DNA from: a virus
Direction: 5' to 3' (one strand)
IMG/VR virus record: IMGVR_UViG_3300025121_000009
Length of the DNA stretch: 39,605 nucleotides
Made by a program: the position numbers and the translations under genes. Numbering within the stretch: the first letter of the stretch is position 1; each line of letters begins with the position of its first letter. The notes below the pieces were generated by a model. That model searched no databases, was not told the DNA's origin, and was given only the letters and a program-made list of their open reading frames with translations. Below, piece after piece: positions 1 through 39,605 of the stretch.

Positions 1-127
1 TTTGATAGTTCTATTCTTCCCTTAATACTGTCCTTTGTTTCCTCTCTATCTTCCAAGTGTTTTAGGACACCCTCAAAGAAACCTCTTGCTCCATCTTTAC
101 ATCCTACTTCGTACCTCTCGGATAGTA
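1..127. repeat. Direct repeat copy A (127 nt identical to 1629-1755); nt 1-67 are also identical to 39539-39605
   Basis: Base-by-base comparison of tttgatagttctattcttccc...ctctcggatagta at both positions. Confidence 0.9.
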
Positions 128-713
128 GTTGGGATAAATCTCCCAAATTACAAATATCTTCACAACCACAATCTAGACATACTTTAATCCCTATCACTTT
201 AACACCTTTTTTATAATCTGCATCGTGGTATTTTCTTCCTATATTATTTCCAAAACAATTCTTACAGATATCTATCTCTCTCCACTCCTCTTGCTTCTCT
301 GGTTTAACTAAACTTTGGAAAGCTAAGGACTCCTTATCACCCTCTGTTTCTTTTATGAAATCTGGATTATTCTTTAGAAACTCTACTGCTTTCTTTCTAT
401 CTTCCATTAGCTGTCCAACTGTGATGTTTCTCCAGTCCTCTGGTTGCTTCTCTGGTTTATACTCAAATCTTTCTAATTGTTCTTCTGCCTTTTTATCAAA
501 CTCTTCTTTGTGTTTCTTCCATTCTTGATAGTGCTTATCTACATAACCTACCCAGTCATCTGGTTGCTTCTGGGATTGGTCTAACTTCTGATAACACTCA
601 TTACAAAGTATTCGGAAGTTCAAACTAATATTTCTTAACTCTATTGACTTAATAATGACTAGAACCTTCTTACAATTTGAACATACCATAATCAATTCAT
701 TTTTCTTCTTCAT
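1..713 (-). CDS. Modular Zn-ribbon protein, N-terminal 237 codons; the gene runs off the window start and resumes in frame at 39605..39481 (mosaic paralog family, member 1)
   Basis: ATG at 713-711. The minus-strand frame is open to position 1 and is absent from the ORF track because no stop lies inside the window. Hand translation: MKKKNELIMVCSNCKK..CNECYQKLDQSQKQPDDW..YKPEKQPEDWR..VKPEKQEEWREIDICKNC..CLDCGCEDIC..QLLSERYEVGCKDGARGFFEGVLKHLEDREETKDSIKGRIELS. It has several CxxC pairs. The last 127 nt are identical to 1629-1755. Confidence 0.6.
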   Translation of the reverse strand, partial: MKKKNELIMVCSNCKKVLVIIKSIELRNISLNFRILCNECYQKLDQSQKQPDDWVGYVDKHYQEWKKHKEEFDKKAEEQLERFEYKPEKQPEDWRNITVGQLMEDRKKAVEFLKNNPDFIKETEGDKESLAFQSLVKPEKQEEWREIDICKNCFGNNIGRKYHDADYKKGVKVIGIKVCLDCGCEDICNLGDLSQLLSERYEVGCKDGARGFFEGVLKHLEDREETKDSIKGRIELS

Positions 714-716
714 AGG

Positions 717-899
717 TTATCCTTCGTTTAATTTATTTAATACTTCCGTTGCTTCCAATTCCGATGATACTTCTATACTAGCAATATGGTTAAAACAATA
801 AGATAATTCTACAGATATATCCTTCCTAGTTCTAACTATCTCTGCCTTATCCCAGTCAAATCGTATATCATAAATTCCTTTTGTTGTTTGTATTTTCAT
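717..899 (-). CDS. Hypothetical protein (60 aa)
   Basis: ORF on the common strand. AAGGAATAACCT precedes the ATG. The stop lies 4 nt before the next start. No recognisable motif. Confidence 0.5.
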   Translation of the reverse strand: MKIQTTKGIYDIRFDWDKAEIVRTRKDISVELSYCFNHIASIEVSSELEATEVLNKLNEG

Positions 900-910
900 A
901 GGTTATTCCT

Positions 911-1117
911 TTACTTAACTAATTTAGATACTTGGTTTTCAGCAACTCCGAATAACTCCTGAATATGTTTCATACCCTCTATAAATGCTGTTTGTTCTGC
1001 TTTCAATGAATCCTCCTTCTTGAAATTCTCTATGCAAACATCAATTTCGTGCTGAATATTCTCCATTACTTGTTTTGTTGTATATTGAATCATACTCTCG
1101 TCTTTCTCCTTCTTCAT
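911..1117 (-). CDS. Hypothetical protein (68 aa)
   Basis: SD-like GGGGAG lies 7 nt upstream of the ATG. Packed against its neighbours. Confidence 0.5.
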   Translation of the reverse strand: MKKEKDESMIQYTTKQVMENIQHEIDVCIENFKKEDSLKAEQTAFIEGMKHIQELFGVAENQVSKLVK

Positions 1118-1119
1118 AT

Positions 1120-1425
1120 TTACTCCCCTTTCTCTTTAAGATTAAAACTACCATTTTGATAGTCAATGTAAGTATCAAGGTCGACTTCATTTCCAGTCCT
1201 CCTTGTCGTAAGAAGTTTCTTTAACTCCTCAACTGGTATCTCGTAATAGTATCTCCTACCAATACACAAAGCTGTTTTTTTGTTATCGACTGGTAGTCCT
1301 GTTATAAACTTCCCATTTCCCTGTATCTGAAAGTTCAATTCACCACTCTTATCATCTTCAATAGGTACAATGAAAGATATAACTATGCTTTTGTCAGGTA
1401 CTCTTATCTCTCTTTTCTTATCCAT
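1120..1425 (-). CDS. Hypothetical protein (101 aa from the internal ATG; the track ORF extends to 1470)
   Basis: The ATG at 1425 (MDKKREIRV...) is preceded by AAAGGAGTAAAAACA, a canonical SD. The longer 1470 start has none. Confidence 0.5.
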   Translation of the reverse strand: MDKKREIRVPDKSIVISFIVPIEDDKSGELNFQIQGNGKFITGLPVDNKKTALCIGRRYYYEIPVEELKKLLTTRRTGNEVDLDTYIDYQNGSFNLKEKGE

Positions 1426-1493
1426 TGTTTTTACTCCTTTAATTAAATTAAAATCAACATGAACATCCACCAGAAAGACATATCAAGTTTATC

Positions 1494-1517
1494 AAGCAAA
1501 AGGTATAAAAAAATACC
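1494..1517 (-). terminator. Weak intrinsic-terminator-like hairpin after gene 1571..1924
   Basis: Minus strand reads GGTATTTTTTTATACC followed by TTTTGC. The stem is AT-rich and only 5-6 bp. Confidence 0.25.
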
Positions 1518-1570
1518 ACTAATTACCATCCTAATTAACTTCCCTAGTAAACTCGGAAATATACTCTCTC

Positions 1571-1924
1571 TCATTCTCCCTCCTTTAATAGTTTAGATAA
1601 GTCTATTTTATAAACCTCTAAAAGAACCTTTGATAGTTCTATTCTTCCCTTAATACTGTCCTTTGTTTCCTCTCTATCTTCCAAGTGTTTTAGGACACCC
1701 TCAAAGAAACCTCTTGCTCCATCTTTACATCCTACTTCGTACCTCTCGGATAGTAATTCTTGTACAAAGTTGGCAGTTTTTTCCTCATCCAGCTCATATA
1801 GTGATTCCACCCACTTACTTAACTCTTCACCATCGTCTCTCCACAATTTGTGGTCTTTTGTTAATGCCCCATCTTCTGGAAACTTAAACTCCTTTTTCCA
1901 CTCTTTTATTTCTCTTTTTCCCAT
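1571..1924 (-). CDS. Mosaic paralog family member 2 (117 aa); C-terminal 62 aa nearly identical to the junction-spanning gene
   Basis: The C-terminus LLSERYEVGCKDGARGFFEGVLKHLEDREETKDSIKGRIELSKVLLEVYKIDLSKLLKEGE matches my translation of 1..127 plus 39481..39538. Confidence 0.65.
   Translation of the reverse strand: MGKREIKEWKKEFKFPEDGALTKDHKLWRDDGEELSKWVESLYELDEEKTANFVQELLSERYEVGCKDGARGFFEGVLKHLEDREETKDSIKGRIELSKVLLEVYKIDLSKLLKEGE
1629..1755. repeat. Direct repeat copy B (identical to 1-127); similarity continues with mismatches between 1571-1628 and 39481-39538
   Basis: Direct comparison of the sequences. Confidence 0.9.
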
Positions 1925-1929
1925 TATTC

Positions 1930-2499
1930 TTATTCCTTTAATAGTTTAGATATTTTATCTGCAATCTCATCATAAGCATAATTCCCCTTGTTGTGTATAT
2001 CATTCGTAACAAGTTTTAACATAAACAACTCCTCTTTAGTAAATGTCCTCTCGGATAGTAGTTGAGATATAAAATCTCTTAAATCTTCCTCATTAGCTTC
2101 TTTTCCGTCTATCATAAAATATTCTCCATCTTCCCAAGTAATTCTTTTCCTCCACTCCTCTTGCTTCTCTGGTTCTTTATTGCTAGTAGTATATACATCT
2201 CCTGTATAAAACACCCTAACAGGTTCTTCTTTAATTCTTAAATCCCAATACTCTAAAAGCTTTTCTAAATCAGTCCTAAAATTCTCTGCTACAAATCCAT
2301 CAAGTTCATCATAAGTGTTCCACCTATCCAACATCTTCTGTAAATATTCTTTTACTTCTATCCCCCCTGGTCGCTTCTGGGATTGGTTGAATGCTTCTAT
2401 AAGCTCGTTAAGCTTACTCATTATTCCCCATTCACTACTTGTTATATCAAGAGGGTCTTTCCTCAAATCCAGATTACTTAACTTCTCTATCTTCTTCAT
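1930..2499 (-). CDS. Mosaic paralog family member 3 (189 aa)
   Basis: Shares the modules NQSQKRPG, PEKQEEWRKRITW and SQLLSER with the other members. A 24-nt exact match (tccactcctcttgcttctctggtt) occurs at 2150-2173 and 281-304. Confidence 0.6.
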   Translation of the reverse strand: MKKIEKLSNLDLRKDPLDITSSEWGIMSKLNELIEAFNQSQKRPGGIEVKEYLQKMLDRWNTYDELDGFVAENFRTDLEKLLEYWDLRIKEEPVRVFYTGDVYTTSNKEPEKQEEWRKRITWEDGEYFMIDGKEANEEDLRDFISQLLSERTFTKEELFMLKLVTNDIHNKGNYAYDEIADKISKLLKE

Positions 2500-2502
2500 A
2501 GG

Positions 2503-2988
2503 TTATTCCTTTACTTTTAATTTAGATAACCTCCTCATAACAAAACCCTCTGCTTCTCTAAGTGTTGTAAACTTGTTCATATCTGAATATCCACTTTCAC
2601 CTTCCACCTGTACTACCTCCCATTCAAACTTTCTGGTCAAAGGATTCTTTATCCTTATTACACTGAATACTTCATTTCCACGACTAAATAGGTATTGGTA
2701 CTTCCCAAATATCTGTGTTTTTGGGCTAATTCTTTCAAATTCCAGCCACTGTTCATGTATCACCCTTGTCTTCTTTATCCCTTCTGTTGCCTTTATTGGC
2801 TCCACCTCTAAATCCTCTAGCTCTTTATTCCTTGTGAACGCCATATCTACACATAAATCAATAGCCTCCTCTGCATCACTTTTTATCTCTGGTTGCTTCT
2901 GGGATTGGTTAAGGTAATCTATTATCTCGTTGATTTTAAGCTTCATAGTTACTTCACTATATCCACTCATCTTCTCTATCTTATCCAT
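2503..2988 (-). CDS. Mosaic paralog family member 4 (161 aa)
   Basis: Contains NQSQKQPE. A 22-nt exact match (tctggttgcttctgggattggt) occurs at 2889-2910 and 559-580. Confidence 0.6.
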   Translation of the reverse strand: MDKIEKMSGYSEVTMKLKINEIIDYLNQSQKQPEIKSDAEEAIDLCVDMAFTRNKELEDLEVEPIKATEGIKKTRVIHEQWLEFERISPKTQIFGKYQYLFSRGNEVFSVIRIKNPLTRKFEWEVVQVEGESGYSDMNKFTTLREAEGFVMRRLSKLKVKE

Positions 2989-3304
2989 TGTTTTTACTTT
3001 GTTTAATGTTATCTAACTCTTTCTCAATATCATCTACTAAAACATACTCTAATGTGACCCTATATCCGTGTTCCTCTTTTTCTATTTTGTAATTAGTTTT
3101 CTTCTTTAGTACCTCCTCTAACACCTCCCTTTTTGCTTCTTGTCTAACCTCGTTTATCTTTTCAGTCATATGGTCTGCAAGTTCCCCTATATTTACTCCA
3201 CATAGAGGACAGTTCATATGTTTTTGTTCGTCTGAATGGTAAATAGCAATCATCTTTATTAAATGTTCTGACCACTCTCTAATCTCTTTCTCCTGCTGTG
3301 TCAT
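2981..3304 (-). CDS. Hypothetical protein (107 aa)
   Basis: ORF overlapping the next gene by 8 nt. It has a single CPLC motif and nothing else recognisable. Confidence 0.5.
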   Translation of the reverse strand: MTQQEKEIREWSEHLIKMIAIYHSDEQKHMNCPLCGVNIGELADHMTEKINEVRQEAKREVLEEVLKKKTNYKIEKEEHGYRVTLEYVLVDDIEKELDNIKQSKNNG

Positions 3305-3331
3305 TTTGTGTCCTGTTTAATGTTAGATAGT

Positions 3332-3700
3332 TTAATCAATATCATCTTTAACAAATCCTGATATATCTATTGTAATCTCTGGTCTTCCCTCTTGATTAAC
3401 AATTATTGATAAACTACTAGAATAATACCCATTTTGAGAATTGTAACAAGGTACTGCATAAGTACCATTCAACACTATTCCTAATAACGGATTGCCTGTT
3501 ATTCTAATCTTCCTAAACTCCTCTTCCATTATTCCTGTATCCGATAACTGCTCCCAGTCTGCATACACATACTCACAGCAGTCTTGGTCATGGTAATCGG
3601 TTATTTTTGTACCATCACTAAACTCTAAACCCTCTTTGTCAAGCTTAATTAGCTTAACTGGTTTATCAAACTCAATTGTAAATATTCTCTTCTCTTCCAT
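3332..3700 (-). CDS. Hypothetical protein (122 aa) immediately downstream of rtcB
   Basis: Contains the motif HDQDCCEYVYADWEQL. It shares the same 16-nt upstream box as rtcB, at the same distance from the ATG. Function unknown. Confidence 0.55.
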   Translation of the reverse strand: MEEKRIFTIEFDKPVKLIKLDKEGLEFSDGTKITDYHDQDCCEYVYADWEQLSDTGIMEEEFRKIRITGNPLLGIVLNGTYAVPCYNSQNGYYSSSLSIIVNQEGRPEITIDISGFVKDDID

Positions 3701-3709
3701 TCTCTGTAA

Positions 3710-3725
3710 TGATTAAATTAAACTA
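3710..3725 (-). promoter_or_regulatory. Conserved box TAGTTTAATTTAATCA, 25 nt (box start to ATG) upstream of gene 3332..3700
   Basis: 16-nt exact match with 4914-4929. Confidence 0.4.
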
Positions 3726-4904
3726 ACCTTTAACAACAGCTAGCGGCTTTAACTCTACCAGTATCTTTGTTAAATCTTTCTGGTTTTCCATAACAACATC
3801 TATATCCTTATATGCTTGAGGAGCTTCTCCAAAGTCTAGATTACCTTTTCTATCCTTTCCCCACCTACCGTATACAACCCCCTCCATAGATTTGTCTGCC
3901 TCTTCTAGAGTTATGTTTCTACTTGCTTCCATTCTACCCATTTTCCTACCCGCTCCGTGTGAACAACTCATAAAGGATTGAACATTTCCCAGTCCCTCTG
4001 TTATATAGGACTTAGTACCCATAGACCCTGGAATAATTCCAACCTCTCCTAGCCTTGCACTTGTAGCACCTTTTCTATGAACCCATACATTCCTACCCAT
4101 GTGGTTTTCCAGTCTTGCGTAGTTGTGTGCTATGTTAATTATCTCTTCTGCTTTATAATCGCCAAGAGTATCAGCTACAACACCCATGACCCTCTCCATC
4201 ATCAGTTTCCTATTCGCAAATGCAAAGTCCACACAATACTGCATTTCCTGTATATAATCTTGACCCTCTTTAGTGTCGGTAGGTAGATATGCTAAGTCTT
4301 GTTCTACAACATTTGGTATATACCACTTCTTAGCTAATTCAATAGCTTTTGCATTGTAGTAATCACACACTTGCTTACCAAGATTTCTACTACCAGAATG
4401 TATCATTATCCACAATTCACCCTCGCTACTTCTTTGTAGTTCTATAAAGTGATTACCACCACCAAGCGTTCCTATTTGTGTAAGGGCGTTGTCATACTCC
4501 TGAGCTACAACGACACCATTAGCACTTTTGCTATTACTAAATGGCATTAGGCTCTCCTCTTGTTTCTTCTGGTGGTGTGCAAACCCAACTGGTACAACCT
4601 TTCTTATTCCACCCAATGTTTCTTTTAATTGTTCCTGCGTAATATCCTCTGTTTTTATATGAGTATTAACTACACACATACCACAACCTATATCTACGCC
4701 CACCATATTAGGGCTAATAACATCAGCAAGAGCTACAACCCCACCAATAGGCATTCCGTACCCTTGATGACTATCTGGCATTACTGCAACCCACTTGTAT
4801 ACAAAAGGTAGGTTAGCAATATTTTTAATCTGCTCCATAGCACCATCCTCGATATCTTCTAACCATAGTTTTACCTGTATCTTTTCAGTATTTATTTCTT
4901 TCAT
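3723..4904 (-). CDS. rtcB: RtcB-family 3'-phosphate/5'-hydroxyl RNA ligase
   Basis: 393 aa carrying RtcB hallmark blocks: DSHQGYGMPIGGV, GGGNHFIELQ, IHSGSRNLG, AHNY, HRKGAT, IIPGSMG and SCSHGAGR. Confidence 0.9.
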   Translation of the reverse strand: MKEINTEKIQVKLWLEDIEDGAMEQIKNIANLPFVYKWVAVMPDSHQGYGMPIGGVVALADVISPNMVGVDIGCGMCVVNTHIKTEDITQEQLKETLGGIRKVVPVGFAHHQKKQEESLMPFSNSKSANGVVVAQEYDNALTQIGTLGGGNHFIELQRSSEGELWIMIHSGSRNLGKQVCDYYNAKAIELAKKWYIPNVVEQDLAYLPTDTKEGQDYIQEMQYCVDFAFANRKLMMERVMGVVADTLGDYKAEEIINIAHNYARLENHMGRNVWVHRKGATSARLGEVGIIPGSMGTKSYITEGLGNVQSFMSCSHGAGRKMGRMEASRNITLEEADKSMEGVVYGRWGKDRKGNLDFGEAPQAYKDIDVVMENQKDLTKILVELKPLAVVKG

Positions 4905-4913
4905 CTTCTCTTT

Positions 4914-4929
4914 TGATTAAATTAAACTA
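4914..4929 (-). promoter_or_regulatory. Conserved box TAGTTTAATTTAATCA upstream of rtcB, preceded by AAGGAG
   Basis: Exact 16-nt repeat of 3710-3725. The GGAG ends exactly 25 nt before the ATG. Confidence 0.4.
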
Positions 4930-4946
4930 CTCCTTAATAACTCATG

Positions 4947-5211
4947 ACGGACATCCTCTTACTACTTTTTGGTGTGCTTCTTCCAAAAGGGTTTAATTAC
5001 TACCCACAAGAAGCGTAGTTACCATTTAGAGGTCTGTCCGTTTGAATTATCAAAGAGCTAATAACCTGTATGAGATACTCTGGGAACTTACTACTGAGTT
5101 GGCAGTGCCGTTCTTCACTGCTTCTTCTAGGATAGTTGTTTCCCTCGCTCTCCATTATGCTACTAAGATGATAGTAAGTCGCACTTCGCATTCTCACCAA
5201 AGTACCTCATA
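4947..5211 (-). ncRNA. Candidate structured ncRNA made of two adjacent domains, each closed by a long stem; class unknown
   Basis: Domain A (5069-5211): an 11-bp closing helix pairs TATGAGGTACT with AGTATCTCATA. Nested inside are a 9-bp helix (5172-5180 with 5085-5093) and the hairpin GCAGTG/CACTGC (5102-5121). Domain B (4947-5041): ACGGACA..CCTCT pairs with AGAGG..TGTCCGT. Nested inside are GCTTCTT/AAGAAGC and GGGT/ACCC. The region has no convincing CDS. Confidence 0.4.
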
Positions 5212-5310
5212 CAAATTATTAAAAGAACTGGTAGGTGCAACTGTTTTATTCTTAGTATTCAACAGAACCCAACAAATCTTTGTTGTAGCCTTTATTTAAC
5301 ACCCACCATA

Positions 5311-5382
5311 TTGCAGGGGTTAGAATTGAACTAACTACTCTTAGGCTATGAACCTAAAGTGCAACCGTTACACTTCCCTGCG
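5311..5382 (-). tRNA. tRNA with CAU anticodon (Met; initiator-like C1xA72 mismatch; Ile2 not excluded)
   Basis: A hand fold gives a full cloverleaf. Acceptor CGCAGGG/CCCTGCA with C1 opposite A72. D arm GTGT-AACGGTT-GCAC. Anticodon arm TTAGG-TTCATAG-CCTAA. Variable loop GAGTA. T arm GTTAG-TTCAATT-CTAAC. Discriminator A. No CCA is encoded. Confidence 0.8.
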
Positions 5383-5485
5383 ATGTTACCTGTGCCTTAG
5401 CTCCAGACTTAGCGTGGTGTCGTTTAAGAATTGCTATAATTAAATGTCCACATCCAGAACCAGGGTACAAGTAACACCCTAATTT

Positions 5486-6181
5486 TTAATTCATTTCTAA
5501 AAGAGCTTTTTGTACATTACCCATCCAAGTTGTAGTGTGGTCGTTCCCTGTATATCTCTTGGCTTTCTCGTAATTAGTAGCTACATCGCTATAATACTTT
5601 CCAATACCCCTACAAATAACCTTTGCCATTTCCTCTTGGCTTGGATCATAACTTCTATTTCCGTTATAAAAATACCCAAAATAGTTTGTGTCTCTGTTTG
5701 TATTTTTTCCCATCCCTGTCTCTGCTACACTTATTGCAACTACAAGTTTAAGTGTTGGTATATCACAATAATTTCTCAAGTGTTTAATGTAACTTGTGTC
5801 ATACTCCCCACCATACCTTGTAATATATTTTTCAATATTATCTGGAAGGGGCTGTGGTGCCTCTAAAACCTCTTGTTTTTGTGGAGTGGTCTGTTGAGCC
5901 ACAGGGGACACCTCTCTAATTTCTAGGGGCACTACAGGGGCTTGGGTAATAGTTTGAGTAGTCGCCTGTACTTGCCTTTGCTCGTTTGTGGTTATCCAAC
6001 CCTTGTCTACTAGCAAATCTAGTAAAACATATATCGCTAGAATTAGTAAAATAAGTACTAACACTCTCCTAGCTATAACCTCTCCTCTTTTTTGTCCGTC
6101 AAAGAGATCAACACCCATAACGCTACCAACAACCTTATTTCTAAGTCTGCTAGTCTTTTCTTTTAAATTAATTACCTTCAT
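5486..6181 (-). CDS. Membrane-anchored protein with a possible glucosaminidase-like (peptidoglycan hydrolase) C-terminal domain
   Basis: N-terminal TM segment VLVLILLILAIYVLLDLLV. The C-terminal block AISVAETGMGKN..TNYFGY resembles the ALESGWG..NNLFG signature. Based on weak motifs only. Confidence 0.4.
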   Translation of the reverse strand: MKVINLKEKTSRLRNKVVGSVMGVDLFDGQKRGEVIARRVLVLILLILAIYVLLDLLVDKGWITTNEQRQVQATTQTITQAPVVPLEIREVSPVAQQTTPQKQEVLEAPQPLPDNIEKYITRYGGEYDTSYIKHLRNYCDIPTLKLVVAISVAETGMGKNTNRDTNYFGYFYNGNRSYDPSQEEMAKVICRGIGKYYSDVATNYEKAKRYTGNDHTTTWMGNVQKALLEMN

Positions 6182-6213
6182 ATTTGTAATATAATAAGTT
6201 ATATATTGTTTAT

Positions 6214-6241
6214 ATCTTACACCCTATGTAACTGGTGTCAA
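6214..6241 (-). promoter_or_regulatory. Sigma70-like promoter TTGACA-N16-TAAGAT upstream of gene 5486..6181
   Basis: The minus strand reads TTGACACCAGTTACATAGGGTGTAAGATATAAACAATATATAAC. It shares a TAAACAATATA block with the promoter at 7326-7354. Confidence 0.5.
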
Positions 6242-6262
6242 GTGTTTAACAAATCTTATAGT

Positions 6263-6391
6263 AATGGGGGCTGGGAATTAAACCCAGCAACGGTTATTAC
6301 AGGGAGATATGAAACTCCCTTGCTAAGCTTTCGCTATAAAGCCACCCTGCTTATTATTTAGCAAACCCCTTACTCTTTTGGATACCCCATT
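6263..6391 (-). ncRNA. tRNA-like structured RNA (129 nt), not a canonical cloverleaf
   Basis: A 7-bp terminal stem, AATGGGG/CCCCATT, abuts a T-arm-like hairpin GCTGGG-TTTAATT-CCCAGC. Other hairpins: AGGGAG-TTTCATAT-CTCCCT (8-nt loop containing CAT), GCTTT-ATAGCG-AAAGC and TTGCT-AAATAATA-AGCAG. Confidence 0.35.
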
Positions 6392-6403
6392 TTAAGGAAC
6401 TAC

Positions 6404-6631
6404 TTAATCAGCTTCGTACAACTTTTTACTAAAGCTCTCTTCTAGGTCTTTCATAAACCTTATCTTAACCTCGTATAACTTTTCTTTCTGCTCAATAGTC
6501 ATTTCTTTGTTCAACTCTTTTTTCAATCTTTCTCTAATTCTCATTCTCTCCTCTAACCTACTAAACACACTTGGAGTGTCTTCTGTTAGATCCACTACCC
6601 TCACACCTTTAATTGGTCTTGATATTTTCAT
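6404..6631 (-). CDS. Hypothetical protein (75 aa)
   Basis: ORF packed 2 nt after the upstream gene. No motif. Confidence 0.5.
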   Translation of the reverse strand: MKISRPIKGVRVVDLTEDTPSVFSRLEERMRIRERLKKELNKEMTIEQKEKLYEVKIRFMKDLEESFSKKLYEAD

Positions 6632-6633
6632 AT

Positions 6634-7083
6634 TTATAATTTGTTAAAGTAATCTGTTAAACCCAATATCCTAGCTCCTGCCTTATCAACAGGGTTGCCA
6701 TAGGTGTCTAAGTCTACCCACTTAAAATCTAGGTCGTAGAGAAACCTACCTATACCCCACTTAACAGCAGCTCTCTTAAAGGAATCACTAAACTCCCCCT
6801 TTTCTCCCTCAAATGGACTTGGTACCCCAGTGTCTTCTTTTGCTACCCACTCCCCACCTATTCTCAACTCAAGTTTACAAATAAGACTACCCTCTCTTCT
6901 GTAACTATCCCTCCAGTTTTCTATTCCAACTGCTCGGTCCAGTAAGTCCATAACATCTCTTGCGTCTATGTAAGCAACACATTGTGCTTTCTTTCCGTCT
7001 TTAGCTTTGCTTTGTATCTTCCACTTGTATGGAATTGCATAAGTAAGCTTTTCGGTTAATGTATATTCTTTTTTATTTTCCAT
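6634..7083 (-). CDS. Rad52/Sak-like single-strand annealing protein
   Basis: The block FSDSFKRAAVKWGIGRFLY with upstream ENWRDSY..L.L.IGGEW matches the Rad52/Rad22-type phage SSAP signature. Confidence 0.6.
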   Translation of the reverse strand: MENKKEYTLTEKLTYAIPYKWKIQSKAKDGKKAQCVAYIDARDVMDLLDRAVGIENWRDSYRREGSLICKLELRIGGEWVAKEDTGVPSPFEGEKGEFSDSFKRAAVKWGIGRFLYDLDFKWVDLDTYGNPVDKAGARILGLTDYFNKL

Positions 7084-7100
7084 CCTCTTGGTAATAAAAA

Positions 7101-7292
7101 TTATCTAACTATCTTGTAAACACGATTTAACATTTCTATTAAATCAAATAGATCATCAGCTGTTAGTGATAACCTAACCCCACCAAAGTCTATTGTGAAA
7201 TGCTTAAACCCCCTATCAACTACAAGTGTGAGTTCATCTCCGCCATACCTATTTTGTAGTATGATGGTCTTACTTTGTACTTGTTCTTTCAT
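7101..7292 (-). CDS. Hypothetical protein (63 aa)
   Basis: ORF downstream of the promoter at 7326-7354. Confidence 0.5.
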   Translation of the reverse strand: MKEQVQSKTIILQNRYGGDELTLVVDRGFKHFTIDFGGVRLSLTADDLFDLIEMLNRVYKIVR

Positions 7293-7325
7293 ATTAAATA
7301 ATAAGTAATAATTTATATTGTTTAC

Positions 7326-7354
7326 ATATTACACCAACTTAAAAGCAGTGTCAA
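7326..7354 (-). promoter_or_regulatory. Sigma70-like promoter TTGACA-N17-TAATAT upstream of gene 7101..7292
   Basis: The minus strand reads TTGACACTGCTTTTAAGTTGGTGTAATATGTAAACAATATAAAT. Confidence 0.5.
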
Positions 7355-7535
7355 CAAGGATATTATCCTCTAGTAATTGTATTTCCTCTACATAAAATCT
7401 ATCATCTGAACTCTTGTTATGCTCAATACTTATGATTTGTGCAGCTTTTATATTATCAACTGTTCTTATAACTTTGTCGGTTGCCATTCTTTTAGGAAAC
7501 TGTGTGTACTTTTTAACTCTGTAAATCTTAAACAT
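7329..7535 (-). CDS. Hypothetical protein (68 aa)
   Basis: ORF on the common strand. No motif. Confidence 0.45.
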   Translation of the reverse strand: MFKIYRVKKYTQFPKRMATDKVIRTVDNIKAAQIISIEHNKSSDDRFYVEEIQLLEDNILVDTAFKLV

Positions 7536-7552
7536 GAAAATAAAAATAAAAA

Positions 7553-7801
7553 TTAAATAGTTTCTATTACACTCTTGGTAACTAGCTTGTCATCATCTCC
7601 CTGTAGCCACTTCCAGAAGTTTATGTAATTGGTAGACCTTCTTGTAAACCCATAATCACCATACTCTCTATCAAATAGCATTAGTTTTTCTTGTATTGCA
7701 TATTCAACCCTACTTCTAGGTGCAGTGCCTAGTGTCATAGAGTGTAAATGCTCAACCCCATTAACACTAACCTTTGTAACAAACAACTGTTTCTTTTTCA
7801 T
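7553..7801 (-). CDS. Hypothetical protein (82 aa)
   Basis: ATGA overlap with the upstream gene. Confidence 0.5.
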   Translation of the reverse strand: MKKKQLFVTKVSVNGVEHLHSMTLGTAPRSRVEYAIQEKLMLFDREYGDYGFTRRSTNYINFWKWLQGDDDKLVTKSVIETI

Positions 7802-8331
7802 TTGGTGTATTGATCTAATAACTTAGCTGTTCTCTTCTTTTCCTCTACTAACCAATCAAAGGGTAAACTCTCTTCTATTTCTGATTTCTTATTTAGGATT
7901 TCTGATTTCTTATTTTTGTTTTCTGATTTATGATTTATGGTTTCTAGGAGTATAGGGGTACTATATATACTACTATCTATACTAGTATCAGACAGTAGTG
8001 TATCAATTACCACTCTTGGAATACATTCAATCTCTTTAATAAAAGCGACTTGGTTCTTTGGAGAGTTCCTATACGAATTATATTTCTCAATATTAGGAAT
8101 AAACACCCACCCCATACAAAAGATTGCTTTGGGTTTTAACTCACCTTTGGTTTTCTCTGATATTTGAAACCCCATATCAAACTCCAACTCTCTGTCCGTC
8201 AGCTCATAGATACCTGATATGTTGATCTTGTCGTTTGTTAAAAGATAGAGCCAAAGGAATTTAGCCTCTTTAGATAAATTAGCAAACCACAAGTCCTTCC
8301 AAACCTTTGTGTGTATGATTCTTGTTTTCAT
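7798..8331 (-). CDS. Putative replisome-organizer / replication-initiation-like protein
   Basis: The N-terminus HTKVWKDLWF..LSKEAKFLWLYLLTNDKINISGIYE resembles the N-terminal winged-helix domain of phage replisome organizers. Supported by weak motifs and context only. Confidence 0.35.
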   Translation of the reverse strand: MKTRIIHTKVWKDLWFANLSKEAKFLWLYLLTNDKINISGIYELTDRELEFDMGFQISEKTKGELKPKAIFCMGWVFIPNIEKYNSYRNSPKNQVAFIKEIECIPRVVIDTLLSDTSIDSSIYSTPILLETINHKSENKNKKSEILNKKSEIEESLPFDWLVEEKKRTAKLLDQYTK

Positions 8332-8348
8332 TTTTGCTTGGTCTTAAA

Positions 8349-8444
8349 TTAAATAGCCAAATAAGAGAGTTGGCGACCAAGCGTGGAAACCAACCCCCTT
8401 ATTTGAATATCTAACTTTGAAACATTTTGCTTGGTCTTTTTCAT
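8349..8444 (-). CDS. Possible 31-codon leader ORF in the 5' region of gene 7798..8331
   Basis: Encodes MKKTKQNVSKLDIQIRGLVSTLGRQLSYLAI. It has no SD and spans two of the three GACCAAGC/GCTTGGTC segments. Confidence 0.2.
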   Translation of the reverse strand: MKKTKQNVSKLDIQIRGLVSTLGRQLSYLAI

Positions 8445-8543
8445 ACTAAATCTAATATATATCCATTTTTAAACGATGTAAATAGGGTTGTAGTAAATAA
8501 TTAGGGGATAGTGTTATACATAAAATGTCGGGTCAATAATGAA

Positions 8544-8945
8544 CTACATTACCAATTTTGAACTACCATCTCCCTCTAGGGACTCCTCGCTATCATATAT
8601 AGGTTGAACACGATAACTCCTTGTAAAAGAGAACTTATTATCAATGGTTTTATCAATAGGTTTCATACCAGATACCAATAGGTCGTTTAGCCTTTTATCT
8701 AGTTGTCTTCTTGTGGAAATCATTTGCTCCTTCACTACGGTCCTAATTAAATCTTTGGTTGCCTTTTCTTGTTTAGGTGTGAGATTAAGGGTTTCTACTA
8801 GTGTTAATATTTTTCCCAACAAATTATTTTGTATTTCTGTTAACTCCCATTCAACCTGTACTGGAAAATAATACACATCTGGAATAAATTGTTCTGGAAC
8901 TTTAGGTTGTGAAGCACCACTGCTGTTTTGTTGTTTGTTTGACAT
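8544..8945 (-). CDS. Hypothetical protein (133 aa)
   Basis: An ORF with its own TATAAT element and 5' UTR repeats. It is flanked by inverted 10-mers. Confidence 0.55.
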   Translation of the reverse strand: MSNKQQNSSGASQPKVPEQFIPDVYYFPVQVEWELTEIQNNLLGKILTLVETLNLTPKQEKATKDLIRTVVKEQMISTRRQLDKRLNDLLVSGMKPIDKTIDNKFSFTRSYRVQPIYDSEESLEGDGSSKLVM

Positions 8946-8995
8946 AACATTACTGAACTAAACTTAAAATTGAACTAAACTTGACCCGACTATTT

Positions 8996-9004
8996 ATTAT
9001 ACAA
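8996..9004 (-). promoter_or_regulatory. -10 element TTGTATAAT upstream of gene 8544..8945
   Basis: The minus strand reads TTGTATAAT followed by a UTR of about 44 nt that carries two copies of AAGTTTAGTTCA (8954-8965 and 8971-8982). Confidence 0.4.
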
Positions 9005-9024
9005 CATTGTTAAAAGGAGATGGT

Positions 9025-9077
9025 GAGGGGGTTGCCAATACGAGTACAAGTACAAGATATAAGAAGCAAACCCCCTC
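9025..9077 (-). terminator. Long-loop hairpin after the HNH gene (possible terminator or protein-binding site)
   Basis: GAGGGGGTT pairs with AACCCCCTC (9 bp). The 35-nt loop contains CTTGTACTTGTACTCGTA. CTCCTTTT follows the hairpin. Confidence 0.25.
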
Positions 9078-9082
9078 TTTGG

Positions 9083-9343
9083 TTAAATTGGATTACCATA
9101 ATTATCAGACACCTTTAAGCCCCACTTTGCGTTATACTTCCTATGGCACTCTAAACACCAACCTACACAATTATCTTTTGTGTTTTTCCCTCCCTTACAT
9201 TTTGGTTTTTTGTGATGGATTGTTAAGTTCCTTTCGTGGTATTTTCTACCGCAACATAAACAGATACAATCTTGAGATACCTTAATTTCGTGTTTCCAGT
9301 CTAGCTTGGGTTCTCGTTGAACGTGCGTTTTGTGTTTGGACAC
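9083..9343 (-). CDS. HNH endonuclease
   Basis: Motif CLCCGRKYHERNLTIHHKKPKCKGGKNTKDNCVGWCLECH. GTG start preceded by ACGAGGTG. Confidence 0.75.
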   Translation of the reverse strand: MSKHKTHVQREPKLDWKHEIKVSQDCICLCCGRKYHERNLTIHHKKPKCKGGKNTKDNCVGWCLECHRKYNAKWGLKVSDNYGNPI

Positions 9344-9344
9344 A

Positions 9345-9524
9345 TCACACCTCGTCTTCTGGGGGTACTAATCTCATCTTTTGCAAGATGGTTAGGTTGT
9401 GCATTACAGCGTACATAATGCATACCACGACAAGAAATCCGTCTGAAGTCATACAAAGGTACAACTCGCAGTCGTAGGATTCCTCCTTACCACAGTCAAT
9501 ACATGGTAGGACTTTAATAGGCAT
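9345..9524 (-). CDS. Small Cys-rich protein (59 aa from the ATG; the track start at 9530 is TTG)
   Basis: AAAGGAG lies 7 nt upstream of the ATG at 9524. Contains CIDCGKEESYDCELYLC. Confidence 0.45.
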   Translation of the reverse strand: MPIKVLPCIDCGKEESYDCELYLCMTSDGFLVVVCIMYAVMHNLTILQKMRLVPPEDEV

Positions 9525-9808
9525 TTCCAATCTCCTTTTTAAAGAACTTGAGGTATTACCTCTTGAGGCTCAGAATTGAACACTCAACAGAGTTGGTAAT
9601 GGCGCAGTAAGTCCTAGTTGTAGTCTACAAGATTGAGTGTGCTAGTTATGTGTATTACCAACCCTATTAAGTTTTCAACGAGCCTTAAACACCTTCCTGT
9701 CTTTAAACTCCGATTTTTTCCCAGGGTTCCATTGGCTAATGGGTCTAATGTAACCCACTATTCTTGAATAAACCTCACATCTTTGTCTTGTTATCATGTT
9801 TCTATGTC

Positions 9809-10840
9809 TTAAATATAACCTTTCATTGTTTCAAGCATTTCCTCATTACTTGAGCATACCCTTACCATTTTCCTATCATGGTTTAATACTATCCAGTTAC
9901 AACCAAGTTGCTCTGCTGTTATAGGCGTATAGCCTTGATCCTTACCATAAGCGTCTAGTTTTTTAAATGTCTTTCCATTAACAAGGGCAACCTTTCTAGC
10001 ACCACCACCATACTCAGGTTGGTATATAACACTCTCTCCAGGCTTGTGGGTATGTCCTGCCATGATAATGTCTGCACCTTGTAACTCTCTGTTGGCCCTG
10101 CTTTCTTGGTGAGTAGGGTTATACATACTTTCTCCCCTAAACCTATGTGCCATCATAAGCCTATAAGGTATCTTACCTACTGTTAAATCAACAAAACTAA
10201 CACCACGAAGTAGAGGTCTTTGTGTATGATTACTAAACTCTATGTAATTGGTTACGCCACTCTTTCTAGCCCAGCTCTCATGGTTACCAACAATACCAGC
10301 TAATATATTATCTGAACCTATCCAAGAAAGTAGTTTGTGCATGTAAACATATTGTTCTTGCATGTTTAGTATCTCTTCCCCATAGTCAAAGAAAAGAGAG
10401 TCTGTTATATCTCCTGCTGTTATACAATAGGCTAGGGGGTGTTCTTTAATAATCCTTCCTGTTTCTTTTAAAAGCTCATAGTCTATTCCTGCATTTCCAA
10501 TGTGCAGGTCTGATAGGAAAGCTATTGCTATTGGTTTGTTGGTTTCTATACTAATTTCAACATGTCTTTTCTCACCCTCAACTCTTTCCCTAAAGTCTGA
10601 TCTACGCAAAGCCTCTTCGTGGAAGTCCTCAAAAGTTAAGTTTGCAGGCATAGAGCCTTCTTCAATTTCTATTCTTGCTTTCTGTAAGTAACTTTGTTCA
10701 ATTTCCCTCTTTGACTCAAAACTATCCTCTTTGTTTGATTTGTATATACCCTCGGTTTCTAGGCTAGACATGGTGTTTGGTAGTGTAATTTTAATGGTGG
10801 GTTGTTTTGGTTTGTTTTTACTTCCTCGTGGTCTACTCAT
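9809..10840 (-). CDS. Calcineurin-like metallophosphoesterase
   Basis: Ordered motifs DLHIGN, GDITD, GNHE and GHTH, with a basic N-terminal tail. Confidence 0.8.
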   Translation of the reverse strand: MSRPRGSKNKPKQPTIKITLPNTMSSLETEGIYKSNKEDSFESKREIEQSYLQKARIEIEEGSMPANLTFEDFHEEALRRSDFRERVEGEKRHVEISIETNKPIAIAFLSDLHIGNAGIDYELLKETGRIIKEHPLAYCITAGDITDSLFFDYGEEILNMQEQYVYMHKLLSWIGSDNILAGIVGNHESWARKSGVTNYIEFSNHTQRPLLRGVSFVDLTVGKIPYRLMMAHRFRGESMYNPTHQESRANRELQGADIIMAGHTHKPGESVIYQPEYGGGARKVALVNGKTFKKLDAYGKDQGYTPITAEQLGCNWIVLNHDRKMVRVCSSNEEMLETMKGYI

Positions 10841-10841
10841 G

Positions 10842-10982
10842 TTAGAAATTAGCTAGTGTAATTACAAGTTTAGAAAAAAGTAGGGCAATAGCCCTAGTAA
10901 AATCACAAAGTATAATCCAAAATATGCAACACACGACTATCGCAAATAGTAGGGAAATAATACACACCGTGTTCTTGTTCAT
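10842..10982 (-). CDS. Small membrane protein (46 aa, below the track cutoff)
   Basis: Hand translation: MNKNTVCIISLLFAIVVCCIFWIILCDFTRAIALLFSKLVITLANF. The stop lies 1 nt before the next ATG. Confidence 0.4.
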   Translation of the reverse strand: MNKNTVCIISLLFAIVVCCIFWIILCDFTRAIALLFSKLVITLANF

Positions 10983-11015
10983 GTTCGAGCAGTTTAAGTT
11001 AGTGTTGTTTTGGTG

Positions 11016-11246
11016 TTATTTTGTTCCGTTTTCTCCTTTTATATATGCTGAAACCCCATATATAAGGGTGTTAATTAATAAATAAACCCCAAGTGTTGCC
11101 CAAGTTGGAAGTTCAACTTCAGCAACAACATCCAAAAGTCCTGTTAAGAAAAATGTTGCAGTTCCAGATATTAAAATCCATTTTGAGGCTTTTAACACCT
11201 TAACACCTGCAAACTCAGCTCTCGCCGTATTAGTTAGCTCACTCAT
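11016..11246 (-). CDS. Holin candidate (76 aa, two TM segments)
   Basis: Two hydrophobic spans and a position next to the M23 peptidase gene. Confidence 0.45.
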   Translation of the reverse strand: MSELTNTARAEFAGVKVLKASKWILISGTATFFLTGLLDVVAEVELPTWATLGVYLLINTLIYGVSAYIKGENGTK

Positions 11247-11322
11247 TGCACCTTTTAAAAAAAATTAAACTAATCATCCCGAAAAACAACCCTAACGCAA
11301 TTATTAAATATATCCAATCCAT
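11239..11322 (-). CDS. Small TM peptide (27 aa, below the track cutoff)
   Basis: Encodes MDWIYLIIALGLFFGMISLIFFKRCNE. TAATG overlap with the peptidase stop. Confidence 0.35.
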   Translation of the reverse strand: MDWIYLIIALGLFFGMISLIFFKRCNE

Positions 11323-12098
11323 TATTTTCTGTTAAATAAATTATGCAAAATATCTGCAATACGATTAATCCATGTGTCCCGACCAGCTTTCAACTCATTA
11401 AGTTCTGTTACCACCTTTTTATGTTCTGCTTGCCAATAATCCCTTGATGTTTTTAACCCTGCTATATCTTCTTCTGCTTGAACCAACTCTTCCTGTCTAA
11501 TTGCTAAAGTTCCCTCTAAAAAGCCAACCCTCTCTTTTGCAAGGTTTAAATCTATAACCAACTGTGCGTTGGTATCTGTAACCTGTTTCACGGTACCTTC
11601 AAGCCCCGTTACCACCCCCTGTAGCCTCTTTACCTCATCTTCACATGGCGTTGGTTGTGGGGGCTGTGGCGGCTCTACAATAGCGTCTCCTAAAACATAG
11701 GGTGCTGGGTCTATTGCAACCCCTGAAGAGTTGAGTAAAACATAGTGTAAGTGATCCCCAACTGAATTGCCCGAGTTCCCTGTTCTGTATACTTGTTGTC
11801 CAACTGAAACTCTATCTCCCTTATTAACTACCTTGTCGGCTACATACCCATGAAAATGTCTACTAGTCATTCCGTTATCGTACTTAATATAAACAACTAA
11901 AGAATTAACCCATGCCTTACCTGCTGAATCTGTGTATGAAGTAGCAACATATGATACTGTGCCAGCTCCTAGTTTGTTTGGTGAATAAATAGCGTTTCTA
12001 GTTTTGTAGTTTCCTAGGTCAATAGCCTTGTGTGTGGATTTGAATGGCGTGGTAACATGAACATTACCTTTAAATAACGAACTGTATATCTCTGCCAT
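11322..12098 (-). CDS. M23-family peptidoglycan peptidase (endolysin or virion lysin) with a C-terminal coiled coil
   Basis: Motifs HKAIDL, HFHG and GNSGNSVGDHLHY (HxxxD and HxH). PPQPPQP linker followed by a heptad-rich tail. Confidence 0.75.
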   Translation of the reverse strand: MAEIYSSLFKGNVHVTTPFKSTHKAIDLGNYKTRNAIYSPNKLGAGTVSYVATSYTDSAGKAWVNSLVVYIKYDNGMTSRHFHGYVADKVVNKGDRVSVGQQVYRTGNSGNSVGDHLHYVLLNSSGVAIDPAPYVLGDAIVEPPQPPQPTPCEDEVKRLQGVVTGLEGTVKQVTDTNAQLVIDLNLAKERVGFLEGTLAIRQEELVQAEEDIAGLKTSRDYWQAEHKKVVTELNELKAGRDTWINRIADILHNLFNRK

Positions 12099-12124
12099 GT
12101 AAGTTTGTTTAAACTTAATAGTAT

Positions 12125-12133
12125 ATTATACCA
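12125..12133 (-). promoter_or_regulatory. Extended -10 promoter TGGTATAAT (lysis genes)
   Basis: The minus strand reads GTGGTATAATATACTAT, 26 nt before the ATG at 12098. Confidence 0.55.
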
Positions 12134-12286
12134 CTTCCCCTATTCCACTCCCCCACTCTGCTGGGTATATCCCCTATTTTACAAAAACATTGGTAATACA
12201 ACACTTTTAATATCCCCCTACTGGGGAAAACCCCCTACTACACTCTACTCTACCGATGTTGTAAAATATTAAACTGTAATAGTATT

Positions 12287-12664
12287 TTATCGTGTATGTA
12301 CTAAGCTTGTTAGCCAGTCTGCAATAGTATTCCCGAAACTTAGTATAAAAACAATTGCACCACCTATTCCTGCAATTACTTTATTATTTGTTTTAAGGCT
12401 GGTTATACTTTTCTCAAACCCCTCGTATTCCTTCATACTAATGTTTACAACACCCTGAAAAGCTCTGAACTCGTCTTTGGTAACATAATTTTCCATTATA
12501 TCTTTAAAAACACTAGGTAGGTCTGTCATTAGTTTGTCAGTTTTACCATCCATTTTGTCTAGTTTAACATCCACTGCATCCACCTTTTCTTTTAAATAGG
12601 ACACATCTTTTTGTACCCCTGTTATTTGTATCTCTAAACTAGCAGTCTTTTGCTCCATGTTCAT
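12287..12664 (-). CDS. Coiled-coil protein with a C-terminal TM anchor
   Basis: C-terminal VIAGIGGAIVFILSFGNTIADWL. Function unknown. Confidence 0.5.
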   Translation of the reverse strand: MNMEQKTASLEIQITGVQKDVSYLKEKVDAVDVKLDKMDGKTDKLMTDLPSVFKDIMENYVTKDEFRAFQGVVNISMKEYEGFEKSITSLKTNNKVIAGIGGAIVFILSFGNTIADWLTSLVHTR

Positions 12665-12682
12665 GTTCTCTATCGTGTTATA

Positions 12683-14575
12683 TTATTGTAGTCCTAGTGT
12701 TTGGAGTATGTCGGTGTTATTAGTGTCGGTTGTTTGTGTTGAGTTTGCCATTCCACCAAAGACCTGCCTTAGTAGTTGCAATTTATAAGCCCGTCTCTCT
12801 GGTGTGTCTGTTATCTTTGGAATATACCCACGATACATTTTCTCTTCCTCTTCGTTTATTACTGCACCAGTTCTCAATCTCGCTAGTGTGTCCATTATGT
12901 CAGTTGCTGCACTGTTATAGATTTGGGCCTGTGAGTTTCCACCCTGTAAAGGTAGCAGTTGTCCAAGTAAAACATTATTTCCACCCTGCTGTAATATACC
13001 TTCCAGGGTGTTAATAGAAGTTAGTGCAGACTCTGCTTTTCTTTGTAGGTCGCTCTTTTTACCACCACCACCCATTCCAAGCAAAGATAATACTGCATTA
13101 GCTTCGCTTGAGCTTATTTGTCCACTTAAAACTCCCTGTGCTAACATAATATTTATTGGATTTAATTCGTCTTGTACTTGCATTTCTGGTTGAACCCCCT
13201 GTTGTACCTGTTGTTCCCCACTTGTAGCACCAATTACACCTGGAATAGCCCTCTGTCCACCTTTAATAAGAGTGTCTAGTAATGAGGAGGTTCCCATACC
13301 TTGTGATACTGAGCCTTGTAAACCTCTTCCTATTGCTTCTGGTACTCTTTCTTGAAGTCCAAAGCTAGGTACTGCAACATTTGTAGAAGCTGTACCAACC
13401 TTGATTGATCCTGCACCTGGTGCTTTAGCTTGAAAGAATGGTCTTACTGTATAAATGTTTTTCATTTTAGCAAGTAAGTCTTTAGAACCTGGTACACTAT
13501 TTTTAAAGAAGTCGTCAATTACATCAAAAACCTGTGAGGTTGCTCTTTGGCTTACTGCAGCATTATTGGTGGAAGACCAGTTGATTAACTCCCTTGCCTT
13601 TTCTCTAACTGTGTTTAATGCACTTGGGCTATAATTATTTCCAAGCATTCTCAAGTCCCCAAGTAACTCTTGGTATTGTGCATTCTGTGCTATCTTAGGG
13701 TTGTTAATAAATCCTTTTTCAATGTTTGATATTATCTTATTTGTGTCTTTAACTGTAAATGTTTTTACACTGTCTGCACTACCAAGTAAGCCCTTAAACT
13801 CGTCTCCATACTTAGCTAGTGCTTTATCAGAGCTTGTTGAGGCTATTTCCGATGTGTGCGTTGGTAACCCTAAAGTATCCATATCGTCAAAGTAATCTCT
13901 TATTACCTGTTTACCCTGTGTTGAAGATGTTACACTTGTTTTGTTACTTGTTGCTAGTTTATTAGCGTCTAATCCTATTGCCTTACCTCTTGTTTCCAAA
14001 CCAAACTCGCTTGTTTTTGGTAGTTTAGCACCCTTAATAGCCCTTACACCCTCACCAACACCCTGTAATGCCCCACCAAGTAGTCCACCCAACGCTCCGC
14101 CTTTAAGTGTATCACTCAACTCTTCACCCTCATCACTATAAGCAAATCCACCTGCTGTTCCTGCTAACGCACCTTTTCCTGCTGCTTGTCCTATTCTACC
14201 TAGTGCAGTTATTGCAGCTGGTGCCTTTGACACACCACCAAGCCCATAAGAAGCTACACCAGCACCTGATTTTAAACCAAACTTCAATGGGTCTTTTTTA
14301 AGTGTTTCTGACTCTTCTTGTGATAATAGTGCATACTTATCAGGTCTTTTAACAGTATCTTTTCCCTGTGCCATTCTTATAATATCGGCTAAGGTAAGCC
14401 CAAACTCTTGTGCAACCCCAGCACCACCTCTAAAAGGTTGTGTTATTCCTGCTAAAAGCTTTTCAATACCAGATTTTTGTCTAGCTATTGTTTGTCCTGA
14501 TATATTGTCTGTATAAGAAGCATTTGGGTTTTGTGCTAACCATGCCCTTGCAGCCTCTCCTATTAGTCTTGCCAT
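12683..14575 (-). CDS. Large Gly/Ala-rich virion protein (candidate internal or ejection protein)
   Basis: 630 aa with low-complexity Gly runs. Assigned from its position in the tail/internal protein block. No motif. Confidence 0.4.
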   Translation of the reverse strand: MARLIGEAARAWLAQNPNASYTDNISGQTIARQKSGIEKLLAGITQPFRGGAGVAQEFGLTLADIIRMAQGKDTVKRPDKYALLSQEESETLKKDPLKFGLKSGAGVASYGLGGVSKAPAAITALGRIGQAAGKGALAGTAGGFAYSDEGEELSDTLKGGALGGLLGGALQGVGEGVRAIKGAKLPKTSEFGLETRGKAIGLDANKLATSNKTSVTSSTQGKQVIRDYFDDMDTLGLPTHTSEIASTSSDKALAKYGDEFKGLLGSADSVKTFTVKDTNKIISNIEKGFINNPKIAQNAQYQELLGDLRMLGNNYSPSALNTVREKARELINWSSTNNAAVSQRATSQVFDVIDDFFKNSVPGSKDLLAKMKNIYTVRPFFQAKAPGAGSIKVGTASTNVAVPSFGLQERVPEAIGRGLQGSVSQGMGTSSLLDTLIKGGQRAIPGVIGATSGEQQVQQGVQPEMQVQDELNPINIMLAQGVLSGQISSSEANAVLSLLGMGGGGKKSDLQRKAESALTSINTLEGILQQGGNNVLLGQLLPLQGGNSQAQIYNSAATDIMDTLARLRTGAVINEEEEKMYRGYIPKITDTPERRAYKLQLLRQVFGGMANSTQTTDTNNTDILQTLGLQ

Positions 14576-14576
14576 G

Positions 14577-15320
14577 TTATCTGTTAAACAACTTATCTAA
14601 GAAAGATTGGTTTTTTCTCTTCGGTACTTGTATATTACCAAGTAGGTTTCCAAGTAGGTTTACTCCAGTTCCAAGTATTGATGGTAACCCTAATGCGTCA
14701 GTTCCAAGCCATTTGCTAGTATCTGTTTTTCCACCAGCCGATTTTATAAGTTTATTTCCAAGAGAAGAGTCTGGAACAGTTATGTCTAAATTATCTTCAA
14801 CCACATCTTGTGTTTGTCCACCACCATATAATTGTGCAAGTAAATCTGCAATGCTTGACCCACCACTAGAAGCAGCTCTAGCTCTTGCAGCCTCTTGTTG
14901 AGCTACCGCGTCTTGATACAATCTCCACGCATTCTCTGCTGCACTGTTGGCTTGTTCTGCGTCTGTCTGGTATGCACCGAAAGCTTTTCCTAATATATCT
15001 TGGTATCTATTTCCCCTTGCAGTTAATAAATTAGCAGCTGTTCCATACTGTGTAATAGGTGCTTGTCTTGCCTGTGCTATTAAAGACATTTGTTTCGTTG
15101 GGTCTGAGATAAGCGTATTTGCGTACTTTTCTCTCAATGTAGGAGCTACACTTTGTAATTGCCCTAGTGCTTGGGACTGTTGGTTGATTAAATCTTGGTT
15201 GTAGTTAGTAGCCTCTCCATAAGACTTCTCAAACTCGCCCTTAAACCTATTAGGGTCAAAGGATTGAGCTTTCTTAAAAAGTTCCTCGTATTCTGCTAAC
15301 CTCTGTTCTGTTGTTGCCAT
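14577..15320 (-). CDS. Virion-associated protein (247 aa), function unknown
   Basis: ORF whose stop abuts the next start. Assigned by synteny only. Confidence 0.4.
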   Translation of the reverse strand: MATTEQRLAEYEELFKKAQSFDPNRFKGEFEKSYGEATNYNQDLINQQSQALGQLQSVAPTLREKYANTLISDPTKQMSLIAQARQAPITQYGTAANLLTARGNRYQDILGKAFGAYQTDAEQANSAAENAWRLYQDAVAQQEAARARAASSGGSSIADLLAQLYGGGQTQDVVEDNLDITVPDSSLGNKLIKSAGGKTDTSKWLGTDALGLPSILGTGVNLLGNLLGNIQVPKRKNQSFLDKLFNR

Positions 15321-15336
15321 TTTTGTTTATATTAAA

Positions 15337-15990
15337 CTAAACTCTTGTAGCCTTGTTAAGCCAATCAAGATAAGAAGACCCATAAGTACCAGCACTTGTA
15401 GTTGGTTTTGCCACTTTATATGGCGTATATGTCGTTTGTGTTGGTTTCTGTTTTCCTGAGCTTGACTCATAAAGGTCTTGTAGTCTGCTATAATCCTCTC
15501 TTGCCATTTGTTGCTGTTGCATTACATCAGCTTCAATACCTGCCTGTTGCTCACTTCCATACTTTCTGTATAAATCACCTAGGTTCTGTCCTCTTATTCC
15601 ACTTCTTGTTAATCCCCTATTAGCAAAGTTAGTCTCTAACTCTCCCTGTGCCTGTTGTACAATAGGTGCATAGTAATTAGCATACACTTGCTCTGCACTT
15701 CCCTGTGCTAGTTCTGGTGCAAAATATTGCTCCCATGGTAGTACACTAGCAAAGTTAATTGGTTGAGCAGCTCCTGCCTCTGTACCTAGTGTTGTTGCAT
15801 TTGAAACTGGTGCTACAGGTGTTACTGCTGGTGTTGATCCGTATGACAGCTGTTGCCCACTTCTGATTAAGTTAGGATTACTACCTATTAAGGCTTTGTT
15901 AGCATCATATAGAGTTCTCCAATTTGATATTCCAAGCCTATTGGCAATCGCACTAAGAGTGTCTCCTGGTTTTACGACATATATGGACAT
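15337..15990 (-). CDS. LysM-domain protein
   Basis: The N-terminus YVVKPGDTLSAIANRLGISNWRTLYDANKALIGSNPNLIRSGQQL is a typical LysM motif. Confidence 0.75.
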   Translation of the reverse strand: MSIYVVKPGDTLSAIANRLGISNWRTLYDANKALIGSNPNLIRSGQQLSYGSTPAVTPVAPVSNATTLGTEAGAAQPINFASVLPWEQYFAPELAQGSAEQVYANYYAPIVQQAQGELETNFANRGLTRSGIRGQNLGDLYRKYGSEQQAGIEADVMQQQQMAREDYSRLQDLYESSSGKQKPTQTTYTPYKVAKPTTSAGTYGSSYLDWLNKATRV

Positions 15991-16029
15991 TTGTTAATCG
16001 TACCAAATTAAGCACCCTCGTATAGTATA

Positions 16030-16038
16030 ATTATAACA
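16030..16038 (-). promoter_or_regulatory. Extended -10 promoter TGTTATAAT
   Basis: The minus strand reads TGTTATAATTATACTATACGAGGG. Confidence 0.5.
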
Positions 16039-16040
16039 TA

Positions 16041-17099
16041 TCATAACAAGTTCATTTCCTCGCTTGCTGGATTATAAAAGATAGTATAATCTACCGAAGT
16101 TGTACCAGTAGGCTCTGGTGTGTAATCATAAAGGTCTGGTATGCTAGGTGAAACAACTCTTGTAAGCTCTAAAACAAGTTGTGTGGCTGTTGAGTAGTAT
16201 TTTATGTAGTGGTAATTGTGCATTTGGTCGTCCCCAAACACCCAAAGATTAATCTTAGTGTCTTCTAGGTTGTTTACATATGTGTTTATTAGGTCTGGGT
16301 CTGCGTAAAGCTCCCAGTAATCTGTCCAGCTAGCACCAATACCAGGTTGTGTAATCGCACTTGATACATGGGTTTGTTTACAAGAATACCAAACAAAGTT
16401 GTCATCCATAACATCTTCGTCAATATAATATTGTGAACCTATCAACCAGAAACCAGAGTTTACAACAGAAGTATTAAACGCTTCGTTTGCCATATGATAA
16501 AACCACATATCAGTTTCATAATCTACAAAAGGTGCAAACATAGGTGCATATCCTAAGTTATGATTAACAGTAACCGTTTGTACATCTACACCACCACCAC
16601 TTCCTGGGTCATAAGCTGGTGCGTCAATGGTTAGTGTACCCGTACTATGAACCTTAAAAGTATCATACCCACTATGTAACTTAAAATCGTAATCTGTTCC
16701 CGTGTCAACACCAAGTAATAACTTTGGCTTGCCATCCATATTCTTTTTGTAAACACCAGGTGTTAAATTGTCAATTAAAACATGGGTTATATTTGAAACA
16801 TCACTTTCTGTTGTATAGAGTATATAGTCAATAGTGTGTGTTCCAAGTGTTGTAATAATATTCGTGTTGCTGAGCTTAGTATTTGCAAACCACCCATACC
16901 TACCCGAAATAGGCTCTTTCATGGTTAAAAACTTCGGTGTGTAAGTAAGCCCATGTGCCACTGTTGAGTCCCCCGTTGCTCGTACTGTTTTAGCTATTTT
17001 ATTAAGGTTATACTCACTACTAAACGACAAATCTTTAAGGGCTGCTGTCCTTATATCAAAACGGGGTCTTGCTACTTTTACATTAGGAACTCCAGGCAT
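16041..17099 (-). CDS. Tail or baseplate-associated protein (352 aa from the second ATG; the track start is 17114)
   Basis: From M6 the N-terminus, MPGVPNVKVARPRFDIRTAALKDL, parallels the N-terminus of the upstream gene, MVGDNVPKILAARDDYDVRTAEVRYL. Confidence 0.5.
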   Translation of the reverse strand: MPGVPNVKVARPRFDIRTAALKDLSFSSEYNLNKIAKTVRATGDSTVAHGLTYTPKFLTMKEPISGRYGWFANTKLSNTNIITTLGTHTIDYILYTTESDVSNITHVLIDNLTPGVYKKNMDGKPKLLLGVDTGTDYDFKLHSGYDTFKVHSTGTLTIDAPAYDPGSGGGVDVQTVTVNHNLGYAPMFAPFVDYETDMWFYHMANEAFNTSVVNSGFWLIGSQYYIDEDVMDDNFVWYSCKQTHVSSAITQPGIGASWTDYWELYADPDLINTYVNNLEDTKINLWVFGDDQMHNYHYIKYYSTATQLVLELTRVVSPSIPDLYDYTPEPTGTTSVDYTIFYNPASEEMNLL

Positions 17100-17529
17100 T
17101 TTTGTATGGATCAATGTAAATTATATACTTATATTCAAACTGTTCACTGTAATCTGGGTAAAATGGGTCGGCTGTATAAAAACAAATCTGTATCATGTTT
17201 AAGGTTGGTCTTGAAATACCACATCCAAAAGACACATCTGTACCCTCAACATTAACAACAACTACATCTGGTATTTTATGCCATTCATTTTCCCCAGCCT
17301 TTCTAAACCACCCATGAAACAATGGCTGATACCCTATGTTATGTGCAATTTCTACAATTTCCTTATCTGTATTATCTCCTATTTTAGAAACAGTTACAGT
17401 ACCTCCACCTGATAAAAACTCTTTGAGCTGATTTTTGGTTGAGTCAATAGTTAAATATCTCACCTCTGCGGTTCGTACATCGTAATCATCCCTTGCGGCT
17501 AATATTTTAGGAACATTATCTCCAACCAT
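17083..17529 (-). CDS. Tail-associated protein (148 aa), N-terminal paralog of 16041..17099
   Basis: Shared N-terminal motif and position in the tail block. Confidence 0.5.
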   Translation of the reverse strand: MVGDNVPKILAARDDYDVRTAEVRYLTIDSTKNQLKEFLSGGGTVTVSKIGDNTDKEIVEIAHNIGYQPLFHGWFRKAGENEWHKIPDVVVVNVEGTDVSFGCGISRPTLNMIQICFYTADPFYPDYSEQFEYKYIIYIDPYKNAWSS

Positions 17530-17745
17530 TTAAAAGCCAATAAAAATTGATAATCGGTTCTCGTTATCGTACAAACTTATATCTCCCTGATTTTTAATAA
17601 TAAACGACCCACTAAGCCCACCTGTAGATAGGGCTGTTGACGATAGTGTCTGCTGTGTAGACATCACACCAGAGCCAACCTCTAAAGGTTTAGTTAAATA
17701 AGCCCCTAATTGTTGTCTAATTTGTTCTGCTGTAATTACTAACAT
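17530..17745 (-). CDS. Hypothetical virion protein (71 aa)
   Basis: TAATG overlap with the upstream gene. Confidence 0.45.
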   Translation of the reverse strand: MLVITAEQIRQQLGAYLTKPLEVGSGVMSTQQTLSSTALSTGGLSGSFIIKNQGDISLYDNENRLSIFIGF

Positions 17746-19220
17746 TAATGTATTTCCCTTGCCTCGGTATCATAAATTAGGTTGAGTCCATAAATAGAAA
17801 GACCTGCCCCACTTGAGCTATGAGAAAGTTTTAATTCTATAAACTTACCAGCTGCTTTACTTGGCATTATAAGTCTTTGTACTTTAATCTCGTCTGTTCC
17901 TGATAGGTTCACATTACTTGTTGTTCCCTCCACATTACTCCAGTTACCCGTTCCACCTATTCTATACTGGGCTGTTAAAAACTCACTAGCACCAGTTGGC
18001 TTGTAAACAACCTGTACTTCGTAAGCATTCTTAACATCATCAACATTCTCTGCTGCTCCAAACAACTTTGGTGTTTGATAAACTGAACCCTGTGCAGATC
18101 CATTTAGTGCATACCCCAAATCTGTTTGCCATACCTGTTGTCCGTCTGGATTAGTTGTGTATACTTCATAAACACCACTTGCCTTGTTTCTTGTCCAATA
18201 CTTAAAAGGTCTGTTAATAAGCACATCCCATGAGTTAATTAGTATGTCATACCTTAAAACAACATCTGTATAAGCAGTCCCATTAAATGTAACATCTCCA
18301 ATATATAAGCAATACCTACCCCTTGAGTCTAACCCACCCGTAACATTATCTGCTGTTGTAACTACACTTAACCAGTCTTGAATTGGTCTACTAATAAGTG
18401 TTGCTTCTGTACCACCTGCATAGATATATACTCCACCTCGGTTATACCAAAGTAGTCTACTTTCACTTACCTGTATTGTTTCTTTGTTAGTTGTTCCACC
18501 ATTAGTATTTAAAACCCTTAGTGCATATTCATCCCATGCTGCTACCTTGTCTTGTGTAAACACAAAAAGAGACCCACTATACTCTTTAAGACCTATTATA
18601 GCCTCTCCCATATCGTCAAAATAGTTATTCTCTGGGAAGCTGTCTTTACTTACTTCACTAAATATAACCCTTGATGGGTATGTTTTTGTACTTGTTTTAA
18701 CATTTCCTAGGTATAATCTCCCCTTATAAACCTCTAAATGCTTGGCATAAACATTGGCTATACTTGATATACTAGCCCCTGTTGTAAACTTTATAGTACC
18801 CTCTAAACCCTGTGTTACATACATTCTTTCTACAAAGGTCTCTGCTGCTGTTCCTACACCAGTTCCAGTGTTGATAAAAGACACCCCAAACTCAACTGGG
18901 CTAGAGCCTGTTCCAAAACCACTCCCTATTGAAGCAAAACTTGAACCATTGTACTTATAAAGATTAGCCCCGTATACTTGATATAACTCATCAGTGCCAC
19001 TTTCCTTGTTCCATGCAAACACACCCCTATTACTACCACTACCTACACCAGTTCCTATCTGTGCAAAGCCCAAAGACTTGCCAAGTATTCCTGGTTTACT
19101 AATATCTACATTGTAAAGAAAAGGGGACTCATTTACCTTGAGTAGTAAAGGCGAGGTGAATGTCTGATACCCACCACTAAAGTCAATGTACTTCTGGATA
19201 ACTCGTTTACTTCTTGCCAT
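17745..19220 (-). CDS. Large tail structural protein (491 aa)
   Basis: Beta-rich sequence. Assigned from size and position. No specific motif. Confidence 0.4.
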   Translation of the reverse strand: MARSKRVIQKYIDFSGGYQTFTSPLLLKVNESPFLYNVDISKPGILGKSLGFAQIGTGVGSGSNRGVFAWNKESGTDELYQVYGANLYKYNGSSFASIGSGFGTGSSPVEFGVSFINTGTGVGTAAETFVERMYVTQGLEGTIKFTTGASISSIANVYAKHLEVYKGRLYLGNVKTSTKTYPSRVIFSEVSKDSFPENNYFDDMGEAIIGLKEYSGSLFVFTQDKVAAWDEYALRVLNTNGGTTNKETIQVSESRLLWYNRGGVYIYAGGTEATLISRPIQDWLSVVTTADNVTGGLDSRGRYCLYIGDVTFNGTAYTDVVLRYDILINSWDVLINRPFKYWTRNKASGVYEVYTTNPDGQQVWQTDLGYALNGSAQGSVYQTPKLFGAAENVDDVKNAYEVQVVYKPTGASEFLTAQYRIGGTGNWSNVEGTTSNVNLSGTDEIKVQRLIMPSKAAGKFIELKLSHSSSGAGLSIYGLNLIYDTEAREIH

Positions 19221-19257
19221 GTTTGTAATGTTAAACTAAAACCCTCGTGTATATATA

Positions 19258-19266
19258 ATTATACCA
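19258..19266 (-). promoter_or_regulatory. Extended -10 promoter TGGTATAAT
   Basis: The minus strand reads ATGGTATAATTATATATACACGAGGG and overlaps the stop region of the GT gene. Confidence 0.5.
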
Positions 19267-20482
19267 TTACAAGCGACCAACCCTTAGTGTTAGGCACTGT
19301 TGCCGACAGGTACACTTGATACAACTCTCTTATCCAGTCCTCAAGCTCCCACATCATGTTATCCATTAAGTATCTTTCTGCGTGTTTCCTAATCTTTTTA
19401 GGGTCTAGTGTGTCTACTAACTTAGCACATTGAACAAAATCATTAAGTGTATGGCACCTAAAACCTGTTACACCTTGTACTACTGTGTCTAAGAACGCAC
19501 CAAAGTCCGTTGTGAGTACAGGAGTACCACAAAGTTGGCTCTCTACATTAGTACCTCCAAAAGGCTCTAAATACCATGTTGGAATAAAACAAGCCTTAGC
19601 ATTAGCCATTAGCTCTGTTCTTTTATCTGGATCAACATACCCTACATACTCAACAAGTGGGTTACTTAAATCAATCTTCTCGTTATCGTCCATTTGTCCT
19701 GCAATTATTATCTTTGTATTAAGAGCTTTAGCTGTTTCTATGGCAGTTTGAACCCCTTTTCTATGAATAAGTCGCCCTATATAAAAGAAGTAATCCTGTT
19801 TTTTACTCTTAAAGGTAAAATCTTTTCCATCAAAGTAATTAGGAAATACTCGGTCATAATAAGCACCATTGGGTGTTTCTCCTGTTTGGGCGTTCTCTCG
19901 CCCATATGTGAAGTTCATTATATAGCTACTCTCAAAACCCCTGTAAACAGTTCTACCACTACTAAGCTGTGGTACACTTCCTCTATATCCAATACCAGGC
20001 TCCATTGTTAAAAATAGGTCTACTGCGTCAGCTATGGGCTTATCAAACCACCCTTGCATTATCATTAAAAAGTCGTCAGGTTGCTTGCGTTTGTTTATCT
20101 CTTTTATACTATTAGCTATAAACTTCTGGGTACACACAGTTGGTGCTTTATTTATATCGTGTCTAAACATACCCTCCCTCCAGTTATACCCTATGTCAAA
20201 CCTATTATCTCCGTCTCCCCATGCGTCTCTAATGTCCTGTAAGGAATGAGTTACAATGTACTCTGTACAAGGCACATCACCACCCTCTGCTCCGTATACA
20301 TAAACCTCATGACCTAAGTCCATAAGCATTTGAGCCATATGGTATTTTTTCATTGTGAAAGCACAGCCCATATACTTTCTTGACACTGGTAAATGACTTA
20401 AACCTACAATATGTACTCTAAACTTCTTTTGTCTTGGTATCATAGTGGTGTCCAAGAAAGACACCGATGAAAGCTTGTCCAT
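19259..20482 (-). CDS. GT-B fold glycosyltransferase (GT4/GT1-like)
   Basis: The C-terminal block EPFGGTNVESQLCGTPVLTTDFGAFLDTV matches the EX7E-type retaining GT signature. Confidence 0.7.
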   Translation of the reverse strand: MDKLSSVSFLDTTMIPRQKKFRVHIVGLSHLPVSRKYMGCAFTMKKYHMAQMLMDLGHEVYVYGAEGGDVPCTEYIVTHSLQDIRDAWGDGDNRFDIGYNWREGMFRHDINKAPTVCTQKFIANSIKEINKRKQPDDFLMIMQGWFDKPIADAVDLFLTMEPGIGYRGSVPQLSSGRTVYRGFESSYIMNFTYGRENAQTGETPNGAYYDRVFPNYFDGKDFTFKSKKQDYFFYIGRLIHRKGVQTAIETAKALNTKIIIAGQMDDNEKIDLSNPLVEYVGYVDPDKRTELMANAKACFIPTWYLEPFGGTNVESQLCGTPVLTTDFGAFLDTVVQGVTGFRCHTLNDFVQCAKLVDTLDPKKIRKHAERYLMDNMMWELEDWIRELYQVYLSATVPNTKGWSLVMV

Positions 20483-21038
20483 AAAGCCCTTGTGATGATA
20501 AATTAACTACTTGTCCACTTCCACCTAGCCACTTCTCAAGTTGTTCTTTAGTAAACGAGTGTGGGTGTCCATCATTTGTTCCTGTGTTGATCCATTCAAA
20601 TATTCTTACTTCTTTGGAAATTGCTAGTGCGTTTTTAATAATTCTTTTGGGATTTTGGGTGTGTTGGAGGCAATTATATATAAGTACAATGTCATATCTG
20701 GCGTTTGTTGGTATGTCTTCACCTTTAATTTTAAGGTACTTAATACCACTTGCTTTGTATCTCTCGCCCACCCATGCAGGATAATCACAAGGGTCTACAA
20801 CTGTTCCTTTAATATTTTCACATTTAAGAAGTATTGAAGAGGGTCCTCCCCCTATATCAAGCACACTTTCCCCATTCATGGGTATTCTGTACTGTGTATA
20901 CGCATTTGGAACTATTTTGAGTCCTAAGTACGGGGCTAGGCCTATTTGTTTAACATCCTCCCAGACAGTGTTAGCACAAGTGTTCCACCACTCTTTTTCC
21001 CATTGTTGTGCTTCTTGCCATTTAATCCTCGTGTTCAT
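20418..21038 (-). CDS. Class I SAM-dependent methyltransferase
   Basis: Motif I, VLDIGGGPSS, with a Rossmann-like alternation downstream. Confidence 0.65.
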   Translation of the reverse strand: MNTRIKWQEAQQWEKEWWNTCANTVWEDVKQIGLAPYLGLKIVPNAYTQYRIPMNGESVLDIGGGPSSILLKCENIKGTVVDPCDYPAWVGERYKASGIKYLKIKGEDIPTNARYDIVLIYNCLQHTQNPKRIIKNALAISKEVRIFEWINTGTNDGHPHSFTKEQLEKWLGGSGQVVNLSSQGLYGQAFIGVFLGHHYDTKTKEV

Positions 21039-21043
21039 AGTAT

Positions 21044-21052
21044 ATTATACCA
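21044..21052 (-). promoter_or_regulatory. Extended -10 promoter TGGTATAAT only 5 nt from the ATG (predicts a leaderless mRNA)
   Basis: The minus strand reads GTGGTATAATATACTATGAAC. Confidence 0.5.
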
Positions 21053-21060
21053 CTACAATC

Positions 21061-21180
21061 TTATTTTAATAACTGCCACATCATAAAGGTAGTCACCTGA
21101 TATTTAAACAACCAGATTAAAACCAGAACTGTTGAAACTCCAAGTAAATACCATACTACCGACTTAATATTCTGTTTCAT
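21061..21180 (-). CDS. Small membrane protein (39 aa, below the track cutoff)
   Basis: Hand translation: MKQNIKSVVWYLLGVSTVLVLIWLFKYQVTTFMMWQLLK. AAGGAAAAT precedes the ATG. Confidence 0.45.
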   Translation of the reverse strand: MKQNIKSVVWYLLGVSTVLVLIWLFKYQVTTFMMWQLLK

Positions 21181-21238
21181 ATTTTCCTTGTTATGAATTA
21201 ATTTATTATCTACATATTATACGTCTATTATAAACATA

Positions 21239-22837
21239 TTACGCATTTGATATTATCATTTGAACTACGTTTGTTGCTGCACCAGCCGATATTGTAAAAC
21301 TCCTTGTAGGACTACTCCAAGCCCCCCAAGTGTTAGAACCACCTGGGTCAGTTGCTCTAACTCTCCAATAGTATGTATCTCCTGCTGGTAGCGCACTCCC
21401 TGCTGGTATTGTATAGGTTATCTCGTTTCCACTAGGAAAAGGATTAGGAGAACCTGTACCAGACCAGTTAGCATCGTCATCGGTAGAGGAGAGGGTGTCT
21501 ATTAAAGGTATTGCGGTATCGCTGTTGTCAAAATAGTAAGTATCAACCCCACTATCGTGAGTAACCTCGACTTCAAATCTGTAGAATCTTACAATGTAAG
21601 TTGAAGAGTATAAGTACCCCTTAACTTCAAGATGACTAACTTTTTCCCAATTCCAACCACCCGTAGGAACAGCTAGTGTTGTATATGCACTCCAGTCTGT
21701 TCCTCCAGTGTCGTTTGTAAAACCAAGTTCCTCCACAAGCCCATCGGTATAATAATATGCGCGTGCCTCCTGCGCCTCGTTAAGTTCATACGAGAACATT
21801 CTGGCACGAACCTGTGTTATTGAGTCACCAGAGGTAGGAGCATTAGTCCCCTCTCCCTTAATATAATATTGGGAAGTGCTACCATTCTGCGTAGTCGTTT
21901 GTGCATAAGTTGATGTTGAACCATCAAAAGCCTGAGCATCATCTGTCCAAACACCATCTGGGTCATAGGGCGCACTCTGACCATTGAAAGTATTCACCGT
22001 ATCCACCTGTACCTCATATTCAACTTCACTAGCATTAGCATCTGTTCCTGTAAACTGGAAAGCTGGAGTTGTATCTGTAATAGTAGCTGCGTCTACAACA
22101 TTCGTTCCCAGAGTAACAGTAGGAGAGAACTCTGGTATTAAAGCAAAACCAACTACACCCCAGGGACACGATGTAATAGCATCCGTTCCACCGTTAATTG
22201 TTCCTGCACTAGCCATTACAGCAGTAACAAGTGCTATTGTTCCATCAGTACCAGCACTGTCTCCATAAGCTGCAACTGGGTATGTCCAATCCCCACCAGT
22301 TTCACCAGTCATAGCAGTTAGCTCAGTAGCTTGTGGATCGTCATTTGTTGCTATAAAGTTGAGAGCCAACCTACCAAGACCTAGTGTAGTAACACCTACA
22401 TCAGCAACAGAGTTGGAAGTAGCAGCTGCAGAAGCCACACCACCAGCAGTACCATTTTCTATAACTAGTGCTAAAGTACCACCCTTACTTACACCACTAA
22501 ACTCATACATTCTTGCAAAGACATCTTCACTTGTACTATTTCCACCAGTAAAGGTGGGTGCAGTTGTAGAAAGAGAACGCCCAATCCAAAGGTATTGTCT
22601 GGCTTCGTCTGAACCACCAACCGAATACTCCCCAATAGCAGTCCATGTGTTATCTGTACCTGCTAAGTTTTCAATATTAGTTGCACTGGTAAAAGTTACA
22701 GCACCATCAGTCGTTCCGTCTTGAACAATTTGTAAAATGATTATATTACCAGCAGCACTTGGAGCAGCACCAGTAATGGTAAACGCACCCCCTGCGTCTG
22801 TTGCACCTGTACTAGCTGTAATATACGAAATAGCCAT
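21239..22837 (-). CDS. Fibre or receptor-binding-like structural protein with a C-terminal Fn3/Ig-like segment
   Basis: Thr/Gly/Ala-rich and beta-rich. The C-terminal YYWRVRATDPGGSNTWGAWSSPTRSFTI is Fn3-like. It lies directly after the collagen-like fibre gene. Confidence 0.45.
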   Translation of the reverse strand: MAISYITASTGATDAGGAFTITGAAPSAAGNIIILQIVQDGTTDGAVTFTSATNIENLAGTDNTWTAIGEYSVGGSDEARQYLWIGRSLSTTAPTFTGGNSTSEDVFARMYEFSGVSKGGTLALVIENGTAGGVASAAATSNSVADVGVTTLGLGRLALNFIATNDDPQATELTAMTGETGGDWTYPVAAYGDSAGTDGTIALVTAVMASAGTINGGTDAITSCPWGVVGFALIPEFSPTVTLGTNVVDAATITDTTPAFQFTGTDANASEVEYEVQVDTVNTFNGQSAPYDPDGVWTDDAQAFDGSTSTYAQTTTQNGSTSQYYIKGEGTNAPTSGDSITQVRARMFSYELNEAQEARAYYYTDGLVEELGFTNDTGGTDWSAYTTLAVPTGGWNWEKVSHLEVKGYLYSSTYIVRFYRFEVEVTHDSGVDTYYFDNSDTAIPLIDTLSSTDDDANWSGTGSPNPFPSGNEITYTIPAGSALPAGDTYYWRVRATDPGGSNTWGAWSSPTRSFTISAGAATNVVQMIISNA

Positions 22838-22866
22838 TATTCATTCAGTATTATATTAAACCAACA

Positions 22867-26304
<3,438 letters not shown>

Positions 26305-26306
26305 TG

Positions 26307-26573
26307 TTAAATGTCGTTTATTTTAGTCCAAATGTTTGCTATATCAGCAATATCAGTCCATATTTCCACATCCTCGCCATGGCTTATTACTATATAGTCA
26401 AGTCTTGCCTCTGTCATTATGTCGTCTCTATCACCCTCTGTACAAAGCCTTATAAGCCCTCCATAAGCCTTCCACTGTATTACATCATCTGCCACCTCAC
26501 TATAACTAGTGGTAGCATCTGTAATCTTAGTAAAGCTTGTAGGGATGTCTGCTATTTTTGTGTAAGTAGTCAT
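26307..26573 (-). CDS. Hypothetical virion protein (88 aa)
   Basis: ATGA-type overlap upstream. The stop lies 2 nt before the fibre ATG. Confidence 0.45.
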
Positions 26574-27232
26574 TATAACCCTCCATACTCATCTACAAGT
26601 GCGATTGTTCCACCACTATCTATGTTTCTTTCTACAATATTGTTCTCCATTTCGTCTAAACCACCTCTAAATTGAATCATAAAGTCGTCACCTTCTTGCT
26701 TCAATCCTAGTGTATATTTAGCCTTCCCTGCTGCGTATAAAGGCAGTAAACTATCGTAATCAAGTGGAAGTCCTGTAACATCACTATCCCCACTCATATC
26801 GGCAGGGTTTTCTACATAAAGCATGTACAAACCATCCGTTACAGCAACAAGAGGTGTTGGTCTAAGCTCAAACATATTCCCTATTATTGTGTACTTTGGG
26901 TTGCTTTGTGAAAATTGGTCTGTACTATCTCTTATTTCTGAAACATCTATTTGATTAACCTTAACCCTATCGGTTGCATTAACATACCCTATCTCTAGTC
27001 TTGCAAACTTTCTAAAATCTGTTGGAAGTGAATACAATGATTGGTTGGCGACTGTATCAGCCTTAGCAATCCTTAAAAAGTAATTCTGTCCTAATGTAAG
27101 GAGTCTATTAAGTACTAAGTCTCTTGCTGTGTTTAAGTCTCTTTTAACCTGAGTCGTTGTAACAGTGCTATTAGCACTTATTGTCATATTGAGTAAATCC
27201 CCAACCTCTGTTTGCATTACCGAGAATGTCAT
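26573..27232 (-). CDS. Candidate head-tail connector or adaptor protein
   Basis: 219 aa, placed between the capsid block and the fibre genes. Assigned by synteny only. Confidence 0.35.
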   Translation of the reverse strand: MTFSVMQTEVGDLLNMTISANSTVTTTQVKRDLNTARDLVLNRLLTLGQNYFLRIAKADTVANQSLYSLPTDFRKFARLEIGYVNATDRVKVNQIDVSEIRDSTDQFSQSNPKYTIIGNMFELRPTPLVAVTDGLYMLYVENPADMSGDSDVTGLPLDYDSLLPLYAAGKAKYTLGLKQEGDDFMIQFRGGLDEMENNIVERNIDSGGTIALVDEYGGL

Positions 27233-27270
27233 ATTATTACATTGTAAATTAATACATCCTCGTATACTTA

Positions 27271-27279
27271 ATTATACCA
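27271..27279 (-). promoter_or_regulatory. Extended -10 promoter TGGTATAAT
   Basis: The minus strand reads GTGGTATAATTAAGTATACGAGGAT. Confidence 0.5.
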
Positions 27280-27282
27280 CGA

Positions 27283-28461
27283 CTACAAAAGTTCCCCTTG
27301 AACATCTTTAGGTAAAATACTCTTATAAAGCTTGACTAAATGCCCCGCTTCAATATCAATATTCCTCTCTTTTTTAACCCACTCTTGCCCTGTTTTTACC
27401 TTTTCTTGCCAGTTTTTACCTGCCTTAATATCCTCTATCATAGCTCTCAACTTCACTTCAAACTCACCATTATCCTTAAAAGGATAGCTATTGTCCTCTG
27501 TAACGACCCTTGAGTAAGGCAACATATTCTTAACCACACAAGGAACACCCTGTGCTGTAAACTCTACCCACTTTATCTCACTCTTGTACTCGTTAAAAGG
27601 CTTACTTTCAAGTGGAATAATAGCACCATCAAGTCCCATGGTCTTAATCCTGTATGTATAGGCCCTAAATGGATACCAAGGATACCTTGTAACCCTATCT
27701 TCTATCTCTTTGAACTGATTTCTGTAATAACTTCCTAAAATATGTAGTGTAACCTCTGGATAATCCTTTAAAACCCTATTTAAAGGCTCTTTTATCTCTT
27801 CCCAGTCCCCCAAATGGCTCACACCACCCTGCCAACCTAGTCTAATCTCACCTTTTTTCTTATCTTTTGGTAAAAAAGTCCCCTCTGGGTACAAATCATA
27901 GTTAATAGCATTGTGAACAATACCAGTTTTAACCTCTTTACTACCAAACTGTGCATAGAAGTCTACAAGGTTCTCTACAGGTCCTGTAATGAGCTGAGAC
28001 GCTGCTAAAATATACAGTAGATTCATTTGTCCACTTAAATTAGTATACCTGTTAAACCCGTCTGTTAATCCTGTTACCCATACTGGTTTAAGATTGCCAT
28101 TAAATAAAGCCCAAGCGTCTTCTGTACCAAACTCTTTATAATGCTCACTCGTTGGCAATACCTCCATTGTATTATCATCATGGTCAAACACCATAGGCTT
28201 GTTAGGGTCTACCTCTTCTTTAATCAATTTGTAATACTGATAATCTCCTAGCCTACCAACAACAACATCAGCACTTTTTATCATTTCAATTTGCTTGTTA
28301 GCTTCCTCATGTCCGTCCATTAAGTAGCTTTTAACATCACTTCTCAACTGAAAGGCATCATCAAATTGCCTTATCCTATACCAACCACACCCACCGTCAT
28401 CAGCTGGTAAAAATAATACTTGTAAAGGTCTTTTCCCTTTCGTCTTGGATTTATGACTCAT
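27283..28461 (-). CDS. Putative glycosyltransferase embedded in the head module (392 aa from the SD-led ATG; the track start is 28509)
   Basis: The ATG at 28461 is preceded by TTAAGCGAGGATACT, the same RBS string as the methyltransferase at 36716. The N-terminus VLFLPADDGGCGWYRIRQ resembles GT-B N-terminal nucleotide-sugar folds. Weak call. Confidence 0.45.
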   Translation of the reverse strand: MSHKSKTKGKRPLQVLFLPADDGGCGWYRIRQFDDAFQLRSDVKSYLMDGHEEANKQIEMIKSADVVVGRLGDYQYYKLIKEEVDPNKPMVFDHDDNTMEVLPTSEHYKEFGTEDAWALFNGNLKPVWVTGLTDGFNRYTNLSGQMNLLYILAASQLITGPVENLVDFYAQFGSKEVKTGIVHNAINYDLYPEGTFLPKDKKKGEIRLGWQGGVSHLGDWEEIKEPLNRVLKDYPEVTLHILGSYYRNQFKEIEDRVTRYPWYPFRAYTYRIKTMGLDGAIIPLESKPFNEYKSEIKWVEFTAQGVPCVVKNMLPYSRVVTEDNSYPFKDNGEFEVKLRAMIEDIKAGKNWQEKVKTGQEWVKKERNIDIEAGHLVKLYKSILPKDVQGELL

Positions 28462-28478
28462 AGTATCCTCGCTTAAAA

Positions 28479-28880
28479 TTATATTGTTCTTGGGTCTACT
28501 GTTAAACACAGTTGCCCCAACTCATCTTCTACAAACGCCTCTTTAAACTTCTCAGGGTTAGTCAACACATCATCACCCCACATCTGCCTAGCCACATACA
28601 ACATTTCATTTGGTACTTTAGCAATAAGTCTCCAGTCTCTCTCGTTATTAAACCCATCAGTATTTTGTTTAAGCCTTGCGTTATCAGCAAACACTCCATT
28701 AAAACCACTCTTAACACCCTTATTCATCTTAGCTTTACGAGCAGCTTCAATTTTCTCTCCTATTGCTGTTGCTAGTATTCTTTCTTGTTCTTTGTTTTTG
28801 GGTGCCAAGTCTTGTAACATCTTCATTACTTCACTGGTACTCTTTTCTAGTTTATTACCCTCTGGGTCTATTAATTCCAT
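28479..28880 (-). CDS. Hypothetical protein (133 aa)
   Basis: ORF directly after the promoter at 28886-28894. No motif. Confidence 0.5.
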   Translation of the reverse strand: MELIDPEGNKLEKSTSEVMKMLQDLAPKNKEQERILATAIGEKIEAARKAKMNKGVKSGFNGVFADNARLKQNTDGFNNERDWRLIAKVPNEMLYVARQMWGDDVLTNPEKFKEAFVEDELGQLCLTVDPRTI

Positions 28881-28885
28881 ATCAT

Positions 28886-28894
28886 ATTATACCA
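28886..28894 (-). promoter_or_regulatory. Extended -10 promoter TGGTATAAT 5 nt from the ATG (predicts a leaderless mRNA)
   Basis: The minus strand reads ATGGTATAATATGATATGGAA. Confidence 0.5.
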
Positions 28895-28901
28895 TTACAA
28901 C

Positions 28902-28922
28902 AAAAAAGGGGCCTAAGCCCCC
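28902..28922 (-). terminator. Intrinsic terminator after the major capsid gene
   Basis: The minus strand reads GGGGC-TTAG-GCCCC followed by TTTTTT. Confidence 0.7.
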
Positions 28923-28943
28923 TCTCTGCTACTTGAATAGTAA

Positions 28944-29819
28944 TTAGCTTACTAATCCAGTCATCTTACCGTTCATAGCTTCTGCTCTTGCTTCAAGAGT
29001 TAGCTCTCCGATAAGGACACCATTCTTAGCGTCTGCTGTCTCTGGTGTATCTTTCTTGCTGACAGGTCTTAACTGTGCAACTGCCCACATATCTTTCTGC
29101 AATACTGCTAATTCTGTTGCAGCTATTTGGCTATCTCCCTCTACTGAGAGTCTTCCAAATGGTGATTGATATACTAATGTTTCGTTAGTATAAGTCGTGT
29201 TGCCATCGTTAAATGTTCTCTTTGCTGCCATTAAAGCCGCAATAGCGTTTACCTGTGTGTAAGAACCTAGTAACCAATCTGGTCTACCACCGTTCTCATA
29301 ACAACTTTGAATTAAGCTGTTAAGTTCTGCTGCTGCTAATGCTCTACCAGTACCAGTTCCAGTTGAAATATTGGTCGTAATGAATGCCATTATTCCCTTT
29401 AATCTTCTACCAGTTCCTGATGCTCCTGAGTTTGCAGTTCCGTTGATAAGAGCTTTCTCAATGTCTCTACCAATAGCTTCTAGTCCTACTTTTACTCTAA
29501 ATGCGTACTCGTCTTCCATTCCTGCTGGATCTACAGCCTGTTGAGTCTGTGATACCTGGAATGTCTTACTGAATATCTGAGTATAGTTAGATAGTCTGCT
29601 TGGTGCTGTCAATGCTCCGTATGAGAAACTTGCTCCCTCAACCTGTGCATTTACTGCTGCGGCATCCTGTGCGTATGTGCTCCACTCATGAATTGAGTTT
29701 CTTGCACTGACTTTTCTTAGCTTTGCGTAAGCTGGTGTAGTCATATCACCAATTTTTGTTAATACATCTGTCAAATCTTCATGATTTGTAGATGAATCGT
29801 ATGTCTGATAAACAGCCAT
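28944..29819 (-). CDS. Major capsid protein
   Basis: 291 aa, following the scaffold gene and followed by a strong terminator. The N-terminal pattern NHEDLTDVLTKI..TPAYAKL..ARNSIHEW resembles HK97-fold (SU10-type) capsid proteins. Confidence 0.6.
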   Translation of the reverse strand: MAVYQTYDSSTNHEDLTDVLTKIGDMTTPAYAKLRKVSARNSIHEWSTYAQDAAAVNAQVEGASFSYGALTAPSRLSNYTQIFSKTFQVSQTQQAVDPAGMEDEYAFRVKVGLEAIGRDIEKALINGTANSGASGTGRRLKGIMAFITTNISTGTGTGRALAAAELNSLIQSCYENGGRPDWLLGSYTQVNAIAALMAAKRTFNDGNTTYTNETLVYQSPFGRLSVEGDSQIAATELAVLQKDMWAVAQLRPVSKKDTPETADAKNGVLIGELTLEARAEAMNGKMTGLVS

Positions 29820-29918
29820 GTTAGTATCTAAAATAGTTTAAAGTCCTCGTGTCTCTTAATGGCTGCTGCGATAATTTACGCTTTTCCAATTCCTAACCTA
29901 TATGTTAAGGCTGTCTTT

Positions 29919-30656
29919 TTAAGACTTAGGCATTGGTGCATGCTTCTTAAGAAACTGTGTAAAATCTCCAGTTTTACTTGCAGCCTCTAGCTCTGAACTT
30001 CTAGTATCGTTTACTTGGTTCATGCCTCCTTGCTGCTTCTCTGAAAATGTTGAGCTTCTCTGTTGCTTTGCTTTTGTCTCGGCTATCTGGTCAAGGTATT
30101 TGAGTTTATAAGCTGTCTCAGGGTCAGATATATACTGTCCACTCTTAGCTAACTCATCCATGTACTCTGCCACTTCTGTAGCAACAAACTTAGGCATACC
30201 ATCCGAGCCATCGTGCTTACCCTCTAGTCTATTACATTCTGCAATAAACATGTTGGCAGCTTTCTGCTCTTGTGCCATTTTCTCCTGTTCCTCTTTAGTA
30301 ACAAATCCAAGCTTTTGTAGAGTTTGTTTTGCAACCTCTAATTGCTCTTCTTGGTACTGTTGCTCTGGAGTCATGGTTGAAAGTCTTTCACTTTCACTCT
30401 TTTGCCTCTCTATCTCTTCCATTTTCTTACGAAGTTCATTCCTTTCGGAAATTACTTCATCTAAACGAGCTTTCGGTATAAGTTGTCCGTTAGCGTCTCT
30501 ATCGGAACCTACCGTGCTATCCTGTTCTATTTCTTGAGTGGTTTGCGTCTTCTCTGACGATTCAACAGAAATATTCTCAGTGCTTGTTTCTACTGGTGCT
30601 GATGCAGTAACGGAAGCCTCCGTTGGTGTTGCAGCTATTGAGTTTGTGTCCTCCAT
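29919..30656 (-). CDS. Scaffolding protein candidate
   Basis: Acidic, Glu/Gln/Lys-rich helical sequence lying between the portal and capsid genes. Confidence 0.5.
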   Translation of the reverse strand: MEDTNSIAATPTEASVTASAPVETSTENISVESSEKTQTTQEIEQDSTVGSDRDANGQLIPKARLDEVISERNELRKKMEEIERQKSESERLSTMTPEQQYQEEQLEVAKQTLQKLGFVTKEEQEKMAQEQKAANMFIAECNRLEGKHDGSDGMPKFVATEVAEYMDELAKSGQYISDPETAYKLKYLDQIAETKAKQQRSSTFSEKQQGGMNQVNDTRSSELEAASKTGDFTQFLKKHAPMPKS

Positions 30657-30779
30657 TAAACTTGCCTACATTTTAACGACTTCTGTGTCGTACAGGCTAA
30701 AACAATTTAAATATAAAGAGCTAATATGCTCACTGTGTAATGGGCCGAGGATAGACCCACTACGCACTAAGTACATTAA

Positions 30780-30788
30780 ATTATAACA
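30780..30788 (-). promoter_or_regulatory. Extended -10 promoter TGTTATAAT with a leader of about 125 nt ahead of the scaffold gene
   Basis: The minus strand reads CATGTTATAATTTAATG. The leader contains the hairpin TGGGTC-TATCCTC-GGCCCA. Confidence 0.45.
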
Positions 30789-30803
30789 TGCTCGTAACAC
30801 TAC

Positions 30804-32486
30804 TTAGGGTACCTGTAATTGCATACCCTCTGGTAGTGGCATGTTAGGATCCATTTCTGTCGGCATTCCTCCCTGTGGCTCAGGTGGCATTTGTTCTTCT
30901 AGTAACCTCTCTGCTTCTTCTTCGCTGTCAATGTCTAATCCCTCAAGTAGGGTCTTTCTACTCACATCTCCACCTGCTCTTAGGGTCATTAGTATCTCTT
31001 TCTTACCCTCTTTGGTATGTGCTACCCCACTGGTTATTCTTACCTTAACCTCTGGGTTAGATGGTATTGCAACAACCTGCATAAGTCTTTTCATTTCCTT
31101 TGGTTCCATTCCACCACCTAATATTCCATAATACTCCCCTGTAGAGCTTCTGAATGGCTTTGTAAGTAACTGATACTTGTATCCCATTTCAAGTATGTCT
31201 TCTCCAAGCCTTGCTAAGGTGCTAGATAGGTTGTTTACCAAGTCGTACAACTGGTTAAAGTTAGCTGCAATTAAGCTTTCAATAGCTATTCCACTCTTAA
31301 CTCCTGTTGGTGTTTGTCCAATGAATGCTTCGTTTGCAGCACCTATTAACTGAATGTATGTTCCTAGTGCATTAATCTGCCTGTCTACATCACTTCCCAT
31401 TGGAGGTGTTGGTAGGAACTCTGGTTTAAATCCGTTCTTATAATATATCTTTTCACCATTTTGATTTGTAACACTCTTAACCCCTGCACCCTTTGGTATG
31501 AGAAGTCTTCCCTTGTTTATGAGGATGTTGTACTCAAGCCTACTTGTTTCAAGGTAATTAGAAGCTTTATTAAGAGGTACTATGTTTTTTACCCAACCCT
31601 CACCATAAATACCACCTATGTTAATATCAGGTTGATATATTTCAAATGGAAGTTTCTTAAACTCAGATAGCTCGTTTCTTAGTATCTCGTCATTACAAGT
31701 TGTTATTACTCGTATACCGTCTTTAGTAACACACCATGTCTCGTGAAGTATTAGGTTTTTGGTAGAATTACTCGTGTTATTTTCACTATTAAGTATGAGG
31801 TTTTTATAATCACTTTCACTCAGTGCCGAGGTGGTACTTAAATCTTCTATTATCTTCTTGTCGTAGTTAGGGTTGTCTTTAATAAGTTCGTAAGGCTTGC
31901 TCATAACCTTAACAACATACCTTGCGTCTTCCATACTTGTACAATATGGGTCAATGTAGGTATCAAACGGATCAAGTGCTTCTATCCAAGCATTCCCCTC
32001 TCCATCGTCTAACCTATCATCGTATCCGTACTGAAATACACCAAGTCCGTAAAGCAAACCATACAACAACCCCTTGTTCATTTTCTCTTCTATATTGAGC
32101 CTGTCGTATTGGAACGCTAAGTATTCACCTAATATTCTACTTGTATCTTTATCTAATTCCCCGTAAGGCAAAGCGTCTACATCCCAAGTAGGTCTTGTCT
32201 TCATTACAGCGTTTCTTACAGCTCTACACACCATATATGTATGGTTAATGTAAAAGGTAAGTGGGTTTCTAACATCTTTTACAAAACTACCTGTTGTTTT
32301 ATCAAACTTGAGGTTCTGGTTGCCCTTGTAGTACATGTAATTAACAAACCACTGCAACTCTACTTTCTCTCCTCTCCAGTTTCTACTTTCTTCAAACTTC
32401 TCTTTAGTATAGGATAGCCAATATGCTTTATCATACTCCTTTTTTTTCCCCTTTTCCTCGTAGTCTTGGGCTGTACTTGTTGCCAT
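30804..32486 (-). CDS. Portal protein
   Basis: 560 aa, lying after TerL with only the small TM gene at 32518..32775 between them, and with an acidic C-terminus. Assigned from synteny and size. Confidence 0.6.
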   Translation of the reverse strand: MATSTAQDYEEKGKKKEYDKAYWLSYTKEKFEESRNWRGEKVELQWFVNYMYYKGNQNLKFDKTTGSFVKDVRNPLTFYINHTYMVCRAVRNAVMKTRPTWDVDALPYGELDKDTSRILGEYLAFQYDRLNIEEKMNKGLLYGLLYGLGVFQYGYDDRLDDGEGNAWIEALDPFDTYIDPYCTSMEDARYVVKVMSKPYELIKDNPNYDKKIIEDLSTTSALSESDYKNLILNSENNTSNSTKNLILHETWCVTKDGIRVITTCNDEILRNELSEFKKLPFEIYQPDINIGGIYGEGWVKNIVPLNKASNYLETSRLEYNILINKGRLLIPKGAGVKSVTNQNGEKIYYKNGFKPEFLPTPPMGSDVDRQINALGTYIQLIGAANEAFIGQTPTGVKSGIAIESLIAANFNQLYDLVNNLSSTLARLGEDILEMGYKYQLLTKPFRSSTGEYYGILGGGMEPKEMKRLMQVVAIPSNPEVKVRITSGVAHTKEGKKEILMTLRAGGDVSRKTLLEGLDIDSEEEAERLLEEQMPPEPQGGMPTEMDPNMPLPEGMQLQVP

Positions 32487-32517
32487 TTGTATTTACTAAC
32501 TAGATTAAGTTCCTCGT

Positions 32518-32775
32518 TTACTTTTCGTTTTTCTCTAAAGCTTCTGCTATTACACTATCAATGTTTTCAAGCTCTACTAAATTACTAACATCCTCAACCT
32601 CTTCTTCTTGTGGCTCACTAAAGGTTGTGTACTCTGGTAAGTCCCTTGCTTTAAGTAGTTTCTGAAGCTCTCTTCTTTCCCTTGAACCTGTTAGTATCTG
32701 TAAAGAGGCTATAACCCCAAGAGCTATTACTGCTATACCAAGTAAAATACACAATACAATGACTATTGTTTCCAT
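32518..32775 (-). CDS. Small membrane protein (85 aa from the second ATG; the track start is 32781)
   Basis: N-terminal TM segment IVIVLCILLGIAVIALGVIASL. The TATAAT lies 7 nt upstream of the ATG at 32775. Confidence 0.45.
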   Translation of the reverse strand: METIVIVLCILLGIAVIALGVIASLQILTGSRERRELQKLLKARDLPEYTTFSEPQEEEVEDVSNLVELENIDSVIAEALEKNEK

Positions 32776-32782
32776 ATACATA

Positions 32783-32791
32783 ATTATAACA
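32783..32791 (-). promoter_or_regulatory. Extended -10 promoter TGTTATAAT
   Basis: The minus strand reads ATATGTTATAATTATGTATATGG. Confidence 0.45.
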
Positions 32792-32793
32792 TA

Positions 32794-34128
32794 TTAGATA
32801 ATACCCCTATCACTCATCATGTCGTCAATTGTATCATTAATATCAATCTCTTCATCTTCCTCTTCTTGCTCAAGTAGCCCATACATATTAACCTTGGGGT
32901 GTTCAAAGTAGTCAGGTCGTGAGTGAATTACATACCTTAGGGTGTCTGCTAAGTCCTCCCCTAACTTAAATGGTTCTGCTCTACTACTATCTTTCTCTTC
33001 ATTCCACTTACGCCAATGATAATTATTCAACTCGTCTCTTAACATAGAACACCTCTTGGCTATAAACAATTTATCATCTCTAAACATTCTAGTTACCCTG
33101 TTAATTCCTGCCATAACATCATTATTACCAGGTACAAACCCCCACCCTTCCTCTTGCAGTTGGAACATCATACTCTGCCCACTTGTTTGCTGTGTTCCCT
33201 TACTTGCAGGGTCTATAATAAACATTTCTATATTATCCTCTCTAAGTCCATTTCTAGCCAACAACCCATGTAGTTGATTACTTATGTCTTTAGCTGTTAA
33301 GTATTGCTCTCTAAACTCATCAACAACAAACACATTACCATTGGTATCTTCTTTAACAAGTATTCCTGCTGTTGGATGGTTCCAACCTACATCTAATCCT
33401 ACAAAGTAAATATCGGTAATTTGTTTCTCTGTTTCTCTTACATGTCTTCTTTCATTGAAATCAGGATAAACAAGCCCTTCAAACTTCTCAAAGCTAGCTA
33501 AATACTCCTGCTTAAACATAATGTCGCTTAAATCTTTCTTTGCTTGTTCTACTAAACTCTTGTCAATGTACGGATTATCCAGTGTTGTAAACTTCCAAGC
33601 TTCAAACCCCTCCTCTTTACTTATTGCTGGTTTGTAAAAGGTGTCATACACCCAGTCATACCCTTGTGGGGTTGTTGTTACCCATGCTATACCATTCTTA
33701 TCTGTTAATGTTGGATATATTACTTCCCATACAGCCTTACTCATAAAACATGCCTCATCAAGCCATATCCAGTCCAGCCCTACACCCCTTAACCTATCAG
33801 GGTTCTCACCACTTCTAAGTGTTATTGTACTTCCATTAATTAACTCTAGCCTGTTGTCTGATTTATTCCAATCCCTTATAGCACTTGGTGGACACCACTC
33901 AAGCAGTATTGGTATGTTTACATCCTTAAGCATTTGATATGTAGGTGATATGATCCACCCATGAGTTGGTCTACCCTTAATCTTTGGTACTTGGTCTGCT
34001 TGCCATAAAGCCTCTATGGTACCTGCTACGCTCTTACCACCCCTTCTTCCTGCAATAAAGGTTCTAAACCTCGCGTTGGAAGCATGAAACTCTTTTTGGT
34101 ACTTATGTGGTTTATATGTTTGTATCAT
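32794..34128 (-). CDS. terL: Terminase large subunit
   Basis: Walker A (FIAGRRGGKS), Walker B-like (WIWLDEA) and a C-terminal nuclease-like half. The track start at 34131 is TTG and the ATG is at 34128. Confidence 0.8.
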   Translation of the reverse strand: MIQTYKPHKYQKEFHASNARFRTFIAGRRGGKSVAGTIEALWQADQVPKIKGRPTHGWIISPTYQMLKDVNIPILLEWCPPSAIRDWNKSDNRLELINGSTITLRSGENPDRLRGVGLDWIWLDEACFMSKAVWEVIYPTLTDKNGIAWVTTTPQGYDWVYDTFYKPAISKEEGFEAWKFTTLDNPYIDKSLVEQAKKDLSDIMFKQEYLASFEKFEGLVYPDFNERRHVRETEKQITDIYFVGLDVGWNHPTAGILVKEDTNGNVFVVDEFREQYLTAKDISNQLHGLLARNGLREDNIEMFIIDPASKGTQQTSGQSMMFQLQEEGWGFVPGNNDVMAGINRVTRMFRDDKLFIAKRCSMLRDELNNYHWRKWNEEKDSSRAEPFKLGEDLADTLRYVIHSRPDYFEHPKVNMYGLLEQEEEDEEIDINDTIDDMMSDRGII

Positions 34129-34399
34129 CAACGAATATCCCCGCAGTTATCTTCTCTCCCTGACTTGTCATGTCTACATTCTGCCTCGCCTTTCCTACAC
34201 CCATTTCAATTAGCCATTTGTAATTATCACTCTTAACCTTTTCATCATCAGTTGTTAATGTTATCCCCCATAAACCTCGCAGTGCACTATCAAGGATTGC
34301 AAGCTCATCGTAAACTATCATTAAGTCTTCGTAAGTGTGTCTTTGAATAATAGCTTTGTTCTCACTGTCTTGTACTATGTCTTTTACTTTCTTTAGCAT
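34112..34399 (-). CDS. Candidate terminase small subunit (95 aa)
   Basis: Lies immediately upstream of terL and overlaps it. No motif. Confidence 0.3.
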   Translation of the reverse strand: MLKKVKDIVQDSENKAIIQRHTYEDLMIVYDELAILDSALRGLWGITLTTDDEKVKSDNYKWLIEMGVGKARQNVDMTSQGEKITAGIFVDDTNI

Positions 34400-34416
34400 T
34401 ACTAATTATGGGCTTA

Positions 34417-34484
34417 ATTATACAATAGAAGCCTTCGCTATTGACGGGTACTACCCTATATGGCTTCTATAACATATTATACCA
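34417..34484 (-). promoter_or_regulatory. Promoter, hairpin, promoter unit upstream of the packaging genes
   Basis: TGGTATAAT (34476-34484), then a 9-bp hairpin ATAGAAGCC/GGCTTCTAT (34425-34470), then TTGTATAAT (34417-34425). Confidence 0.45.
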
Positions 34485-34739
34485 CTATTTTAACCTGTCT
34501 AATTCTTTTATTATTTTTGTTCTCTTTTTCTTTAATACCTCTAGCTTATCCTCAGTTGTTTGTGATCTGTTTCTTTTAGCTTGTAGACTATTGATTATAT
34601 TATGTCTTTCAAGGTTAATTTGGGCCAGTTGTTTTTTAAGCCTATCTCTTTTACCAAATATTCTATCCCAGTTTTCTTCATAGTTTTTAACATCTTGCTT
34701 GGTTCTGGTTGTCGTTGGTTTACTTATATCACTACTCAT
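34485..34739 (-). CDS. Basic coiled-coil protein (84 aa from the ATG; the track start at 34754 is TTG)
   Basis: ATGA overlap with the upstream stop at 34736-34739. Confidence 0.45.
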   Translation of the reverse strand: MSSDISKPTTTRTKQDVKNYEENWDRIFGKRDRLKKQLAQINLERHNIINSLQAKRNRSQTTEDKLEVLKKKRTKIIKELDRLK

Positions 34740-35539
34740 AGTTGTGTAGCCCAAATGGCAATATCAATTAAATCTAAACTAGGTCTCTGTATATGCTCGT
34801 CCATGTCAATTTTCTTTTGCCTTGGTAGTTTATCTCCTATTTTTAAGTATGTGTTGTTCATTGGCATTCTGTTTGGCTCTCCACTTGCCTTAAAAGCCTC
34901 GTGCTCGTCTACTACATACACTGGTATTCCCATAAGCCTCGCAAAACTCTCAAAGGTAGACGGATTAGGAGTAAACACCATGTCGTAACTAGGCAACTTC
35001 TCTTTAATGTCTGCTAAAATAGTATCACTCTCTACATTGTTAAACCACTTACCCTTGTCTGTTGTAATATCTCCTGACTTGTCAATAAGTTTTACAGTCC
35101 AGTCTAGCTCTGGGTATGCCTTAACTAACTGGTCAAAGAGTACCTGATTATAAATAGACATATCTTTCACCCAGTGCAATGCTACAAACAACGCCTTGTT
35201 GCCTGTGTGCTTTGTCTTTTTAATGTCGTCATAAATTGGATTACCTGTTATTAGTATTTTACTCATTGGCACACCCTTTCTTACTAAAGACATAAAACTT
35301 CCCTGCCCTAATGCTAAATACCCATCAGCCATAGGCTCCCTGTTGTTTAATTCATAATCATACAAAGCACCAAAGCCATGTTCAAACACAACTACTTTCT
35401 TTCCTAGCCCTTTAAGTGTCCTCACATGTTGAGCAAACGGAAAGTCTGCCCACATAAACACCACCTCTGCATCTACTAACTCACTATTACTTGGCTCCCA
35501 TTGCCAAAAATTATGATGGTTGTATACAAGATATTTCAT
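34736..35539 (-). CDS. Hypothetical protein in the sugar cluster (possible glycosyltransferase)
   Basis: 267 aa from the ATG at 35539, which forms an ATGA overlap with the upstream stop. The alternating beta/alpha pattern is Rossmann-like. Assigned from context only. Confidence 0.3.
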   Translation of the reverse strand: MKYLVYNHHNFWQWEPSNSELVDAEVVFMWADFPFAQHVRTLKGLGKKVVVFEHGFGALYDYELNNREPMADGYLALGQGSFMSLVRKGVPMSKILITGNPIYDDIKKTKHTGNKALFVALHWVKDMSIYNQVLFDQLVKAYPELDWTVKLIDKSGDITTDKGKWFNNVESDTILADIKEKLPSYDMVFTPNPSTFESFARLMGIPVYVVDEHEAFKASGEPNRMPMNNTYLKIGDKLPRQKKIDMDEHIQRPSLDLIDIAIWATQL

Positions 35540-36147
35540 ATTAGTTTCCATTTCTCTGGAATTAAATTAGCTATTGATCGCCTATGCTCTAGGTCTCCCT
35601 CGTTGTAAACTGCACCTATTTTCTTATTCCTTTCCTTAACCAAATCAACATCAATGTCTCTTAGATGTAGCATAATTAAATCTGCATCAAGCAGGGTAGT
35701 ACCCTTTACACGATGATTACTTAAATACACTTGAGGCTTTGTTATTATCACACACTTGTCGTACATTTCGTCTCTACTCCAATGAGTCCTTTGCGATAGT
35801 ATAGGTTTACTTAAATCTATTGGTTTATCCCCTACCATTTGTAGTACATTATAACCAACACACCTTACTGCACTCTCCTTAACCCTATCCAAATACTCTC
35901 CTAAATCCTTATACTTCTCTGGATTGGCTACCACTATCTCGTCTATATCAGCAAACAAGATTAAGTCGTACTCCTTAAACAACTCTTCTTGGAGAGAATT
36001 AAGCAAAGAATAAGTGGCACCCCAGTCTCTTCTTAAAATATCCCCTATCTTAACTATTTTAATGTCTAAATACTTTGAGTAATAGTCCTTCCAAATACTG
36101 GTCATGTCTGAGTGGTCGTGTTCAAATGTTACTGCTATTCTTTTCAT
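35536..36147 (-). CDS. Putative GT-A-like glycosyltransferase
   Basis: The DxD-like motif LFADIDEIVV follows a short N-terminal beta-alpha region. ATGA overlap with the methyltransferase gene. Confidence 0.4.
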   Translation of the reverse strand: MKRIAVTFEHDHSDMTSIWKDYYSKYLDIKIVKIGDILRRDWGATYSLLNSLQEELFKEYDLILFADIDEIVVANPEKYKDLGEYLDRVKESAVRCVGYNVLQMVGDKPIDLSKPILSQRTHWSRDEMYDKCVIITKPQVYLSNHRVKGTTLLDADLIMLHLRDIDVDLVKERNKKIGAVYNEGDLEHRRSIANLIPEKWKLI

Positions 36148-36716
36148 TTTTGAATAATACCTAGTCCGTTTGAGTTAAGTCGCTCACTAAATGTCCATTC
36201 CGGATGTTGCTCTTGTAACTCTTTGAAATACTGCTTAACACCAAACCCTCTCTCTGTTACCTGAGTATCATGAAGTATAATACGCCCACCCTTTGGTACG
36301 AACTTACTCCAGTTCTCAAAGTCTTCTTTAATGTCCTCATAAAAATGTCTTCCATCAATATGAAGTAAGTCTATAGGTTTATTCCAACCTTTAAGTGCCT
36401 CGTTAAATGTCTTTTTGATTACTTTTACATTAGGGTACTGGTTGAGAGTTTCCATTGCTATGTCTTCTATCTCATTACCAAACTTCCCACTGTGTTCGTC
36501 TCCTATAAAGTGATCCACACCATACAGCTTTGTTGACGACCCGTTATCTAAACAACTCTCTGCCATTGTAGCAAGCGAGTGTCCTAAATATACCCCAAGT
36601 TCAACGATTACCTTTGGCTTCCAAACGGGTATCTGGTTGTAAATGTAAAGTATATGCCCTTCCCATGCAGACTTATATTTTCCTAAGTGTTCGTACCATT
36701 TAAACTCTTCAAACAT
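36144..36716 (-). CDS. CmcI/TylF-like class I SAM-dependent (sugar O-)methyltransferase
   Basis: Motifs VELGVYLGHSLATMAE, LLHIDGRH and GGRIILHD. The ATG at 36716 is preceded by TTAAGCGAGGATAGTG. Confidence 0.6.
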   Translation of the reverse strand: MFEEFKWYEHLGKYKSAWEGHILYIYNQIPVWKPKVIVELGVYLGHSLATMAESCLDNGSSTKLYGVDHFIGDEHSGKFGNEIEDIAMETLNQYPNVKVIKKTFNEALKGWNKPIDLLHIDGRHFYEDIKEDFENWSKFVPKGGRIILHDTQVTERGFGVKQYFKELQEQHPEWTFSERLNSNGLGIIQK

Positions 36717-36745
36717 CACTATCCTCGCTTAATTTATCTATATAC

Positions 36746-36754
36746 ATTATACCA
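36746..36754 (-). promoter_or_regulatory. Extended -10 promoter TGGTATAAT
   Basis: The minus strand reads AATGGTATAATGTATATAG. Confidence 0.5.
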
Positions 36755-36756
36755 TT

Positions 36757-37113
36757 TCACATGACAGGGAACACATAATCAGCCCTTAAATCGTCTAGTG
36801 CTTCCTTGAGTTCCTTGTACCACTCGTGGTTAATTTCACCCTTGTTTAGGATACGCTCTGAAACTACAATACACTCTGATAGTTCACAAATGGGTAATTT
36901 TTCCCCTAACCAATAACTGTTGATTAACTCTGGCCAGTTGATTTTCCTACATCTGTAGATACAAGCCCTGTGTGGGTCAAATGTTAAATCGTCTGGGTAA
37001 ATATCGTGCCACATCAAGTACGCTATTAGCCCTATACTAGATGTAACAAAGTCGGCTTCTCCTTTATTCATGGCAGTAATAAAGTAAATTATATTCAATA
37101 TACCCCCACTCAA
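36757..37113 (-). CDS. Hypothetical protein (start uncertain: TTG at 37113 or ATG at 37068)
   Basis: ORF between the rmlB-like gene and the methyltransferase gene. No motif. Confidence 0.4.
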   Translation of the reverse strand: MSGGILNIIYFITAMNKGEADFVTSSIGLIAYLMWHDIYPDDLTFDPHRACIYRCRKINWPELINSYWLGEKLPICELSECIVVSERILNKGEINHEWYKELKEALDDLRADYVFPVM

Positions 37114-37122
37114 GTTACGATG

Positions 37123-38124
37123 TCAATTACCTAACCAGTGTGGATGGTTCATTGTCCATTTAACGGTCTTTTCTAAACTCTCCTCAAACCTAAACGGTGC
37201 TTCCCAACCCAAATCCTTTAGCTTTTTACCACTCATCGCATACCTACGGTCGTGTCCTGGGCGATTCAAATGGAAATCTTGATATACAAAATCTCTACCC
37301 TCTTTAACATCTTCAACACCCATTGCCTTGGCTATTAACTTAAACATTTGTAAATTGTCCATTTCAATATCCCCCACAATATGCACCTTATCATTTACTA
37401 TACTATGCTGTAATAAAAACAAAGTAGCGTCTGCTGCGTTTCTGGCATGTAACCAATGCCTCTTACCTACATTACCCGGTGTTCCATGTATTGTCATTGG
37501 TTGGTTGTTATAAAGAAACTGCATTGACTTTGGTATGAGCTTCTCAGGGTCTTGTCTTTCTCCAAATATATTCATGGTGTTGGTTATTAGGTACGGTAAT
37601 CCATAAGTAACACCATACGCCTGTACTATCATTTCCCCTGCTGCTTTTCCTGCACTATATGGATTACTTGGATGTAGCTTATCTTCCTCTGTAAAATCAT
37701 AATTCTCTGGTGCTGGTCCGTAAACTTCATCCGTTGAAAAGTACAAAAACTTCTTTAAATTAGGTTGCATGGTTCTTGCATACTCAAGCATTTGAACTGT
37801 ACTCTGGGCGTTATTACAAAACACTTCAACTGGTTCTTTAATACTTGTGTCCACATGACTACATGCTGCTAAGTGTGCTATGTAATCAACCTCTCCTATG
37901 TGTTTATGAACTGTTGCCAAACTATCGTTTAGATCGTGTCTAACTATTACAGTTCTCTCTCTCCACTCTGGGTGGTCAAGTAAGGTCTCCTCTATCCTAT
38001 TTAAGTCTCCTGCCCTATTCATTTTAACCAAACCAATAGCTGTCCAGTCTGTTGTCTTCATAACATGCTCCCACAAATGAGACCCTACAAACCCTGACAT
38101 ACCCGAAATTAGTAATTTAACCAT
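37123..38124 (-). CDS. rmlB: dTDP-glucose 4,6-dehydratase-like SDR (RmlB/RfbB type)
   Basis: GMSGFVGSHL (GxxGxxG), STDEVYG and YSAGKAAGE (YxxxK). Confidence 0.8.
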   Translation of the reverse strand: MVKLLISGMSGFVGSHLWEHVMKTTDWTAIGLVKMNRAGDLNRIEETLLDHPEWRERTVIVRHDLNDSLATVHKHIGEVDYIAHLAACSHVDTSIKEPVEVFCNNAQSTVQMLEYARTMQPNLKKFLYFSTDEVYGPAPENYDFTEEDKLHPSNPYSAGKAAGEMIVQAYGVTYGLPYLITNTMNIFGERQDPEKLIPKSMQFLYNNQPMTIHGTPGNVGKRHWLHARNAADATLFLLQHSIVNDKVHIVGDIEMDNLQMFKLIAKAMGVEDVKEGRDFVYQDFHLNRPGHDRRYAMSGKKLKDLGWEAPFRFEESLEKTVKWTMNHPHWLGN

Positions 38125-38479
38125 TATAATCTTGTAATAATTTAAGTTGCTCTTGCATATCCTCTAAGCTCCATTTTTTAATTTCATTTCTAACCGACAT
38201 AATATAAGCTAGGTCTTCCCACCTGTTCTCTTCTAAAAAGAAATGAAACCACTCTGGCGACTGGTGTGCCGATTCTTTTCTGAAAACATGACACCCACTA
38301 CATAAACAAACACCATTTCTTAAATCCCACCTCAGCCTAAAGTTTCTCCTGCCCTCAATATGATGTGGATTTAAATGTTCGATGCTTCCGCACACTTCAC
38401 ACTTCCCTTTTGAAAGTATTGCCCTACTCCACGCCTTGTCTAGTTTATCTCCTAGTGTTGTTTTTGTAATCTTCCGCAC
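38117..38479 (-). CDS. NinG/Rap-like or HNH-type nuclease
   Basis: Motif CEVCGS..HLNPHHIEGRR..RNGVCLCSGCH. I prefer the GTG at 38479 because AAGGGGGAG lies 5 nt upstream. The track start is 38500. Confidence 0.55.
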   Translation of the reverse strand: MRKITKTTLGDKLDKAWSRAILSKGKCEVCGSIEHLNPHHIEGRRNFRLRWDLRNGVCLCSGCHVFRKESAHQSPEWFHFFLEENRWEDLAYIMSVRNEIKKWSLEDMQEQLKLLQDYNG

Positions 38480-38645
38480 TCTTTCTCCCCCTTTTAGCAT
38501 AAGTTAAAACTTGCTTTTCTTGGCACTCGTCTAAGTACATCACACCTTTAATTATTCTAGGCTTAATTCCTCTTGCTCGTATTCTTTTGTAAATTATTAC
38601 AGGATACGACTTATTATCTTTTGCTATCTGATAGACTGTCTTCAT
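38445..38645 (-). CDS. Excisionase/HTH_17-like DNA-binding protein (66 aa from the internal ATG)
   Basis: MKTVYQIAKDNKSYPVIIYKRIRARGIKPRIIKGVMYLDE. ATGA overlap with the upstream stop at 38642. Confidence 0.4.
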   Translation of the reverse strand: MKTVYQIAKDNKSYPVIIYKRIRARGIKPRIIKGVMYLDECQEKQVLTYAKRGRKSAEDYKNNTRR

Positions 38646-38767
38646 TGTGCTAAACTCCAAATGTAAAGTAATACTAAAAAACCCCAATAAACCACTACAC
38701 ACCCAAAGAACCCTAAGACAATTAAAAGTAGTGTTAATTTCAAACCATCTTTTATATCTTCTTTCAT
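38642..38767 (-). CDS. Small TM protein (41 aa)
   Basis: Encodes MKEDIKDGLKLTLLLIVLGFFGCVVVYWGFLVLLYIWSLAQ. The upstream part of the 62-aa track ORF is better explained by the ORF at 38779..38937 in another frame. Confidence 0.4.
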   Translation of the reverse strand: MKEDIKDGLKLTLLLIVLGFFGCVVVYWGFLVLLYIWSLAQ

Positions 38768-38778
38768 ATTATACAATA

Positions 38779-38937
38779 TCAAAAAATTAAAATAAGTAAA
38801 ACTATAATAACCAACACCCACACTAACCATCCAGCATCCTCTTCAACTAACATTCCTATAAAAGCCCCTACAATTTGAATAATTAGGGGTAGTACAAATA
38901 CTACAAAGGCTACTGCTAAAACTATTGTCCAAAACAT
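38779..38937 (-). CDS. Small two-TM protein (52 aa, below the track cutoff)
   Basis: Encodes MFWTIVLAVAFVVFVLPLIIQIVGAFIGMLVEEDAGWLVWVLVIIVLLILIF. TAATG overlap with the upstream stop. Confidence 0.45.
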   Translation of the reverse strand: MFWTIVLAVAFVVFVLPLIIQIVGAFIGMLVEEDAGWLVWVLVIIVLLILIF

Positions 38938-39200
38938 TAGTTCATCCTCCTTTCTGTGTTAAAGGTTTCGTGAACCTTTCTTAAACTTCTTACAATTTCC
39001 TGTGTTGATCCAGTTATCATCTTCCAAGTATTAGCCTCGTTCTCTGCTTCTGCTCGTACCAAATTAGCACTACTCATAAGGGCTGTTAGCTCCATGTCTA
39101 GCTTATCAATCATAAACACATCAGGGTTTTCGGATAAGATTACCTCTTTAGCTTGTCCTATCTTTTCAAATATCTGCTCTTTAAGTTCGTCTTTTTTCAT
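38937..39200 (-). CDS. Hypothetical coiled-coil protein (87 aa from the ATG; the track start at 39212 is GTG)
   Basis: GGAGAGTAAA precedes the ATG at 39200. ATGA overlap with the upstream stop. Confidence 0.5.
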   Translation of the reverse strand: MKKDELKEQIFEKIGQAKEVILSENPDVFMIDKLDMELTALMSSANLVRAEAENEANTWKMITGSTQEIVRSLRKVHETFNTERRMN

Positions 39201-39484
39201 TTTACTCTCCACATATAATTTAATTGTCCATAATCGCCCTCTTTTTTAGAGGTAGTCTTCACAAGCAAACCCATTTTCGTAAGGTTTGTAATAGCTCTCC
39301 TAACACTTGTAATTGGATATACCTTCCCTTGGAGCATTAAGAACTGTTGAATATCAAAAGGTGTGTACTCTCCCTTACCATCCTTGAATATGGAAAGTAT
39401 TAAATCCTCTTGTGTTTTAGCTTTTTGATTAGAACTAAACAAATCTAACCCTTTAAGTCTGTTTGTGTTGTAATAACTATTCAT
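39197..39484 (-). CDS. Winged-helix DNA-binding protein candidate
   Basis: PITSVRRAITNLTKMGLLVKT followed by a ...W wing-like end. Motif level only. Confidence 0.4.
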   Translation of the reverse strand: MNSYYNTNRLKGLDLFSSNQKAKTQEDLILSIFKDGKGEYTPFDIQQFLMLQGKVYPITSVRRAITNLTKMGLLVKTTSKKEGDYGQLNYMWRVK

Positions 39485-39605
39485 TCTTCCTCTTTTAATA
39501 GTTTATATAAGTCTATTTTATAAACCTCTAAAAGAACCTTTGATAGTTCTATTCTTCCCTTAATACTGTCCTTTGTTTCCTCTCTATCTTCCAAGTGTTT
39601 TAGGA
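39481..39605 (-). CDS. C-terminal fragment of the junction-spanning modular gene (continues from 713..1)
   Basis: Reads ...SKVLLEVYKIDLYKLLKEEE then TGA, in frame with the 1..713 ORF once the 67-nt overlap is collapsed. The TGA overlaps the ATG of the next gene. Confidence 0.6.
   Translation of the reverse strand, partial: LKHLEDREETKDSIKGRIELSKVLLEVYKIDLYKLLKEEE
39539..39605. repeat. Terminal overlap: 67 nt identical to positions 1-67
   Basis: Direct comparison. Consistent with a circular assembly or terminal redundancy. Confidence 0.9.

Follow-up and report, generated by a model that had tools for sequence, protein, structure and literature searches.

What use a phage could make of sugar-tailoring genes lodged among its packaging, head and fibre genes is the question raised by the stretch of DNA analysed here (39,605 nucleotides; the window), which is the complete genome (~39.5 kb) of a phage that is uncultivated and has a head of the SU10 type. 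The source phage has a low GC content and was recovered from a groundwater metagenome. Its genes include four of the glycosyltransferase type, two to three for methyltransferases and one for a deoxysugar-forming dehydratase, all situated within the packaging/morphogenesis region and on the same strand as the structural genes. Neither virion glycosylation encoded by a virus nor nucleotide-sugar genes borne by a phage are new in kind; a custom sugar coat for the virus's own particle has been demonstrated to date in only a few other viruses. Virion glycosylation is the reading best supported by the circumstantial, guilt-by-association evidence, and we hold it with moderate confidence. We propose that the genes, at three loci, form a system for building glycans. 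Its most likely role is to glycosylate and O-methylate virion proteins of the phage itself, in the cytoplasm of the host and at the time of late gene expression.

A swappable cassette upstream of the terminase genes

Locus 1 (34485-38124, minus strand) is a tailoring cassette just upstream of the terminase genes. The initial annotation had described 34736-38124 as a co-directional block of five genes, and all five ORFs are indeed found on the minus strand at the coordinates given below. It had also considered the block to be translationally coupled by ATGA overlaps. Such start/stop overlaps are present at the junctions between the methyltransferase and GT-A genes (36144-36147), between the GT-A gene and the gene for a 267-aa protein (start ATG at 35539), and between the latter and the gene for an 84-aa protein (start ATG at 34739), but the dehydratase (SDR)/u118 and u118/methyltransferase junctions are without overlap. 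The SDR gene overlaps the upstream HNH gene by 8 nt.

The SDR gene (37123..38124, minus strand) encodes an RmlB-like NDP-hexose 4,6-dehydratase of the extended SDR type (333 residues), which has a G8xxG11xxG14 motif and the signatures reported earlier, S130-TDEVYG (T131-D132-E133) and Y156xxxK160. It matches PF16363 (3.4e-54), aligns over its full length with the solved RmlB structure 8du1 (3.7e-49), and also matches PDB entry 6vlo (9.7e-40), which we take to be Mimivirus R141. The match to TIGR01181 (2.4e-69) scores 233.8 bits, below the cut-off of 365.1. The role of deoxysugar entry enzyme holds, but with the score under the RmlB equivalog threshold, specificity for dTDP and rhamnose as the end-product are no more than putative. 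The enzyme would convert host NDP-glucose to NDP-4-keto-6-deoxyglucose, and host enzymes would be needed for the further steps to a 6-deoxyhexose; no RmlA, RmlC or RmlD was found in a search of the window that covered practically every ORF of 100 residues or more and several shorter ones, in agreement with the incomplete pathway noted before.

The dehydratase is a dispensable, accessory member of the cassette and lies outside the core of the system in which it had been placed, because a near-identical relative (~95% identity) has lost the gene by a clean in-frame deletion (L001/L002) and many other relatives are without it: it is present in about 8 of 29 related loci and missing from at least 10 of them. 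Since it was lost while the other genes were kept, a deoxysugar is inessential to whatever role the system has.

Downstream of it lies a gene for a conserved protein of 104 residues (36757..37071, minus strand; 118 residues from a TTG at 37113, hence u118), a constant companion of the cassette. Searches of Pfam, NCBIfam, PHROG and PDB profiles gave no match for this protein, which has 31 invariant residues among 18 related loci (49-71% identity). The next gene (36144..36716, minus strand) encodes a class I SAM methyltransferase of 190 residues belonging to Methyltransf_24 (PF13578, 8.7e-23), with an ExGxxxG motif at residue 40, a DGRH motif at residue 122, and a match to PDB entry 6g7d over 54 residues (9.6e-10). 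Its description as CmcI/TylF-like is borne out narrowly for CmcI (PF04989, 23.6 against a cut-off of 23.2) but not for TylF, which scores under the cut-off.

The putative DxD-type glycosyltransferase of 203 residues (35536..36147, minus strand) has only weak matches in Pfam. Its AlphaFold2 model (pLDDT 91.4) resembles GT-A enzymes, as the earlier assignment had anticipated, with Foldseek matches to GalS1 of family GT92 (7e-5), SunS (8.6e-4) and a capsid glycosyltransferase of PBCV-1 (2p72, 1e-3), and residues D69, E70 and H161 are invariant in 30 homologues. This gene occupies the variable slot of the cassette, as other glycosyltransferase or methyltransferase genes take its place in relatives; the block is thus a swappable cassette. 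Three relatives have C5-cytosine DNA methylase genes inserted into their cassettes.

The 267-aa (271) protein (34736..35539, minus strand), one of the two proteins originally listed as unknown, is modelled with a compact GT-B fold (pLDDT 94.3), while the 104-aa protein stays without assignment. Foldseek matches include GT-B transferases and UDP-GlcNAc 2-epimerases in the PDB (about 3e-6) as well as viral GT-B proteins, so that we regard it as a putative nucleotide-sugar-dependent transferase; it could instead be a 2-epimerase-like or TagF-like enzyme. It is encoded by the most conserved gene of the cassette and has 24 invariant residues, including H12, E57-H58-G59 and T199. The sugar genes of the window are real, and this protein alone is represented by more than 120 metagenomic clusters at 90% identity. 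The gene for the 84-aa basic coiled-coil protein (34485..34739, minus strand), translationally coupled to it by the ATGA overlap, adjoins the GT-B gene in most relatives, and the N-terminal peptide of the protein is found fused to the GT-A homologues P0131 and P0141. In the proposed system, locus 1 would contribute the GT-B-fold transferase, the 104-aa partner, the Methyltransf_24 enzyme and whichever enzyme fills the variable slot, here the GT-A transferase, with the dehydratase as an option.

The sporadic occurrence of the dehydratase, including its deletion in a near-identical relative, and the homing-type HNH genes and DNA methylases that adjoin the cassette in relatives would also suit selfish passengers or auxiliary metabolic genes of the ordinary sort without a dedicated phage function, boosting or perturbing host nucleotide-sugar pools, with some copies perhaps decaying. 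We find this improbable, as the core genes show no damage and are conserved across large distances, translational coupling is kept, and the invariant catalytic-type residues are retained.

Glycosyltransferases in the head and fibre modules

Three further sugar genes had been recognized outside the cassette, and they prove to encode two GT4-type transferases and one SAM methyltransferase.

Locus 2 (27283..28461, minus strand), flanked by the capsid genes and the adaptor gene, encodes a divergent GT4-type (GT-B) glycosyltransferase of 392 residues, GT392. It matches phrog_7162 (2.1e-18), and its assignment to GT4 was made through homologues, as 72 of 88 distant homologues match the Pfam group 1 glycosyltransferases; a profile search of the PDB gave BshA (2e-13), PglA and TarM. 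Of 80 viral loci, down to 24% identity, 72 have the gene for the family member downstream of that for an SU10-type major capsid protein (MCP), and 61 have it upstream of the adaptor gene. A head protein is the probable acceptor in our proposal. In distant relatives the gap between the MCP and glycosyltransferase genes holds genes for GT2, WbqC, SAM methyltransferase, NDP-sugar dehydratase/epimerase, C-methyltransferase, acetyltransferase and deacetylase proteins (compare MW202801).

Locus 3, among the tail and fibre genes, consists of a GT4 glycosyltransferase of 407 residues (19259..20482, minus strand; PF00534, 1.6e-18; phrog_3408, 1.7e-78; PDB 7fg9, 1.5e-16) paired with a class I SAM methyltransferase of 206 residues, MT206 (20418..21038, minus strand; PF13489, 3.9e-7; phrog_3603, 1.6e-47). 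The two co-occur in 28 of 77 loci, including otherwise unrelated phages. The candidate glycan acceptor is a fibre of 1145 residues (22867..26304, minus strand) with collagen-like (PF01391, 1.4e-57) and beta-helix (Beta_helix, 2.5e-15) domains; 95 of its 170 Gly-X-Y triplets have Thr at Y, and the Thr residues of these Gly-X-Thr repeats would be the probable attachment sites. Collagen-like ORFs in which Thr makes up about 60% of the Y positions were found in 23 of 72 distant loci of this GT4 type compared with 1 of 45 control-family loci. The association derives from few independent lineages, and as the distant homologues are essentially one subfamily, the Fisher p-value makes it look stronger than it is.

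A promoter-like motif common to sugar and structural genes

An extended -10 promoter-like motif, TGGTATAAT, is located between u118 and the methyltransferase gene, upstream of the latter (36746..36754, minus strand). The window has seven exact copies where 0.87 would be expected; all are on the coding strand, and they have common flanks TTGTAGTGGTATAATATAnTAT. They precede the methyltransferase part of the cassette, the probable small-terminase gene, p133 with GT392, the adaptor gene, MT206 with its GT4 partner, p491 and a peptidase gene, so that sugar modules and structural genes have the motif in common.

The enzymes might instead act at the cytoplasmic face on glycans of the host envelope, altering precursors of O-antigen, capsule or wall polymers and thereby blocking superinfection by competing phages or keeping progeny off debris; variable cassettes would then follow variable host glycans. 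The cassette is hypervariable in close relatives, WbqC, Polysacc_synt_2 and RmlB-like genes are typical of O-antigen and capsule loci, and the depolymerase-like beta-helix domain of the fibre implies a polysaccharide receptor. Moreover, PglA, TarM, HepE, an LPS glycosyltransferase and TagF are among the structural and profile neighbours, and precursors that are lipid-linked or belong to wall polymers also serve as substrates for soluble enzymes of the GT4 and GT-A types. We nevertheless judge this explanation possible rather than probable. The scanned ORFs of the window include neither an integrase nor a lysogeny module, none of the sugar proteins has a predicted membrane segment, and no membrane-embedded Gtr-, Oac- or flippase-like protein accompanies them. 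The fixed position of one glycosyltransferase between capsid and adaptor over deep divergence is hard to square with a host-directed moron, and the modules have the promoter-like motif of the structural genes. The virion, and possibly its Thr-rich fibre, had been named as the target from the outset; the GT392 synteny, the collagen enrichment, the shared motif and the lack of predicted membrane segments lend this comparative support. What the analysis establishes is the gene content, the folds and motifs, the synteny, how variable the cassette is and that its dehydratase can be dispensed with; the acceptors, the donor sugars, a methylation of the sugar and any advantage from a coat are our inferences.

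Comparison with known systems

Glycosyltransferases are also known from phage clusters for sugar hypermodification of DNA, namely the T4 a/b-GT, ThyS-GT and MT-5mYOX-GT clusters (10.1101/2023.12.21.572611; PMC13326640), which likewise have GT-A/GT-B enzymes, and at times nucleotide-sugar enzymes, near packaging genes. DNA-glycosylating phages have been reported with such clusters by the terminase and structural genes (10.1101/2023.12.21.572611), a site just upstream of the terminase suits modification before packaging, and the C5-cytosine methylases within three relatives' cassettes would fit as well. Still, an anti-restriction addition of sugars to the phage DNA appears very improbable. The precursor-base enzyme is missing: neither the scanned ORFs of the window nor the variable cassettes include a thymidylate-synthase (ThyS) homologue, a TET/JBP (5mYOX) dioxygenase or a phage DNA polymerase. 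The T4 glucosyltransferases are outside the top 50 structural matches, and the collagen-like association and capsid-adaptor synteny favour protein acceptors.

For virion glycosylation, one of the closest parallels is in mycobacteriophages. Che8, Corndog and Myrna are said to encode glycosyltransferases, and in some cases O-methyltransferases, thought to coat their own capsid and tail proteins in the cytoplasm; their virion glycosylation was reportedly described by Freeman et al. (2023, Cell Host Microbe 31:1216). The present phage encodes both enzyme types and would use them on its virion proteins in a like manner, but it represents an unrelated lineage with an SU10-type head, one of its glycosyltransferase genes is fixed between capsid and adaptor, and it has in addition a 4,6-dehydratase for nucleotide sugars and, ahead of the terminase, a swappable cassette. 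The sole sequence link to glycosyltransferases of cultured actinophages is at 22-25% identity.

Giant viruses likewise combine RmlB-type 4,6-dehydratases with GT-A/GT-B genes and use the enzymes on capsid or fibre proteins. Examples are PBCV-1 A64R and the UDP-glucose 4,6-dehydratases and rhamnose pathway of chloroviruses and Mimivirus; there is a review of this glycan machinery (PMC9614988). In contrast, the present genome is that of a 39.5-kb tailed phage of prokaryotic hosts, and its pathway is incomplete as there is no epimerase/reductase partner.

BclA of Bacillus anthracis is a collagen-like Gly-X-Thr exosporium protein whose Thr residues bear O-linked oligosaccharides that contain rhamnose and are partly O-methylated. 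Deoxysugar genes (rml operon) are linked to the collagen gene in this cellular spore system, which has a complete RmlACBD set, whereas the phage has the RmlB-like step only and glycosylation of its fibre is suggested by gene association.

Among cultured phages, the nearest homologue of the GT4 on the fibre side, at 36-38% identity, is gp016 of cyanomyovirus S-CAM7 / ACG-2014f (NC_031927), a T4-like phage of ~216 kb that differs in having a 2OG-Fe(II) oxygenase beside this gene, whose function is putative from sequence. The gp016 gene directly follows two genes for collagen-like Gly-X-Thr proteins and precedes a tail-fibre gene.

The head-module glycosyltransferase

The initial annotation had placed three further sugar-related genes inside the virion modules, and all three are real: a clear GT4 glycosyltransferase at 19259-20482 (407 residues, GT4_407), a class I methyltransferase at 20418-21038 (206 residues, MT206) and a probable, divergent GT4 at 27283-28461 (392 residues, GT392) between the capsid and adaptor genes. 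GT392 itself has no Pfam match. Among 88 homologues (22–42% identity) sampled from 4443 matches at E ≤ 1e-3, however, 72 match the glycosyltransferase group 1 domains PF13692/PF00534, and the family profile finds BshA (2e-13), PglA and TarM. Comparison by hhalign of the GT392 family with the fibre-side GT4 and with the family of a 267-residue cassette protein gave no significant match.

The gene order around GT392 was analysed in 80 IMG/VR loci holding a family member, with identities from 99% down to 24%. An SU10-type capsid gene lies upstream on the same strand in 72 of these loci, and an adaptor gene lies downstream in 61. At identities of at least 34% the order MCP-p133-GT-adaptor, in which p133 is the gene between the major capsid protein (MCP) gene and the glycosyltransferase (GT) gene, is nearly invariant, the sole exception having its adaptor about 6 kb downstream. 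At 24–33% identity the glycosyltransferase usually remains no more than a few hundred bases away from the adaptor, and the capsid gene is followed by an insert of 1–6 kb. The inserts consist largely of genes for GT2, WbqC, SAM-methyltransferase, NDP-sugar epimerase/dehydratase, Polysacc_synt_2, sugar C-methyltransferase, hexapeptide acetyltransferase, PIG-L deacetylase and cytidylyltransferase. The same capsid-insert-GT pattern is seen in a deposited Manatee Spring podovirus. A full-text literature search found no description of this capsid-GT-adaptor synteny with its glycan islands. Eukaryotic-type protein kinase domains (Pkinase, best 1.8e-10) were observed in three ORFs that lie among the sugar genes between capsid and glycosyltransferase in the islands of distant relatives (loci L156-L194).

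The fibre-side methyltransferase-glycosyltransferase pair

The MT206 gene ends at 20418 and the first ATG of GT4_407 is at 20482, giving a 65-nt overlap that seems real, since the 13 N-terminal residues of GT4_407 are conserved in relatives. The pair is a mobile module. It occurs in 28 of 77 loci, including phages otherwise dissimilar to the window, and is 67–91% identical in relatives with a capsid that is only 51% identical. In one such phage (L035/L147, IMGVR_UViG_3300010236_000005) the identity to the window is 83% for the GT4, 67% for MT206, 51% for the capsid and 40% for the head-module glycosyltransferase, which suggests horizontal exchange of the module between diverged phages.

Homologues of GT4_407 from cultured phages were found only in the Synechococcus myoviruses S-CAM7 and ACG-2014f, where the GT4 gene comes right after genes for two 'hypothetical' proteins, which are collagen-like and hold 204 and 47 Gly-X-Y triplets. 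Within the GT4_407 family, 23 of 72 distant loci encode collagen-like ORFs, nearly always on the same strand, in which Thr takes about 60% of the Y positions, compared to 1 of 45 loci of another glycosyltransferase family used as control (40.7 versus 1.4 ORFs per Mb; Fisher p = 4e-5, a value that overstates independence as the GT4_407 homologues are essentially one subfamily). The fibre of the window itself, a collagen-like and beta-helix protein of 1145 residues encoded on the minus strand (22867-26304), has 170 Gly-X-Y triplets with Thr at Y in 95 of them. No description of the GT4-collagen association was found in a full-text literature search.

The terminase-proximal cassette

The block at 34736-38124 is a cassette, and all five ORFs of the deoxysugar cluster that had been described there are present. 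The proposed ATGA coupling of the block holds for the methyltransferase/GT-A and GT-A/GT-B junctions and for that between GT-B and an 84-residue protein (34485-34739). The dehydratase gene and the HNH gene upstream of it share 8 nt.

The dehydratase (333 residues) is an extended short-chain dehydrogenase/reductase (SDR) with the NAD-binding motif G8xxG11xxG14, S130-T131-D132-E133-VYG and Y156-SAG-K160. Its residues 3-333 are collinear with residues 11-352 of 8du1 (E 3.7e-49; next 2hun, 6bi4 and 1g1a), and its TDE and YxxxK motifs align to the same motifs in 8du1. Matches were obtained to PF16363 (3.4e-54) and TIGR01181 (2.4e-69), but the TIGR01181 score, at 233.8 bits, falls well short of the equivalog cut-off of 365.1. 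On phage contigs the protein is part of a clade of its own, with 71–81% identity inside the clade and less than 60% outside it. The earlier identification as RmlB-type is thus borne out in NAD-binding and catalytic motifs and end-to-end alignment but not at equivalog level, and in view of the score and the distinct clade we name the protein an RmlB-like NDP-hexose 4,6-dehydratase and assign no nucleotide. As the initial annotation had noted for RmlA, RmlC and RmlD, the ORFs scanned in the window yielded neither a nucleotidyltransferase nor a cupin epimerase nor an RmlD-type reductase. An RmlC-like role of the 104-residue cassette protein was considered and dropped, as it gave no cupin or dTDP_sugar_isom signal.

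The 190-residue methyltransferase is a class I SAM enzyme of the Methyltransf_24 family (PF13578, 8.7e-23; 81.6 bits versus a threshold of 26.3) with the motifs E40-LGVYLG and D122-GRH. The CmcI/TylF-like assignment made for it is only marginal for CmcI (PF04989, 23.6 versus 23.2) and falls below threshold for TylF (PF05711, 21.5 versus 23). The best PDB match, 6g7d (9.6e-10), aligns over only 54 residues, and the PHROG label for the family is 'DNA methyltransferase'.

The two following proteins were characterized mainly from predicted structures. The 203-residue protein scores below threshold as a GT92/GT2-type sequence (GT92, 17.3 versus 23; Glyco_tranf_2_4, 15.5 versus 27.5). Its AlphaFold (AF2) model (pLDDT 91.4) matches GalS1 (7e-5, TM 0.51–0.53), SunS, 2p72 (the PBCV-1 capsid glycosyltransferase) and STIV A197 in Foldseek. 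The predicted GT-A fold and the D67-I-D69-E70 motif, of which D69 and E70 are invariant, like H161, across 30 sequences, agree with the DxD-type GT-A candidate seen earlier. The 267-residue protein, whose true start is the ATG at 35539, was one of two proteins initially left without a function; its model (AF2, pLDDT 94.3) predicts a compact GT-B fold with two Rossmann-like domains. All 91 PDB matches of this model at E ≤ 1e-3 are GT-B transferases, 2-epimerases or TagF, with viral GT-B proteins also found, and the top matches mix GT4-type transferases with UDP-GlcNAc 2-epimerases. An invariant H12 after strand 1 and S198-T-F-E-S ... G-I-P would be transferase-like features. The other such protein, of 104 residues, is conserved in relatives and matched nothing in family or PDB-profile searches. 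Single-sequence and profile searches of the PDB gave nothing significant for the GT-A, 267-residue and 104-residue proteins or for a small GT392 profile (A3). Every sugar enzyme of the window belongs to a known superfamily.

A peptide at the N-terminus of the 84-residue protein (SKPTTTRTKQD..NWDRIFGK) also appears fused to the N-terminus of GT-A homologues (P0131, P0141), and a variant of it to a methyltransferase (L029 4004-5083). It may have arisen as a linker in recombination, or may serve several proteins in targeting or interaction.

Variability of the cassette

In related phages the cassette has the frame [104-aa]-[Methyltransf_24]-[variable slot]-[GT-B]-[84-aa]-terminase. The slot is taken by the GT-A gene in the window and, in relatives, by a TOD1/MUCI70-like glycosyltransferase, a P-loop-methyltransferase fusion, a Polysacc_synt_2 dehydratase, or a Methyltransf_11 protein that either stands by itself or is joined to a C-terminal region akin to a 235-residue, weakly GT2-like protein.

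The dehydratase is dispensable. It is present in about eight and absent in at least ten of 29 IMG/VR relatives, and positions 37202-38106 are exactly missing from two contigs of about 95% identity (L001 and L002; L001 8301-8350). The first six and last approximately 25 codons remain there in frame, indicating a deletion and not an insertion into the window lineage. Passenger or generic metabolic genes would explain this sporadic occurrence, but would leave the conserved, coupled core of the cassette unexplained, and we consider this reading of the sugar genes improbable. The HNH gene beside the dehydratase is only 69% identical in relatives of about 95% identity, while its flanks are 94–99% identical.

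Some relatives also carry insertions of C5 DNA methylase and homing-type HNH genes in the cassette. Inserts in or beside it (L003 5435-6598, L010 6460-7650, L013 1607-3307, L018 554-1045, L021 2852-4153) comprise C5-cytosine DNA methylases, a NUMOD4/HNH homing endonuclease and, in L021, a 433-residue ORF with methyltransferase-like motifs recognized by eye only. The region upstream of the terminase is a general insertion hotspot. Glycosylation of DNA as the function of the sugar genes is very improbable and was set aside, as its defining precursor enzyme (a ThyS homologue or 5mYOX/TET) was found neither in the scanned window ORFs nor in the cassettes of relatives.

The hypervariability of the cassette and its O-antigen-like gene repertoire would also fit remodelling of the host envelope. 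Such remodelling appears unlikely, though it is the strongest of the alternatives, since one glycosyltransferase is fixed inside the head operon, no lysogeny genes were found among the scanned ORFs and no membrane components among the sugar proteins. The scanned window ORFs gave no sign of an integrase, a repressor family, a DNA polymerase, a thymidylate-synthase homologue or a TET-like dioxygenase, and the membrane-embedded transferase or flippase of the temperate Gtr/Oac systems has no counterpart among the window sugar proteins. Classical serotype conversion of this type was set aside, as no membrane protein was found among the sugar proteins and no integrase among the scanned ORFs.

A shared promoter-like motif

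The nonamer TGGTATAAT is present in seven exact copies, all on the coding (minus) strand (12125-12133, 19258-19266, 21044-21052, 27271-27279, 28886-28894, 34476-34484 and 36746-36754), compared to 0.87 expected. Each copy lies just upstream of a gene start, namely those of the methyltransferase cassette, the probable small-terminase gene, p133 with GT392, the adaptor gene, MT206 with GT4_407, p491 and the M23 peptidase gene. The sites with their flanks share the consensus TTGTAGTGGTATAATATAnTAT and are followed by strong, GAGG-type ribosome-binding sites. Judging from sequence, they are probably late or middle phage promoters of the extended -10 type. Between the end of the capsid gene, which it directly follows, and the promoter-like motif lies a G+C-rich hairpin with a T-run behind it (GGGGGCTTAGGCCCCTTTTTT, 28895-28940), probably a terminator that sets the level of the capsid transcript.

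Proposed role of the sugar genes

None of the sugar proteins has a hydrophobic segment (maximum 19-residue hydropathy at most 1.3), and they are therefore expected to act in the cytoplasm, the site of virion assembly. Taken together with the synteny of GT392, the mobile MT206-GT4 pair, the collagen association and the shared motif, this makes glycosylation of the phage's own virion, the target favoured in the initial annotation, the best-supported reading, to which we give an even chance. We propose that GT392 would glycosylate a head protein, and that the MT206-GT4 pair would act on Thr residues of the collagen-like fibre. The terminase-proximal cassette would elaborate the glycan further and add O-methyl groups, presumably to sugar and not to protein or DNA. 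The optional dehydratase would divert host NDP-glucose to a 4-keto-6-deoxy intermediate that host enzymes would need to complete. The support for glycans attached to capsid, tail or fibre proteins comes from gene order, promoter-like sites and the collagen association. Folds, motifs, synteny, variability and the dehydratase deletion are thus observations, and the donor sugars, the acceptors, methylation of the sugar and any benefit of the coat are inferred from them.

The Bacillus BclA/rml arrangement is a close functional analogue, as is the glycan machinery of giant viruses, which likewise combines an RmlB-type dehydratase with capsid glycosyltransferases. Mycobacteriophage virion glycosylation of the Che8 type (cited in PMC11256854) is also among the closest analogues. 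More speculatively, and in our view less likely than not, the window may represent a large and widespread group of uncultivated phages with SU10-type heads, in which a hard-wired head glycosyltransferase and hypervariable glycan islands (between capsid and adaptor, and upstream of the terminase) coat capsids and collagen-like Gly-X-Thr fibres with O-methylated (deoxy)hexoses that differ between lineages. If so, the system would be without precedent outside actinobacteriophages and giant viruses, and would provide part of its own nucleotide-sugar chemistry.

If the virion is indeed the target, glycan coats would be common and diversifying in environmental phages and not a curiosity of actinophages. 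This would bear on adsorption, particle stability, grazing and immune recognition, and on how 'auxiliary' sugar genes in viromes are read. The capsid-GT-adaptor synteny and the GT4-collagen link also provide candidate enzyme-acceptor pairs that can be cloned without a cultured host.

Genome context

An exact 67-bp direct repeat at the ends of the window (1-67 = 39539-39605) indicates that the genome, of about 39.5 kb, is complete and either circularly closed or terminally redundant. All long ORFs are on the minus strand, including those for the large terminase, SU10/P22-type portal, SU10-type major capsid protein (28944-29819) and SU10-type adaptor. LysM and M23 proteins for lysis or ejection, a Rad52/Erf annealing protein, a DnaD-like organiser and an exonuclease are also encoded. 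A megablast search of the block against GenBank phages gave no match and the window capsid is at most 35% identical to that of any deposited phage, so the phage has no annotated close relative among these.

The window contig recurs in groundwater metagenomes (L201-L204), and the nearest named cellular homologues of the dehydratase (P0386, P0413; about 46–49% identity) come from MAGs of CPR (Pacebacteria) and DPANN (Woesearchaeota), together a weak hint about the host community only. A host and prophage search of genome contigs gave a single MAG contig of 1.8 kb (Bacteriovoracaceae bin), which does not suffice to assign a host.

A 532-residue protein of the tail/fibre region (21239-22837) has a sub-threshold match to the N-terminal Ig domain of Rha78A alpha-L-rhamnosidases (7.2e-5, 23.4 versus 27.4 bits), which is intriguing beside a possible deoxyhexose pathway. 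Finally, an RtcB RNA ligase (3723-4904; phrog_1075, 3.5e-125) and the single tRNA gene of the window, for tRNA-Met (5310-5383), may serve to counter tRNA-cleaving defences of the host.
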